Below are positions 1 to 64,000 of a DNA stretch of 64,000 nt, in pieces (position 1 is the first letter of the stretch; each line of letters opens with the position of its first letter). The notes beneath the pieces were generated by a model that ran no database searches, was not told the origin of the DNA, and was given only the letters and a program-made list of their open reading frames with translations. Position numbers and translations under genes: made by a program. This DNA comes from Shigella phage ESh18. The stretch is from the sequence record ON528728. One strand, written 5' to 3'.

Positions 1-156
1 ACATTAGAAGGTTTAGAAGAACTTGAAGCTTATTATAAGAAAAGAGTTAAAGAAACTGAATTAAAAGATACTGATGACATCTCAGTCAGAGATGCTTTGG
101 CAGGAAAAAGAGCTGAATTAGAAGATTCAGACGATGAAGTAGAAGAAAGCTTTTAA
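1..156 (+). CDS. 3' end of an upstream gene (acidic helical C-terminus; start lies outside window)
   Basis: Frame 1 open from window edge to TAA at 154-156; position upstream of uvsY suggests a uvsW.1-like gene (recall, unverified). Confidence 0.4.
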   Translation, partial: TLEGLEELEAYYKKRVKETELKDTDDISVRDALAGKRAELEDSDDEVEESF

Positions 157-211
157 ATTAAAAAAGGCCCAACCAAAAAGGAAGGGCCAAAACTATAGAC
201 TAAAGGTCACA

Positions 212-379
212 CTATAGCAAAAGTTGCGTTTCATTTAATTGTTCTTCCGAACTTTCTGAAACTGGTAGTTCTTTAATGTAATTATAACAAGGCCCAGGAT
301 GTGCAGGACCTTTGTCTGTTTCAACAACCAATGCAGAATCGATTGGAGTTTTACAGACAACGCAAATCTTATCTGACAT
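212..379 (-). CDS. small Cys-containing protein, 55 aa (below ORF-track cutoff)
   Basis: ATG ending at 379 preceded by GAGGAG; CVVC and PC motifs; fills the gap between flanking genes. Confidence 0.4.
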   Translation of the reverse strand: MSDKICVVCKTPIDSALVVETDKGPAHPGPCYNYIKELPVSESSEEQLNETQLLL

Positions 380-407
380 GATTGTCTCCTCTAAATTATA
401 TATCTAT

Positions 408-632
408 TTATATAACTCTCATATGCATATCAATGCCCATATCTTTAGAATAAAAATATTCATCAAGATATCCGGCAAATTTTCCTTTAATATAAAGGAC
501 ATCTTCACCACACGGGTGGTCGGCCAGGATACGAATATCCTGACGCTTAAGATTATGCTTTTTCATTAAGAATTGAATCTCAGTTTCAAATTCTTCTTCA
601 TAATTAAAAGCATCATCAATGCTATATCTCAT
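408..632 (-). CDS. hypothetical protein, 74 aa
   Basis: ORF track; stop/start overlap with uvsY. Confidence 0.5.
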   Translation of the reverse strand: MRYSIDDAFNYEEEFETEIQFLMKKHNLKRQDIRILADHPCGEDVLYIKGKFAGYLDEYFYSKDMGIDMHMRVI

Positions 633-1045
633 TATTTTCCAGCCTCAAATGCCCGCATGTCTTGAATATGCTTAATAGCAAATCCGCGTGATTTGATAGC
701 ATCAAGAGCTCCACTACAGAAATCTAATAAAATCCCCCAATACTGCAGCGAGGTATCAACCTTTAAAACATCCTTATCAGCTGATAGAACTGTCTTCATT
801 TCTGATTTCTCGTAACGATCCATACTAAATTCATCACCATCTCCTCGTCCCGAGTAGTAGTCTAATTTAGCTTTAAGAGCAACTTTCTTTTGCGCGTCAA
901 TTCTAAGCATTTCCTTTTTAATACTTGAATGCTTATTAAGCCATTTACTATATAACATCACATTATTAGCTGCTTCATACTGTAATTTAGTCGAATCTAT
1001 AAACACATCTTTCTTCAATTCTTCTTGAAGATCTTCTAATTTCAT
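632..1045 (-). CDS. uvsY: UvsY recombination mediator
   Basis: 137 aa, same length as T4 UvsY; synteny next to gene 25. Confidence 0.85.
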   Translation of the reverse strand: MKLEDLQEELKKDVFIDSTKLQYEAANNVMLYSKWLNKHSSIKKEMLRIDAQKKVALKAKLDYYSGRGDGDEFSMDRYEKSEMKTVLSADKDVLKVDTSLQYWGILLDFCSGALDAIKSRGFAIKHIQDMRAFEAGK

Positions 1046-1085
1046 ATTGTTCTCTATTCAATTGTTATTGGATGGACTTAGATTC

Positions 1086-1111
1086 ATTATACCACGTTTA
1101 TACGTGAAGCA
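1086..1111 (-). promoter_or_regulatory. middle promoter for uvsY: MotA box TGCTTCA (1105-1111), 13-bp spacer, -10 TATAAT (1086-1091)
   Basis: Read on minus strand as aaTGCTTCA-N13-TATAAT, about 40 nt upstream of the uvsY ATG; matches T4 middle-promoter architecture. Confidence 0.55.
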
Positions 1112-1510
1112 TTATACTCTATTACTGGAAGCCAGTTGCAGTTTTATCTGCTCAATATCATCAGGATTATCGATGACCGAAAAGCGTATTTCTACTATCA
1201 GAGTATAATCATCATAAACCGGTATCACATTAACTGATAATTTATCAATACGTGGCTCATAGTTTCTTACCGCGCTTTCGATATTACGCTCAACCGTGTC
1301 AGCAGTAAGAGGAGTCATATTCTCAAAAAGTTGGTCAGATAAATCGCATCCAAATTCTGGGTCAAATGGCCTTGACCCTTTTCTGGTTGTAATAATTCCC
1401 AAAAGGCTATTTTTAATTGACCTTAATCCAAGGGATCTAGAAACGTCTTTGTCCCAATCCATTTTCATTTCTGGGTCAATGTCAGAATAAAGCTTATTAA
1501 TATTTGCCAT
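1112..1510 (-). CDS. 25: baseplate wedge protein gp25
   Basis: 132 aa; sequence recognised as T4 gp25 ([15 protein letters not shown]...). Confidence 0.9.
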   Translation of the reverse strand: MANINKLYSDIDPEMKMDWDKDVSRSLGLRSIKNSLLGIITTRKGSRPFDPEFGCDLSDQLFENMTPLTADTVERNIESAVRNYEPRIDKLSVNVIPVYDDYTLIVEIRFSVIDNPDDIEQIKLQLASSNRV

Positions 1511-2136
1511 TACAATAGCTCAAAGAATTCTTTGAGTCCTCTTATTACATGAGCATGGGTTTTTCCACACTCTGGACACTTAATTGGAACAGCCAAATAA
1601 ACAGTAGGTTTTAAAAGCATATCTTTTATAGCTACAATATCTGACTCTGTGATGATAGAATATAAATCTTCCAGTTCTTTTTCATTTAAGTCTTCAACTG
1701 GAATGCTTTCCCCGTTAGCGTGAATCGTTTCTATACATGATACTATCATGTGGGCTATATTTTTATCATCAAAAATTTTAGGGTAATGGAACTTAATTTT
1801 AATGTCACCCAGTGTATACCAGAGGTCTTCTGGTGCATCTATTTGTGTATGTAATAGATTTATATGGGTTGGTATTTCAGTTCCACAGGTGCACTTCCAG
1901 GAGTTTTCGTGATTAACTTCACCAAGAGAATGTGCCCATAAATGAATCAACAATAGTTCTGATTCTTGGCGGTTTAAATCTTTTGCATTTGTGCAGTCTT
2001 TGATTAGCTTTTTAACAATTACTTCTACGGAACCATTATTTTTGGCAGTAATAAGTTCTAGATATTCTTTAAGCGTGAATGCGCGACAATTGATTATTTT
2101 AGAACCAACTCTCACATCAAATTTGTATTCATACAT
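1510..2136 (-). CDS. 26: baseplate hub protein gp26
   Basis: 208 aa as in T4; stop overlaps gene 25 start. Confidence 0.85.
1519..1543 (-). promoter_or_regulatory. gene 25 translation-initiation hairpin separating SD from AUG
   Basis: Perfect palindrome CTCAAAGAATTCTTTGAG (1519-1536) lies between SD AAGAGGA (1537-1543) and the ATG at 1510, 8 nt after the stem; known split-SD arrangement of T4 gene 25. Confidence 0.7.
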
Positions 2137-2157
2137 ATTTAGCTCCTTTATTTATCA

Positions 2158-2169
2158 TATTTATAAATA
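2158..2169. promoter_or_regulatory. bidirectional late promoter: TATAAATA on both strands inside palindrome TATTTATAAATA
   Basis: Plus-strand TATAAATA at 2162-2169 (gene 51 ATG 2187); minus-strand TATAAATA at 2158-2165 (gene 26 ATG 2136). Confidence 0.6.
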
Positions 2170-2186
2170 GAATAAAAGGAGCATCT

Positions 2187-2936
2187 ATGGCAAACATTAT
2201 TCGTTGTAAATTACCAGATGGTGTTCATCGTTTTAAACCATTTACGGTAGAAGATTATCGAGATTTTTTGTTAGTTCGAAACGATATAGAACATCGGTCA
2301 CCACAAGAACAAAAAGAAATAATTGCTGATTTAATTGCCGATTATTTTGGAGACTATCCGAAGACTTGGCAACCATTTATATTTTTGCAGGTATTTGTAG
2401 GGTCAATAGGTAAAACTAAAGTACCGGTCACATTTGTATGTCCAAAATGTAAAAAAGAAAAGACAGTTCCATTTGAAATATATCAAAAAGAATTAAAGGA
2501 ACCTGTTTTTGATGTAGCTAATGTTAAAATTAAATTAAAGTTTCCTTCTGAGTTTTATGAAAATAAAGCAAAGATGATTACTGAAAATATTCATTCTGTT
2601 CAAGTAGATGAAATATGGTATGATTGGAAGGAAATTAGCGAGTCCAGTCAAATAGAACTAGTTGACGCCATCGAGATAGAAACATTAGAAAAAATTCTCG
2701 ATGCAATGAATCCTATTAATTTAACTCTACATATGTCATGCTGTAATAAGTACATTAAAAAATACACTGATATAGTAGACGTGTTTAAGCTATTAGTTAA
2801 CCCAGATGAGATATTTACTTTTTATCAAATTAATCACACACTCGTAAAAAGTAATTATAGCTTAAATTCAATAATGAAAATGATTCCTGCCGAGCGCGGA
2901 TTCGTATTAAAACTGATTGAGAAGGATAAACAATAA
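2187..2936 (+). CDS. 51: baseplate hub assembly protein gp51
   Basis: 249 aa as in T4; synteny. Confidence 0.85.
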
Positions 2937-4108
2937 TGAGTATGTTGCAACGCCCCGGATATCCAAATCTCAGCGTTAAATTATTTGATAGCTACGACGC
3001 TTGGAGTAATAATAGATTTGTTGAATTAGCTGCTACTATTACCACATTAACTATGCGGGATTCTCTTTATGGACGAAATGAAGGAATGCTGCAGTTTTAT
3101 GATTCTAAAAATATCCACACAAAAATGGATGGAAATGAAATAATTCAAATTTCTGTAGCTAATGCAAACGATATTAATAATGTTAAAACACGAATTTATG
3201 GATGCAAGCATTTTTCCGTGTCAGTAGATTCAAAAGGCGATAACATCATTGCTATTGAATTGGGAACTATTCATTCTATAGAAAATCTTAAATTTGGTAG
3301 ACCATTTTTCCCTGATGCAGGTGAATCTATAAAAGAAATGCTTGGTGTCATTTATCAAGACCGCACATTATTAACTCCAGCAATAAATGCTATAAATGCT
3401 TATGTTCCTGATATTCCATGGACTAGTACATTTGAAAATTATTTGTCCTATGTAAGAGAAGTTGCTCTAGCTGTAGGAAGTGACAAATTTGTATTTGTGT
3501 GGCAAGACATCATGGGAGTTAACATGATGGACTATGATATGATGATAAATCAAGAACCATATCCAATGATTGTAGGTGAGCCAACTTTAATAGGTCAATT
3601 CGTCCAAGAATTGAAATATCCATTAGCATATGATTTTGTTTGGTTGACTAAATCAAACCCGCATAAACGTGATCCAATGAAAAATGCTACTATCTATGCT
3701 CATTCGTTTTTAGATTCTTCACTGCCAATGATTACTACAGGAAAGGGTGAAAACTCTATTGTAGTGTCAAGGTCAGGTGCTTATTCTGAAATGACTTATA
3801 GAAATGGATATGAAGAAGCTATTCGTCTTCAGACTATGGCGCAATATGATGGCTATGCTAAATGTTCTACTGTCGGTAATTTTAACTTGACTCCTGGCGT
3901 TAAAATTATTTTTAATGATAGTAAAAACCAATTTAAAACAGAATTTTACGTTGATGAAGTTATTCACGAATTATCAAATAATAATTCCGTAACTCATCTT
4001 TACATGTTCACTAATGCAACGAAACTGGAAACAATCGACCCAGTTAAGGTTAAAAATGAATTTAAAACTGATACTACCACTGAAGAAAGTAGTTCTTCCG
4101 ATAAGTAA
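2936..4108 (+). CDS. 27: baseplate hub protein gp27
   Basis: 390 aa (T4 about 391); synteny. Confidence 0.9.
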
Positions 4109-4589
4109 TAAAGAAGTTTCTATTCCTAAGATGGGTCTTAAACATTATAACATTTTAAAAGATGTTAAAGGTCCTGATGAAAATTTAAAGCTTCTTATTG
4201 ATTCTATTTGTCCAAATTTATCACCGGCAGAAGTTGATTTCGTTTCTATTCATTTGCTAGAATTTAATGGAAAGATTAAATCTCGTAAAGAAATAGATGG
4301 TTATACTTATGATATTAATGACGTTTATGTATGCCAAAGATTGGAATTTCAATACCAAGGAAATACATTTTATTTTAGACCTCCTGGAAAATTTGAACAA
4401 TTTTTAACTGTAAGCGATATGTTATCCAAATGCTTGCTTAAGATCAATGATGAAGTTAAAGAAATTAATTTTCTTGAGATGCCAGCATTTGTTTTAAAAT
4501 GGGCAAATGATATTTCTACAACTTTAGCAATTCCTGGCCCTAATGGTCCAATAACCGGAATTGGCAATATTATTGGATTATTTGAATGA
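4056..4589 (+). CDS. 28: baseplate hub protein gp28
   Basis: Internal ATG at 4056 with AAGG upstream gives 177 aa, the T4 gp28 length; ORF-track start 4014 lies inside gene 27. Confidence 0.75.
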
Positions 4590-6358
4590 AAAAGCCACAA
4601 GAAATGCAAACGATGCGTAGAAAAGTTATTTCAGATAATAAACCAACACAGGAAGCGGCTAAATCCGCTTCTAATACTTTATCTGGTCTTAATAACATTT
4701 CTACAAAATTAGATGATGCTCAAGCTGCCTCTGAATTAATAGCTCAAACTGTCGAAGAAAAATCGAATGAAATAGTTGGAGCAATTGACAACGTAGAAAG
4801 CGCAGTGAGTGATACTACCGCAGGTTCTGAGTTAATTGCCGAAACTGTTGAAATTGGCAATAATATCAATAAAGAAATAGGCGAATCACTCGGAAGCAAA
4901 TTAGATAAATTAACGAGTTTATTAGAACAAAAAATTCAGACAGCTGGAATTCAACAGACTGGAACGAGTTTAGCAGTAGTCGAAAATGCTATTCCTGTTA
5001 AAGTTGTTGAGGATGATACAGCTGAATCTGTGGGTCCTTTATTACCGGCCCCTGAAGCAGTTAATAATGATCCTGACGCTGATTTTTTCCCTACCCCTCA
5101 GCCAGTTGAACCCAAACAAGAATCGCCAGAAGAAAAACAGAAAAAAGAAGCATTTAACTTAAAATTATCTCAAGCTTTAGATAAATTAACGAAGACTGTT
5201 GATTTTGGATTTAAAAAATCCATTTCAATTACTGATAAAATATCAAGCATGCTATTTAAGTACACCGTCAGTGCTGCTATTGAAGCTGCTAAAATGACTG
5301 CAATGATATTGGCTGTTGTTGTTGGAATAGACCTGTTGATGGTTCATTTTAAATACTGGTCAGATAAATTTTCAAAAGCCTGGGATTTATATAGTGGCAA
5401 CTTTACTAAATTCTCTAGCGAAACCGGAACATGGGGTCCTTTATTACAGAGCATCTTTGATTCTATTGATAAAATTAAACAACTTTGGGAAGCGGGAGAT
5501 TGGGGTGGATTGACAGCAGCTATTGTTGAAGGACTCGGAAGTGTTCTTTTTAATTTAGGTGAACTTATTCAATTAGGTATGGCTAAATTATCTGCAGCAA
5601 TTCTTCGAGTCATTCCTGGTATGAAGGATACTGCTGATGAAGTAGAAGGAAGAGCATTAGAAAATTTCCAAAATTCTACTGGAGCATCTCTCAATAAAGA
5701 AGACCAGGAAAAAGTTGCAAATTATCAAGATAAACGAATGAACGGAGACCTTGGTCCGATAGCAAAAGGATTAGATAAAATTGCTAATTGGAAAACTCGT
5801 GCATCTAATTGGATTCGTGGGGTTGATAATAAAGAAGCACTAACTACCGACGAAGAACGTGCAGCAGAAGAAGAAAAATTAAAGCAACTTTCACCTGAAG
5901 AAAGAAAAAATGCTTTAATGAAGGCTAATGAAGCTCGGGCCGCGATGATTCGTTTTGAAAAATATGCTGATTCGGCTGATATGAGTAAAGACTCAACGGT
6001 TAAATCAGTTGAAGCTGCTTATGAAGACCTTAAAAAACGAATGGATGACCCGGATTTAAATAATTCACCGGCAGTTAAAAAAGAACTTGCTGCTAGATTT
6101 TCTAAAATTGATGCTACTTATCAAGAGCTCAAGAAAAATCAGCCTAATGCCAAACCTGAAACTTCTGCTAAATCGCCAGAAGCAAAACAAGTCCAGGTAA
6201 TAGAAAAGAACAAAGCACAGCAAGCTCCTGTTCAACAAGCATCTCCTTCAATCAATAATACTAATAATGTTATTAAGAAAAATACTGTCGTTCATAATAT
6301 GACACCCGTAACGAGCACGACTGCTCCTGGTGTATTTGATGCGACTGGAGTTAATTAA
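4586..6358 (+). CDS. 29: gp29 baseplate hub / tail length determinant
   Basis: 590 aa as in T4; ATGA overlap with gene 28. Confidence 0.9.
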   Translation: MKKPQEMQTMRRKVISDNKPTQEAAKSASNTLSGLNNISTKLDDAQAASELIAQTVEEKSNEIVGAIDNVESAVSDTTAGSELIAETVEIGNNINKEIGESLGSKLDKLTSLLEQKIQTAGIQQTGTSLAVVENAIPVKVVEDDTAESVGPLLPAPEAVNNDPDADFFPTPQPVEPKQESPEEKQKKEAFNLKLSQALDKLTKTVDFGFKKSISITDKISSMLFKYTVSAAIEAAKMTAMILAVVVGIDLLMVHFKYWSDKFSKAWDLYSGNFTKFSSETGTWGPLLQSIFDSIDKIKQLWEAGDWGGLTAAIVEGLGSVLFNLGELIQLGMAKLSAAILRVIPGMKDTADEVEGRALENFQNSTGASLNKEDQEKVANYQDKRMNGDLGPIAKGLDKIANWKTRASNWIRGVDNKEALTTDEERAAEEEKLKQLSPEERKNALMKANEARAAMIRFEKYADSADMSKDSTVKSVEAAYEDLKKRMDDPDLNNSPAVKKELAARFSKIDATYQELKKNQPNAKPETSAKSPEAKQVQVIEKNKAQQAPVQQASPSINNTNNVIKKNTVVHNMTPVTSTTAPGVFDATGVN

Positions 6359-6366
6359 GGAATAAT

Positions 6367-7461
6367 ATGGCAATTGTTAAAGAAATAACTGCTGATTTAA
6401 TTAAAAAGTCCGGTGAGAAAATTTCAGCCGGACAGAGTACTAAATCAGAAGTAGCAACTAAAACATACACTGCCCAGTTTCCAACTGGGCGTGCTAGTGG
6501 TAATGACACTACAGGGGACTTCCAGGTAACAGATCTATATAAGAATGGATTATTATTTACTGCATACAATATGTCATCTAGGGATTCTGGAAGTCTTAGA
6601 TCGATGAGATCTAACTACTCTTCTTCATCTTCGAGTATTTTAAGTACAGCTAGAAACACTATTAGTAGTACAGTATCAAAACTATCAAATGGATTAATAT
6701 CAAATAACAATTCAGGAACAATAAGTAAAGCTCCTGTCGCAAACATTCTTTTACCGAGATCTAAATCTGATGTTGATACATCATCACACAGATTTAATGA
6801 TGTTCAAGAAAGTCTTATCAGCAGAGGCGGAGGTACTGCTACTGGTGTGTTAAGTAATATTGCTTCAACTGCAGTGTTTGGGGCACTGGAAAGTATAACA
6901 CAAGGTATAATGGCTGATAATAATGAACAGATTTATACGACAGCCAGAAGTATGTATGGTGGTGCTGAGAATAGAACTAAAGTGTTTACATGGGATTTGA
7001 CTCCACGTTCAACAGAAGATTTGATGGCTATTATTAATATCTATCAATATTTTAACTATTTTTCTTATGGTGAAACTGGTAAATCTCAATATGCTGCTGA
7101 AATAAAGGGGTATTTAGATGATTGGTATCGTTCTACGTTAATTGAACCTTTATCTCCGGAAGACGCAGCTAAAAATAAAACACTATTTGAGAAAATGACA
7201 TCAAGTTTAACTAACGTTTTAGTAGTTTCAAACCCGACAATTTGGATGGTGAAAAACTTTGGCGCAACATCTAAGTTTGATGGAAAAACGGAAATATTTG
7301 GTCCATGCCAAATACAGAGCATCAGATTTGATAAAACGCCTAATGGTAACTTTAACGGATTAGCTATTGCTCCAAACCTCCCTAGTACATTTACTCTTGA
7401 GATTACTATGAGAGAAATTATCACGTTAAACCGTGCTTCTTTATATGCGGGGACTTTTTAA
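6367..7461 (+). CDS. 48: gp48 baseplate tail-tube junction protein
   Basis: 364 aa as in T4; synteny. Confidence 0.85.
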   Translation: MAIVKEITADLIKKSGEKISAGQSTKSEVATKTYTAQFPTGRASGNDTTGDFQVTDLYKNGLLFTAYNMSSRDSGSLRSMRSNYSSSSSSILSTARNTISSTVSKLSNGLISNNNSGTISKAPVANILLPRSKSDVDTSSHRFNDVQESLISRGGGTATGVLSNIASTAVFGALESITQGIMADNNEQIYTTARSMYGGAENRTKVFTWDLTPRSTEDLMAIINIYQYFNYFSYGETGKSQYAAEIKGYLDDWYRSTLIEPLSPEDAAKNKTLFEKMTSSLTNVLVVSNPTIWMVKNFGATSKFDGKTEIFGPCQIQSIRFDKTPNGNFNGLAIAPNLPSTFTLEITMREIITLNRASLYAGTF

Positions 7462-8426
7462 TGTATTCTTTAGAGGAATTTAATAATCAAGCAATAAACG
7501 CAGATTTTCAACGTAATAATATGTTTAGCTGCGTTTTTGCGACAACTCCATCAACTAAAAGCTCTTCGTTGATAAGTTCAATTAGCAACTTTTCTTATAA
7601 TAACTTGGGTCTAAATTCAGATTGGTTAGGATTGACTCAAGGCGATATTAATCAGGGAATTACCACGCTAATTACTGCTGGCACACAAAAACTGATAAGA
7701 AAATCAGGGGTTAGTAAATATCTTATTGGTGCCATGAGTCAACGTACAGTTCAAAGTTTATTGGGTTCATTTACAGTTGGTACATATTTAATTGACTTCT
7801 TTAATATGGCATATAATTCATCTGGATTGATGATATACTCTGTAAAAATGCCAGAGAATAGATTATCCTATGAAACTGACTGGAACTATAACTCTCCTAA
7901 TATTCGTATAACTGGGAGAGAATTAGACCCTTTGGTTATTTCATTTAGAATGGATTCAGAAGCTTGTAACTATCGTGCAATGCAAGACTGGGTTAACGCT
8001 GTTCAAGACCCAGTAACTGGACTGCGTGCTTTGCCACAAGATGTTGAGGCAGATATTCAGGTTAATCTTCATGCTCGTAATGGATTACCTCATACTGCAG
8101 TGATGTTCACCGGATGCATTCCAGTGTCAGTGAGCGCTCCTGAGCTATCATATGATGGAGATAACCAAATAACTACATTTGATGTTACTTTTGCGTATAG
8201 AGTCATGCAGGCTGGGTCGGTTGATAGACAAGCTGCGCTTGAGTGGCTTGAATCTGCTGCTATAAATGGCATTCAAAGCGTTCTCGGAAATAGTGGAGGT
8301 GTTACTGGACTATCTAATTCGCTTTCACGACTTAGTAGATTAGGAGGAACTGCGGGAAGCATTTCAAACATTAATACTATGACGGGAATTGTCAATTCGC
8401 AAAGTAAAATATTAGGAGCAATATAA
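7461..8426 (+). CDS. 54: gp54 baseplate tail-tube initiator
   Basis: 321 aa; synteny after gene 48. Confidence 0.85.
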   Translation: MYSLEEFNNQAINADFQRNNMFSCVFATTPSTKSSSLISSISNFSYNNLGLNSDWLGLTQGDINQGITTLITAGTQKLIRKSGVSKYLIGAMSQRTVQSLLGSFTVGTYLIDFFNMAYNSSGLMIYSVKMPENRLSYETDWNYNSPNIRITGRELDPLVISFRMDSEACNYRAMQDWVNAVQDPVTGLRALPQDVEADIQVNLHARNGLPHTAVMFTGCIPVSVSAPELSYDGDNQITTFDVTFAYRVMQAGSVDRQAALEWLESAAINGIQSVLGNSGGVTGLSNSLSRLSRLGGTAGSISNINTMTGIVNSQSKILGAI

Positions 8427-8430
8427 CAAT

Positions 8431-8460
8431 GGGGACCTTTCGGTCCCCATATTTTTATTT
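8431..8460 (+). terminator. factor-independent terminator after gene 54 (possibly bidirectional)
   Basis: GGGGACC-TTTC-GGTCCCC stem-loop 8431-8448 followed by ATATTTTTATTT. Confidence 0.75.
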
Positions 8461-8745
8461 ACGGAATGAAATAAAAGCAGCAACTGAAGCAACTAAACTG
8501 TCTTCAATATAAACTTCAATTTTTACCGGAGCTTCTGACTCAAATTTACCTGTTACTACACCTTGGAAAATGCTTTCAGTCTGCTCTGGCTTTGAAAAAT
8601 TTTCAGAAGGAAAAATTCCGAACTTTTTATCTGTTCCAAAAATTTTGATAAATTCATCATAAACTGCTTCATTAAAAGCATTATCAGCAGGAATAACGCC
8701 TTCAACTACAAGTTCTTGACCTAAAAAGCGCAAAGAAGATTTCAT
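8455..8745 (-). CDS. hypothetical protein, 96 aa
   Basis: ORF track; SD GAGGA before ATG; own early promoter upstream. Confidence 0.6.
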   Translation of the reverse strand: MKSSLRFLGQELVVEGVIPADNAFNEAVYDEFIKIFGTDKKFGIFPSENFSKPEQTESIFQGVVTGKFESEAPVKIEVYIEDSLVASVAAFISFRK

Positions 8746-8776
8746 TTTGTGTTCCTCATGTTATGTCAGTAAAACT

Positions 8777-8806
8777 ATTGTAACACAACACGAGGGACTT
8801 GTAAAC
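8777..8806 (-). promoter_or_regulatory. early (sigma70-type) promoter: -35 GTTTAC, 18-bp spacer, -10 TACAAT
   Basis: Minus strand GTTTACaagtccctcgtgttgtgtTACAAT; core identical to the promoter at 24124-24153. Confidence 0.6.
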
Positions 8807-10863
8807 TACATCTTGAACTTTTTAGACATTCCGTTGATGTTAACCAAAGAAGCCAAGATTTGAGAAACTTCGTTTTCCTCTTCTTTTGATTCTTCTACAA
8901 GGAATTGATTAAACCCAGCCATTGGACGAACTTCACCAGTTTCCATTAGATGATCGCCATCATATACCGATTCTTCTAATTGTTCAGAAGGAGGAACGAT
9001 TGTGCCTTCGATTAGATACTTATTATAAGCAGTTTCTTTCATCATGTACGTGCTCACTTTATTAATCTTCAGCAAAATTCCACGCGGTAAAATAACTTCA
9101 GCTTCTGATGGAAATCCTGATAAATGACCTGGAACGATAACTTTGATTCGCTCAGCCCCTTTAATTACCATACCTACGCTAGTTTCAGCGTCTTCATTCG
9201 CATAAGCAGAGTGACTACCCATATGCATTAAATCTTCAGCATCAACAGAACCTTCTCCTTCACCAGAAAATACTGCACCGGAATCATCTAGAGCCATATA
9301 GTTTTTACCATGCTCACCGAAGATGTTTGGTTTAAGCGACGTGGATACAAAGTTCTTGAAATAGAACATTTTGTTTTCAATATTATGACGTAAAGTTTTA
9401 AAAGTAACTTCTTGTCCACGATAAAGCGTAGTTCCTGGAGGAAGAACTGAACCTTTAGCGAATGCAGAATCCATTGTCTCGATGTGTTTAATAGCTCGTT
9501 CCATGTATTCTTCACGGGTAGAATCTGGTTTACCCAAGAGGAACGAGTTCATTTCAACATATGAATCTGCACAATAATCTTCAATTACATCAGACTCAGC
9601 CTGAGTTAATCCTTTTGGAGTTACTTCGGTGCTTGCATATTCATATGCCTGGGCAGCAGATTCATTAATCAATTTATAAATGCCATTCATGACAAATTGA
9701 ATAATAGCTGTCTTTTCATCTGGCGTAGCTTTAGAACCTTTAACTAAATCATTAATAATTTTCTTAATAACATCAAAGCTATTAGAAATATTAATGTCAG
9801 CAAGATCGCTTAAAATTTTATCAGTTTTATAATCAAAGAATTCTTTATTCTTTAAATATTCTTGAGAACCTTGATATGTTATATCGCTCTGCAACTTGAT
9901 AGATGGATCACGTAAACGTGCATGGGCCAATGCAATATGATTTCGGAAGTTTTCTAGTTCATAATCGCTAGATTTAAAACGAGAAGCACTCCTCATACCA
10001 CCGATAGCTCCTTTGCTGAAGTTTGAACCAATCTGGATAACGCCAGAGTTCATCGGACCTTCTGCTTTATATACCGGAACTTTAGATTCAAACTCTTGAT
10101 ATTTCTTAGCAGCGAAGCTATCACCCTGAAGTGAAGCATCGACAGTAGAATATTGAGCTTGTGCTGCTAATCGACGACTAATTTTAGTTTTTTGAATAAC
10201 AGCTTGATCCGTGCGCTTATCATTTTCTAAAGCAATAGAAGCAGCAACAGCGACAGCTTTAGGAACAGCATTACCTGTTTTAACATCTACATAAACATCA
10301 CCGACCTTCGATTCAACTTTTGTGAATAACTCAGTTGAAATAGGAGGTACACCTGGAATGTCTTCTAAATTGGCATTTTTACGGTAAACCATAATATATG
10401 CATACTTTTTATCATAGTCCCAGATTTCCTTTAAAAGAACATATCGACCTGCTCCTTTAGTACGTACTAAACGGTCAGCAATAACTTGCATTTGACGAGC
10501 AGCGCCATTTGTTTTACTTTTTAGTACGCGGAATAGGCATGCGTCAATTTTATACTGTTTCATTGTTTGAAGAGCAGTATCAAAAACAGCATTAATGACG
10601 CCAATTGGATTTCCACCCAAGTTTCTAAGCTTAACCAGCGATAATTTCTCGTTGACACCTATCATTACGATATGCATCATTTTATCGCCTGGCTTAACGT
10701 TTTTATTCGTATCACCGCCAGAGGTGTATGTACAAAATCTAAATCCAGGAAGCACGCTTTCTTCACCGGCTTGAATAGCAAAAATTTGTGGTATTTTATG
10801 CTTAGGATTTAAGTTAACAACCGGCGCCGAAGCGCCGTCAAATAATTCTGTAATAAGTTCCAT
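8806..10863 (-). CDS. Alt-like ADP-ribosyltransferase paralog (685 aa)
   Basis: N-terminal ~240 aa about 65% identical to the adjacent alt product, including MELITELFD; C-terminal motifs YRGQ, FVSTSL, EAEVILPRG. Confidence 0.8.
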   Translation of the reverse strand: MELITELFDGASAPVVNLNPKHKIPQIFAIQAGEESVLPGFRFCTYTSGGDTNKNVKPGDKMMHIVMIGVNEKLSLVKLRNLGGNPIGVINAVFDTALQTMKQYKIDACLFRVLKSKTNGAARQMQVIADRLVRTKGAGRYVLLKEIWDYDKKYAYIMVYRKNANLEDIPGVPPISTELFTKVESKVGDVYVDVKTGNAVPKAVAVAASIALENDKRTDQAVIQKTKISRRLAAQAQYSTVDASLQGDSFAAKKYQEFESKVPVYKAEGPMNSGVIQIGSNFSKGAIGGMRSASRFKSSDYELENFRNHIALAHARLRDPSIKLQSDITYQGSQEYLKNKEFFDYKTDKILSDLADINISNSFDVIKKIINDLVKGSKATPDEKTAIIQFVMNGIYKLINESAAQAYEYASTEVTPKGLTQAESDVIEDYCADSYVEMNSFLLGKPDSTREEYMERAIKHIETMDSAFAKGSVLPPGTTLYRGQEVTFKTLRHNIENKMFYFKNFVSTSLKPNIFGEHGKNYMALDDSGAVFSGEGEGSVDAEDLMHMGSHSAYANEDAETSVGMVIKGAERIKVIVPGHLSGFPSEAEVILPRGILLKINKVSTYMMKETAYNKYLIEGTIVPPSEQLEESVYDGDHLMETGEVRPMAGFNQFLVEESKEEENEVSQILASLVNINGMSKKFKM
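10822..10837 (-). other. GC-rich C(UUCG)G hairpin inside the coding region of the Alt paralog
   Basis: Plus CGGCGC-CGAA-GCGCCG; in the mRNA a GGCGC-UUCG-GCGCC stem-loop about 30 nt after the start codon. Confidence 0.5.
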
Positions 10864-10866
10864 GAT

Positions 10867-12960
10867 TTATCCTTGAACGAACTTGTAAGGCATGTTTGTA
10901 ATATCTATGCAAGACGCAATAATTCCAAGAGATGATTCTACTTTCTGTTTAACATTTGATGAAACAAATGATGCAAAGTCAACTCTGTCTTCTATTTCAA
11001 TATCACCTGTCATTGCAACTACTTCGCCGGTTTCCATTAAACGGTCACCGTCATAAATTACCGATTCGGTGAGTTCTTCGGTGGTCATAACTTCAGCTTG
11101 AATGAGTTTTGTATTATTAGACGTGGTTCCGTCATTATTAGAAGCATCAGTTATTTTATTAACTTTGACCATCAATCCGCGCGGTAGAATAACTTCGGCT
11201 TCTGTTGCTATTCCGAGACTTCCTGGATATACAACATTAACTTTATGAGCTCCATCAATTGCCCATCCTATTTGAACTTTAACGTATTCAGGATTTTCTT
11301 TATACGCTCTTATTTCGTTTGGATTAATAGTTATTCCTTCTTCATTTTTATCAACTGTTAATTCATTGCGAGCTTCTGGTTCTAAAAGACCAATACCAGC
11401 ATGTGTAATTCCAAAACGTCCAAAAATGATAGGAGTTAAAGAAGTAGATACAAAATTTCTGAAATAGAACACTTTATTTTTAACTAGTGCTTCGTATATA
11501 GGAGCAGTCATACTTTGAGCACGATAAACTGTAATGCCTTCCGGTATGCGGTCACCATTTTCAAAAGCTGAATCTAAATTATTTATAGCAGATTCAATTT
11601 CTTTTTCACTCATTACATCATATCGTTCTGGATTGTAACGACCTAAAAGAAGATTATTAATGTCTGTATATCCTGAACCACAATATTCTCTAATACCTCG
11701 CTTTTGTGATGGAGTATATTTAGAACCATCACGGGCAATAGTAATATCAATCATTGGACCAGCACCAATTCCAGAAAAGCTATAAATCATTCGTTTGAGG
11801 AATTTAGTTTTTGCTGCATTCCATGCATTTTTAGTTATTTCTCCCCAGACTTCATCTGGTTGCCCTTTACGAGTTTTATTATGTTTATCAAGCCAATTAT
11901 CTTTATATTCTTCAAAGAATTTATTAACAGCTGCTGCGTATTTCTCTAAACATTTTATTGAAGTAGTTGGTTCATTTTTGATTGCGTTAAAAATTACATC
12001 TTTAATTTTTTCTGAAACTTCATCAACCTCACTTTTTGAAAAGAATTTATAGTCATAGTGAAGTTCATTCGCAGTTCCTTCGGCAATAATTTTTGCTGCC
12101 TTAGTTTTAGAAGCTAACGAATTAATTCCAAGCTTCATTTCTTCTGCTTCGGGAATTAAAGGAGCGGTAGCAGGTTTATTGAAATTAGCTGCGGTAGATT
12201 CATACTTCTGGAATAATTCACTTTCAAATCTAGAAGATTCCAATGATTGACTTTGCGCAATTGCTCTACGTGAAATTTTAACTTTAACGATTACAGCTTG
12301 GTCAGAACGTTTATCATTTTCTTGCGCAATAGATGCTGCAATTGCCTCATTTTTAGTTACTTGAGCTCCAGTATCTTTATTGATATAAACATCACCGACC
12401 TTCGATTCAACTTTAGTAAAGAGCTCGGTACTAATTTCCGGAACTCCTGGAATGTCTTCTAGTGATACATTTTTGCGATGTATAAGAATATATGCATACT
12501 TTTTATCGTAATCCCAGAGTTCCTTAAGAAGGACGTATCTGCCACCTGAACGACTGCGGATAAGTCTATCAGCAATAAGTTGAATTTGACGAGCTTGACC
12601 AGCAGTTTTAGACTTAAGAATACGGAGCATGCAGGCATCAATTTTATACTGACGCATCGTTTGCATTGCAACAGTAAAAACTGAATTGATATAATTAATT
12701 GGGCTTGGACCAAGACCTTTTAATTTAGCAATTGAACCTTTAGCAGTTAATGTAAAAGGAACAATATGCATCATTTTATCGCCCATCTTTAAATCACGAT
12801 TAGTATCACCTCCAGATGTATAGGTACATAAACGAAAGCCTGGTTGTTCAATTGCATCATCAACATGAACTGAAAAAATTTGTGGTATTTTCTTCTTTGG
12901 ATTTAAGTTTGTAATCGGAAGAGTAGTATCTTCGTCAAATAATTCTGTAATAAGTTCCAT
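10867..12960 (-). CDS. alt: Alt ADP-ribosyltransferase (packaged RNAP-modifying enzyme)
   Basis: N-terminus MELITELFDEDTTLPITNL recognised as T4 Alt; R-S-E motifs YRAQ, FVSTSL, EAEVILPRG; start placed at second ATG (12960), 5 nt after GAGG. Confidence 0.85.
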   Translation of the reverse strand: MELITELFDEDTTLPITNLNPKKKIPQIFSVHVDDAIEQPGFRLCTYTSGGDTNRDLKMGDKMMHIVPFTLTAKGSIAKLKGLGPSPINYINSVFTVAMQTMRQYKIDACMLRILKSKTAGQARQIQLIADRLIRSRSGGRYVLLKELWDYDKKYAYILIHRKNVSLEDIPGVPEISTELFTKVESKVGDVYINKDTGAQVTKNEAIAASIAQENDKRSDQAVIVKVKISRRAIAQSQSLESSRFESELFQKYESTAANFNKPATAPLIPEAEEMKLGINSLASKTKAAKIIAEGTANELHYDYKFFSKSEVDEVSEKIKDVIFNAIKNEPTTSIKCLEKYAAAVNKFFEEYKDNWLDKHNKTRKGQPDEVWGEITKNAWNAAKTKFLKRMIYSFSGIGAGPMIDITIARDGSKYTPSQKRGIREYCGSGYTDINNLLLGRYNPERYDVMSEKEIESAINNLDSAFENGDRIPEGITVYRAQSMTAPIYEALVKNKVFYFRNFVSTSLTPIIFGRFGITHAGIGLLEPEARNELTVDKNEEGITINPNEIRAYKENPEYVKVQIGWAIDGAHKVNVVYPGSLGIATEAEVILPRGLMVKVNKITDASNNDGTTSNNTKLIQAEVMTTEELTESVIYDGDRLMETGEVVAMTGDIEIEDRVDFASFVSSNVKQKVESSLGIIASCIDITNMPYKFVQG

Positions 12961-12983
12961 CATAGCCTCTCTAGTGTTTATTC

Positions 12984-12991
12984 TATTTATA
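12984..12991 (-). promoter_or_regulatory. late promoter TATAAATA upstream of alt
   Basis: Minus-strand TATAAATA about 21 nt upstream of the alt ATG. Confidence 0.6.
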
Positions 12992-12996
12992 AAATT

Positions 12997-13014
12997 AAAG
13001 GCCCGAAGGCCTTT
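12997..13014 (-). terminator. C(UUCG)G hairpin AAAGGCC-UUCG-GGCCUUU after the 62-aa ORF
   Basis: 7-bp stem with UUCG loop on the minus transcript, followed by AAUUUUA; identical 18-mer recurs at 59415-59432. Confidence 0.55.
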
Positions 13015-13201
13015 AGTAATCTAGTGGTAAGAGAGTACGATATATTTCAAACTTTGGTCCTTTTTCATAGGCATCAAATGTTTCTGTAAATTTATTATAA
13101 GCGTATGCATCTACAAATTCGAGAATGACTTGTGATACAGAAGTAGAAACATCTCCGCCTTCTTTTTGAGCAATGACAATTGTTTCTAAGTAAGCTTTCA
13201 T
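13013..13201 (-). CDS. hypothetical protein, 62 aa
   Basis: ORF track; ATGA overlap with gene 30 stop. Confidence 0.5.
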   Translation of the reverse strand: MKAYLETIVIAQKEGGDVSTSVSQVILEFVDAYAYNKFTETFDAYEKGPKFEIYRTLLPLDY

Positions 13202-14661
13202 AAACCAGTTACCTCATGAAAATCACCAAATACATCCTCGAATGTATTAGCTTTAGTTTTATCTTCACGTAAACGAATCGCAATCGGAAGAAATAATTTA
13301 ACGTAATCAGTGCGGCCATCAGATTTTAACCAACCGTTGCATTCGCACTCTAGAATTTTTCCAATATAATAATTTTGGTTTTCCATAATGCGAGTACGGT
13401 CAAGTTCATGTGATTTTACGCCGGCTTTGTCTTTTAAGCCTGAACCAGCATTTACTTTAATTTTTCCACACTCTGACTCAAGAATAAATCCACCTGCTTT
13501 AGTAGGGTCTTTACGGTGAGGATAAATTCCTACAATTTTTAAATCAACATCAATTACTTCTTTAAATTTATAGAGATTTTTTGAACGGGCATTTTCCCAT
13601 AACCCATCAACGTTTTTGAGAATAATACCTTCAAGACCTTGATCAATATACTTTTTGTAAATTACCTTAGCTTCATCTAGGTTATTTACTACCTGGTTTT
13701 CAATTAAAATTACTTTATCATATCCTGATGTCATTTGTTCTAGTTTAGAAAAACGTACATCATATTTTAAACGAAACGCCGGAAGACCGTATATTTCTAC
13801 CAACGGTACATAATCCCAGACCTGAAACTTCATGCATTGTGCTTCTTTTTCAGAAATGGTTCCCTTTAAAGATTTATTGGCGATGCCATTAGATGCAGTA
13901 CGAGATTCAGCTACTTCGGCGAATTCTTTAGCTTTACTAATTTCAGGATAAGCATCAAAAAGAAAATCTAGGCCTTCTGGCTCCTTTTTAACTTGCTCAT
14001 GGTATACCAATTCGCCATCAATTAACACACCTTCTGGATGAATCTGGCGGGCTTCAGCGGTCATTTTGATTAACTCTTCTTTGAGAAGGTCTAATCCTAG
14101 ATATTCATTACCAGCTCGTGATAAAAGACGAACATCATCTAATTCATCACCTCTGACTTCGGCAAAACACCGAGCTCCATCAGCTTTTAATTGGGCAAAG
14201 GCTGGAAATTTGATATTCTTATTAATGCCTTTTTCATCATAAGAACTTGCCAGCATTTGAGGTTGTTCAGGAATTAAACCTGGCCAAACTTTGTTTGCAA
14301 TAGATACTGAAGCACCGCATTCAAGGTCTCGCATCATCACCCGACGCAAAACTTCAACATCATCCTTTTTACCATCGGTGATATATCCAGTTAATTCTTC
14401 AATTGCCGCATTTCCAGTCAATTTCCGAGTAGCTAATGTGAATTCAATGAAGTCAAGCATATCGGTAAGAGTCAACATTCCAAAACTCTGGGTAGCAATA
14501 CCAGGTTTAGGCCATTTCTTGATATAATACTGTAACCCACGAGAATAAGTTAGACGATATACTCGTTTAAGCAATTCATTATCTTTATTCTTTTCAAGAA
14601 TTGCTTGCTTCTGCTTAGTTGAACCAATAGATGCTATTTCGTTCAGAATTTTAAGAATCAT
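13198..14661 (-). CDS. 30: ATP-dependent DNA ligase gp30
   Basis: 487 aa as in T4 DNA ligase; synteny. Confidence 0.9.
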   Translation of the reverse strand: MILKILNEIASIGSTKQKQAILEKNKDNELLKRVYRLTYSRGLQYYIKKWPKPGIATQSFGMLTLTDMLDFIEFTLATRKLTGNAAIEELTGYITDGKKDDVEVLRRVMMRDLECGASVSIANKVWPGLIPEQPQMLASSYDEKGINKNIKFPAFAQLKADGARCFAEVRGDELDDVRLLSRAGNEYLGLDLLKEELIKMTAEARQIHPEGVLIDGELVYHEQVKKEPEGLDFLFDAYPEISKAKEFAEVAESRTASNGIANKSLKGTISEKEAQCMKFQVWDYVPLVEIYGLPAFRLKYDVRFSKLEQMTSGYDKVILIENQVVNNLDEAKVIYKKYIDQGLEGIILKNVDGLWENARSKNLYKFKEVIDVDLKIVGIYPHRKDPTKAGGFILESECGKIKVNAGSGLKDKAGVKSHELDRTRIMENQNYYIGKILECECNGWLKSDGRTDYVKLFLPIAIRLREDKTKANTFEDVFGDFHEVTGL

Positions 14662-14927
14662 TGTTCATCCTTTAGAGTTTGGTTTACAGCTCTATTATAA
14701 ATCAATTCATCATTAAGCTCAGTCAAAGACCTATGATATGTAGTTCTAACTTTATTTCCTTGCATCCAGTGCTTGATATAAATGAAACCTTGCTCTACAC
14801 ATTTTTTAAAAATTCGTTCGTCTTTTTGAGCTCGGAATTCTGGATTGCATCTAAAAAATTGATTTACGTGACCATAATCACGTGTAGTATTACCTTCATT
14901 TTCATAAATAGTGTGAACGACAAACAT
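14658..14927 (-). CDS. hypothetical protein, 89 aa
   Basis: ORF track; overlapping operon spacing. Confidence 0.55.
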   Translation of the reverse strand: MFVVHTIYENEGNTTRDYGHVNQFFRCNPEFRAQKDERIFKKCVEQGFIYIKHWMQGNKVRTTYHRSLTELNDELIYNRAVNQTLKDEQ

Positions 14928-15790
14928 TAGAATGCTCCTTGGAAAATATTATCACCACTAGTAAATCTATTAAAATACCCTGCATCACCAGGCTTAGTAT
15001 AACTCCACGTATGGAATGGATTCATATGATACGGGTGTGTATAATATGGATTATATGGATGTGTATAATATGGATTATACGGATTAAATCCAGGAGTTCT
15101 CCAGGTAGTGTTCCAACGAAAAGAATCGTTTTTAACCATCTTCTCAATTACATCTTTTATAGCTTTTTCACTATCAAAACTTTCTTTATTTTCCTTCGGT
15201 GAAAAAAGCTTATTTTCTACATCATTCCATGTATAAACTCGCTGCGCAGTTTTTGGAATATTGTCACGCTCTCCTCGAGCCATCCAATAAACCGGAACAT
15301 TTAATATTTCACTCGCATGATCGCAGTGGTGAGCAAGATCGTCAATATAACAAATTACGTTATATTTCTCTTTTGCCTTTTTGAATAACTCTTCTTTTGA
15401 AGAATCATGACCACACATCATTACTTCTGAGAAGGCACCAGGAAAAAGAGCATTCAAATTAAATTGACGATTCAACAGAGCGTCAATAGAATCACCCAAT
15501 GCTGTAACAGCTACAAAATTATAATCTTCTTTTAATTTGTTAATTACACACAGAGCATCTTTATACGGAGACAAGTAACGAATAAAATCTGAACGATTGT
15601 ATTTTTCAATTAACTTGACGCCAAGTTCTTCATCACAATTAAATAGTTTACCTGGAGAAATAAATTTCTCATCTTGGATCATTTTTAAAATATGTTCTAA
15701 CGGAAGATTATATTTCTGAGCAAAATAAGGAAGACCTGATTGCCAGCTTAAACATACTCCATCAATATCAGTTAAAATAGTAGGCTTCAT
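14927..15790 (-). CDS. HAD-superfamily hydrolase-like protein with Y/P-rich repeat tail
   Basis: N-terminal ILTDIDGV (HAD motif I-like); C-terminal NPYNPYYTHPYNPYYTHPY repeat. Confidence 0.65.
   Translation of the reverse strand: MKPTILTDIDGVCLSWQSGLPYFAQKYNLPLEHILKMIQDEKFISPGKLFNCDEELGVKLIEKYNRSDFIRYLSPYKDALCVINKLKEDYNFVAVTALGDSIDALLNRQFNLNALFPGAFSEVMMCGHDSSKEELFKKAKEKYNVICYIDDLAHHCDHASEILNVPVYWMARGERDNIPKTAQRVYTWNDVENKLFSPKENKESFDSEKAIKDVIEKMVKNDSFRWNTTWRTPGFNPYNPYYTHPYNPYYTHPYHMNPFHTWSYTKPGDAGYFNRFTSGDNIFQGAF
15031..15085. repeat. 24-bp tandem repeat, about 2.3 copies, inside the HAD-like gene
   Basis: acgggtgtgtataatatggattat / atggatgtgtataatatggattat / acggatt...; encodes the NPYYTHPY repeats. 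Confidence 0.8.
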
Positions 15791-16251
15791 AGAGAGTCTC
15801 TTAATAGGTTTAACACATCAATAAATTCAGCTTCGGTTAGTATTGTATCATCTTTTGTTAGACCACTAGCCATGCTGTGCTTCAAAACTTTTCCTTTCGA
15901 GGCTAGTAATGCATCACGAAAGCCCTTGTTTTGAATCGCTGCTTCAAAATATGCATTTGTGTATAATTCTTTCCACGCCGGGGAGTATCTTGAAAACGGA
16001 ACTCCGAGCCAGAAGAGGGTCCCACGGTCCTGAGCTCTTGCATAAGACCTTCCAGCTTGCTGTGCGGCAAGCCCGGATAACCCAAATATACGACGTTGTT
16101 GTTCAACATTTTTCACCTTACACCCTTGGAGGAATCCTTCGAGACCTCCAAATTGAATACCATCCATGACGAAAGGCCATTGGGCGAAATTACTTAATGC
16201 ACATGATGGCCACCTAAAATTGCTTCTAATCTCTAACTCAGACATTTTCAA
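15787..16251 (-). CDS. NADAR / YbiA (DUF1768)-like protein
   Basis: Motif SNFAQWPFVMDGIQFGGLEGFLQGCK resembles the YbiA/NADAR signature (recall, unverified). Confidence 0.6.
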   Translation of the reverse strand: MKMSELEIRSNFRWPSCALSNFAQWPFVMDGIQFGGLEGFLQGCKVKNVEQQRRIFGLSGLAAQQAGRSYARAQDRGTLFWLGVPFSRYSPAWKELYTNAYFEAAIQNKGFRDALLASKGKVLKHSMASGLTKDDTILTEAEFIDVLNLLRDSL

Positions 16252-16444
16252 TGCTTATAATTTCAACATCAGCCCAATGACCATAGCAAGGAAGACGAAA
16301 TTCAACTGGCCAGTTAGGGTCCTTTTCTAATATAATAGACTTAACTTGTGGTTCTTCATGTTCATCAGTATATGGATTTTTATCTGTTACTTTATATGTG
16401 ACCTTAATGTACTGAATTCCAAAAATCTTATTAATTATATTCAT
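16238..16444 (-). CDS. hypothetical protein, 68 aa
   Basis: ORF track; overlapping operon. Confidence 0.5.
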   Translation of the reverse strand: MNIINKIFGIQYIKVTYKVTDKNPYTDEHEEPQVKSIILEKDPNWPVEFRLPCYGHWADVEIISIENV

Positions 16445-16638
16445 ACTAATTCCTTTAATCCGTAAATAGGAGATAATTCATCACCCATGCGAAGGTCTTC
16501 ATTTCCATCTACCCAGGAAACAATATAAGCCTCTTTTATTTGAATACCACTCCATTTAAATGGAGGTAGAACCTTAGAAATTAATCCAGGTATACCAATT
16601 CCCTTTAATTCAACAGTTTGACCTAAAAAGAATTTCAT
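16441..16638 (-). CDS. hypothetical protein, 65 aa
   Basis: ORF track; overlapping operon. Confidence 0.5.
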   Translation of the reverse strand: MKFFLGQTVELKGIGIPGLISKVLPPFKWSGIQIKEAYIVSWVDGNEDLRMGDELSPIYGLKELV

Positions 16639-16925
16639 TAGAACCTCATCTGAAAACCGTGCGATTTAACATTACCGCCGCCAATATCAGAAATGTTAAT
16701 TTCACGCGCAATTGAAGGGTCAATGTCAATTTCGCGATTGAGTTTAGTGATAGCTAAAGTATCGCGCCCATTTACAGTACGAAACTCTAAAGGACAAACC
16801 ACATCAACGTAGTTTTTAATCGATTCGCTAGTAGGTTGCAAATGTGCAGGAAGGTCTTTAGGCGCCTTAGAGAAAACCACTTCACAGAAGTTTTTACGAG
16901 TATCAAAATAAGTAGTCATAAACAT
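16638..16925 (-). CDS. hypothetical protein, 95 aa
   Basis: ORF track; ATG preceded by AGGAAA. Confidence 0.55.
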   Translation of the reverse strand: MFMTTYFDTRKNFCEVVFSKAPKDLPAHLQPTSESIKNYVDVVCPLEFRTVNGRDTLAITKLNREIDIDPSIAREINISDIGGGNVKSHGFQMRF

Positions 16926-16942
16926 AGTATTTTCCTCAGCAA

Positions 16943-16956
16943 GGGGCCGAAGCCCC
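16943..16956 (-). other. C(UUCG)G hairpin GGGGC-UUCG-GCCCC in the 5' leader of the 95-aa ORF
   Basis: Perfect 5-bp GC stem with UUCG loop in the minus transcript. Confidence 0.55.
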
Positions 16957-16966
16957 TCATTTTATT

Positions 16967-17332
16967 TTAAATATCAAATTCGTTAAGAACTACATCAAAG
17001 ATTGCTTCAAGATGCTCAGGTTTAGCTCTATTACTCAGAATATGACGAATCCAAGTTTTAACCAAAAGCTTGCGATTAGCACCATTCCAGCAAGGATGAG
17101 TCCCTAAATCACGTTGACGAAAATCATCATCCAGAGCGATTTTGAAGTTTGAACCTTCCATTGTGATTGAAACCGTGATTCCATTTTCAAATCGCATATA
17201 AACGTAGTTAGGAGTCATATACTGTTCAATTTCGCATACTGATCCATTTTGATGTTTCCAAAGGCAGATAGTATCAATAGAACCTGCAATACCATTAGAA
17301 ACATATTTACGTTCAAAGTTGATGTAGTTCAT
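16967..17332 (-). CDS. hypothetical protein, 121 aa
   Basis: ATG at 17332 after GGAGAATAAA; track start 17344 is TTG. Confidence 0.55.
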   Translation of the reverse strand: MNYINFERKYVSNGIAGSIDTICLWKHQNGSVCEIEQYMTPNYVYMRFENGITVSITMEGSNFKIALDDDFRQRDLGTHPCWNGANRKLLVKTWIRHILSNRAKPEHLEAIFDVVLNEFDI

Positions 17333-17368
17333 TTTATTCTCCAAGATGTTTAATTGCGGTACAGGTAT

Positions 17369-17397
17369 ATAATATCATATCCTGTACCAAAGTAAAC
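17369..17397 (-). promoter_or_regulatory. early promoter: -35 GTTTAC, 17-bp spacer, -10 TATTAT
   Basis: Minus strand GTTTACtttggtacaggatatgaTATTAT; inverted repeat GGTACAGG/CCTGTACC flanks the -10. Confidence 0.55.
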
Positions 17398-17401
17398 TAT
17401 T

Positions 17402-17770
17402 TTATGCAACTTTAATCCAATTATCTAAATTTAATTCACCTTTGGCTTTCATTTTTTCAATCAAGAGGTCAGCGGTAATACGACCATTTTGATACCACGT
17501 AACATCTTCAGAGTAACCAGTTTCTTTATCTTCATAAGTCTCACAACGAATTTTACCAATAATCAAAGTTTTCAATTCGTATGTATCTCCAGTAAAAAAG
17601 TTAGTTAACATTATTTTCCAAGAGAAATCATCAGAAGGACCTTCAGGAGTCATGCAACTTACAAATTCAAATTGTTCTTTGTATAAGTGCCACTGAAGTT
17701 CTTTAGTTTCGATAGCTTTATAGCCGTCGTGATCTTTACCTTTGATGTATGAGTTAAGATTGATTTTCAT
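17402..17770 (-). CDS. hypothetical protein, 122 aa
   Basis: ORF track; SD AAGGAG before ATG. Confidence 0.6.
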   Translation of the reverse strand: MKINLNSYIKGKDHDGYKAIETKELQWHLYKEQFEFVSCMTPEGPSDDFSWKIMLTNFFTGDTYELKTLIIGKIRCETYEDKETGYSEDVTWYQNGRITADLLIEKMKAKGELNLDNWIKVA

Positions 17771-17797
17771 TTTATTCTCCTTTGTTTGTGTAAGATA

Positions 17798-17827
17798 ATA
17801 CTATCACAAAGGAACTATACTGTAAAC
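17798..17827 (-). promoter_or_regulatory. putative early promoter: -35 GTTTAC, 18-bp spacer, -10 TAGTAT
   Basis: Minus strand GTTTACagtatagttcctttgtgaTAGTAT about 28 nt upstream of ATG 17770. Confidence 0.4.
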
Positions 17828-17857
17828 AACTTTATGCAATCTTTGGAAAATAAAAAA

Positions 17858-17875
17858 GGACTCCCGAAGGAGTCC
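17858..17875 (-). terminator. terminator hairpin GGACUCC-UUCG-GGAGUCC with U-tract
   Basis: 7-bp stem and UUCG loop on the minus transcript followed by UUUUUUAUUUU; just after the stop at 17881. Confidence 0.75.
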
Positions 17876-17880
17876 TCAAC

Positions 17881-18057
17881 TTATGCTTTCTGCTTACCAA
17901 AACGAGAAGCATCATCTCGAAGAACCGCACGTGCTCGGCGCATGATCTTCTCAACAGTTTGATTGATACGAGAGTTCGACCCACGCTTGTAGCCAGCGCG
18001 TTTAGAATCACCAACTTTCTTTTCAACTGCTTTCTTTGCTTTAACTTGTTTTGCCAT
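17881..18057 (-). CDS. small basic protein, 58 aa from internal ATG
   Basis: Lys/Arg-rich MAKQVKAKKAVEKK...; ORF-track start 18099 may extend it to 72 aa. Confidence 0.45.
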   Translation of the reverse strand: MAKQVKAKKAVEKKVGDSKRAGYKRGSNSRINQTVEKIMRRARAVLRDDASRFGKQKA

Positions 18058-18301
18058 TATAAATTCTCTTTTAAATGAAAATGCAGGACTTATTGGCATT
18101 GCCTGCGCAAGCCCTCAAGGGGGTACTTAGGTTTTGTATATTTACCGACAGGATAACCATAAACCCGTCATCATTCACATTCAAGAGGTACACCGTAAAA
18201 CTGCCGGGGTCTTAAAACTATAATGATTCGCAAATCATTAATCAGACAGTTCGACGGCTCCTCGATTTTAGCTCACACTAAGGCAGTGAATCTCCAATAA
18301 A

Positions 18302-18550
18302 TTACTTCAGTGTTACCACAAAGTGACGAACTGCTTTTCGTGCAGCAGAAGCCAGAGGCTTAGCATATTTAAGTTCATCTTTTTCCTGAAGCTCAGCAGC
18401 TAATGCAGTTTGAGCAGGATTCAGATGTTTAAAATAACGCAGGATTTCAAGAGCTTCGGCTTCAACATCAATAGATGCGCCATAGTTTTCGTGACCATTA
18501 TTCCATGCGTTTCGTTGCAGTTCAAGAGCGTGTTGTAATTGTTTAATCAT
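18302..18550 (-). CDS. rIII: rIII lysis-inhibition accessory protein
   Basis: 82 aa as in T4 rIII; synteny upstream of gene 31. Confidence 0.75.
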   Translation of the reverse strand: MIKQLQHALELQRNAWNNGHENYGASIDVEAEALEILRYFKHLNPAQTALAAELQEKDELKYAKPLASAARKAVRHFVVTLK

Positions 18551-18697
18551 TTAAAAATTCTCGTTAGAGATTAAAACTCGGTAGTCACGTTCTTCTGAAT
18601 TTCATCTTCTTTCGACAGATCTCTCAGTTGTAGACTACCACATAGAATTGTTCGGTTAACTTATTATTCCGACACCCAATTCATATTATTATTTATA

Positions 18698-19033
18698 TCA
18701 CTTATAAAGACACGGAATAGCTTTATAGTGACAGGTAACGAATTTTTGCTTAATTTCTTTTGGCTGCTTAAGACCCAGAGCTACAAAAGGATGTGGAACG
18801 TTTCGAATTTGACCAACTGGAAGAGAAGTCAAATCACCAACTTCACAGAAACCTTCAGGAACATCAGGACCAACAGAGTGAATTACACACAGTTCAGGAA
18901 CTTCACCTTGAACACGTTTACCGATAATAAGTCCTGATTCTGTAACTTCTTCATCACCGGCTTGTGCAGGTTCAGAAACTAAAATAACATATTCACCGAC
19001 AGCACGAATTGGTAGCTGTTGTACTTCAGACAT
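18698..19033 (-). CDS. 31: gp31 co-chaperonin (GroES-like)
   Basis: 111 aa; sequence recognised as T4 gp31. Confidence 0.9.
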
Positions 19034-19063
19034 CGTTTTTCCTTTTTGTTAACAGATGAATTA

Positions 19064-19088
19064 ATAATAACAAATAATTCTTAAAGCA
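19064..19088 (-). promoter_or_regulatory. middle promoter for gene 31: MotA box TGCTTTA, 12-bp spacer, -10 TATTAT
   Basis: Minus strand aaTGCTTTAagaattatttgtTATTAT about 30 nt upstream of the gene 31 ATG. Confidence 0.6.
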
Positions 19089-19089
19089 T

Positions 19090-19398
19090 TTATTTACCAA
19101 TAAATTGAAGCAAATGCTCAACTTTCATACCATTAACGGAAATCAATTTGTCAATAGAAAAACCTCGCCACGCACCAAGCTCAACATCAAATACTGGAAT
19201 CATGTCAGTAGATTCTTTCCGAGTAGATTCAGTCAATTTACCAGTTTGCATGGTTGGCATAAAGTCTGCATCACGAGTACCTTTCATAGTACGAATAGTA
19301 CCGTCAGACTTTTCAAAAACTACGTTTGAAACACCCATGGACAGTTTAGTTTTCAAAATTTCACGAATTGCTACTTTCTGCTCAGTTGTCAGTTTCAT
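19090..19398 (-). CDS. hypothetical protein, 102 aa
   Basis: ORF track; synteny. Confidence 0.55.
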   Translation of the reverse strand: MKLTTEQKVAIREILKTKLSMGVSNVVFEKSDGTIRTMKGTRDADFMPTMQTGKLTESTRKESTDMIPVFDVELGAWRGFSIDKLISVNGMKVEHLLQFIGK

Positions 19399-19635
19399 TT
19401 ATTTACCTATTACAGTTTTAATATGAGTTGTTCCACGTTCTTTAAGGGTGGAAAGTAATTTTTGGCATTTTTCTAAATCAGATTTCCAACTATACGGTCT
19501 ATCAATACTAGTCCAATCAGTTTTATAATACTGTTTCCATTTAGAGAAAAAATATTTCTTATACTCTACAGCAAATGAGATGTTCTCGTTAGAATAAGAA
19601 CTAATTGCTGTAAGCTTTACCAAACGAAATTTCAT
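19399..19635 (-). CDS. hypothetical protein, 78 aa
   Basis: ORF track; synteny. Confidence 0.5.
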   Translation of the reverse strand: MKFRLVKLTAISSYSNENISFAVEYKKYFFSKWKQYYKTDWTSIDRPYSWKSDLEKCQKLLSTLKERGTTHIKTVIGK

Positions 19636-20216
19636 TATTCACCACAGAATTCGTTGATATTTTCCCAATTTAACTTATTCAAGTTTTTCTTAGGAACATT
19701 AAACACTTCAATACCTGCATTTCGCAGAATATCATCCCAGCCAGGTTTATTTTTATCATATGTTTCGCAATAAACCAGCTTTTTAATACCAGATTGAGCT
19801 ATTGCTTTTGCGCAATCTGGGCAAGGAGAAAGTGTTACATACATAGTAGCACCTTCAATAGAAGAACCATTTCGTGCAGCAAACAAAATTGCATTTAGTT
19901 CAGCATGAATTTCATTTTTAGACGACCATTCAGAGTGAGCGCTACGATGTTCTTTCGCCAAAACAAAACGATCAGTTGAACCAAATGATACGCATTCAGG
20001 CTTATGACCTTGAATGATAGTGTGTTTAGGCTTATTCAACAACCAACCTTGCTCAGCAGCATAATCACAACAGTTCACACCCCCTGCTGGGGAACCATTA
20101 TACCCAGTAGAAATAATACGTCCATTCTTTTCAATTACTGCTCCTACCTTCCAGGAGCAACATTTTGATTCCTGTGATACTAAATATGCAATTTGAAGTA
20201 CTGTACTCGCTTTCAT
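19635..20216 (-). CDS. cd: dCMP deaminase
   Basis: 193 aa; zinc-dependent cytidine/dCMP deaminase motifs (HAELNAI, PCPDC). Confidence 0.9.
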   Translation of the reverse strand: MKASTVLQIAYLVSQESKCCSWKVGAVIEKNGRIISTGYNGSPAGGVNCCDYAAEQGWLLNKPKHTIIQGHKPECVSFGSTDRFVLAKEHRSAHSEWSSKNEIHAELNAILFAARNGSSIEGATMYVTLSPCPDCAKAIAQSGIKKLVYCETYDKNKPGWDDILRNAGIEVFNVPKKNLNKLNWENINEFCGE

Positions 20217-20551
20217 TTCATAATCACCAGATAAGCAGATTTAGCAGTTTCAACACGATAAATTTCGTGACGAAGTTTAGTTATACTTTTAATAACAGAA
20301 CTAATTATATTCTGCCCATCTTTAAAGCGGTTTTTCTTATCAATAAAAATTGCGCCAACCATCTTTTTGTGAAGCTCAACTGGATACTTCGTCACAATAA
20401 TAGCATCATACACAGAAGGATGAATACTATTCACCAGAGTATCATTCATTAAAGTTATTCTAATGAACTGTGCTGTTTCAGAATCAAGCGCTCTATGATC
20501 GCCAGCATCATTTTCAAGACAATTATCAATTATATCAGTTAAATTCATCAT
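20213..20551 (-). CDS. hypothetical protein, 112 aa
   Basis: ORF track; overlapping operon. Confidence 0.5.
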   Translation of the reverse strand: MMNLTDIIDNCLENDAGDHRALDSETAQFIRITLMNDTLVNSIHPSVYDAIIVTKYPVELHKKMVGAIFIDKKNRFKDGQNIISSVIKSITKLRHEIYRVETAKSAYLVIMK

Positions 20552-20787
20552 AGTACGCCATACACCCTTTGTGCTTCAACTAATCCATCAAAATCCAATT
20601 TAAGATGCGATATTTGATCGCCATCACCTGGATTCACAATTACTAATACTGAACGAGGAGTTTCGGTAATAACACGAACCGATGTTTCAGGAAATCGTTC
20701 AGAAACCTTATTTACTAATTCCTGCGCAAATAGTTTAACTTTTTCTTGGAATTCTTTAACAGTAATTGGTTTTTCACTTAGCAGCAT
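20548..20787 (-). CDS. hypothetical protein, 79 aa
   Basis: ORF track; early promoter upstream. Confidence 0.55.
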   Translation of the reverse strand: MLLSEKPITVKEFQEKVKLFAQELVNKVSERFPETSVRVITETPRSVLVIVNPGDGDQISHLKLDFDGLVEAQRVYGVL

Positions 20788-20816
20788 TTTGTTTTCCTCA
20801 TTTGTTTGGTAGAGCT

Positions 20817-20846
20817 ATAATATCACAACTCTACCGTAAAGTAAAC
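20817..20846 (-). promoter_or_regulatory. early promoter: -35 GTTTAC, 18-bp spacer, -10 TATTAT
   Basis: Minus strand GTTTACtttacggtagagttgtgaTATTAT. Confidence 0.55.
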
Positions 20847-20848
20847 TA

Positions 20849-21124
20849 TTAAATTGCTTTGAATTCTGCTGTCTGCGATTCAAAACGAATGTCGCCTTTG
20901 ATAACTAACTCAGCATCAAGACCGAATACAACAATGATATGCGCGGAACCTGGATATAGCGTAATTGCAATAGAATCCACCTGGTCTGGAAGCAAAGTGT
21001 TCAATACATGAGTCACTTGAGCATGAATTCGAAGCTCGGCTGCGTTATCAAGCTTTTCAAACATATTATTAGCAATAATTTGGCTAAACACTACTTCTAC
21101 GATTTTAGAATAAGTCGGAAACAT
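20849..21124 (-). CDS. hypothetical protein, 91 aa
   Basis: ORF track. Confidence 0.5.
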   Translation of the reverse strand: MFPTYSKIVEVVFSQIIANNMFEKLDNAAELRIHAQVTHVLNTLLPDQVDSIAITLYPGSAHIIVVFGLDAELVIKGDIRFESQTAEFKAI

Positions 21125-21126
21125 AT

Positions 21127-21319
21127 TTACCTCACATAATTTTCTTCAAGCCAATCAATAACATCCAATGCATTATCAAAAGTTGAACCATCTACTTTGT
21201 CTTCTGTTTCATAATCAAGAACATCTAGGCCTAATCTTCCGTTAACAATAGGCCATAGACAAAATAGATATTTCTTTTCTTTTTCAATTTTATCACAAAG
21301 ACGATAAATCTTTTCTAGG

Positions 21320-21327
<8 letters not shown>
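21127..21327 (-). CDS. hypothetical protein, 66 aa
   Basis: ORF track. Confidence 0.5.
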
Positions 21328-22724
<1,397 letters not shown>

Positions 22725-22952
22725 TTATTTTTCCTCAACCAATGATTGAATATAATCATACAGGTCTTTAGATGCTTTACCCCACTTATTTTGATATTCA
22801 TTTTTGAGATTAGCACGTGATTGAGCTAATAAAACATCATTAGTTGGAGGTAAAGATTCTAACCGCTGAATCTGGCGTCCATAAATCATTGCAGCCATCT
22901 CGGATTCATAAATCAATCCTTTGAGATGTTCAAATTGATGCCATGAAATCAT
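22725..22952 (-). CDS. hypothetical protein, 75 aa
   Basis: ORF track. Confidence 0.5.
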   Translation of the reverse strand: MISWHQFEHLKGLIYESEMAAMIYGRQIQRLESLPPTNDVLLAQSRANLKNEYQNKWGKASKDLYDYIQSLVEEK

Positions 22953-23248
22953 TTACATTTATCCTCTTTTAACTCTTGACGATAATAGCATATCATAGTT
23001 TTCTGGTCATGTACATATCGTTTTACATCATTAAGCCAAATACGAAATTCCTGAGAATCTTCAAATGGCATACCGACCCAAGCTTTACCATCGATAACTT
23101 TAACTTGCCAAGATAGTTTAGCTTCGTCATATGACTTTATTTGTACAGGCCAATTAGGATGAACTGTTTCTTTCTTTACTTCTAGAGGCTTTGTAGAACA
23201 ACCAACTAGAAGACCAATAGATAATATTACTGCTGATAGTTTAATCAT
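22949..23248 (-). CDS. outer-membrane lipoprotein, probable o-spanin
   Basis: Signal peptide with lipobox LVGC; overlaps the upstream i-spanin-like gene by 4 nt. Confidence 0.65.
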   Translation of the reverse strand: MIKLSAVILSIGLLVGCSTKPLEVKKETVHPNWPVQIKSYDEAKLSWQVKVIDGKAWVGMPFEDSQEFRIWLNDVKRYVHDQKTMICYYRQELKEDKCK

Positions 23249-23598
23249 TTAGAAAGGTCCTGGATGTCTTCTGCGAACTTGTTGAAGGAGTTGTTGATTT
23301 GTTTTTCAACCAATCCTGGCTTATGAGCCACCACATCCGCCTTCTTTGCGTCTTTGCGCAGTTTTTCATTTTCACGCTCAATAGCAGCAATTGCCTCACG
23401 ATTTTTATTATTCATCGCATCAATATAATTATACTGAATTCGCAAATTATTTAATGCTAAGGCGTTTTCATTGGCCGTTTTTGTAATTTCAGTAACCGAT
23501 GTTTCTAATCTTTCTACCTTATTTTTTAAAATAATAGATGTTCCGCCAAATACTATTACAAGTAATAGCAAACCTGCTGTCGTATTACTTAATTGCAT
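23245..23598 (-). CDS. probable i-spanin (N-terminal TMD plus coiled-coil periplasmic domain)
   Basis: 117 aa; hydrophobic N-terminal segment then charged helical region; T4 pseT.3-like position. Confidence 0.65.
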   Translation of the reverse strand: MQLSNTTAGLLLLVIVFGGTSIILKNKVERLETSVTEITKTANENALALNNLRIQYNYIDAMNNKNREAIAAIERENEKLRKDAKKADVVAHKPGLVEKQINNSFNKFAEDIQDLSK

Positions 23599-24095
23599 AA
23601 AGTTTTAATAACCTCTATAATATCGTCTTGAGAAAGACCGTTAATTAAAATATGATGTTCAGCAGGAGATTTAGAAATTTTAAAGCATGCCTCAACATCT
23701 TCTGCCATATCCGATGCGCTACGATTTGGATTACTAATTCCAAGACGATGTTTTCCCGTTAAAGGATTAACGATGATATAGCATTTACAGTTGTTAATAT
23801 GAACATTAGGTTGAGTCTGATTAATGAACACATCACAATCATACTTAGCGAGTTGATTTTCTAAAAAGACTTTCATCTCTTCAACCGCATCAGGAAGCAT
23901 ATCACGAGCTTGCTCAAGACGACGATTTCGATATTCTTTAATGGTCGTTTTCCGCTTGACTTGCTTAGCTAAATCTTTCTTAAGATCGGTGATATATCCA
24001 ACTCGACGATTTCCTTTGAATACAGAAATCCCATCTGTAGTATCACCGTATGCTTCAACGACCATTTCAGTAGTAATAAGCTGCAAATCCATCAT
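23589..24095 (-). CDS. alc: Alc (host transcription unfolding/termination on C-DNA)
   Basis: 167-168 aa; synteny between spanins and rnlA. Confidence 0.75.
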   Translation of the reverse strand: MMDLQLITTEMVVEAYGDTTDGISVFKGNRRVGYITDLKKDLAKQVKRKTTIKEYRNRRLEQARDMLPDAVEEMKVFLENQLAKYDCDVFINQTQPNVHINNCKCYIIVNPLTGKHRLGISNPNRSASDMAEDVEACFKISKSPAEHHILINGLSQDDIIEVIKTLCN

Positions 24096-24123
24096 AAAGT
24101 CCTCATGTTATGTCAGTAAGACT

Positions 24124-24153
24124 ACTATAACACAACACGAGGGACTTGTAAAC
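24124..24153 (-). promoter_or_regulatory. early promoter: -35 GTTTAC, 18-bp spacer, -10 TATAGT
   Basis: Minus strand GTTTACaagtccctcgtgttgtgtTATAGT; same core as 8777-8806. Confidence 0.6.
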
Positions 24154-24156
24154 AGC

Positions 24157-25744
<1,588 letters not shown>

Positions 25745-25752
25745 AATAAAAT

Positions 25753-25773
25753 GGGCCTTGCGGCCCACTCCTT
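25753..25773 (-). promoter_or_regulatory. denA split Shine-Dalgarno: SD AAGGAG, hairpin GGGCC-GCAA-GGCCC, 8 nt, AUG
   Basis: SD (25768-25773) is 23 nt from ATG 25744 with a 14-nt hairpin (25753-25766) between; same layout as genes 25 and 38. Confidence 0.5.
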
Positions 25774-26950
25774 AAAAATATTTTTTAAAACTCATCATAA
25801 CTTTATCATCAACATCATTATCAATCTGTGCAACAAGATAAGATGACAGTTCTACTTCTTGTGGCGCGGATTGAACATTATCAGAATTAAGATATTCACG
25901 AATCCAAGGATATGGATGTTTAACCGGAGCATCGGTAATTGGGCATGGAAGACCACACTGTTTCATACGAGATACAGTTAAGTAATCAATAAAGCTCCAC
26001 ATGCTATTTGTATTTAATCCAGGAACATCGCCATCTTTAAATAAATGAACCGCCCAATCTTTTTCTTGGCGGTTAACTTCCATGAAAATATCAACTGCTT
26101 CTTGTTCACACTCTTGAGCAATTTTAACCCATTCATCACCATCAGTACCGGATTGAAGCTGACGAATAATATATTGAGTGCCTTTAAGGTGAAGTTGCTC
26201 ATCGCGCGCAATGAACTTCATAATCTTGGCATTACCTTCCATGATTTCCATGTTTTTATGGAAGTTAAAGGTACATGCGAAAGATACATAAAAACGAATA
26301 GCTTCCAATGCGTTGATTACATGCAAACAGAGGTAAAGAGATTTCATTAGCTCATGCTTCCAATATGTCTCATGCTCAATAGCATCTTCAATAACGTCTT
26401 CGTCTGCATTAATTTCTTTTTGGTATTTGATATCAGCTTTAGCGTTTTCCCAATAACGAGTTTTAATCAGAACATCATCATAATAACGTCCAATGGATTC
26501 AGCACGTTTCATAATAGCTTCATCTAATACAATCTCATCAAACACCTTCGATGGATCAGTATAAAGATTTCGCATGATATGTGTATATGAACGGCTGTGA
26601 ATAGTTTCACTAAAAGTCCACGTAGCAACCCATGTATCAAGGCTTGGGTCTGAAATTAATGACATAAGTACAGCAGACGGCGCACGACCCTGAATGCTAT
26701 CCAAAAGTGATTGATATTTCAGATTATTAGTAAAAATATTTTTCTGATACTGAGGAAGCTTATTAAACTGTGCAGCATCCATCATCAAGTTTACTTCTTC
26801 AGGACGCCAGAAAAATGATAATTGCTTTTCGGTTAAATCTTCAAAAACTTTATGACGTTGAATATCATAACGCGCAATACCAAGACCTGAACCAAAAAAC
26901 ATAGGTTCTTTTAAAACATCAACTGGATTTGTATTAAAAACTGTGCTCAT
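25772..26950 (-). CDS. nrdB: ribonucleotide reductase small subunit NrdB (uninterrupted)
   Basis: 392 aa continuous ORF with the NrdB di-iron signature; no intron. Confidence 0.9.
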   Translation of the reverse strand: MSTVFNTNPVDVLKEPMFFGSGLGIARYDIQRHKVFEDLTEKQLSFFWRPEEVNLMMDAAQFNKLPQYQKNIFTNNLKYQSLLDSIQGRAPSAVLMSLISDPSLDTWVATWTFSETIHSRSYTHIMRNLYTDPSKVFDEIVLDEAIMKRAESIGRYYDDVLIKTRYWENAKADIKYQKEINADEDVIEDAIEHETYWKHELMKSLYLCLHVINALEAIRFYVSFACTFNFHKNMEIMEGNAKIMKFIARDEQLHLKGTQYIIRQLQSGTDGDEWVKIAQECEQEAVDIFMEVNRQEKDWAVHLFKDGDVPGLNTNSMWSFIDYLTVSRMKQCGLPCPITDAPVKHPYPWIREYLNSDNVQSAPQEVELSSYLVAQIDNDVDDKVMMSFKKYF

Positions 26951-26976
26951 AAATTTTCCGCTTAGTTAATAGTTGG

Positions 26977-26994
26977 TGACTCGTCCGTGAGTCA
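26977..26994 (-). other. stem-loop TGACTC-N6-GAGTCA in the 51-bp nrdA-nrdB intergenic region
   Basis: 6-bp inverted repeat; the intergenic region is too short for an ORF. Confidence 0.4.
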
Positions 26995-27001
26995 AATTAT
27001 A

Positions 27002-29266
27002 TCATAATTTACAGGATGAACAATCTTCAGCTTTTGGAGTTTCTATTTCATAATCATCAGTACCAGAACCATCACGGGTATTATGATAATAGAAATTTTT
27101 TCCGCCAAAATACCAAAAATACAAAAGGTCATCAATCATTATTGACATTGGAACCTTTCCTTTTGGAAAAATCTGCGGGTCATAGTATGTATTCGCCGAA
27201 GCTGATTGACAAACCCATTTCAGCATAATAGCTACCTGCGTAAGATAAGGTTTATTACCTTTCTTAGCTAATTTCCATGTATAATCATAGAGGTCTATGT
27301 TATGCTCAATATTGGGCACGACTTGATTAAAGGAGCCCTCTTTTGATTCTTTAACAGAGACTGGTCCACGTGGAGGCTCGATACCGTTTGTACTGTTAGA
27401 AACTTGGGAAGATGACTCACATGGCATAAGTGCTGATAATGTGCTATTACGGATGCCAAAGAGCTTAAGGTCTTCCCGCAGCGACGACCAGTCACAAACG
27501 TATTTTGGAGCTGCGATTTGGTCAATCTTTTTATTGTACCAGTCGATAGGTAATTCGCCTCGAGACCAACGAGTGTCTGAATAATATTCGCAAGGTCCTT
27601 TTTCTTTGGCGAGATTAATGGATGCTTTAATGAGTCCATACTGTAATCTCTCAAATAGTTCATGTGTTAAATCGTTAGCATCTTCATAAGAAGCAAAGTT
27701 ACTTGCCAGCCAAGCTGCATAGTTAGTAACACCTACACCAAGGTTTCGACGCTTTTTAGCTTTTTCTGCTTCAGGAACTGGATATCCTTGGTAATCCAAA
27801 AGATTATCAAGAGCACGAACTTGAACTTCTGCCAATTCATTAATTTTATCTTGGTCTTGCCAATCGAAGTTATCCAACACAAATGCAGAGAGAGTACACA
27901 ACCCAATTTCAGCATCAGGGCTATTCACATCATTTGTTGGAATAGCAATTTCACAGCACAAGTTACTTTGACGAATAGGTGCCTTTTCACGAATAAACGG
28001 AGTATAGTTATTCGTATTATCAATGAACTGTACATAAATCCTTGCTGTTCCTGAACGTTCAGTCATGAGCAATTCAAATAGTTCACGGGCTTTAATACGC
28101 TTTTTACGAATATTAGGGTCTTTTTCTGCTGCTTCGTATAATTCACGGAAACGGTCTTGGTCTTTAAAATAAGAATAATAAAGCTCGCCACCCATTTCAT
28201 GCGGACTGAACAAAGTAATGTAATCGTTCTTTCCAAATCGTTCCATCATCAAATCATTCAACTGAACACCATAATCCATATGACGGATGCGGTTTTCTTC
28301 TACGCCTTTGTTATTTTTCAAAACGAGAAGATTTTCAACTTCCAAATGCCAAATAGGATAATAAGCAGTAGCAGCGCCGCCACGAATTCCACCCTGTGAA
28401 CATGATTTAACTGCAGTCTGAAAATGTTTCCAAAAAGGAATAACACCAGTATGGCGTACTTCACCCATGCCAATCTTAGAACCTTCGGCACGAATCATAC
28501 CAACATTAATACCAATTCCAGCGCGTTTAGAGATATATTCAACAATTGAAGCGGAAGCCTTATTGATAGACTTCAACGAATCTCCTGCCTCAATAACAAC
28601 ACATGAACTGAACTGTCGAGTCGGAGTACGACAACCAGCCATAATAGGAGTTGGCAATGAAATCTGTCGGGTTGATACTGCTTCATAAAAACGGATAACA
28701 TGTTTTAATCTATCAACAGGTTCATCTTGATGCAGTGCCATTCCAATAGCCATAAACGCAAACTGTGGAGTTTCATAAATTTGACCAGTGGTTTTATCTT
28801 TAACTAGATATTTTTCTTTTAATTGCATCGCCCCGGAATAAGTAAATTCCATATCCCGCTCGTGCTTAATTTTTGATTCTAAAAATGTAATTTCTTCTGC
28901 TGAATATTTTGACAATAATTCAGGGTCATATTTACCTTCATTTACACAGTAAGAAATATGGTCAATAAATGAACGCGGTTCATACTGCCCGTAAACATGC
29001 TTACGAAGAGCAAACATTAAACAGCGTGCAGCTACATATTGATAATCAGGTTCTTCAACCGAAATAGAATTCGCAGCAGCCTTAATGACAATAGTCTGAA
29101 TATCATCAGTTGTCATTCCATCACGGAGATAAGATTTAATGTTTTCATATAATTCATAAGGATCTACTGATGTTCCTTCAGCTGCCCAAGATAAAACTTT
29201 AATAATTTTTTGCGGGTCAAAGCTCTGAGAAACACCACTACTTTTGATAACATTAATTAATTGCAT
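27002..29266 (-). CDS. nrdA: ribonucleotide reductase large subunit NrdA
   Basis: 754 aa as in T4 NrdA; class I RNR active-site motifs. Confidence 0.9.
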   Translation of the reverse strand: MQLINVIKSSGVSQSFDPQKIIKVLSWAAEGTSVDPYELYENIKSYLRDGMTTDDIQTIVIKAAANSISVEEPDYQYVAARCLMFALRKHVYGQYEPRSFIDHISYCVNEGKYDPELLSKYSAEEITFLESKIKHERDMEFTYSGAMQLKEKYLVKDKTTGQIYETPQFAFMAIGMALHQDEPVDRLKHVIRFYEAVSTRQISLPTPIMAGCRTPTRQFSSCVVIEAGDSLKSINKASASIVEYISKRAGIGINVGMIRAEGSKIGMGEVRHTGVIPFWKHFQTAVKSCSQGGIRGGAATAYYPIWHLEVENLLVLKNNKGVEENRIRHMDYGVQLNDLMMERFGKNDYITLFSPHEMGGELYYSYFKDQDRFRELYEAAEKDPNIRKKRIKARELFELLMTERSGTARIYVQFIDNTNNYTPFIREKAPIRQSNLCCEIAIPTNDVNSPDAEIGLCTLSAFVLDNFDWQDQDKINELAEVQVRALDNLLDYQGYPVPEAEKAKKRRNLGVGVTNYAAWLASNFASYEDANDLTHELFERLQYGLIKASINLAKEKGPCEYYSDTRWSRGELPIDWYNKKIDQIAAPKYVCDWSSLREDLKLFGIRNSTLSALMPCESSSQVSNSTNGIEPPRGPVSVKESKEGSFNQVVPNIEHNIDLYDYTWKLAKKGNKPYLTQVAIMLKWVCQSASANTYYDPQIFPKGKVPMSIMIDDLLYFWYFGGKNFYYHNTRDGSGTDDYEIETPKAEDCSSCKL

Positions 29267-29583
29267 AAGTCCTCAACTTGAAAATCGTCTTTAAACAATC
29301 GGTTAACTATATGAGCTATTATATCACCATGACACGGCTTTGGTTTACATGTGCATCCTAGCCTCATTCCACGTAAAGGCTCTAAATGTGCTTTAGTTAT
29401 TTCTCCGGATTTAATTCGACGTATAAAATCTTTTTTGAATAATTCAATGGCAGCCTCCCGGCTGCCAGCATCTTTACCGACGTAATTTCCCCAAAATGTA
29501 CCACGGTGAATATTAACATCAAAGTCGGATTTGTATTTATTCACTACCCGGCATAGACGGCCCACGCTGGAATAATTCGTCAT
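29257..29583 (-). CDS. hypothetical protein, 108 aa, with C-terminal [11 protein letters not shown] motif
   Basis: ORF track; Cys/His cluster suggests metal binding. Confidence 0.5.
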
Positions 29584-29812
29584 ATTGTTTTTCCGTTAAT
29601 ACAGTAATATCATAGTAACAATCGGAAGAAGTTTTAACTGTGGAAATTTTATTATCAAAATACTCACGAGTCATTTTATGAGTATAGTATTTTTTACCAT
29701 AAATGGTAATAGGCTGTTCTGGTCCTGGAACTTCTAACTCGCTTGGGTTAGGAAGTGTAAAAAGAACAACGCCAGAAGTATCTTTAAATCGTAAAATCAT
29801 ATATCCTCGCAA
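29537..29812 (-). CDS. hypothetical protein, 91 aa
   Basis: ORF track. Confidence 0.5.
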
Positions 29813-29820
29813 TAATAAAA

Positions 29821-30681
29821 TTACACCGCCATCTTTCCTTTAATAGGAGGGTGTGATTCATAGTTGTTAAGAACAAAATTATGCGGCTTTGCGAATTGAC
29901 TCAACCAAAATACCTGCGACTCTGTGTCCCATTCATCAAATTCATCTGGAAATTTTAATTGCAATTCGCATAAATCCATAGGTTCACGACGTAAAATTTC
30001 TTTACATTGTTCTACGTGATTCATATAGATATGAGTATTACCGCCAGAAAATATCAAATCTCCCGGAATAAGATTACACATCTTAGCTACAATATGAACT
30101 AACGTAGCATATGATGCAATATTAAATGGAAGACCGAGGAAAACATCTACCGAACGTTGATACCACTGGAGGTCAAGGTATCCGTTACGAACATTAAATT
30201 GATAGAACATATGACAAGGCGGTAATGCCATATATTTAAGTTCAGCTGGATTCCATGCAGAAACAATTTGACGCCTATCATTTGGCAGTTTTTTAATACG
30301 ATCAATAACTTCTATAATTTGGTCTACACCGCCAAAATCACGCCACTGTTTTCCATAAATTGGACCAAGTTCACCACTATGATATCCTAGGTCTTTAGCC
30401 TGGTTTTCATAGTTATCGTCCCAAATAGTTTTACCTTGAATAAGACTACCATGAGTGCGAAGACGTAAATCATTAACATTGGTAGAACCGGAAATAAACC
30501 ATAGAAGCTCAGCAATACATGCATTCCAGGCGAGCTTCTTAGTTGTTACTGCAGGAAAACCTTTAGTTAAATCCCAGCGTAATTTAGTACCGAACAAAGC
30601 AATTGTTCCTGTGCCTGTTCGGTCATCGGTTTCATAACCATTTTCAAAAATGTCTTTAATTAAATCTTGGTATTGTTTCAT
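29821..30681 (-). CDS. td: thymidylate synthase (uninterrupted)
   Basis: 286 aa continuous ORF, N-terminus [17 protein letters not shown] as in T4 TS; no intron. Confidence 0.9.
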
Positions 30682-30684
30682 TTA
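30676..30684. repeat. 9-bp direct repeat TTTCATTTA (copy 1, spans td start codon)
   Basis: Exact 9-mer repeated at 31092-31100. Confidence 0.8.
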
Positions 30685-30725
30685 GTACCTTATATAAATT
30701 ATAATACATTTTATGAAGCTAATAA

Positions 30726-31073
30726 TCAATACGGTTTAGCATCAAATTTTCTCTCAATTTCAGGCGTGAAATATAATTCTTTACCGCGTTTGGAAAAGCG
30801 ACCAATAATATGATAATTATTCTCATCAAACGTAATATTACCAATATCCATAGCTTTCAACCAAATATCGATATTTCTATCCAGCTTTATGTCAAAATTC
30901 CAATACGGAGAACTATTACCGAAAATACTGCAAGCGGATTCAGTGAAACAACTGCTATAAATCTTGTCTTTAGGAACTACTAATTGATAGACACCTTTAA
31001 TAAACTGAGGACCCTGCCACTTTGGCTGTTTCGCGTCTTTTTCTAATAGAATAGGGTAATAATTAAAATTCAT
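30726..31073 (-). CDS. hypothetical protein, 115 aa from ATG (119 aa from GTG), inside the frd-td insertion
   Basis: ORF track; no recognisable motif. Confidence 0.45.
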   Translation of the reverse strand: MNFNYYPILLEKDAKQPKWQGPQFIKGVYQLVVPKDKIYSSCFTESACSIFGNSSPYWNFDIKLDRNIDIWLKAMDIGNITFDENNYHIIGRFSKRGKELYFTPEIERKFDAKPY

Positions 31074-31091
31074 ATTTTCCGCCACGCGTTA

Positions 31092-31914
<823 letters not shown>

Positions 31915-31923
31915 TATATTTCC

Positions 31924-32166
31924 TCAAACAGACTTTTTCACAATTTTCCAATCAGCTTTAAACTGCTCGACGTCAGAATGGTAAATCCAAAATCCTGCGC
32001 TTTCTCCGTCTTCATAAAGAGGACATCCATCGCATTCATCTTCCCATCCCATGTCACGTAAAAGATGTTCAGCTTTTTCAACGAGATCAGAATCTTTACC
32101 GATGATATTAAAATACCATTTACCTCTAACTTCTGAATCTTTGATGCTCTGGCGTTGTAATCTCAT
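31924..32166 (-). CDS. hypothetical protein, 80 aa (Cys-rich)
   Basis: ORF track. Confidence 0.5.
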   Translation of the reverse strand: MRLQRQSIKDSEVRGKWYFNIIGKDSDLVEKAEHLLRDMGWEDECDGCPLYEDGESAGFWIYHSDVEQFKADWKIVKKSV

Positions 32167-32275
32167 TTTATTCTCCTTAGCAAGCTTTAATCAAAAGATA
32201 TAAACAGACCAACATAACTGCTGCCATAATATAAGGTGCGAACATTTTCTTTTCTCCATTAGTTTTGATAGGGTA

Positions 32276-32305
32276 ATAGTATCACACTACTACCCTACTG
32301 TAAAC
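32276..32305 (-). promoter_or_regulatory. early promoter: -35 GTTTAC, 18-bp spacer, -10 TACTAT
   Basis: Minus strand GTTTACagtagggtagtagtgtgaTACTAT. Confidence 0.55.
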
Positions 32306-32685
32306 TACTTTTTGAAAGTTTTTTGCAAAAGTTCAATGATTTCATCTACATTGTTTTCGTCAACAATGCAGTGAATTTTTGTTACGCCAGAAACCTTGTC
32401 TTTGACTTCATCTTCTTCAGAAGTCGGTTCTTTATACTCACGAAAACAATGAAATTCATCTTCGCAAATTTCTAAAAGTCTATCTTTGAGGTAAAAATGC
32501 TTTCCATTTGCGCATTCAATGTGTTTTACTGCTTTATATCCATTAGCGACGGAAACTTCTTTAACTTCAAACCATCCGCCATTATCTCGAATAGCTTTAA
32601 CGATTGATGAATTAGAACGTGGGCTATAATTAATAAATGTATCAATAAGTCTTGGAACAAGTTCATACTTTTTGCCAATATACAT
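32305..32685 (-). CDS. hypothetical protein, 126 aa
   Basis: ORF track. Confidence 0.5.
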   Translation of the reverse strand: MYIGKKYELVPRLIDTFINYSPRSNSSIVKAIRDNGGWFEVKEVSVANGYKAVKHIECANGKHFYLKDRLLEICEDEFHCFREYKEPTSEEDEVKDKVSGVTKIHCIVDENNVDEIIELLQKTFKK

Positions 32686-32728
32686 TACGTTTCCTCATTT
32701 TGATAGGGGCTTAATAGCCCCTTGATAA

Positions 32729-32956
32729 TTATTGTTCAATCAATCCCATGTAAAATTCTGCGTCTTCAGAATCCATACCATCACAATATTCATTAGCCAT
32801 AAAGCGGGTGAGGTCTTCAAGAGGACCTTCAATAACGATTTGAATACTCCAAAACTTAGAATCTTGTACGCTTGTGATACTAAGTTCAGGATAACGATTA
32901 CGAATAATCTCTTCAATATATTCAAAATCAACGATGTCAATATCAACTTTAGCCAT
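32729..32956 (-). CDS. hypothetical acidic protein, 75 aa from internal ATG
   Basis: ATG 32956 after AAAGAGGAAAA; track start 33019 (TTG) lies inside the upstream promoter. Confidence 0.5.
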
Positions 32957-32999
32957 ATTATTTTCCTCTTTAATCATCAGCAGTATTGCCGATAGTTGT

Positions 33000-33029
33000 A
33001 TAGTACCATGGAAGGACAAGGATGTAAAC
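33000..33029 (-). promoter_or_regulatory. early promoter: -35 GTTTAC, 18-bp spacer, -10 TACTAT
   Basis: Minus strand GTTTACatccttgtccttccatggTACTATACAACTATC. Confidence 0.55.
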
Positions 33030-33059
33030 CGTTTTGTGAAAAAAATTTGAAATAAAAAA

Positions 33060-33079
33060 GGGGACCTCTAGAGGTCCCC
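33060..33079 (-). terminator. terminator downstream of gene 32: 20-bp perfect palindrome GGGGACCTCTAGAGGTCCCC
   Basis: 8-bp stem; U-tract follows on the minus transcript. Confidence 0.7.
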
Positions 33080-33101
33080 AATTAATTAGTAATATAATCT
33101 A

Positions 33102-34010
33102 TTAAAGGTCATTCAAAAGGTCATCTAGGTCCGTGTCATCAGCACTAGATGAACTGCCAGAGCTTGAGCTCATAAAATCATCTTCAGTTTTTGTATTGAA
33201 GTCATCAACATTGAATGCATCCAAATCATCAGCAACTTTATCAGCTTTCTTAGCAGCAGTTGCTGCCGCACCGCCCATCACAGCAGTTCCCATAATTTGA
33301 CCGAATTTAGTGCTCAGTTCTTCAAATGATTTGAATTTATCTTTAGAAGTCATTTCAGAAAGGTCAACCATTTGTTCGAACAGTTCTTTCTGGAAAGATT
33401 CATCATCAATGTTTGGAATCGCAGATTGATTCAGGAATTTAGATTCGTCGTAGTTACTAAATCCAGAAACCTGTTTAACTTTCAGTACAAAGTTAGCACC
33501 TTCCCACGGACAAGTTACATCAACCGGAGTTTCACCCATTTCAACATCAACCGCAATCATCGCGTTGATTTTATCCCAGATTTTCTTACCGAAACGATAT
33601 TTAAATACTTTACCTTCATTTTCTGGAGCAGCTGGGTCTTTTACAACAAGAATATTAGCCCAGTAAGAAGTTTTACGTTTAACAAGACTGTACTCTTTAT
33701 TGTCAGTGTTGTACAGATCATTTTTACTAATGTATTGACATACTGGGCAAGAATCGTAATCACCGTGGGTAGATGAACAGTTTTCAATATACCATTTACC
33801 ATTTTTCTTGAAACCGTGATTTACAAGAATTGCGAATGGTGCTTGTTCATCATTTTTAGACGGAAGAAAACGAATTACTGCTTGACCGTTACCCGCATTG
33901 TCGAGTTTCAGTTTCCACTCGCCTTTATCTTCAGAAGAAAAACCACCTTTATTTCCAGCCAGTTTAGCCATTTGTGCAGCGAGTTCAGCAGTAGATTTAC
34001 GTTTAAACAT
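33102..34010 (-). CDS. 32: gp32 single-stranded DNA-binding protein
   Basis: 302 aa; recognised as T4 gp32 (zinc-binding H/C cluster, acidic C-terminus). Confidence 0.9.
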
Positions 34011-34080
34011 TTTTATTTCCTTTTTAATTTAATTAACAGTTGGTGCTATGACGATGTATGACCTCATAGCTGGTCAGTGA
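34011..34080 (-). promoter_or_regulatory. gene 32 autoregulatory translational operator (pseudoknot plus A/U-rich tract)
   Basis: mRNA reads ...UGACCAGCUAUGAGGUCAUACAUCGUCAUAGCA...UUAAUUAAAUUAAAAAGGAAAUAAAAAUG; pseudoknot stems 34046-34076. Confidence 0.65.
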
Positions 34081-34093
34081 GATAATTATAATC

Positions 34094-34101
34094 TATTTAT
34101 A
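34094..34101 (-). promoter_or_regulatory. late promoter TATAAATA upstream of gene 32
   Basis: Minus-strand TATAAATA. Confidence 0.5.
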
Positions 34102-34109
34102 ATAAGCAA

Positions 34110-34763
34110 TTAATACTTACAAGATTTCACAGTTTCAATGAAAACACTTTTAGCTTTCTGTGAATCAATATTTAAAATTTTTCTATAAGCCTTTAACTTT
34201 ATAGAATAATTATTCCAGACTAAATTATCAGTCTGTTCATCGTGTTTATCAATTATATTTAAAAATGAATCAAGCAAGATAAACGTCTCAAACGAAATTA
34301 TGTTCGATTGCAGAAGTTTAAAAATATAACTTGACTGAACTTTTGGATTATACTCAAAAATTTCTTTAAAAGCAGAAACTTCAACTTTTTTACTAAAATA
34401 ATAAATGTTGCGAATATCTTCTTCAAACTTAAATTTAATTTGCTTTAAGCGTCCGATATATTCACGATAAAACACAAGTGCATCAGCGTCAGAGATGTCA
34501 CCAATCCAAGCATCTTGGTTAGCAACCAAATTACTTATAAAGATTAAAGCAAGTTCCTTTAATTTATATTTTTCTGATAACTTCTGGAAAAAATACTTAT
34601 CCCTTCGCTTTTGATAAGCGGCATCAGACACCCGCATGCACCAATTATACTTAATTACATCATACTTTCCATTCATATGTTGTTTTATCATTAAGTATAA
34701 TTTATAAACTGATTTACCATCAATGTATCTTTCACCACCAGCAGGCATGCGGAGTTTAATCAT
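34110..34763 (-). CDS. 59: gp59 helicase loader
   Basis: 217 aa, N-terminus MIKLRMPAGG as in T4 gp59. Confidence 0.9.
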   Translation of the reverse strand: MIKLRMPAGGERYIDGKSVYKLYLMIKQHMNGKYDVIKYNWCMRVSDAAYQKRRDKYFFQKLSEKYKLKELALIFISNLVANQDAWIGDISDADALVFYREYIGRLKQIKFKFEEDIRNIYYFSKKVEVSAFKEIFEYNPKVQSSYIFKLLQSNIISFETFILLDSFLNIIDKHDEQTDNLVWNNYSIKLKAYRKILNIDSQKAKSVFIETVKSCKY

Positions 34764-35098
34764 AGTAGAAAATCTAATGTATTAGTTTTTTCACAACGAA
34801 CAACAGAAGGACGTAAAAGATTTTCGTCAATGGCTTCTGACTGAATTTTTTCAATTATACCCGAAGGAATAAATTTAGCAAATTGAGTTTCAGGAATAGA
34901 ATTTTCTTCCAAGAATGCTGTCGTAGCTTCAAGATAACTCATTCCAAACTCTTCTACCATTTTTTCAATAATAAATCCATTTTCTTGACGATCAAGAAGC
35001 TTTGCTATTTCATCCTTTTCTTTCTTAATTGAAAGTTCTTTTTCTGAAAGACCGGTCTCATCGACCGGACGAATATCATTTAGAGAAAACTGTGTCAT
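34760..35098 (-). CDS. 33: gp33 late-transcription co-activator
   Basis: 112 aa from ATG 35098; track start 35107 is TTG. Confidence 0.8.
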   Translation of the reverse strand: MTQFSLNDIRPVDETGLSEKELSIKKEKDEIAKLLDRQENGFIIEKMVEEFGMSYLEATTAFLEENSIPETQFAKFIPSGIIEKIQSEAIDENLLRPSVVRCEKTNTLDFLL

Positions 35099-35345
35099 AA
35101 AGTTCAACTACCTCTTCAGTTTCAGCTTCAAACACATCACGATTATCTTTATGATACAAAGCTAACAAACGATTAAACATCTTACCATCAACGCCAAGTT
35201 CATCTTTGGCACGAATTCGAATATCTTTAATCAATTCATTATAACCAGAAATTTTCAGTTTATGATCAGATGCTTCTTTAATAAATTTAGCCAAATCTTC
35301 GCCATGGATAGCTTCATCAAATTCAACCATTTCTTTTTTAGCCAT
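35076..35345 (-). CDS. dsbA: DsbA (dsDNA-binding late transcription factor)
   Basis: 89 aa as in T4; synteny. Confidence 0.8.
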   Translation of the reverse strand: MAKKEMVEFDEAIHGEDLAKFIKEASDHKLKISGYNELIKDIRIRAKDELGVDGKMFNRLLALYHKDNRDVFEAETEEVVELYDTVFSK

Positions 35346-35353
35346 TATTCACC

Positions 35354-36271
35354 TCAAAATTCATTAATGCTATTAGTTAATTTAGAAAGACCCGCTTTTA
35401 CAAAATATGAATAAATTTTGCCACGCGGTGGTAATTTATATGAATTATAGTAATTCACAATGTTTGAAGCAATATTATCAGGAATATAATCAAAATCAAT
35501 TAGAACTAAATTTTCTTTATAACGATTATATTCAGATTCTGTGAGAAGCACCTTAGCTTGCTCACGGTCATTAGCAATAGCTTCAACGATTGAAGTTTTC
35601 ATTGAAGGAGTTCGTTCACCTTCAACTTTGGTAAACCAAAAGTCAGATCGTACTTTAACTGAAGCAACGTTATCCTTTTTGTCGCCTTTAAGGATTTTAG
35701 TCATACAGTCAATTTCAGCAGAACCGCTTTTAATTTTAACCCATTTCTTGTGCATCGGTGACCATTGCTTAACATTTGGGTATTTGTGAAGCTGTGTAAA
35801 GTCACCATCCGACGAAATGATTAAAATCTTATGTCCTTCTAAAGAGAACTTTTTAACAAGAACAGCAATATGGTCATCTGCTTCATACTTATCAATATCC
35901 ATAACAATGTATGGCATATAAGCTTTCAATTCATCTATAACTTTATGGCTGGATTCAAAATAACCTTCCCAGTCCCAAGTAGATTCTTCTCGTGCTTTTC
36001 CACGGTTTTTCTTGTAATAATACGCAAAATCACGACGCCAGTATCCAGATTTCGCGTTATCAATACACAGTACAATTTTAGTGTATCCAAGCGTTTTTGC
36101 TTTTTTGACATTAAACTTAATTGAGTTCAATATCAAATGACGAACCATTGATAAATTAATTTTTTCTTTATCTGGGAAGTTTACTAAAGCAGTTGAAAGC
36201 GCAATTTGACTAAAGTCAATAAAGCAAATTCCTTCTTTGTAATCTTCATCCAACATCATTTCTAAATCCAT
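35354..36271 (-). CDS. rnh: RNase H / FEN-family 5' nuclease
   Basis: 305 aa from MDLEMMLDED; track start 36286 is TTG. Confidence 0.9.
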   Translation of the reverse strand: MDLEMMLDEDYKEGICFIDFSQIALSTALVNFPDKEKINLSMVRHLILNSIKFNVKKAKTLGYTKIVLCIDNAKSGYWRRDFAYYYKKNRGKAREESTWDWEGYFESSHKVIDELKAYMPYIVMDIDKYEADDHIAVLVKKFSLEGHKILIISSDGDFTQLHKYPNVKQWSPMHKKWVKIKSGSAEIDCMTKILKGDKKDNVASVKVRSDFWFTKVEGERTPSMKTSIVEAIANDREQAKVLLTESEYNRYKENLVLIDFDYIPDNIASNIVNYYNSYKLPPRGKIYSYFVKAGLSKLTNSINEF

Positions 36272-36300
36272 ATGAACCTCGTTCAATTAGTGAGATTTCT

Positions 36301-36330
36301 ATTATATACCATCCAAATCTTAAAGTAAAC
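36301..36330 (-). promoter_or_regulatory. early promoter for rnh: -35 GTTTAC, 18-bp spacer, -10 TATAAT
   Basis: Minus strand GTTTACtttaagatttggatggtaTATAAT. Confidence 0.55.
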
Positions 36331-36333
36331 AAG

Positions 36334-36341
36334 TATAAATA
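36334..36341 (+). promoter_or_regulatory. late promoter TATAAATA for gene 34
   Basis: Plus-strand TATAAATACTTATT 35 nt upstream of the gene 34 ATG. Confidence 0.65.
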
Positions 36342-36375
36342 CTTATTATTGAAAACACAATAGGAGCCCGGGAGA

Positions 36376-39300
36376 ATGGCCGAGATTAAAAGAAAGTTCA
36401 GAGCAGAAGACGGTCTGGACGCAGGTGGTGATAAAATAATCAACGTAGCTTTAGCTGATCGTACCGTAGGAACTGACGGTGTTAACGTTGATTACTTAAT
36501 TCAAGAAAACACAGTTCAACAATATGATCCAACTCGTGGATATTTAAAAGATTTTGTAATCATTTATGATAACCGCTTTTGGGCTGCTATAAATGATATT
36601 CCAAAACCGGCAGGAGCTTTTAATAGCGGACGCTGGAGAGCATTACGTACCGATGCTAACTGGATTACAGTCTCATCTGGTTCATATCAATTAAAATCTG
36701 GTGAAGCTATTTCGGTTAACACTGCAGCTGGTAATGATATTACATTTACTTTACCATCTACTCCAATTGACGGTGATACTATCGTTCTCCAAGATATTGG
36801 AGGAAAACCTGGAGTTAACCAAGTTTTAATTGTAGCTCCAGTGCAAAGTATTGTAAACTTCAGAGGCGAGCAAGTACGTTCAGTACTAATGACTCATCCA
36901 AAGTCACAGTTAGTTTTAATTTTTAGTAATCGTCTGTGGCAAATGTATGTAGCTGATTATAGTAGAGAAGCTGTAGTTGTAACACCAGCGAATACTTATC
37001 AAGCACAATCCAACGATTTTATCGTACGTAGATTTACTTCTGCTGCACCGATAAATATTAAACTTCCGAGATTTGCTAATCACGGCGATATTATTAATTT
37101 CGTCGATTTGGATAAATTAAACCCTCTTTATCATACAATTGTTACGACATATGATGAAACAACATCAGTACAAGAAGATGGAACTCATTCCATTGAAGGC
37201 CGTACATCGATTGACGGTTTCTTGATGTTTGATGATAATGAGAAATTATGGAGATTGTTTGACGGGGACAGTAAAGCACGTTTACGTATCATAACGACTA
37301 ATTCAAATATTCGTCCAAACGAAGAAGTTATGGTATTTGGTGCAAATAACGGAACAACTCAAACGATTGAGCTTCAGCTTCCAACTAATATTTCTGTTGG
37401 TGATACTGTTAAAATTTCCATGAATTACATGAGAAAAGGACAAACAGTTAAAATCAAAGCTGCAGGTGAAGATAAAATTGCTTCTTCAGTTCAATTGCTG
37501 CAATTCCCAAAACGTTCAGAATATCCGCCTGAAGCTGAATGGGTGACTGTTCAAGAATTAGTTTTTAACGGTGAAACTAATTATGTTCCAGTTTTACAAC
37601 TTGCTTATATAGAAGATTCTGATGGAAAATACTGGGTTGTACAACAAAACGTTCCAACTGTAGAAAGAGTTGATTCTTTAAATGATTCTACTAGAGCAAG
37701 ATTAGGCGTGATTGCTTTAGCTACACAAGCGCAAGCTAATGTCGATTTAGAAAATTCTCCACAAAAAGAATTAGCAATTACTCCAGAAACATTAGCTAAC
37801 CGTACTGCTACAGAAACTCGTAGAGGTATCGCAAGAATAGCAACTACTGCTCAAGTGAATCAGAACACCACATTCTCTTTTGCTGATGACCTTATCATCA
37901 CTCCTAAAAAGCTGAATGAAAGAACTGCTACAGAAACTCGCAGAGGTGTCGCAGAAATTGCTACACAACAGGAAACTAATACAGGTACTGATGATACTAC
38001 AATCATCACTCCTAAAAAGCTTCAAGCTCGTCAAGGTTCTGAATCATTATCTGGTATTGTAACTTTTGTATCTACTGCAGGAGCTACTCCAGCTTCTAGT
38101 CGTGAATTAAATGGTACGAATGTTTATAATAAAAACACTAATAATTTAGTTGTTTCACCTAAAGCTTTGGATCAGTATAAAGCTACTCCAACACAGCAAG
38201 GTGCAGTAATTTTAGCAGTTGAAAGTGAAGTAATTGCTGGACAAAGTCAGGAAGGATGGGCAAATGCTGTTGTAACGCCAGAAACGTTACATAAAAAGAC
38301 ATCAACTGATGGAAGAATTGGTTTAATTGAAATTGCTACACAAAGTGAAGTTAATACAGGAACTGATTATACTCGTGCAGTCACTCCTAAAACTTTAAAT
38401 GACCGTAAAGCAACTGAAAGTTTAAGTGGTATAGCTGAAATTGCTACACAAGTTGAATTCGACGCAGGCGTCGACGATACTCGTATCTCTACACCATTAA
38501 AAATTAAAACTAGATTTAATAGTACTGATCGTACTTCTGTTGTTGCTCTATCTGGATTAGTTGAATCAGGAACTCTCTGGGACCATTATACCCTTAATAT
38601 TCTTGAAGCAAATGAGACGCAACGTGGTACACTTCGTGTAGCTACACAAGTTGAAGCTGCTGCAGGAACATTAGATAATGTTTTAATAACTCCTAAAAAG
38701 CTTTTAGGTACTAAATCTACCGAATCGCAAGAAGGTGTTATTAAAGTTGCAACTCAAGCTGAAACCGTAGCTGGAACATCAGCAAATACTGCTGTATCTC
38801 CAAAAAATTTAAAATGGATTGTGCAGAGTGAACCTACCTGGGCAGCTACTACTGCAATAAGAGGTTTTGTTAAAACTTCATCTGGTTCAATTACATTCGT
38901 TGGTAATGATACAGTCGGTTCTACCCAAGATTTAGAACTGTATGAGAAAAATAGCTATGCGGTATCACCGTATGAATTAAACCGTGTATTAGCAAATTAT
39001 TTGCCATTAAAAGCAAAAGCTGCTGATACAAATTTATTGGATGGTCTAGATTCATCTCAGTTCATTCGTAGGGATATCGCACAGACGGTTAATGGTTCAC
39101 TAACCTTAACACAACAAACGAATCTGAGTGCCCCTCTTGTATCATCTAGTACTGCTACGTTTGGTGGTTCAGTTTCGGCAAATAGTACATTAACTATTTC
39201 TAATACTGGAACGGTAACTCGTCTGATTTTTGAGAAAGGACCTCAAACTGGAACTAACCCAGCGCAGACGATGACTATTAGAGTTTGGGGAAATCAGTTT

Positions 39301-40245
39301 GGTGGCGGATCAGATACAACACGTTCTACTGTATTTGAAGTTGGTGATGAAACATCTAATCACTTTTATTCTCAACGTAATAAAGCTGGTAATATTACGT
39401 TTAGCATTAATGGTACTGTGATGCCAATAAATGTTAACGCTTCCGGTTCATTGAATGCGAATGGCGTAGCAACATTTGGTAGTTCAGTTACAGCCAATGG
39501 TGAATTCATTAGCAAGTCTGCAAATGCTTTCAGAGCAATAAACGGTGATTATGGATTCTTTATCAGGAATGATGGCGGCAGCACATATTTTATGCTTACT
39601 GCATCGGGTGATCAGACTGGCGGATTTAATGGATTACGTCCTTTAGCTATTAATAATGCATCTGGTCAAGTAACTATTGGTGAAAGCTTAATCATTGCCA
39701 AAGGTGCTACTATAAATTCAGGTGGTTTAACTGTTAACTCGAGAATTCGTTCTCAGGGCACTAAAACTTCTGACTTATATACCCGTGCGCCAACATCTGA
39801 TACTGTAGGATTCTGGTCAATCGATATTAATGATTCAGCTACTTATAACCAATTCCCGGGTTATTTTAAAATGGTTGAAAAAACTAATGAAGTGACTGGA
39901 CTTCCATACTTAGAACGTGGCGAAGAAGTTAAATCTCCTGGTACATTGACTCAGTTTGGTAACACACTTGATTCGCTTTACCAAGATTGGATTACTTATC
40001 CAACGACTCCAGAAGCACGTACCACTCGCTGGACACGTACATGGCAGAAAACCAAAAATTCTTGGTCGAGTTTTGTTCAGGTATTTGATGGAGGTAACCC
40101 TCCTCAACCATCTGATATCGGTGCTTTGCCATCTGATAATGCTACAATGGGGAATCTTACTATTCGTGATTTCTTACGAATTGGTAATGTTCGCATTATT
40201 CCTGACCCAGTGAATAAATCTGTTAAATTTGAATGGATTGAATAA
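36376..40245 (+). CDS. 34: gp34 long tail fibre proximal subunit
   Basis: 1289 aa as in T4; internal repeats of the TETRRG..IAT..E.N.GTD.T..TPK.L type. Confidence 0.9.
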   Translation: MAEIKRKFRAEDGLDAGGDKIINVALADRTVGTDGVNVDYLIQENTVQQYDPTRGYLKDFVIIYDNRFWAAINDIPKPAGAFNSGRWRALRTDANWITVSSGSYQLKSGEAISVNTAAGNDITFTLPSTPIDGDTIVLQDIGGKPGVNQVLIVAPVQSIVNFRGEQVRSVLMTHPKSQLVLIFSNRLWQMYVADYSREAVVVTPANTYQAQSNDFIVRRFTSAAPINIKLPRFANHGDIINFVDLDKLNPLYHTIVTTYDETTSVQEDGTHSIEGRTSIDGFLMFDDNEKLWRLFDGDSKARLRIITTNSNIRPNEEVMVFGANNGTTQTIELQLPTNISVGDTVKISMNYMRKGQTVKIKAAGEDKIASSVQLLQFPKRSEYPPEAEWVTVQELVFNGETNYVPVLQLAYIEDSDGKYWVVQQNVPTVERVDSLNDSTRARLGVIALATQAQANVDLENSPQKELAITPETLANRTATETRRGIARIATTAQVNQNTTFSFADDLIITPKKLNERTATETRRGVAEIATQQETNTGTDDTTIITPKKLQARQGSESLSGIVTFVSTAGATPASSRELNGTNVYNKNTNNLVVSPKALDQYKATPTQQGAVILAVESEVIAGQSQEGWANAVVTPETLHKKTSTDGRIGLIEIATQSEVNTGTDYTRAVTPKTLNDRKATESLSGIAEIATQVEFDAGVDDTRISTPLKIKTRFNSTDRTSVVALSGLVESGTLWDHYTLNILEANETQRGTLRVATQVEAAAGTLDNVLITPKKLLGTKSTESQEGVIKVATQAETVAGTSANTAVSPKNLKWIVQSEPTWAATTAIRGFVKTSSGSITFVGNDTVGSTQDLELYEKNSYAVSPYELNRVLANYLPLKAKAADTNLLDGLDSSQFIRRDIAQTVNGSLTLTQQTNLSAPLVSSSTATFGGSVSANSTLTISNTGTVTRLIFEKGPQTGTNPAQTMTIRVWGNQFGGGSDTTRSTVFEVGDETSNHFYSQRNKAGNITFSINGTVMPINVNASGSLNANGVATFGSSVTANGEFISKSANAFRAINGDYGFFIRNDGGSTYFMLTASGDQTGGFNGLRPLAINNASGQVTIGESLIIAKGATINSGGLTVNSRIRSQGTKTSDLYTRAPTSDTVGFWSIDINDSATYNQFPGYFKMVEKTNEVTGLPYLERGEEVKSPGTLTQFGNTLDSLYQDWITYPTTPEARTTRWTRTWQKTKNSWSSFVQVFDGGNPPQPSDIGALPSDNATMGNLTIRDFLRIGNVRIIPDPVNKSVKFEWIE

Positions 40246-40253
40246 GAGGTATT

Positions 40254-41369
40254 ATGGAAAAATTTATGGCAGAGTTTGGACAAGGATATGTCCAAACGCC
40301 ATTTTTATCGGAAAGTAATTCAGTAAGATATAAAATAAGTATAGCGGGTTCTTGCCCGCTTTCTACTGCAGGACCATACGTTAAATTTCAAGATAATCCT
40401 GTTGGAAGTCAAACATTTAGCGCAGGTCTTCATCTAAGAGTTTTTGACCCTTCCACCGGAGCATTAGTTGATAGTAAGTCATATGCTTTTTCGACTTCAA
40501 ATGATACAACATCTGCTGCTTTTGTTAGTTTCATGAATTCTTTGACAAATAATAGAATTGTTGCTATATTAACTAGTGGAAAGGTTAATTTTCCTCCTGA
40601 AGTAGTATCTTGGTTAAGAACCGCAGGAACGTCTGCTTTTCCATCTGACTCTATATTGTCAAGATTCGACGTATCATATGCTGCTTTTTATACTTCTTCT
40701 AAAAGAGCTATCGCATTAGAGCATGTTAAATTAAGTAATAGAAAAAGCACAGATGATTATCAAACTATTTTAGATGTTGTATTTGACAGTTTAGAAGATG
40801 TCGGAGCTACCGGGTTTCCAAGAAGAACGTATGAAAGCGTTGAGCAATTCATGTCAGCGGTTGGTGGAACTAATAACGAAATTGCGCGTTTACCGACTTC
40901 ATCCGCGATAAGTAAACTATCTGACTACAATTTAATTCCTGGTGATGTTCTTTATCTTAAAGCACAGCTATACGCCGATGCTGATTTACTTGCTCTTGGA
41001 ACTACAAATATATCTATCCGTTTTTATAATGCATCAAATGGATATATTTCCTCGACACAAGCTGAATTTACTGGGCAAGCTGGGTCATGGGAATTAAAGG
41101 AAGATTATGTAGTTGTTCCAGAAAACGCAGTAGGATTTACGATATACGCACAGAGAACTGCACAAGCAGGTCAAGGTGGCATGAGAAATTTAAGCTTTTC
41201 TGAAGTGTCAAGAAATGGTGGTATTTCGAAACCCGCTGAATTTGGCGTCAATGGCATTCGTGTTAATTATATCTGTGAATCTGCTTCACCTCCGGATATA
41301 ATGGTACTTCCTACGCAAGCATCGTCTAAAACTGGTAAAGTGTTTGGACAAGAATTTAGAGAAGTATAA
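40254..41369 (+). CDS. 35: gp35 long tail fibre hinge
   Basis: 371 aa; synteny. Confidence 0.85.
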   Translation: MEKFMAEFGQGYVQTPFLSESNSVRYKISIAGSCPLSTAGPYVKFQDNPVGSQTFSAGLHLRVFDPSTGALVDSKSYAFSTSNDTTSAAFVSFMNSLTNNRIVAILTSGKVNFPPEVVSWLRTAGTSAFPSDSILSRFDVSYAAFYTSSKRAIALEHVKLSNRKSTDDYQTILDVVFDSLEDVGATGFPRRTYESVEQFMSAVGGTNNEIARLPTSSAISKLSDYNLIPGDVLYLKAQLYADADLLALGTTNISIRFYNASNGYISSTQAEFTGQAGSWELKEDYVVVPENAVGFTIYAQRTAQAGQGGMRNLSFSEVSRNGGISKPAEFGVNGIRVNYICESASPPDIMVLPTQASSKTGKVFGQEFREV

Positions 41370-41374
41370 ATTGA

Positions 41375-41397
41375 GGGAGCCTTCGGGTTCCCTTTTT
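41375..41397 (+). terminator. terminator hairpin GGGAGCC-UUCG-GGUUCCC plus U-tract after gene 35
   Basis: 7-bp stem with one G-U pair, UUCG loop, then TTTTTCTTT. Confidence 0.7.
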
Positions 41398-41400
41398 CTT

Positions 41401-41408
41401 TATAAATA
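41401..41408 (+). promoter_or_regulatory. late promoter TATAAATA for gene 36
   Basis: TATAAATACTATT 24 nt upstream of the gene 36 ATG. Confidence 0.7.
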
Positions 41409-41431
41409 CTATTAAAATAAAGGGGCATACA

Positions 41432-42097
41432 ATGGCTGATTTAAAAGTAGGTTCAACAACTGGAGGCTCTGTCATTTGGCATCAAGGAAATTTTCCATTG
41501 AATCCAGCCGGTGACGATGTACTCTATAAATCATTTAAAATATATTCAGAATATAACAAACCACAGGCTGCTGATAACGATTTCGTTTCTAAAGCTAATG
41601 GTGGTACTTATGCATCAAAGGTAACATTTAACGGTGGAGTTCAAGTTCCGTATGCTGTAAACAACACAAACCCATGCGGTGTTTATCCAGGTAACGGTGA
41701 TAATGCTACTTTTGCTGTAGCAAATATCGATATTGTTTCGTGGAATGGTATTGGTTTTAAATCATCACAAGGTTCAGCAGCTCGAACTGTTGTAATTAAT
41801 GCACGTAATGGTGATATTAGTACAAAAGGCGTTGTGTCGGCAGCAGGTCAAGTAAGAAGTGATGCGGCTGCTCCTATAGCAGCGAATGACCTTACTAGAA
41901 AGGACTATGTTGATGGAGCAATAAATACTGTTACGGCAAATGCAAACTCTAGGGTGCTACGGTCTGGTGACACCATGATAGGTAATTTAACAGCGCCAAA
42001 CTTTTTCTCGCAGAATCCTGCATCTCAACCTTCACACGTTCCACGATTTGACCAAATCGTAATTAAGGATTCTGTTCAAGATTTCGGCTATTATTAA
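41432..42097 (+). CDS. 36: gp36 long tail fibre distal connector
   Basis: 221 aa as in T4. Confidence 0.85.
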
Positions 42098-42105
42098 GAG
42101 GACTT

Positions 42106-45100
42106 ATGGCTACTTTAAAACAAATACAATTTAAAAGAAGCAAAACCGCAGGTGCACGTCCTGCTGCTTCAGTATTAGCCGAAGGTGAATTGGCTATAAA
42201 CTTAAAAGATAGAACAATTTTTACTAAAGATGATTCAGGAAATATCATCGATTTAAGCATTTCTGCTGGTGGTAATATCAGTGGTAATATTACTCAAACT
42301 GGTGATTATACACAGACTGGAAAATTTAATTTAATTGGTCCGCAAATTGTAGAAAGCGGTGGATATATTGAGTTTAATTATCGTACTACTGGAAGTGGGG
42401 CTTGGTCCGGTCAACATACTGCGAAAGCTCCAATTTTTGTAGATTTAAGCTCAGCTACTTCCACATCTGAATATAATCCTATAATTAAACAGCGCTTTAA
42501 AGATGGAACTTTTTCATTAGGTACTTTAGTTTCTGAAGGTTCGTTGAAGATTCATTATATCAATGAATCTGGCGATTCGAAATATTGGACGTTTCGACGT
42601 GACGGCGGATTTACTGTTGACGGTGGAGGTTTAGGAGTATCAGGAGGTAGTATAACTACATCTGGAAATATTGCAGCTCTCGGAAATATTACTTCGCCTC
42701 AGATTAATACTAAAAATATTATTTTAGATACAAAAGCATTTGGACAATACGATTCGCAGTCATTAGTTCAATATGTTTATCCTGGAACCGGTGAAGAAAA
42801 CGGTATAAACTATCTTCGTAAAGTTCGAGCTAAATCAGGCGGAACTATTTACCATGAAATCGCTTCAGCTCAAACCGGTAAAAATGATGAAATTTCTTGG
42901 TGGACCGGAAATACACTTACTACTAAATTAATGGGTCTTCGTAATGATGGCGCAATGGTATTACGTCGTTCACTTGCTATTGGCACAATTACCACTGACG
43001 AAAATACTAACAACTATGGTTCTCCTACTCCAATGGGAGAAAGATATATTGCTTTGGGCGATGCTGCCACTGGTTTAAAATACATTAAGCAGGGCGTTTA
43101 TGATTTAGTAGGTAATTGGAATTCTGTTGCGTCTATTACTCCTGATAGTTTCCGTAGTACTCGTAAAGCGATATTTGGACGTTCAGAAGACCAAGGCGGA
43201 ACCTGGACAATGCCTGGAACGAACGCTGCCTTTTTATCAGTTCAAACACAGGCTGATGAAAACACTGCTGGAGACGGCCAGACGCATATTGGCTATAACT
43301 CAGGCGGAAAAATGAACCACTATTTCCGTGGTAAAGGCAAAACTAATATTAATACTCAGGAAGGTATGGAAGTTAATCCGGGTATTTTGAAATTGGTAAC
43401 TGGCTCTAATAATGTAATGTTTTATGCTGATGGCGGTATTACATCTGTTAAGCAGCTTTCAATATATAATGGCATATATTTAGCAGCTAATAATTCTACT
43501 GCTGGGCTAACATTCGCTCCAACTACTACAATTGATGGTACTAAGCAAATTTTGTGGGAAGGCGGTACTCGTGCTGGGCAGAATAAAAGCTATGTAACTG
43601 TTAAAGCGTGGGGTAATTCATTTAACGCATCTGGCGATCGTTCCCGTGAAACAGTTTTTGAGGTAGGTGATGGGCAAGGTTACCATTTTTATTCTCAACG
43701 TGTAGCTCCTGCGCCTGGTTCGACTGTCGGGCCTATTCAACTCCGAGTTAATGGTGGTTTATTAACTTCAGGTAGTATTGTTGCTTCTGGTTCTATTACA
43801 ACCGAATCTTCTTTGAGTGTTAATAATGGCATGTCAGTAAACGGACAAGCTAAATTCGGTGGAACTGCTGATGCATTAAGAATTTGGAATGCCGAATACG
43901 GTGCTATTTTCCGTCGCTCAGAAACAGCATTACATATTATCCCGACTCCTAAAGATGCCGGTGAAAGTGGTGGAATAAGTAATCTCCGCCCACTTAGTAT
44001 TAGTCTTAATAATGGTATGGTACAAATGCGCCATTCTGTTACGTTAGGCGATGATGGCGCTGGCGGTAATATGATTACTGTGGACAACGATACCAAACTT
44101 GTTGTTGTTACTAGTAATAGTCGCATTTCTCCTAATTACCGTATGCAGGTAGGACAAGCAGCTTATATTGATGCTGAATGTACTGACACAGTTCGCCCGG
44201 CTGGTGCAGGGTCTTTTGCTTCACAAAATAATGAAAACGTTCGTGCTCCATTCTATATGAATATTAATCGCACAGATACAAGTACTTACGTTCCTATTTT
44301 GAAACAGCGATATGTCCAAGGAAACAGTTGTTATTCTCTGGGAACTCTAATTAACGGCGGTAACTTCAGAGTTCATTATCATGAAGGCGGCGATGGCGGT
44401 TCGACTGGCGCTATTATAAAGGATTTAGGTTGGGAATTTACCAAAAATGGTGATTTTATATCTCCTAAGCGTGTTTCTGCTGGGGGTTCAGTTTATTTAG
44501 GTACAGACGGCAATATTACAGGTGGTTCTGGCAATTTTGCTAATTTAAACAGTACAATTGAATCACTTAAAACCGATATTGTATCGAGTTACCCAATCGG
44601 TGCTCCTATTCCATGGCCAACGGATACTCCTCCTGACGGTTACGCTATTATGGAAGGCCAGACTTTTGATAAGTCTGCATACCCAAAATTGGCTATGGCT
44701 TACCCATCTGGCGTAATTCCAGATATGCGCGGGCAAACTATTAAAGGTAAACCAAGTGGTCGAGCTGTATTAAGCGCAGAAGCCGATGGTGTTAAGGCTC
44801 ATAGCCATAGTGCATCGGCTTCAAGTACTGACTTGGGTACTAAAACTACGTCGAGTTTTGATTATGGTACTAAGACGACAAGTAGCTTTGACTATGGCAC
44901 TAAGACTAGCAATACCACAGGTAACCACTCTCATACTGTAAGCGGTACTACGAGTTCTGCTGGTGCACACCAACATGCGCGCTCAGGTCCTCAGTTACAA
45001 GCCGGCATACCCAATAACATATTCTATGACGGATATAATAGTGTAGGTGCAAACGCCAACGCTAAAATCACCGGATCTGTGAGCGGTGCTACTGCAGGGT

Positions 45101-45345
45101 CGAATATAGCCAAAACTTCTTCAGACGGTGCTCATACCCATACTTGGTCTGGTACTACAAGCACTACAGGTAACCATGCTCACACAGTAGGTATTGGTGC
45201 TCATACCCATACTGTAGGTATCGGTGCTCATACCCACACGGTAGCAATTGGCTCGCATGGTCATACTATCACTGTAAATAGTACAGGTAATACAGAAAAC
45301 ACGGTTAAAAACATCGCTTTTAACTATATCGTTCGTTTAGCATAA
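42106..45345 (+). CDS. 37: gp37 long tail fibre distal subunit (receptor-recognising tip)
   Basis: 1079 aa; C-terminal His-box repeats and T4-type ending ...[11 protein letters not shown]. Confidence 0.9.
44836..44915 (+). repeat. 30-bp tandem repeat (about 2.7 copies) in gp37, encoding [10 protein letters not shown]
   Basis: ggtactaaaactacgtcgagttttgattat / ggtactaagacgacaagtagctttgactat / ggcactaagact... Confidence 0.8.
45187..45267 (+). repeat. 27-bp tandem repeat (3 copies) in gp37, encoding VGIGAHTHT His boxes
   Basis: gtaggtattggtgctcatacccatact x3 with minor divergence. Confidence 0.8.
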
Positions 45346-45372
45346 GGAGAGGGGCTTCGGCCCCTTCTGAAT
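45344..45372 (+). promoter_or_regulatory. gene 38 split Shine-Dalgarno: SD AAGGAG, hairpin GGGGC-UUCG-GCCCC, 8 nt, AUG
   Basis: Hairpin 45351-45364 between SD and ATG 45373; matches the known T4 gene 38 initiation region. Confidence 0.7.
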
Positions 45373-45924
45373 ATGAAAATATATCATTATTATTTTGACA
45401 CTAAAGAATTTTACAAAGAAGAAAATTACAAACCGGTTAAAGGACTCGGTCTTCCTGCTCATTCAACAATTAAAAAACCTTTAGAACCTAAAGAAGGATA
45501 CGCAGTTGTATTTGATGAACGTACTCAAGATTGGATTTATGAAGAAGACCATCGCGGCAAACGAGCATGGACTTTTAATAAAGAAGAAATTTTTATAAGT
45601 GACATTGGAAGCCCGGTTGGTATAACCTTTGATGAGCCCGGCGAATTTGATATATGGACTGATGACGGTTGGAAAGAAGACGAAACATATAAACGCGTTT
45701 TAATTCGCAATAGAAAAATTGAAGAATTATACAAAGAATTCCAAGTTTTAAATAATATGATTGAAGCTTCTGTCGCGAATAAAAAGGAAAAATTCTATTA
45801 TAAAAACCTTAAGCGGTTCTTTGCTCTTTTAGAAAAGCATGAGCATTTAGGTGGTGAATTCCCTTCATGGCCTGAAAAAGAACGGAAACCTTGGTATAAG
45901 CGTTTATTCAAGCATTACGTATAA
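45373..45924 (+). CDS. 38: gp38 tail-fibre assembly chaperone (T4-type)
   Basis: 183 aa as in T4 gp38. Confidence 0.85.
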   Translation: MKIYHYYFDTKEFYKEENYKPVKGLGLPAHSTIKKPLEPKEGYAVVFDERTQDWIYEEDHRGKRAWTFNKEEIFISDIGSPVGITFDEPGEFDIWTDDGWKEDETYKRVLIRNRKIEELYKEFQVLNNMIEASVANKKEKFYYKNLKRFFALLEKHEHLGGEFPSWPEKERKPWYKRLFKHYV

Positions 45925-45927
45925 ATA
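45920..45927 (+). promoter_or_regulatory. late promoter TATAAATA for holin gene t
   Basis: TATAAATA overlaps the gene 38 stop codon, 18 nt upstream of the t ATG. Confidence 0.65.
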
Positions 45928-45944
45928 TCTTAAAAGGAGGGTCT

Positions 45945-46601
45945 ATGGCAGCACCTAGAATATCATTTTCGCCCTCTGATATTCTGTTTGGTGTTCTAGA
46001 TCGCTTGTTCAAAGATAACGCTACCGGGAAAGTTCTTGCTTCCCGGGTAGCTGTCGTAATTCTTTTATTTATGATGGCGATTGTTTGGTATAGGGGAGAT
46101 AGTTTCTTTGAGTACTATAAGCAATCAAAGTATGAAACATACAGTGAAATTATTGAAAAGGAAAGAAATGCACGCTTTGAATCTGTCGCCCTGGAACAAC
46201 TCCAGATAGTTCATATATCATCTGAGGCAGACTTTAGTGCGGTGTATTCTTTCCGCCCTAAAAACTTAAACTATTTTGTTGATATTATAGCATACGAAGG
46301 AAGATTACCTTCAACAATAACTGAAAAATCACTTGGAGGATATCCTGTTGATAAAACTATGGATGAATATATAGTTCATTTAAATGGACGTCATTATTAT
46401 TCTGACTCAAAATTTGCTTTTTTACCAACTAAAAAGCCTACTCCCGAAATAAACTACATGTACAGTTGTCCATATTTTAATTTGGATAATATCTATGCTG
46501 GAACGATAACCATGTACTGGTATAGAAATGATCATATAAGTAATGACCGCCTTGAATCAATATGCGCTCAGGCGGCCAGAATATTAGGAAGGGCTAAATA
46601 A
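45945..46601 (+). CDS. t: holin
   Basis: 218 aa as in T4 T; single N-terminal TMD then large periplasmic domain. Confidence 0.9.
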   Translation: MAAPRISFSPSDILFGVLDRLFKDNATGKVLASRVAVVILLFMMAIVWYRGDSFFEYYKQSKYETYSEIIEKERNARFESVALEQLQIVHISSEADFSAVYSFRPKNLNYFVDIIAYEGRLPSTITEKSLGGYPVDKTMDEYIVHLNGRHYYSDSKFAFLPTKKPTPEINYMYSCPYFNLDNIYAGTITMYWYRNDHISNDRLESICAQAARILGRAK

Positions 46602-46874
46602 TTATTTGTTCGTATACATCTCTAGATATCGATATACACCCTCAAAACCCTCGTTGAATTCGTCGATGAGGGTTTTCTTATCTTCTTGAGTTAATTCAGA
46701 AACAATTTTACGGAATGAATTCTGATTTAATTTTCTACCTTCATGCGTTACTCCAATCTCATTCAGAAATGCAATAAAATTAGCACGATTCTCAACAATA
46801 TCTTCTCTGGAAAATTTAATCAAAATAGACGCAACGGTAATAATTTCACGAACTGTATCAATGTTTTTATTCAT
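46602..46874 (-). CDS. asiA: AsiA anti-sigma70 factor
   Basis: 90 aa; sequence recognised as T4 AsiA. Confidence 0.9.
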   Translation of the reverse strand: MNKNIDTVREIITVASILIKFSREDIVENRANFIAFLNEIGVTHEGRKLNQNSFRKIVSELTQEDKKTLIDEFNEGFEGVYRYLEMYTNK

Positions 46875-47035
46875 TAACTATACCACTCAATTAGTTGACT
46901 TTGTTATAATATCATCAGACGCTTGATTTGTAAACTGGTCTGTGTTATTTTCTTCAAAAATTTTTTCTACGAATTCCTTGAACGACTTACGTTCCTGAGC
47001 TACATTATGCTCGATTACTTTTTCAAGATTATGAC

Positions 47036-47314
47036 TCATTCGAAATAATCTTCAATTTCATAATCATGGACGTAAATCATTATAGTTTTTAATACATCAT
47101 CAATACTTTTTCCTGGAGCTGGAATTACGTAGAAATATCCTGCTTTTGAGAGGTCTTTATAAGTTCCAATCAAGAAATCATTATTCTCAAGATGTAGTTC
47201 TTCAACTAATTCATTAACAATTGAATGGTATAGGTTTGGTAGAAACTTATATAGCTTTTCTAGAATATCAATTTTGATTGTGTATTGAACCACAGACTGA
47301 GAATCAATAATCAT
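47036..47314 (-). CDS. arn: Arn anti-restriction (McrBC inhibitor)
   Basis: 92 aa as in T4 Arn; synteny next to asiA. Confidence 0.75.
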   Translation of the reverse strand: MIIDSQSVVQYTIKIDILEKLYKFLPNLYHSIVNELVEELHLENNDFLIGTYKDLSKAGYFYVIPAPGKSIDDVLKTIMIYVHDYEIEDYFE

Positions 47315-47598
47315 AGACCTTCCCCTTATGTTTCTGTTTGCGATTAGATTCTTTAAACGCTTTCTTCTTATCCTTATGAACAGAAGCTTTATTAAAATTA
47401 TGTTTTGCGACTAAATTGTTCATAGTGCTGAATTACCTCTCTCAAACATTTGCATGTGAATGAAAACTTTTAGCTACACCACATTCAAATATATGTTCTC
47501 TTAAATCACGTGTATCGGTATATCCCATCTCAACGATAAAATGCCGTATTAGATTTTTATCTTTATCATTGAGAGAATTAAAATAATCGGATTTTGAA

Positions 47599-47895
47599 TT
47601 AATTTCCCTGGCCAAATTGAATCACCTTCAGTTGACGTTTTAATTCTTTTATCATCTCTTCGTTCATCGCAATATAAAGATCGCGTAAAGCAGGTTTTAA
47701 CATTCCATTTACTGGAGAACTAAATGGACATACATAATCTTTTCCTACGAGCTTTTTAGTGAATTCAATATTACAGAACTGAAATGCCGGCTCATTGGTA
47801 TAAATTCCCCAATTAGTTGACATCATTTTATTGGCATATTCCAGTGCCTGGATTTGATTCATAATTCCATCAATTTGAAACTGTTTAATATTCAT
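47599..47895 (-). CDS. hypothetical protein, 98 aa
   Basis: ORF track. Confidence 0.5.
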   Translation of the reverse strand: MNIKQFQIDGIMNQIQALEYANKMMSTNWGIYTNEPAFQFCNIEFTKKLVGKDYVCPFSSPVNGMLKPALRDLYIAMNEEMIKELKRQLKVIQFGQGN

Positions 47896-48356
47896 TAGTA
47901 AAGGTCCTCAGAATAAAGTTCTTTTTCACTACCACCACGTTCAATACGTACTTGTCCAGCGTAAGTTGCAATAATCATTGCTTCTTCACGTGTCCAATAA
48001 TTACTATATTGGTCAATAAACCCTTGGTCATCATCACAAACTTGTTGAGTAACTAATTGAGGTTTAACTACATCTAAAACTTCTGCCATATCTTTAGAAT
48101 AATGACGAGCACCTGGAATAATAAGAGTTCGTCCATCTTTTAATTTAAAACGATTAGCTGCACAGACAATTCGTCGTTGATACTTTTGGTTTTCATCCCA
48201 GTACGCAGTCTGCCAACAGATTTCAGGAACTTCTTTCAGAATATCTTCTTCTGTGCATTTATAACCATGCGCTTTAAATTTTTCAACAAGACTTTCTGGA
48301 GTCTCACGAGATAAAGGCACATTCAGCATTTTTAAACGATTAATAAATGGGTTCAT
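47895..48356 (-). CDS. hypothetical protein, 153 aa
   Basis: ORF track. Confidence 0.5.
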
Positions 48357-48682
48357 TTAAACCATCCTTTAATACGCTGCCACAAAGTTTTCTGTTGAGC
48401 TCTGTTAACACCAATTGAACGAATAACTGGTTGAGATTCCTGGAATTCTTTATAATCGGCAAGGTAAATTTCGTAAGCTGCATCCGTAAATGAACTTATC
48501 GCTGCCATAAAATTATTGCGAATACCTACTGGAGCATCTTTACTTTCACGAATAATCATGTATTTACCAGTCTTAATCTTTACGATAGTTCCAAGATAAG
48601 CTCCGTGGTACCAAATATCCCAACCCTCTTGAGTAGGTTCTGCGCAACGACGAAGTTCATTAACAATTTCTAACTTGTTCAT
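48353..48682 (-). CDS. hypothetical protein, 109 aa
   Basis: ORF track. Confidence 0.5.
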
Positions 48683-48692
48683 TATTTATTCC

Positions 48693-49328
48693 TCACAGTT
48701 CAGATGCTACAGTGATTACTGCTTCAATGTTTTCTACTGAGCGTTTAATGTCAAGATACACATTACCGTTTTTAGCGATTTTACATGACATTCCGATGTC
48801 AGTAAATTTCTGAATATGATGTTCCATCATTTTGTATCCAAAAATTCGCATATTTCCGTTGTTATTAATTTCAAAATTGCGAATTCCGTGAGCGCGTTTT
48901 TCTAAAATAGCAAGATAGTTACTGCGGTAAGTTTCAACCTTTTTAAGAACAAATCCATTTTCATCTAAAAGATTTAACATGAAGTCTTTATCTTCTTCCA
49001 TATCGGAAGTAATCTCACGAGCTTTACGAGTCGCTCGTTTTTTCAGTAGTTCAGGAGCATTTTCCTGTGCATATAAAGTTGCCGCATTTGAAATAATATC
49101 CTGAGCTTCACCAGTAATGATTAATCCATCACCAGATTTCTCCACCAGGCCTTTTTTAATCAATACCCCAATATTACTATTAACTACTGCGTTACCTAAA
49201 TCTGGATGCACCTCACGAACTTCTGCAGCTGTAATGAAATCTTTCTTAGCAATGGTAATTAAAATCGCAGCAGTTTTTTCATTCAGAACATCGTTAGAAG
49301 CTTTGATGATGTAAGTTACTTTAGACAT
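48693..49328 (-). CDS. motA: MotA middle-transcription activator
   Basis: 211 aa as in T4 MotA. Confidence 0.9.
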   Translation of the reverse strand: MSKVTYIIKASNDVLNEKTAAILITIAKKDFITAAEVREVHPDLGNAVVNSNIGVLIKKGLVEKSGDGLIITGEAQDIISNAATLYAQENAPELLKKRATRKAREITSDMEEDKDFMLNLLDENGFVLKKVETYRSNYLAILEKRAHGIRNFEINNNGNMRIFGYKMMEHHIQKFTDIGMSCKIAKNGNVYLDIKRSVENIEAVITVASEL

Positions 49329-49369
49329 TTTCTAATCTCCGTAATTCTGTATCAGTAGTTGATAGTTGT

Positions 49370-49399
49370 ATAGTACCACAGTATGCTTTGGTTGTAAAC
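49370..49399 (-). promoter_or_regulatory. early promoter for motA: -35 GTTTAC, 18-bp spacer, -10 TACTAT
   Basis: Minus strand GTTTACaaccaaagcatactgtggTACTATACAACTATCAACTAC. Confidence 0.6.
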
Positions 49400-49429
49400 C
49401 GTTTTGTGAAAAATTTTTAAAATAAAAAA

Positions 49430-49449
49430 GGGAGAGCCTCGGCTCTCCC
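49430..49449 (-). terminator. terminator hairpin GGGAGAGCC/GGCUCUCCC with U-tract
   Basis: 9-bp GC-rich inverted repeat followed on the minus transcript by UUUUUUAUUUU. Confidence 0.7.
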
Positions 49450-49454
49450 TAAAA

Positions 49455-49604
49455 TTACTGCATGACTGTGATAACTGTCATGATAACACGTTGAATTCCG
49501 AACGCAAGAAGACCTCCTGCTACGGCTGGGACAACGCCTAAACCCGCCAGTAAAATGCTACCAGATACTAATGCAGCGCTTGTGATACCAATGAATGGAC
49601 TCAT
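49455..49604 (-). CDS. small hydrophobic membrane peptide, 49 aa
   Basis: ATGA overlap with gene 52 stop; SD GAGGAAA; single TMD; below ORF-track cutoff. Confidence 0.5.
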   Translation of the reverse strand: MSPFIGITSAALVSGSILLAGLGVVPAVAGGLLAFGIQRVIMTVITVMQ

Positions 49605-50929
49605 TTGATTTCCTCTAAATCTTTGGTGTATTCGGTAACTACATCAGTAGTTTTCCAATATTCGTTTTCTTCTTTTTTAGCTTTAGCTTCTTCAGCAAGT
49701 TTCTTTGCTTCGTCGGAAGTCATATGAAAAATATTCATTCCAACTAGTTTATCAACATAAGAAGAATACATATCGATTTTCGAAAGTTCTTCGGTCAGTT
49801 CTTTACGAGTTTTACCCTGTACAACAATTTCACCTGAAATTACTTTCTTAATGAAATGTGCCTTGGCAAAGGCTAAACGAAAAGCTGATTCAGTTTCTTT
49901 AATTTTGTTATCAATTCGTTTTTGGACATAAGTTTTACGAACTTCAACAAAGTCTTTAATTAAATCGACTACGTTATCATAAACTTGCAGCTTTCCTTTC
50001 TCATTAATGACGGTAATATTCTGAGAACGACGCTCAATCAACCCGAAGTCTTTCATAATTTTTGCATGGCGTTCTTCTTCATTATCGCTCAAAGAATATT
50101 CTTTACGGAATTTAACTTTGAATCCAAAACCATGCTCACCGCAAGCATCATCCCATGTAATGAAGCCTTTATCTTCAAGTGGGTCTAAGATTTTACTCAC
50201 ATAAGTTTCACGATCATACTTATACGGAATCTCAGTGATATGCATTTGAGTTCGTGAAGTAAACTTATATGTTCCACGAATTTCATATTGACCGTCAATC
50301 TCAACGACTTCACCACGAAATTCTGGGAATTCTACCTTCGGTTTAGTTACTTTCTTTCCTTGAAGAGCTTGTAGTACAGCTTTCTTGACAGAAGAAACAC
50401 TATGAGGAAGAATGTAAGTTGCATAACCAGTTGCAATACCGGAAACACCATTAAGAAGAACAGTAGGAATAATAGGCAAATAGAAAGCAGGCGGAATGTG
50501 TTCTTTATCTTGATGTACCGGAGCATATTCAGTATCTTTATATACGTTATAGAAATTTTTACTTACACGAGCAAAAATATAACGACTTGCTGCTGCTTTT
50601 TGAACGGTACGAGAACCGAAATTTCCTTGACCATCTAACAGAGGAAAGTTATTATTCCAAGTGTTAGCCATCAAAGCACCTGCGTCTTGCGCAGAGTTTT
50701 CACCATGATGATATCCAAGGTCTGCTACACCACCTGCAATAGAAGCAAGTTTGTGAAACTTATCTTTATTTCCTCGCGCCAAATCAAGAGCTCGAGCAAT
50801 AACAAATCGTTGAACTGGCTTAAATCCATCAATCATATTTGGGATAGCACGATTTTCAACCGTGTACATAGCATAAGCCAATGCTTCATTATCAATGATA
50901 CTTTTTAAATCGCGATTATTCAGTTGCAT
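49601..50929 (-). CDS. 52: gp52 DNA topoisomerase II medium subunit (GyrA-like)
   Basis: 442 aa as in T4 gp52; active-site region YHHGE. Confidence 0.9.
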   Translation of the reverse strand: MQLNNRDLKSIIDNEALAYAMYTVENRAIPNMIDGFKPVQRFVIARALDLARGNKDKFHKLASIAGGVADLGYHHGENSAQDAGALMANTWNNNFPLLDGQGNFGSRTVQKAAASRYIFARVSKNFYNVYKDTEYAPVHQDKEHIPPAFYLPIIPTVLLNGVSGIATGYATYILPHSVSSVKKAVLQALQGKKVTKPKVEFPEFRGEVVEIDGQYEIRGTYKFTSRTQMHITEIPYKYDRETYVSKILDPLEDKGFITWDDACGEHGFGFKVKFRKEYSLSDNEEERHAKIMKDFGLIERRSQNITVINEKGKLQVYDNVVDLIKDFVEVRKTYVQKRIDNKIKETESAFRLAFAKAHFIKKVISGEIVVQGKTRKELTEELSKIDMYSSYVDKLVGMNIFHMTSDEAKKLAEEAKAKKEENEYWKTTDVVTEYTKDLEEIK

Positions 50930-50933
50930 AAAT

Positions 50934-51074
50934 TTACCATACTAGTGAATGTAGTGCCATAATAACATCAGAAATGAAAAGCACGACTTGAATTAATCCG
51001 AACATTACTCCGTAATATAGTGCTACCAATAAAGTAGCAAGGGCTAATGAATAGCCCAAGATTTTCTTAATCAT
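50934..51074 (-). CDS. small hydrophobic peptide, 46 aa
   Basis: Start overlaps upstream stop (ATGATTAA); one TMD; below cutoff. Confidence 0.4.
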   Translation of the reverse strand: MIKKILGYSLALATLLVALYYGVMFGLIQVVLFISDVIMALHSLVW

Positions 51075-51225
51075 TAGTAGATAACAACACAAATGTTAAA
51101 TATGCACACATACCCTGGGCTAAAGCTTGTGAAAACACACTGCTAGCATCGATACAGATAGTTAAAACACATGCTACTATCCAACAAATAAATGAAATAA
51201 CTCCTAATAATTTTGCGATATTCAT
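51067..51225 (-). CDS. small hydrophobic peptide, 52 aa (ac-like position)
   Basis: SD GAGGAAAAT before ATG 51225; two hydrophobic segments; below cutoff. Confidence 0.4.
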   Translation of the reverse strand: MNIAKLLGVISFICWIVACVLTICIDASSVFSQALAQGMCAYLTFVLLSTND

Positions 51226-51237
51226 ATTTTCCTCACT

Positions 51238-51253
51238 GGCGTCCGAAGACGCC
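51238..51253 (-). other. C(UUCG)G hairpin GGCGUC-UUCG-GACGCC in a 5' leader
   Basis: 6-bp stem with UUCG loop immediately upstream of the SD of the 52-aa peptide ORF. Confidence 0.5.
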
Positions 51254-51312
51254 TTTGGTTTTAAGATTGTTACGATAGAACTGCATCACATGTTCATTAT
51301 GGAAATTACTCA

Positions 51313-51771
51313 TTAATATGCCTGCAAAACAAATTTAAAGTTATCAGCCAACATACGGTTCATTTCTTCAAGTGTTTGATACTCAGAATGATGATTACGA
51401 GTAAATGCCAAAGCTAACTGACCTTTACCAAATCCTGTCGTCAGAGGTTTCATCTTAGAAGCAGGCAGATAAAATACTGTGTATGGAACATTGTTATTTG
51501 CAATAGTACGCGCAAGCTGAGACCGACGCTGACGAATATGACTTAGAACCGCACTGAATCCTTGCTTAGAACGCTGATTACCTACATAAAATCGTGCGGA
51601 CACGCATGGATTACTAAATGGACGACCATCTAATTTACTCACTAAAAAGTAAAATCCAGGTTTAGATAAAATGTCTTTATGTGGAGTTCCCAAAAACCAC
51701 TCACCGCCCTTGATTGTACCAATAACAGTAGCGCCTGCATTATTCAGATCAGTAACAGTCATATATTTCAT
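51313..51771 (-). CDS. ndd: Ndd nucleoid disruption protein
   Basis: 152 aa from [13 protein letters not shown], recognised as T4 Ndd; track start 51819 is an extension. Confidence 0.85.
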
Positions 51772-51831
51772 ATTAATTTCCTCTAAATTATTTTCTACTC
51801 CAAGGCCGCATGAATACATACGGCCATTAAA

Positions 51832-52047
51832 TTAATCGTCGCAGTCGACGCTCAATTCCCAGAATTCTTCTACAGTATAAGTTTCAGTATCATTTTCAAT
51901 ACAGAAACGTTCATTACTGTTATTTGCTAAAGTAGCATTAACTGTCGGTTTCTCGCTAGTGCTCTTAAGAGGTGAAATACGAATTAACTGATCACCGTTA
52001 TCTAAACAGAAAATTTCACCAACTTTTACATCTTTAAAACTTTTCAT
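51832..52047 (-). CDS. hypothetical protein, 71 aa
   Basis: ORF track. Confidence 0.5.
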   Translation of the reverse strand: MKSFKDVKVGEIFCLDNGDQLIRISPLKSTSEKPTVNATLANNSNERFCIENDTETYTVEEFWELSVDCDD

Positions 52048-52162
52048 AATTCACCTCAAGGAGTATAAAATCCAAACGCAGTTGTTGACCATCCCATCCA
52101 ATATGGGAAATTTGCACCAATGTAAAACATAAGAATATAAAACCAAATGTTTAATAAATTCA

Positions 52163-52360
52163 TCATTTTACACCATTCCAAATTGTTTCAACTACGGATT
52201 TTAAACCATTTTGATGAATATCCATTCCGACTACCGCCATCAAATAGATTCCAACTACAACTGAACCTAAGGCAAAAATCAGCATGAAAATGAATAAAGC
52301 CGGAAAAATATTATCGAAAAACCATTCAATAAATGTAAAAGCACTGCGTTTACGCTTCAT
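52163..52360 (-). CDS. small membrane protein, 65 aa from ATG
   Basis: SD GAGGAAAAT before ATG 52360; hydrophobic core. Confidence 0.5.
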   Translation of the reverse strand: MKRKRSAFTFIEWFFDNIFPALFIFMLIFALGSVVVGIYLMAVVGMDIHQNGLKSVVETIWNGVK

Positions 52361-52367
52361 ATTTTCC

Positions 52368-52481
52368 TCACATAAATCCAAAGTAAACGTTTAATACATC
52401 AATCATTAAAACGATTGGGAATATACTCAAAACTACTAGTATTATAACTACATTCCATATAGCTTTAACAATCTTTTTCAT
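52368..52481 (-). CDS. small membrane peptide, 37 aa
   Basis: ATG 52481 after GGAGGAACA, downstream of the early promoter at 52510-52539. Confidence 0.45.
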   Translation of the reverse strand: MKKIVKAIWNVVIILVVLSIFPIVLMIDVLNVYFGFM

Positions 52482-52509
52482 TTTGTGTTCCTCCGTAGTT
52501 GATAGTTGT

Positions 52510-52539
52510 ATAGTACCGCAGAGGAACAGTCTTGTAAAC
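52510..52539 (-). promoter_or_regulatory. early promoter: -35 GTTTAC, 18-bp spacer, -10 TACTAT
   Basis: Minus strand GTTTACaagactgttcctctgcggTACTATACAACTATCAACTACGGAGGA. Confidence 0.6.
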
Positions 52540-52727
52540 AACTTTTTTAAAAATATTCGTAATAAATGTGAATACCAATCACCACTGCCGAAACCTGTGC
52601 AACCCACCACGCACAAGCAATAAGTACAGAATTCAAAATTTTCATAATAACCTCATCACAAAAGTAAATGTTAAACAAATTACTGGAATACTAATTAACC
52701 AAACAAAACACCACCACCACAATGAAC

Positions 52728-52991
52728 TCATAGTTCAATCTCAGCGATTTTCATTTCATTACTATTAATAGCCGCTTTAAGACTATCTGAAAGAATTACA
52801 CACCAGTGGTCATTCATATGACCATTAACTAAGCGTGTAATTTCTTCGGGAGTTGAAAAATAAGGCGTATCAGACTCCCAATGCGATAATCCCAAGCGAG
52901 TATAAATCATACCTTCATCATCGCTAGAATATTCAACTGACACAAACTCATCAGTTATTTTATGTTTAGCGTAATAAAATTTAAATTTCAT
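52728..52991 (-). CDS. hypothetical protein, 87 aa
   Basis: ORF track; SD GGAGGAG before ATG. Confidence 0.55.
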   Translation of the reverse strand: MKFKFYYAKHKITDEFVSVEYSSDDEGMIYTRLGLSHWESDTPYFSTPEEITRLVNGHMNDHWCVILSDSLKAAINSNEMKIAEIEL

Positions 52992-53018
52992 TTTTACTCC
53001 TCCGTAGCTGATAGTTGT

Positions 53019-53048
53019 ATAGTACCACAGTCCTTGTGGTATGTAAAC
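53019..53048 (-). promoter_or_regulatory. early promoter: -35 GTTTAC, 18-bp spacer, -10 TACTAT
   Basis: Minus strand GTTTACataccacaaggactgtggTACTATACAACTATCAGCTACGGAGGAG. Confidence 0.6.
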
Positions 53049-53066
53049 CGTTTTGTGAAAATTTTT

Positions 53067-53624
53067 TTAAATGGAAAGATACCATCCGTTGTAGTTGCTT
53101 TTTCTTACAACCTTACGAAGGTCTTCTCTATCACCGATGAACTTCGGAGTGTACTGGATGACACCTGGATGAATTTCTTTAGTGTTGAATATAATTATAC
53201 AGTCAGCGACCTGATGATTCAGAATAGGCCCTAGATTTATTCCAGAACCGTATGGATACTCTCCGCTGCATCCTGTTGTTACAGAAATCCAACGTGAGTC
53301 AGTTTGATGTGTCTTAACTTCTACACGAAGCCCGCAGTATCTTGGATGCGCCAATACATCCCATGCGTATGTATACGGGTCATTAACATCCTCTTGGCCT
53401 TTGTTAACATACCCGCTTAGCCAATCTGCTACAAAAAACTCTGCGTACACCGCGATACGACATCTTTCGATAACTTCTGCTTTATCCTGGTTCGGGTTTT
53501 GTTTTAAAGAGTATCTTGCTGTATCAGCAATTTTGACCTTCATTTCACTAGTCAAGTCACTGTTCGATAGGGTAAATGTCGGAATCTGAAATAGTCTCTG
53601 TAAACCCGGATTCGTTTTCTGCAT
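53067..53624 (-). CDS. denB: endonuclease IV
   Basis: 185 aa as in T4 DenB; synteny between ndd and rIIB. Confidence 0.75.
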   Translation of the reverse strand: MQKTNPGLQRLFQIPTFTLSNSDLTSEMKVKIADTARYSLKQNPNQDKAEVIERCRIAVYAEFFVADWLSGYVNKGQEDVNDPYTYAWDVLAHPRYCGLRVEVKTHQTDSRWISVTTGCSGEYPYGSGINLGPILNHQVADCIIIFNTKEIHPGVIQYTPKFIGDREDLRKVVRKSNYNGWYLSI

Positions 53625-53886
53625 TTAGACTTTCCTTTTTACCGCTGAGATAAGCGTTATATACTTTAAGAGTGCCGTAATAAATTCGGTCATTTTCATC
53701 TAAAGACTCACGATCAAGTTCATCGAGTTCCTTTTTATCCATGACTATAATATCATTGCAGTAAAGAAACCCAAGTTTTTCGTGACCAAACTCAAATTTA
53801 TTGCAGTACACAATATTAGCGTGATGGTTTCCGTGCAGTTTAATCTCTTTTATGTCGGAATCACCGATATTCATACAATAAATCAT
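53557..53886 (-). CDS. hypothetical protein, 109 aa
   Basis: ORF track; 3' end overlaps the denB ORF. Confidence 0.45.
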   Translation of the reverse strand: MIYCMNIGDSDIKEIKLHGNHHANIVYCNKFEFGHEKLGFLYCNDIIVMDKKELDELDRESLDENDRIYYGTLKVYNAYLSGKKESLNAENESGFTETISDSDIYPIEQ

Positions 53887-53906
53887 AATTTTTCCTTAAA
53901 ACAAAA

Positions 53907-53918
53907 GGGCCGAAGCCC
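53907..53918 (-). terminator. C(UUCG)G hairpin GGGC-UUCG-GCCC with flanking A/T tracts
   Basis: Follows the stop at 53925; U-rich on both sides. Confidence 0.5.
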
Positions 53919-53924
53919 CTTATT

Positions 53925-54119
53925 TTATTTGAATTGTGCAATTCTTTTCTCTAGACATTCAGCATAAGATTTCATTGAGATGAACTGTGAAAGTAGCAGT
54001 TCTTGCTCAACTGCACTAACTGTTAGAAACTTTGCGCTTTCTAAAAATTTACTCAGTGCATTAATTTTGAGCATTAATTGATCGTATTCTTCTTTTACTC
54101 GTGCTTGATAACCTAACAT
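53925..54119 (-). CDS. hypothetical protein, 64 aa
   Basis: ORF track. Confidence 0.5.
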   Translation of the reverse strand: MLGYQARVKEEYDQLMLKINALSKFLESAKFLTVSAVEQELLLSQFISMKSYAECLEKRIAQFK

Positions 54120-54134
54120 AAATTTCCTTTAGTC

Positions 54135-54150
54135 AAGGGCCGAAGCCCTT
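54135..54150 (-). other. C(UUCG)G hairpin AAGGGC-UUCG-GCCCUU overlapping the rIIB stop
   Basis: 6-bp stem with UUCG loop on the minus transcript. Confidence 0.5.
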
Positions 54151-55087
54151 ATTTAAATTGCTCAGTAACGTCTTCAACTACTTCGTATTGGCAAGTACGC
54201 ATTTTAGCATCGTTGTAATCAATCGGAATTGATACTACATCACGTGGATGTACTTTAACTTTTACAACTCGGCTAGTTGAACTACCAAAGTGACGAATAT
54301 AAGATTTAGAACACACATGCAGACCACGAGAACAAGTTTGTGTATCATCGTCATTCACACGAGTACGTGGCATTTTAACTACTTTACCAGGACTGTTATC
54401 AAAGGTGTTTGAGTGACAGTCAAAGTAATTGCTGCGAACTACTTTCCAAGCATAGAAGTAACCATCTTCTGTAATTTCAATATCGTTTGCTACCAAGAAA
54501 TCAAAGAGTCGAGATACCGCTTTTTGGCTTGGGTTTTCCAGCAGATTTTCCAAGAACGGGAAATAAAATTCAAAGTTTTCGCCTTTTTCCATCGAGTCAA
54601 GAATACGATCAACCAAACCAGACCGCAATTCGATATTTTGATAGAACAAGCTTCCACCTTCAATTCGAACATCGCCGGAAATATATTTTTCAACAGCACG
54701 GCGAACATTAATTTTTTGTGCAGCTTCTTCCAGCCTATCCGCTACAAGCAGATTAAGAATTTCCTGGAAGTTTGAATGAGTATTAGGAGTTGCGTTATAA
54801 GTTACACCGTCAACAGTAATTGAAATGAATTTTTTAGATGCATTCCAAATAATGTCAGATTTAGCAACTGGAGCAATAACTGCATCGCTATTAACTTTAA
54901 CTGTAATATCACCGCTAATAGTAACTTTAGAGCGTTTAGCTTCTTCAGCATTTTTCAAAACACGACGGATTGTGTCAACCGATACATCCTTCCAATAAGC
55001 TAATTCCTGTTGGGTATAATTACCACTTGAATACAGTTTAACAATTTCAGCTTGTTCGTTTTTGGTCAGGCATTTAATATTGTACAT
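54149..55087 (-). CDS. rIIB: rIIB
   Basis: 312 aa as in T4 rIIB; adjacent to rIIA. Confidence 0.9.
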   Translation of the reverse strand: MYNIKCLTKNEQAEIVKLYSSGNYTQQELAYWKDVSVDTIRRVLKNAEEAKRSKVTISGDITVKVNSDAVIAPVAKSDIIWNASKKFISITVDGVTYNATPNTHSNFQEILNLLVADRLEEAAQKINVRRAVEKYISGDVRIEGGSLFYQNIELRSGLVDRILDSMEKGENFEFYFPFLENLLENPSQKAVSRLFDFLVANDIEITEDGYFYAWKVVRSNYFDCHSNTFDNSPGKVVKMPRTRVNDDDTQTCSRGLHVCSKSYIRHFGSSTSRVVKVKVHPRDVVSIPIDYNDAKMRTCQYEVVEDVTEQFK

Positions 55088-55098
55088 AATTTTCCTTA

Positions 55099-57276
55099 TT
55101 AGGCCGCAAGGGCCTTCATAGTTTTAGCGATTTGGGAAACTTCATCATCACTTAAAGAGTTGCGATAACCGATGAAGTCGGAAACAATACGGAATTTCTT
55201 GGTAAACTCAGCAACCATTTTATCACTATTTTTTGAAGCATTACGTGATAATTCATCAAAAAGATTAGTTACCGTCCAGATGTCATGACCGATGGTATCT
55301 TTTCCACCATTAAAATATACACCGCGCAATGAACTAACTATATTAGCGAGTCGTGTATATTCTTCAGAAACTTCATCTGTACTGAAGTACTTCATCATAA
55401 AATCTAGTTCAGGATGCTTGATAATTTTATCAATATATCGTTGAGCTGAACTTGAATAACCTACATACTTATCATAATCTACATCATCAAAAGCATCTAC
55501 ATATAAATCACGCAAAGCTTCAAAAATACATTGGCACTGACCGAGCTCTTTTACCTTTTTCTGCAAAAGCGGACGAATAACATAAAATTCATTAATGCCA
55601 ATAAGATTAGCCATACGAATCAAAATATTCATAGATGGATGACAAAGAGATGTAGTACCATCCATAGAGAAAATATCAGAACGATGCATATACGCTACAT
55701 ACCCAGTAATTTCATCTGCTTCTGATGTGAGCGTAAATAATTCCTCTTTTTCCCAGCGCCCGTCTTTAATTTCAAACTTAAATGCAGTAGCAGCTTTAGG
55801 ACGAGGAGCTTTACTTTTAACTGCCTTCGGAATATAACTTTTAACTAAAGCTTCAATTTCTGACAAATAATGAATGTTAACTTCATCACTTTCAAACATT
55901 GCCATAATATCAGGGAGTAAATCAATCTGCGATTCTACTTCCGGATTAATAAACAGAAGACGCTCGTTGTGATGAATATTTAAAGTGTTATTAAATTCTT
56001 TATCATCTAACGCATGCGCTAATCCACGGACAATATTAACACGATTTTTAATATTATCAATAACGATATTAATTTTTGTTGTATTAATACCGAACAGACG
56101 ATAACTTGATGCAATGGCTGAAGTTTCATGACTTTGCTTAATGCGCTTCAGTCGAGGGTCAAGATTTACTTCATACACAACTCCTGCATTACATAGTTTA
56201 CTATCAGGTTCAAACATGCTTTGCATCTTCTTATATGACAGATTTTTAGTCGTAAATTTGACTGAATTACTAATCATATAATCTCGAGCAGAATATCCCA
56301 TCTTCATCAATTCGCGGTATGTATGACGAGGAGATGTAGATTCTTTAAATCGTTTTACATCTTCATTGAATGCCTTCTCACTAAGCTCTTTAACACGCTC
56401 AATAATATTTTTACGGGTACGATCATCTAGTGAAAGAGCTTCGCGTGATGGAGCAATATCAAGTGAACCCATTGGAAACTTAATGTAATTCACTTCATTG
56501 CGGATGCTTAACCAGTTACGGTCTCTAATAACACCATCAATAGGATAAACAATACCACCATAGATAGCATACAATCCACCACGATCTGGCCAATATCTTT
56601 CTGGATTTACGCCGTAATAGTCATCAAAATCCGGAAAATAATCAATTTCGCGGTCAAGACCATTAATGATAGCCAAATCTTTGAATGGTCGCATGATATA
56701 AGAAACTTCATAAGCAAAGTTTCTAAAGTCTTTTTCTTCAACTGGAACTACAATTTCAATACCAGTTTTATCGTCTGGACCCATTTCTTTTACGAATGTA
56801 GGTTTAATTTGCGGACCATCACCATCCATGTAAGCTACATAACCACGAATTTCGCCTTTATGATATGAAGTAATACTAAACGTATCAGTATAGCTAAACG
56901 GAGATTTAGAACCTAAACCAAATCCGCCAATGAAATCGTTAGATTCAGCCTTAGATGAACTAAAGTATGAATTATACAACCCAGGAGAATTATCATCACC
57001 TTGAATATCAAAATCGCTCATACCCGGACCAAAATCTCGGCAAACAAATCGCGGATCTAATCGTCCTGGAACTTGAATGATAAATTTTTCAGGATTTCCA
57101 TTGAGAGCATGGGCATCAATCATGTTGGTAATCAATTCACGGACTACTGCGCGAATCTTGTTTGTATACAAATCAGATGACAGAATTTTAAATACTTTAG
57201 GAGATGCTGTGATGCTAAATGCTTTTGATTTAGAACCATTACCAAGAATTGTTTCTTTTTCAGTGGTGATAATCAT
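55099..57276 (-). CDS. rIIA: rIIA
   Basis: 725 aa as in T4 rIIA; N-terminal GHKL-type ATPase-like motifs. Confidence 0.9.
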
Positions 57277-57286
57277 AATTTCCTCA

Positions 57287-57490
57287 TTAATTCATATTAC
57301 GCTTAATAACTTCAGCAACTTCTAATAGTTCATCTTTAGTTGCACTGTCGGATTGAATTTTATCTCTAATATCTTTAAAGCGGTTTTTAAATTCTTCGGC
57401 TTCTCCCATATCGAAAAAGCGTTGAATGATTCTATATTCTCGATGAACTGCTTTATCAAAAAGTTCTAAATTTACTTTATATGATTTCAT
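57287..57490 (-). CDS. hypothetical protein, 67 aa
   Basis: ORF track; early promoter upstream. Confidence 0.55.
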
Positions 57491-57515
57491 TTCAATATCC
57501 TCATTTGCCCAATTA

Positions 57516-57545
57516 ATTATACCACATCCTTGTGGTAAAGTAAAC
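57516..57545 (-). promoter_or_regulatory. early promoter: -35 GTTTAC, 18-bp spacer, -10 TATAAT
   Basis: Minus strand GTTTACtttaccacaaggatgtggTATAAT; overlaps the gene 39 stop codon. Confidence 0.6.
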
Positions 57546-59362
57546 TACTGGCTCATCCATTCTTTACGAAGATCAGCATTATCTCCCATGAGCATTTCAA
57601 AAAGCTCTTTCCAGTTCTCAGGAAGTTTAACAACATCATATACTGGGTTTTGAATCATCTCACGATATTCAGATTTTTCCAAAGAGCCAAGTCCCTTAAT
57701 ATAACGGATGCTATGTTTAGGTAGAGCATCTTTAGCACTCTCATATTCAGCGACTGTATAAAACCATTCTTGTTTTTTACCGACCTGAGCGATGATTACA
57801 GGAGTTTTGACAAAGCGAATTCTTCCTTGCTCAAACAATTCTGGCCAATTACTAAAAAATCCGAGCAGAGAAGGATAAATGCTTCCTAGACCATCATGGT
57901 CAGCATCAGTCATAATAGCGATATTATGATAATTCAAGTTTTCAGCTTTTTCACCGAGAACTAATCCAGTGATTGCGCAAATATCAAATAGTTCTTTGTT
58001 TTTAAGCATATCTGCATAAGACATACCCCAACTGTTGAGAACTTTACCACGTAATGGATAACCACCATGAAGTTCTTTATCACGAACATCAATGAGATAT
58101 CCAATAGCCGAATCACCTTCAGTCAAGAAAAGAGTAGTATCAGCATCTTTACCGCAAAGATTCGCTTTAATATGTTTATGAACCTTAGCTTTAGAAGCCT
58201 TTTTAGCTGCTTTAGTTTCTGCTGCTTTTTCTGCCGCCAATTTACGAGCCAAAGCAGCTTCAATAATTGGCATTAAAATTGCTTCATTGTTTAAAATAGC
58301 GCGTGAAATCTTTTTAGCATCAAGCTGAATATGACTACGAATTTCACCAAATGGAGAAGTCAAACGCTCTTTAGTCTGAGAATCAAATCGCATGTTTTTC
58401 ATATCACGAACAAACATGACGATAGTCAAACATTCTTTAACACGTGCTTTAGTTACATCAATTTTGAACTTGCGTTTGATTTGTGGAATAAGGTCTTCAC
58501 AAATATCATCCATAACACAGTCAATATGATGGCCACCATTCTTAGTATGAATGTTATTGACGTATGTTAATTGACGAAAACCATCCGGTGAACGACCAAC
58601 CGCAATAGAACAATTTTCTTGTTCTTGAACGATAGCATGCTCATCATATTGGCGTGCATATTTCTTAAAATTACCTTGAACCTTTTTACCATTAAATGTA
58701 AATTGAATATCAGGATAAACTACTGCAAGTGTCTGGAGACGATCCAATGTAATGTCAAGATAAACTTGAGATAGCTCATTAGTTTCAAATGACATAAAAT
58801 CAGGAATGAAAGTAACACGAGTTCCTTTCCATTTTCCAGGAATAGTTTCCCATGATTTATTTTCCATGCCATTTGAACAACGAACTACAATATTATTTTG
58901 ACCGTCGCCAGTTTCACCGACAAACATCACAGAAAAAATGTTAGTTAAACTAGAACCAACACCGTTCATACCGCCAGTGACGCGTTCTTTATCATCACCG
59001 AAATTACCACCTGCTTTTGGAATAGTCCAGGCGGCAACAGGACCAGGAATTTCTTCACCAGTAGGTGTTTTAACCATCGCTTGTGGAATACCACGACCGT
59101 TATCTTCAACAGTTACTTGATTGTTTTTGATAGTAACATTAATTTTATTTGCGAATTTAAACTTAGTACGAATACCTTCATCGACTGAGTTATCGATAAT
59201 TTCATCAATAAGCTTAACAAGACCAGGTACATACTGAACACTTTCCCATTTACCAAACAGAAAGCGCTCATGCATTTCATTAGCAGAAGAGCCAATGTAC
59301 ATGCCACTACGCTTTTTGATATGTTCAATATCGCTCAGAATTTTAATTTCATTCTTAATCAT
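57545..59362 (-). CDS. 39: gp39 DNA topoisomerase II large subunit (GyrB-like ATPase), single uninterrupted gene
   Basis: 605 aa from ATG 59362; GHKL ATPase motifs; equals T4 gp39 plus gp60 in one ORF. Confidence 0.9.
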   Translation of the reverse strand: MIKNEIKILSDIEHIKKRSGMYIGSSANEMHERFLFGKWESVQYVPGLVKLIDEIIDNSVDEGIRTKFKFANKINVTIKNNQVTVEDNGRGIPQAMVKTPTGEEIPGPVAAWTIPKAGGNFGDDKERVTGGMNGVGSSLTNIFSVMFVGETGDGQNNIVVRCSNGMENKSWETIPGKWKGTRVTFIPDFMSFETNELSQVYLDITLDRLQTLAVVYPDIQFTFNGKKVQGNFKKYARQYDEHAIVQEQENCSIAVGRSPDGFRQLTYVNNIHTKNGGHHIDCVMDDICEDLIPQIKRKFKIDVTKARVKECLTIVMFVRDMKNMRFDSQTKERLTSPFGEIRSHIQLDAKKISRAILNNEAILMPIIEAALARKLAAEKAAETKAAKKASKAKVHKHIKANLCGKDADTTLFLTEGDSAIGYLIDVRDKELHGGYPLRGKVLNSWGMSYADMLKNKELFDICAITGLVLGEKAENLNYHNIAIMTDADHDGLGSIYPSLLGFFSNWPELFEQGRIRFVKTPVIIAQVGKKQEWFYTVAEYESAKDALPKHSIRYIKGLGSLEKSEYREMIQNPVYDVVKLPENWKELFEMLMGDNADLRKEWMSQ

Positions 59363-59389
59363 CACTTATCCTCGTTTGGTTTCGGGAAT

Positions 59390-59414
59390 ATTATACTCCG
59401 GTAATCATAAAGCT
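59390..59414 (-). promoter_or_regulatory. putative middle-type promoter for gene 39: AGCTTTA box, 12-bp spacer, -10 TATAAT
   Basis: One mismatch to the MotA box TGCTTTA; TATAAT 27 nt upstream of ATG. Confidence 0.35.
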
Positions 59415-59432
59415 AAAGGCCCGAAGGCCTTT
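59415..59432 (-). other. C(UUCG)G hairpin AAAGGCC-UUCG-GGCCUUU (identical copy of 12997-13014)
   Basis: Same 18-mer after the lipoprotein ORF stop. Confidence 0.55.
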
Positions 59433-59701
59433 TATTTAAAACGAATAGTTGAATCCTTAAAGAACAACCCAGAACATACTGTTCCTTCTACTTTCTGCCC
59501 GGTAGGTCCAATAGCACGAAATCCAGTATGTTGGAAATCATTTTCAGAACAACCGAACCAGTTATATCCAGTGATTTCAATATTAGTAAAACCGCTTGAA
59601 GATAAAACTTTGGTTGCATTATCAGCATCAGTACATCCTACTAAAGACACTGTTAATACTAATGCTGCAATAGAACGATTAATATATTTCATAATTTTCA
59701 C
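59432..59701 (-). CDS. lipoprotein, 89 aa
   Basis: Signal peptide with lipobox LVGC. Confidence 0.6.
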   Translation of the reverse strand: MKIMKYINRSIAALVLTVSLVGCTDADNATKVLSSSGFTNIEITGYNWFGCSENDFQHTGFRAIGPTGQKVEGTVCSGLFFKDSTIRFK

Positions 59702-60069
59702 TTAAATTTAATGGCTTGAAGAAGACTAATAATTCTCAAGCGACTTCTTTCATCTTTAACTGTAAAAGAAAGAGGGTCACCAGATTTCATAGTAATAGTA
59801 CATTCAAAATCAAAATCTTCGGAAACTTCTTTGAAGAAGTCAAATTCTTCATCATAAATTAGAACATTACTCTGACAACTATGAAGAATTTTTCCATCAT
59901 TTCCAGATGCTGTACTAATCATTGTAACATTATGACCTTTCATATCTTCAATGATAAATTCACTAGTCAATATTACAGCATTAATAGAACTATTCCTATT
60001 ACTAGCAGAAAGTAGATATTTCTGTTCTTCACCTTCACGAATGCAATATTTCTTACCGATTTTAAACAT
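59698..60069 (-). CDS. hypothetical protein, 123 aa
   Basis: ORF track. Confidence 0.5.
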   Translation of the reverse strand: MFKIGKKYCIREGEEQKYLLSASNRNSSINAVILTSEFIIEDMKGHNVTMISTASGNDGKILHSCQSNVLIYDEEFDFFKEVSEDFDFECTITMKSGDPLSFTVKDERSRLRIISLLQAIKFK

Positions 60070-60250
60070 AATTATCCTTTAAGTAAGTCGTAAAATCCGC
60101 CATTCACATGCTTAGGAGCAGAAGGCCGACGAGTAGACAAACGATGACATTTAGGGCAAACATCATTTTCTCGTTCAGAAATCTTTTTAATTTTTTCATA
60201 TTCATGCCCGCAATCTTCGGATTGGCATTTATAATCATACATTGGCATAA

Positions 60251-60676
60251 TTATTCCTTAAAGTGTGCTTTCAGCATTTGATACAAGGACCATGCCTGTT
60301 CATTATTTTCAATAGTAACTTTCATGACAGGAAATTCTGTGAAATCTTCTATTTGTTCTTGCTCTTTCTCTTCCTGCTCTTGCTCTTCAGCTGCCTGATA
60401 TGGATTTTCCACTTCATCAAAGAACTCGGCTTCGTTAGTAGAGAGCCAGATAAAGTTTTCGTCAAGGATATCACCATGTGTTGCATATCCAATTGTGCCA
60501 GTAAATGACATAATTTTAGTAGGACGACCAAGATGGTCAACATCTAAAATTTTAAAAGGATGCATACCTAAACGGCGTGCATAGATTCCGTTATCAGTAT
60601 GATCTTTAATAAAATTTTCTTGAGCTTGTTTATTTTTAAATTGATACCATTTATTAACTTCAAATCTAATAGCCAT
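60251..60676 (-). CDS. hypothetical protein, 141 aa (goF-like position)
   Basis: ORF track; position after gene 39 as for T4 goF (recall). Confidence 0.5.
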
Positions 60677-60891
60677 TAATAAATTTCCTTCCAGTAAGTT
60701 GTGCCATCTTCAGTAATTTCACGAAATACACCGTAAATTGGTTGTTTATCACCAACCTTTTCATACACATAAACCGAAGTCAAGTGAGTAAACTTAACGG
60801 TATGTTCCTTTTGAACCACTACCAAATCTGGATCAAATAATACATCTTCAAATTCGTCATTAGTGCAATTCTGAACAATTTTACGTTTCAT
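60676..60891 (-). CDS. hypothetical protein, 71 aa (cef-like position)
   Basis: ORF track; length matches T4 Cef (recall). Confidence 0.45.
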
Positions 60892-60904
60892 TACAATTTC
60901 CTCA

Positions 60905-61174
60905 TTAATTAAACATTGGAGCGATACGTTTCAGAAGAGTAGCAGCACCTTTAGCGAATTTTACATCATGAAAAACAGTTTCTTCTTCTGTAACAACTCG
61001 AACTTTAATATTTTCACAATCCCAATTTTTACGAACAATCTTCAAAAGCTGCAGTAAATCTTTACATTCAGCAATATCGATAACACATCCACGAGAATCT
61101 TCCATTATCGCACGATAACCGTAAGCCATACCATAATCGTTAAAAGATTGCTCGATGATAATTAAGTTTTCCAT
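60905..61174 (-). CDS. hypothetical protein, 89 aa
   Basis: ATG 61174 after GGAGAATAAA; track start 61186 is TTG. Confidence 0.5.
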   Translation of the reverse strand: MENLIIIEQSFNDYGMAYGYRAIMEDSRGCVIDIAECKDLLQLLKIVRKNWDCENIKVRVVTEEETVFHDVKFAKGAATLLKRIAPMFN

Positions 61175-61200
61175 TTTATTCTCCAAGTTATTTTCTGTAT

Positions 61201-61239
61201 CAGTAGTTGATATTGATATAGTACCATAATCAACTACTG
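61201..61239. repeat. perfect 11-bp inverted repeat CAGTAGTTGAT / ATCAACTACTG with 17-bp spacer
   Basis: Arms match the conserved early-leader segment ATCAACTAC; spacer carries the TACTAT -10. Confidence 0.8.
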
Positions 61240-61281
61240 ATGTATATAGTTTTATGAAAAAATTTTAAACTTTATGCAAAT

Positions 61282-61701
61282 TTATGCTAAAGCTGCTTCG
61301 CACCATTTTTTAATTTGGAATTCAGGAACTACCATGAACTGGCCTGCAAAAACAATATTGTAGAGCTTGACACCATCTTCTACCCAACGGTCCGAAATAA
61401 AACCAGCGACTTGATTCGTTGTCCATGGAGTTCCATCTGTTGCCGCCGCAATTGTGAATTTATGGTCTTTTACAACTAAAACTGAAGAACAAAGTTTCCA
61501 TTTAAATGCGCTTTCTTCTGGCTCAATGAACTGACTTGAGACATAACCAATGTTACCATCAGCGTCACGAACTTTAACCTCGTTACGACCAAAAACTGGA
61601 TCACTTACAGAAAGAACTTCAACCAGCTTTCCTGCAACTTTAGAACGAGAAGCAACGGATACATATACGTAATCACCAGTAGAGAGATTTGCAATATTCA
61701 T
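61282..61701 (-). CDS. MotB-family paralog A, 139 aa
   Basis: Shares VASRSKVAGKLVEV, FKWKLC and GFISDRWVEDGVKLYNIVFAGQF with the adjacent 157-aa gene. Confidence 0.6.
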   Translation of the reverse strand: MNIANLSTGDYVYVSVASRSKVAGKLVEVLSVSDPVFGRNEVKVRDADGNIGYVSSQFIEPEESAFKWKLCSSVLVVKDHKFTIAAATDGTPWTTNQVAGFISDRWVEDGVKLYNIVFAGQFMVVPEFQIKKWCEAALA

Positions 61702-61710
61702 AATAATTCC

Positions 61711-62184
61711 TTAAGCTTTACGAGGAGAAGCATAACGAGTGATTTCAGATTCTTCAACAACCCGGAAGTCACCTAAGAATACGATATTGTAGAGATTTTC
61801 ACCATCTTCAACCCATTGGTCTGTGATGAAGCCGCACATCCTATCAGTTTTACTTGGACCAGCGAAATCATCAATATAATCGAATTCTTCATCAGTTACA
61901 AATTCAACGCCTTTACACAACGCCCATTTAAATTGTGCATTAGACTCAGTGGATTCAACTTCTTCAACAGAAGCAAAATGAGAGCTAACACGAGTTTCCA
62001 GAAATTTAGGACTTACGTAAGCGTACTGAGTTTCAGTTTTTCCAGAACCAGGAATGATTCGAACTTTAACTTCTTTAACACGACCAGTACCATTAGTACG
62101 AAGTCCTACCACTTCAACTAGACGACCTGCAGCTTTAGAACGAGATGCAGACGATACACGCTTAATTTCACCGATAGTAATCAT
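61711..62184 (-). CDS. MotB-family paralog B, 157 aa (probable motB)
   Basis: ATG 62184; paralogous to 61282-61701; early promoter upstream. Confidence 0.6.
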   Translation of the reverse strand: MITIGEIKRVSSASRSKAAGRLVEVVGLRTNGTGRVKEVKVRIIPGSGKTETQYAYVSPKFLETRVSSHFASVEEVESTESNAQFKWALCKGVEFVTDEEFDYIDDFAGPSKTDRMCGFITDQWVEDGENLYNIVFLGDFRVVEESEITRYASPRKA

Positions 62185-62227
62185 AATTTTTCTCTCTTTG
62201 TTGTTAAGATTTATACTCCGCAGGACC

Positions 62228-62257
62228 ATTATACTCTGGTCCCAAGAGTTTGTAAAC
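62228..62257 (-). promoter_or_regulatory. early promoter: -35 GTTTAC, 18-bp spacer, -10 TATAAT
   Basis: Minus strand GTTTACaaactcttgggaccagagTATAAT. Confidence 0.6.
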
Positions 62258-62694
62258 TAGCTTACACGAACATTAATCACTGCGCTGCGAGGAACTACAG
62301 AGTACTCTCCAGCATGAACTACGTTCAGAAGTTCAACACCATCTTCAATCCACTGATCAGTCACCCATCCACCCACAGGATTCGCGAATGGACGACGAAT
62401 ATAAACTGCCTTACACAGCAGATCAGTTGGATCTTCAGGTTTTTCAATTTCTGTCAATAGACTAAAATCTTTTTCATAAATAATAAGCGATGATACCATT
62501 CCATAATAGTTTCTAATTTCAATATACATCATACCGATAAGAATTCCGCTATTAACACTAATAACAGTAAAAGGATATCCGCCAGTTAAACCAAGAAGTT
62601 CACAAAACTTATTATGAGCTGTATTAGACAGTACCGAAAAATTCTTAATTTCATCAAATTTTTTCAATTGATAAACAGCATTATTTTTAATCAT
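62257..62694 (-). CDS. hypothetical protein, 145 aa, sharing C-terminal motif with the MotB-like paralogs
   Basis: C-terminal GGWVTDQWIEDGVELLNVVHAGEYSVVP resembles the other two paralogs. Confidence 0.5.
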   Translation of the reverse strand: MIKNNAVYQLKKFDEIKNFSVLSNTAHNKFCELLGLTGGYPFTVISVNSGILIGMMYIEIRNYYGMVSSLIIYEKDFSLLTEIEKPEDPTDLLCKAVYIRRPFANPVGGWVTDQWIEDGVELLNVVHAGEYSVVPRSAVINVRVS

Positions 62695-62704
62695 GATTTT
62701 CTCT

Positions 62705-63217
62705 TTAATCTAAAGTAATAAAGCCTTTTAATTCGGCATGCGATTTGCGGAACATTACTTGATGTCCGCCAATGATAACTTGGTCATCTGGCACTTCATA
62801 AATCGCAATGTACATTCCACGTTCTTTTAAGTCTTCACGCTCTTCTCGAGTGAACCATCTCATCATATCATATTCACTAGCGAAAGCAAAATGATATAAT
62901 GCAATAAACCACAATGGAATATAATTTTCAATTCGTGAATAATCTTTATTCCATTTAGTTTTAATAACATCATTAGCATTTTCAACTAATAACTTATCAT
63001 CGTGTGGAATAGGAATACTTTCATGGCTTTCATAATTATCGCTATGATGATGAAATGACGATGAATTAATACCGCAAAATTTTAGCCAAGTTCGAGTTTT
63101 CATAGAATCAAATCCACGATAAGGAGTTGATTGAACGCATAACTCTTGCCTAATTTTGACTATACCACTATCATCATTTAATGCGCTAAACGATGATTCA
63201 ACACGATAAATTTTCAT
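62705..63217 (-). CDS. hypothetical protein, 170 aa from internal ATG
   Basis: ATG 63217 after GAGGATAATAAA; track start 63256 overlaps the upstream promoter. Confidence 0.5.
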   Translation of the reverse strand: MKIYRVESSFSALNDDSGIVKIRQELCVQSTPYRGFDSMKTRTWLKFCGINSSSFHHHSDNYESHESIPIPHDDKLLVENANDVIKTKWNKDYSRIENYIPLWFIALYHFAFASEYDMMRWFTREEREDLKERGMYIAIYEVPDDQVIIGGHQVMFRKSHAELKGFITLD

Positions 63218-63244
63218 TTTATTATCCTCAGTAGCTATGGTGTT

Positions 63245-63274
63245 ATAATACCACAACTAACCGAGGAAGTAAAC
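63245..63274 (-). promoter_or_regulatory. early promoter: -35 GTTTAC, 18-bp spacer, -10 TATTAT
   Basis: Minus strand GTTTACttcctcggttagttgtggTATTAT. Confidence 0.55.
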
Positions 63275-63283
63275 AACTTTTTA

Positions 63284-63964
63284 TCATTTTGTTGGAAGAG
63301 ACAGAGGATCGCAATCTTCCTCTGACGGAGCATCTTCAAGACCCATAGCGTATCGCAAAGCATACTTCATCATCAGGATGTCTTTCGCACAGTCATGAAT
63401 AGAATCATGTGCAACGAATCCATCTAAAGTTCCTTTTGGAAGAGGACACGTGGTCATATCACGAACAAGCAGAAGTGCTTCAATTCTGGTACGAATATCA
63501 CGCTGATTCCAGAATTTACATGGTTCTAACTTAAATGTATCAAGCTCATTCTCGGAAACGCCATTAAGACGTTGAATATCGCGAATGAGATCGACTAAAA
63601 TTGGAAAATCAAACGACATTCCACGGCACCAGCCTTGAGATTTCCAAGGATCGATATTATGTGCATTGATGTAATCATTAAATTTCGCAATACCGTCGAT
63701 AGTGCTTACATCTTCATCGGACGGTGCAATATTTTTTCGAGCTTCAGGAGATTGATTCTTCCACCATTCGATAGTACTTTTAGTAAAAAGACGATGTCCT
63801 TTTTGACTTTTTAAGTCAAATTTAATTTTAATCCCACGTGAAACTAGTTCATCGAATGTTTCAACAACTTCTGGGTTAGGGTCAAAAGCAATTACAGCCA
63901 AATCAATAACAGCTGCTTTTTCACCGCTTCCCATTGTTTCAAAATCTATAATAAAATCAAACAT
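63284..63964 (-). CDS. dexA: exonuclease A (DnaQ-like 3'-5' exonuclease)
   Basis: 226 aa; N-terminal IIDFETMG exonuclease motif; T4 DexA length. Confidence 0.85.
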   Translation of the reverse strand: MFDFIIDFETMGSGEKAAVIDLAVIAFDPNPEVVETFDELVSRGIKIKFDLKSQKGHRLFTKSTIEWWKNQSPEARKNIAPSDEDVSTIDGIAKFNDYINAHNIDPWKSQGWCRGMSFDFPILVDLIRDIQRLNGVSENELDTFKLEPCKFWNQRDIRTRIEALLLVRDMTTCPLPKGTLDGFVAHDSIHDCAKDILMMKYALRYAMGLEDAPSEEDCDPLSLPTK

Positions 63965-64000
63965 TAAATTTTCCTTGCTAAATCGCGAATTTGACCTACA

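Follow-up and report, generated by a model that had tools for sequence, protein, structure and literature searches.

A tandem pair of Alt-family ADP-ribosyltransferase genes in Shigella phage ESh18 and a truncated remnant of the second gene in T4

The 64,000-nucleotide stretch of Shigella phage ESh18 analysed here (the window; record ON528728) is Tequatrovirus DNA, with 99.7% identity to Shigella phage ESh17 and about 97% to T2 and RB32. Between gene 30/alt.1 and alt.-3/gene 54 it carries two large, intact and apparently functional genes on the minus strand, alt (10867..12960, 697 amino acids) and a downstream gene that we call AltB (8806..10863, 685 amino acids), the orthologue of RB32 alt.-2; the next gene downstream of AltB is alt.-3 (DUF5498; 8455..8745, minus strand, 96 amino acids). 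The tandem arrangement with a gap of only 3 nt, described in a first-pass annotation of this DNA, was confirmed, as the triplet ATC separates the alt stop codon TAA (10867-10869) from the AltB ATG (10863). The longest alt ORF in the ORF listing is 10867..12963, which encodes 698 residues beginning MMELIT, and related records use the second ATG, at 12960, for a protein of 697 residues beginning MELITELFD. Phage UFV-AREG1 lacks the upstream ATG, which speaks for 12960 as the true start; the 697 codons reported earlier agree with this start, and the end coordinate of 12963 reported with them was 3 nt too long.

The upstream gene is a T2-type allele of alt and the positional orthologue of T4 alt. 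Its product consists of an N-terminal Tevenvirinae ADPRT module (residues ~1-240), a variable helical middle, an ART domain and a C-terminal tail with the motif YDGDRLMETGE, and matches Alt of T2 and RB32 with 98-100% identity over the whole alignment. Overall identity to T4 Alt is about 72%, and the match to T4 Alt noted at first holds for residues 1-240 (~99%) and for the C terminus but not for residues ~240-620, where identity is 24-71%.

AltB is a diverged duplicate of this gene, as had been proposed, with the catalytic Arg, STS and ExE motifs still in place. The first 28 nt of the two genes are identical, and the proteins share 159 of the first 237 aligned residues (67%), close to the ~65% estimated at first. 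Over their full length they are 41% identical (BLASTP, E 1e-157), far beyond chance, with only ~10-45% identity in the middle and ART regions and ~35-45% in the ART domains alone. The same motifs recur in the same order, with YRAQ at 479, FVSTSL at 503, EAEVILPRG at 587 and YDGDRLMETGE at 636 in Alt, and YRGQ at 481, FVSTSL at 505, EAEVILPRG at 587 and YDGDHLMETGE at 634 in AltB. Both proteins match phrog_802 ('Alt-like RNA polymerase ADP-ribosyltransferase') from end to end (Alt 3e-272 over 1-696; AltB 5e-256 over 1-685), and both genes belong to the Alt family of arginine-specific mono-ADP-ribosyltransferases, the activity of each product being predicted.

Judged by these motifs, both proteins carry a catalytic core of the C3/VIP2/iota type (Arg, S-T-S, E-x-E), and no catalytic position of the R-S-E triad has been lost from either one. 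The residues are Y479-R480, S505-T-S507 and E587-A-E589 in Alt and Y481-R482, S507-T-S509 and E587-A-E589 in AltB, and R482, S507, S509, E587 and E589 of AltB are invariant among 17 family members. The Arg region of the family aligns with VYRRS of CDTa and VYRG of the C3-like transferase PDB 4xsg, and the ExE region aligns with EYE and QYE of the same two proteins. Replacement of a Glu of this motif in T4 Alt (E577A as numbered by the authors) leaves the enzyme inactive (PMC11404850). Both proteins exceed the curated gathering score of 23.4 bits for the PF03496 (ADPrib_exo_Tox) profile, Alt with 128.7 bits and AltB with 73.2 bits; the weaker AltB score (73 versus 129 bits) is counted against the reading that we prefer. 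AltB is confidently predicted to adopt the ART fold (AF2 model, pLDDT 76.8, pTM 0.71); a phmmer search of the PDB with AltB alone found no relative.

T4 was initially described as having only one alt-like gene here, which is wrong in detail, as it carries one intact gene and a truncated remnant of the same paralog. T4 alt.-1 (NP_049810) and alt.-2 (NP_049809) align collinearly with codons 1-~115 of AltB, with 95.6% identity at the nucleotide level, and their PHROG families match AltB at 2e-40 (alt.-1) and 1e-37 (alt.-2) versus 1e-21 and 2e-19 for Alt. In the alignment, the A5 run at AltB codons 54-55 (10700..10704, minus strand) is A4 in T4, and the frameshift caused by this 1-nt deletion produces both the stop of alt.-1 and the restart at alt.-2. 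A second deletion, of 1,699 bp, lies between two copies of the 9-bp direct repeat CTAAAAAGT and removes the rest of AltB, including the ART domain; on the minus strand of the window, the left copy (10516..10524) corresponds to its upstream endpoint and the right copy (8817..8825), 9 nt before the AltB stop, to its downstream endpoint. The junction is common to at least 91 database records. T4 alt.-1 and alt.-2 are the truncated remnant of a full-length AltB-type paralog. The T4 reference annotation, which states that they 'reflect an old duplication of the first part of gene alt', already carries and explains much of the gene pair through this remark; the data indicate truncation of a full-length paralog instead of partial duplication. 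Likewise, the RB32 note of an 'apparent insertion in alt.-2' has the polarity backwards, as it is T4 that carries a deletion. Because AltB has been lost in T4 and in at least 91 database records, it must be dispensable under at least some conditions.

The novelty first implied for the pair did not hold, since both genes are annotated in RefSeq relatives, and alt.-1 and alt.-2 in the T4 reference. AltB was found in most Tequatrovirus genomes. Its body is present in at least 401 phage records, counting those with 80% or more of the 1,345 bp specific to AltB, and the 90% cluster of AltB has 772 member sequences. In the RefSeq records of RB32, RB51, Shfl2, Sf22 and others, each of the two full-length genes is entered as an Alt-like ADP-ribosyltransferase, with the name 'Alt-like RNA polymerase ADP-ribosyltransferase' for the RB32 orthologue (alt.-2, YP_803136), and T2 is also among the phages in which both genes are annotated. 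Duplications of alt in T4-like phages were described by Nolan et al. 2006 (PMC1524935). The tandem alt/AltB pair is already known and annotated in hundreds of related phages, and the alt region of the window is standard for T2/RB32-type Tequatrovirus, with two old tandem Alt-family paralogs.

AltB orthologues are under strong purifying selection. Pairwise comparison of 7 orthologues (21 pairs) gave dN/dS values of 0.02-0.06 throughout, and the range was 0.02-0.07 when each of four domains was taken separately. The duplication itself is old, because dS between the N-domains of the paralogs is ~1.3 and saturated; the occurrence of three tandem copies in a Dhakavirus also speaks for its age. These values bear on whether AltB is a decaying or non-catalytic copy, either a pseudoenzyme or a purely structural core protein, on the path to T4 alt.-1/alt.-2. 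Such decay would fit the truncation in T4-type genomes and the appearance of AltB only as 'hypothetical protein' in the GenBank records of ESh17, RB33, RB27 and T2, but the ORF is full-length in 7 of 7 orthologues examined, dN/dS is 0.03 in the ART domain, every catalytic residue is invariant and the predicted ART fold is confident; we regard it as highly improbable.

The expression signals around the pair would fit a common transcript. A terminator-like hairpin, TAAAGGCCTTCGGGCCTTTA followed by a T-run (12996..13015, minus strand; 8 pairs, 4 GC, T-rich tail), closely follows alt.1 and precedes the putative alt late promoter, and its sequence is kept in RB32, RB51, AREG1, G9062, T2, PYPS2T and T4. 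The putative late promoter is a T4-type box, TATAAATA (12984..12991, minus strand), placed by consensus about 21 nt 5' of the alt start. Across the window the motif by itself shows no enrichment (11 occurrences against 9.5 expected), and its position here is considered meaningful because it follows directly on the hairpin and its spacing to the alt start is conserved, being the same in 7 related phages, with a 5-nt insertion in T4. T2-type alleles could also have an internal promoter, a second TATAAATA inside alt at 11580-11587, which is counted against the preferred reading.

AltB has no promoter of its own between the genes, as was first proposed; the 3-nt gap leaves no room for one, so that the simplest reading has both genes transcribed together from the putative late promoter ahead of alt. 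A Shine-Dalgarno-like AAGGA (10870..10874, minus strand) lies within the last alt codons, 6 nt before the AltB ATG, and the alt-to-AltB junction is identical in 8 of 8 phages compared, T4 included. From 12996 to 8450, a search of the minus strand found no terminator-like site, and the first such site downstream of the alt late promoter is a bidirectional terminator-like hairpin at 8429..8450, between alt.-3 and gene 54. We therefore propose, from the positions of these signals, that alt, AltB and alt.-3 may be carried on one late message that would start from TATAAATA at 12984-12991 and be read through to the hairpin at 8450-8429, with alt.-3 probably its last gene, and that ribosomes would initiate AltB at its own AAGGA site, with the start codon 3 nt beyond the alt stop. 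A sigma-70/T4-early-like promoter (TTTACA-17-TACAAT with extended TG; 8777..8805, minus strand; 10/12 matches, a consensus match only) lies directly after the AltB stop and upstream of alt.-3.

Precomputed Pfam assignments on near-identical relatives are PF26846 (Tevenvirinae_ADPRT) and PF03496. The N-terminal module of ~240 residues is confined to relatives of T4-like phages and occurs in only 69 clusters among 1.84 billion representatives, almost all of them 600-712 amino acids long and with an ART domain. T4 gpAlt is a core protein present in ~40 copies, from which gp21 removes a small N-terminal peptide (PMC9958956). The [IL]-x-E motif at residues 4-6 is kept in 17 of 17 sequences, and residues 1-10 of AltB are predicted to be disordered. 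Through the shared module, Alt and AltB may both enter the prohead core, as T4 Alt does, and the gp21 protease would remove a short N-terminal peptide from each at the conserved site between MELITE and L. A natural chimera in which alt nt 1-~150 are joined to the AltB body is the sole alt gene of one 110-kb contig; such rare Alt-N::AltB chimeras suggest that the AltB catalytic body could serve as the only injected enzyme. AltB might instead be an active ART that is no virion protein and acts late in the producing cell, like ModA/ModB from within, since its N-domain is only 67% identical to that of Alt and prohead-core binding could have been lost. We consider this unlikely, as, in AltB orthologues, dN/dS is lower in the N-domain (0.019) than in the other three domains, the [IL]xE site is kept, the N-domain is found almost only in proteins of Alt architecture, and the natural chimeras join the Alt N-terminus to the AltB body within this domain. 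Packaging and injection of AltB, together with a distinct target range, are plausible from these comparisons; a search of the literature for experimental work or a virion proteome covering AltB found none.

If both proteins are packaged, they would be injected along with the DNA and transfer ADP-ribose from NAD+ to arginine residues in host proteins. AltB probably modifies different or only partly overlapping host proteins, because the ART domains are so far diverged and the ARTT (substrate-recognition) loop differs at one position, with Phe584 in AltB and Ile in Alt. Among 17 family members, the AltB lineage has Phe/Tyr at this position (-3), as the C3 and iota toxins do, and the Alt lineage has Ile/Pro/Gln. 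The common architecture, the identical EAEVILPRG and FVSTSL core and the proposed shared transcript would also fit an AltB that is a redundant extra dose of Alt, acting on the same targets (for example, the RNA polymerase alpha subunit) and kept for gene dosage only. That is quite unlikely given the age of the duplication with its saturated dS, the low identity of the middle and ART regions and the lineage-specific difference in the ARTT loop. In addition, AltB hardly varies between phages, in contrast to the upstream alt with its two very different alleles, and this pattern points to separate roles.

Taken jointly, a standard tandem locus with late co-transcription, packaging and injection of both products, and probably different targets for AltB, is an explanation that we hold with good though not full confidence. 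The wider proposal that most T-even (Tequatrovirus) phages deliver two different injected ARTs, AltB being a fourth ART with its own targets, is more tentative, and we put it slightly below an even chance. If it is true, AltB stands beside Alt, ModA and ModB, with targets that may include, for example, a defence or translation factor, and it would have gone unstudied because a recent 1.7-kb deletion removed the gene from T4, the model phage, and left it a natural AltB-null mutant.

Among known systems, the closest is RB32 alt.-2, which is the AltB gene itself: it encodes 685 amino acids in the same place between alt and alt.-3, with 6 amino-acid-changing differences from AltB of the window (dN 0.0037), and nothing material differs. 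AltB orthologues are also present in T2, RB51, Shfl2, Sf22, RB27, RB3 and others. T4 Alt (NP_049811, gpAlt) resembles the pair in its N-terminal module, R/STS/ExE core and C-terminal YDGDxLMETGE, and T4 alt resembles alt of the window in its late-promoter box and in a locus adjoining gene 30 and gene 54; however, T4 Alt is only ~41% identical to AltB overall and lacks its aromatic ARTT residue. Only T4 Alt is known to ADP-ribosylate the alpha subunit of E. coli RNA polymerase (PMC9958956, PMC5512222). Three tandem full-length alt paralogs lie at the same locus in the Dhakavirus Salmonella phage vB_SalD_ABTNLS3, in which the paralog occupying the AltB position shares 51% identity with AltB, and Aeromonas phage 44RR has a full-length alt duplicate (Nolan 2006, PMC1524935). 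These Dhakavirus and 44RR arrays differ from the pair in copy number and are only 33-67% identical to AltB or Alt. The C3, VIP2, iota, CDTa and Vis toxins (PF03496) are secreted bacterial proteins with other delivery domains and a sequence identity of 14-25%. ModA and ModB of T4, compared by description only, are small, expressed early and without the N-terminal module of Alt. They are also phage ARTs of the R-S-E clade that act on host proteins (PMC5512222), but are described as unpackaged and deployed later in infection (PMC5512222, PMC9503650).

The window is a segment of a Tequatrovirus genome whose minus strand carries gene 30 (DNA ligase, 13198-14661), alt.1 (13013-13201, Pfam Phage_blade), alt (10867-12960, 697 codons), a second alt-like ORF that we call AltB (8806-10863, 685 codons; the orthologue of RB32 alt.-2) and alt.-3 (8455-8745, DUF5498), after which gene 54 lies on the plus strand. 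Over positions 8400-13250 the window shares 99.7% identity with Shigella phage ESh17 and about 97% with T2, RB32, RB27, RB3 and many others; the first 25 kb of the window shows the same relationships, and no tRNA genes were found within the window. The first-pass annotation described alt and a diverged tandem duplicate, and every concrete statement in it holds: the ORFs have the claimed 697 and 685 codons when alt is counted from the ATG at 12960, they are separated by 3 nt and begin with the same 28 nt, and their N-terminal identity, put at about 65%, is 67% across the first 237 aligned residues. The shared motifs YR(A/G)Q, FVSTSL, EAEVILPRG and YDGD(R/H)LMETGE are present in both ORFs, and the late box TATAAATA occupies minus-strand positions 12984-12991. 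Over their full length Alt and AltB are 41% identical (BLASTP, E 1e-157), and both pass the Pfam ADPrib_exo_Tox threshold. An extra in-frame ATG (12961-12963) directly precedes the accepted alt start, so that ORF callers give MMELIT; this codon is unlikely to be the start because UFV-AREG1 lacks it, and the GAGG box is spaced better for the second ATG.

The tandem pair was read correctly, but the feature was known before: RefSeq names both genes Alt-like RNA polymerase ADP-ribosyltransferases in RB32 (alt, alt.-2), RB51, Shfl2, Sf22 and other phages, and alt paralogs in T4-like phages, including those of T4 (alt.-1/alt.-2) and a full-length copy in 44RR, were described in 2006 (Nolan et al., PMC1524935). 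A literature search on the second alt copy, covering function, proteomics and genetics, gave only that study and general reviews, and no experimental work on AltB was found. As a sequence feature, annotated in hundreds of genomes and with alt duplications described in 2006, the pair matters little; the minor additions made here are the exact T4 lesions, the purifying selection on AltB, the allele structure of alt, a natural single-gene chimera and a difference in the ARTT (substrate-recognition) loop.

AltB as a whole protein is under strong purifying selection. All seven orthologues compared (the window, RB32, RB51, UFV-AREG1, G9062, T2 and PYPS2T) have 685 codons without internal stops, and their pairwise dN/dS is 0.02-0.06, with per-domain values of 0.019 for the N-domain, 0.055 for the middle, 0.031 for the ADP-ribosyltransferase (ART) domain and 0.066 for the C-terminal tail. 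At least 80% of the AltB-specific 1,345 bp is present in 401 records of the phage collection, and the 90%-identity protein cluster of AltB has 772 member sequences. The divergence of alt from AltB is saturated in the conserved N-domain (dS about 1.3). At the same locus, Salmonella phage vB_SalD_ABTNLS3, a Dhakavirus, has three tandem full-length alt paralogs (4919-10992 of the locus sequence) with 40-43% mutual identity; AltB shares 51% identity with the copy in the corresponding position, and the window Alt shares 67% with the middle copy. Given this three-copy array and these identities, the duplication most likely predates the split between Tequatrovirus and Dhakavirus.

Unlike the nearly invariant AltB, the upstream alt comes in two allele types that differ sharply: T2-type (697 aa) and T4-type (682-684 aa). 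The first-pass annotation matched the upstream ORF to T4 Alt, which is true of residues 1-240 (about 99% identity) and of the C-terminal ~100 alignment columns (86-96%) but not of the stretch between residues 240 and 620, where identity is only 24-71%; the window alt instead hardly differs from that of T2 and RB32. AltB accompanies both allele classes, as G9062 and PYPS2T combine a T4-type Alt with AltB, and at the sequence level the allele pattern looks like a cassette-like mosaic.

In the T4 reference, two small ORFs come after alt: alt.-1 (61 aa) and alt.-2 (67 aa), which the T4 annotation calls 'an old duplication of the first part of gene alt'. Together they encode a near-identical version of AltB residues 1-~115 (DNA identity 95.6%; 5066-5451 of the T4 locus sequence), and the alt.-1 and alt.-2 PHROG families match AltB far better than Alt. 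Two lesions separate them from the intact gene. In an A5 run (window 10700-10704) one A has been lost, and the resulting frameshift gives rise to the stop of alt.-1 and the restart of alt.-2. In addition, 1,699 bp are deleted between two 9-bp direct copies of CTAAAAAGT (window 10516-10524 and 8817-8825), so that the gene is missing up to a point 9 nt short of the AltB stop. These lesions, with the PHROG matches, indicate that T4 alt.-1/alt.-2 are the remnant of a full-length AltB and not a partial duplication. The first-pass statement that T4 has one alt-like gene thus stands for functional copies but overlooks this remnant. Because the remnant is no more diverged than the rest of the locus, which is mostly 95-99% identical across Tequatrovirus records, the loss of AltB in T4 appears to be recent; the T4-type junction is common to 91 phage records. 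The RB32 note, which speaks of an 'apparent insertion', and the T4 note describe a polarity different from the deletion found here. A preprint on phage contingency loci, relevant to the T4 frameshift inside an A-run, does not mention alt.

A terminator-like hairpin (13015-12996, minus strand) follows alt.1 directly before the TATAAATA box, and both elements are kept in eight phages. From this hairpin to the bidirectional terminator-like hairpin between alt.-3 and gene 54 (8450-8429), no terminator-like site was found on the minus strand, and the alt-AltB junction (AAGGA, 6 nt, ATG, with the 3-nt stop-to-start gap) is identical in eight of eight phages, T4 included. The most economical reading would place alt, AltB and alt.-3 on one late transcript. 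A second TATAAATA lies inside alt (11580-11587, minus strand), with the AltB start 717 nt further downstream, and is kept in the five other T2-type alleles checked. AltB does not require it as an internal promoter, since T4-type alleles that also carry AltB lack it at that position. It may nevertheless function in the window, or it could be a product of chance in an AT-rich genome: TATAAATA occurs 11 times in the window, where 9.5 occurrences are expected. Directly behind the AltB stop and before alt.-3 there is a strong match to an early-type promoter (TTTACA-17-TACAAT with TG; 8777-8805).

AltB residues R482, S507, S509, E587 and E589 are invariant in a family alignment of 17 sequences. The Arg and ExE regions align to VYRRS and EYE of CDTa in a single-sequence HMMER search and to VYRG and QYE of a C3-like transferase (PDB 4xsg) with the family profile; in T4 Alt, the E577A mutant, altered at a Glu of the ExE motif (authors' numbering), is inactive (PMC11404850). 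AltB alone gave no match to PDB sequences at E <= 0.01 (phmmer), and its PDB relatives were reached by the 17-sequence profile and fold searches instead; NCBIfam has no model for Alt or AltB. The AlphaFold model of AltB has a pLDDT of 76.8 and a pTM of 0.71.

In T4, gpAlt belongs to the prohead core, where it is present in about 40 copies; the gp21 protease removes a small peptide from its N-terminus, and it is injected with the DNA and ADP-ribosylates RNA polymerase (PMC9958956, PMC5512222). AltB, which like T4 gpAlt keeps the family-specific N-terminal module, would follow the same route of packaging and then injection. This module occurs in only 69 clusters among 1.84 billion representative proteins, almost all with the Alt architecture, and an [IL]-x-E motif is kept at AltB residues 4-6 in the predicted disordered N-terminus. 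In addition, a 110-kb metagenomic contig (ENA ERZ27282683 k99_7153) has between alt.1 and alt.-3 a single 686-aa alt gene (5001-7061 of the locus sequence) that joins alt nt 1-~150 to the AltB body from ~155 onward, a chimera of the kind expected from unequal crossing-over between tandem paralogs. Together, the module, the motif and the chimera make packaging and injection of AltB likely, as the first-pass annotation proposed. The Alt-type N-terminus of the chimera is also found in the proteins P0005 and P0007. Distant matches to the module occur in P0183 (485 aa, E 8e-8) and P0184 (541 aa, E 8e-7), which might be fusions of the module to another effector; outside the module, Pfam found no ART domain in either. 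The one ART reported from a Klebsiella phage virion proteome has no bearing on AltB (PMC13119998).

The nearly invariant YDGDxL(M/L)E(T/S)GE lies in tails that AlphaFold predicts to be disordered (pLDDT 30-37), at AltB residues 630-685 (window 8809-8976) and Alt residues 632-697, and is possibly a short linear motif that either serves gp21 as a second cleavage site (L-M-E|T) or binds the core. The precursor-to-mature size difference of gpAlt is larger than a small N-terminal peptide, and one may speculate that C-terminal cleavage at L-M-E|T (AltB 639-641) explains it. Against such a site, some family members have F-x-E at that position, and a review of the subject describes no gpAlt cleavage by gp21 other than the N-terminal one (PMC9958956).

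Nearly everything known about how T-even phages take over the host by ADP-ribosylation was learned from T4, which is without a functional AltB copy, whereas the strongly conserved AltB is retained by about four fifths of the sequenced Tequatrovirus records with the locus (401 carry the full body and 91 the T4-type junction). Should AltB be injected and act on substrates of its own, phages of the T2/T6 type have a takeover or anti-defence activity that is hidden from T4 studies. The function of AltB is of moderate interest. The first-pass annotation ascribed a different target range to the second enzyme, and such a difference is suggested by the ART domains, which are only ~35-45% identical between Alt and AltB, and by the ARTT loop, in which the residue three positions before the first catalytic Glu is Ile, Pro or Gln in the Alt lineage and Phe or Tyr in the AltB lineage, as it is in C3 and iota toxin.
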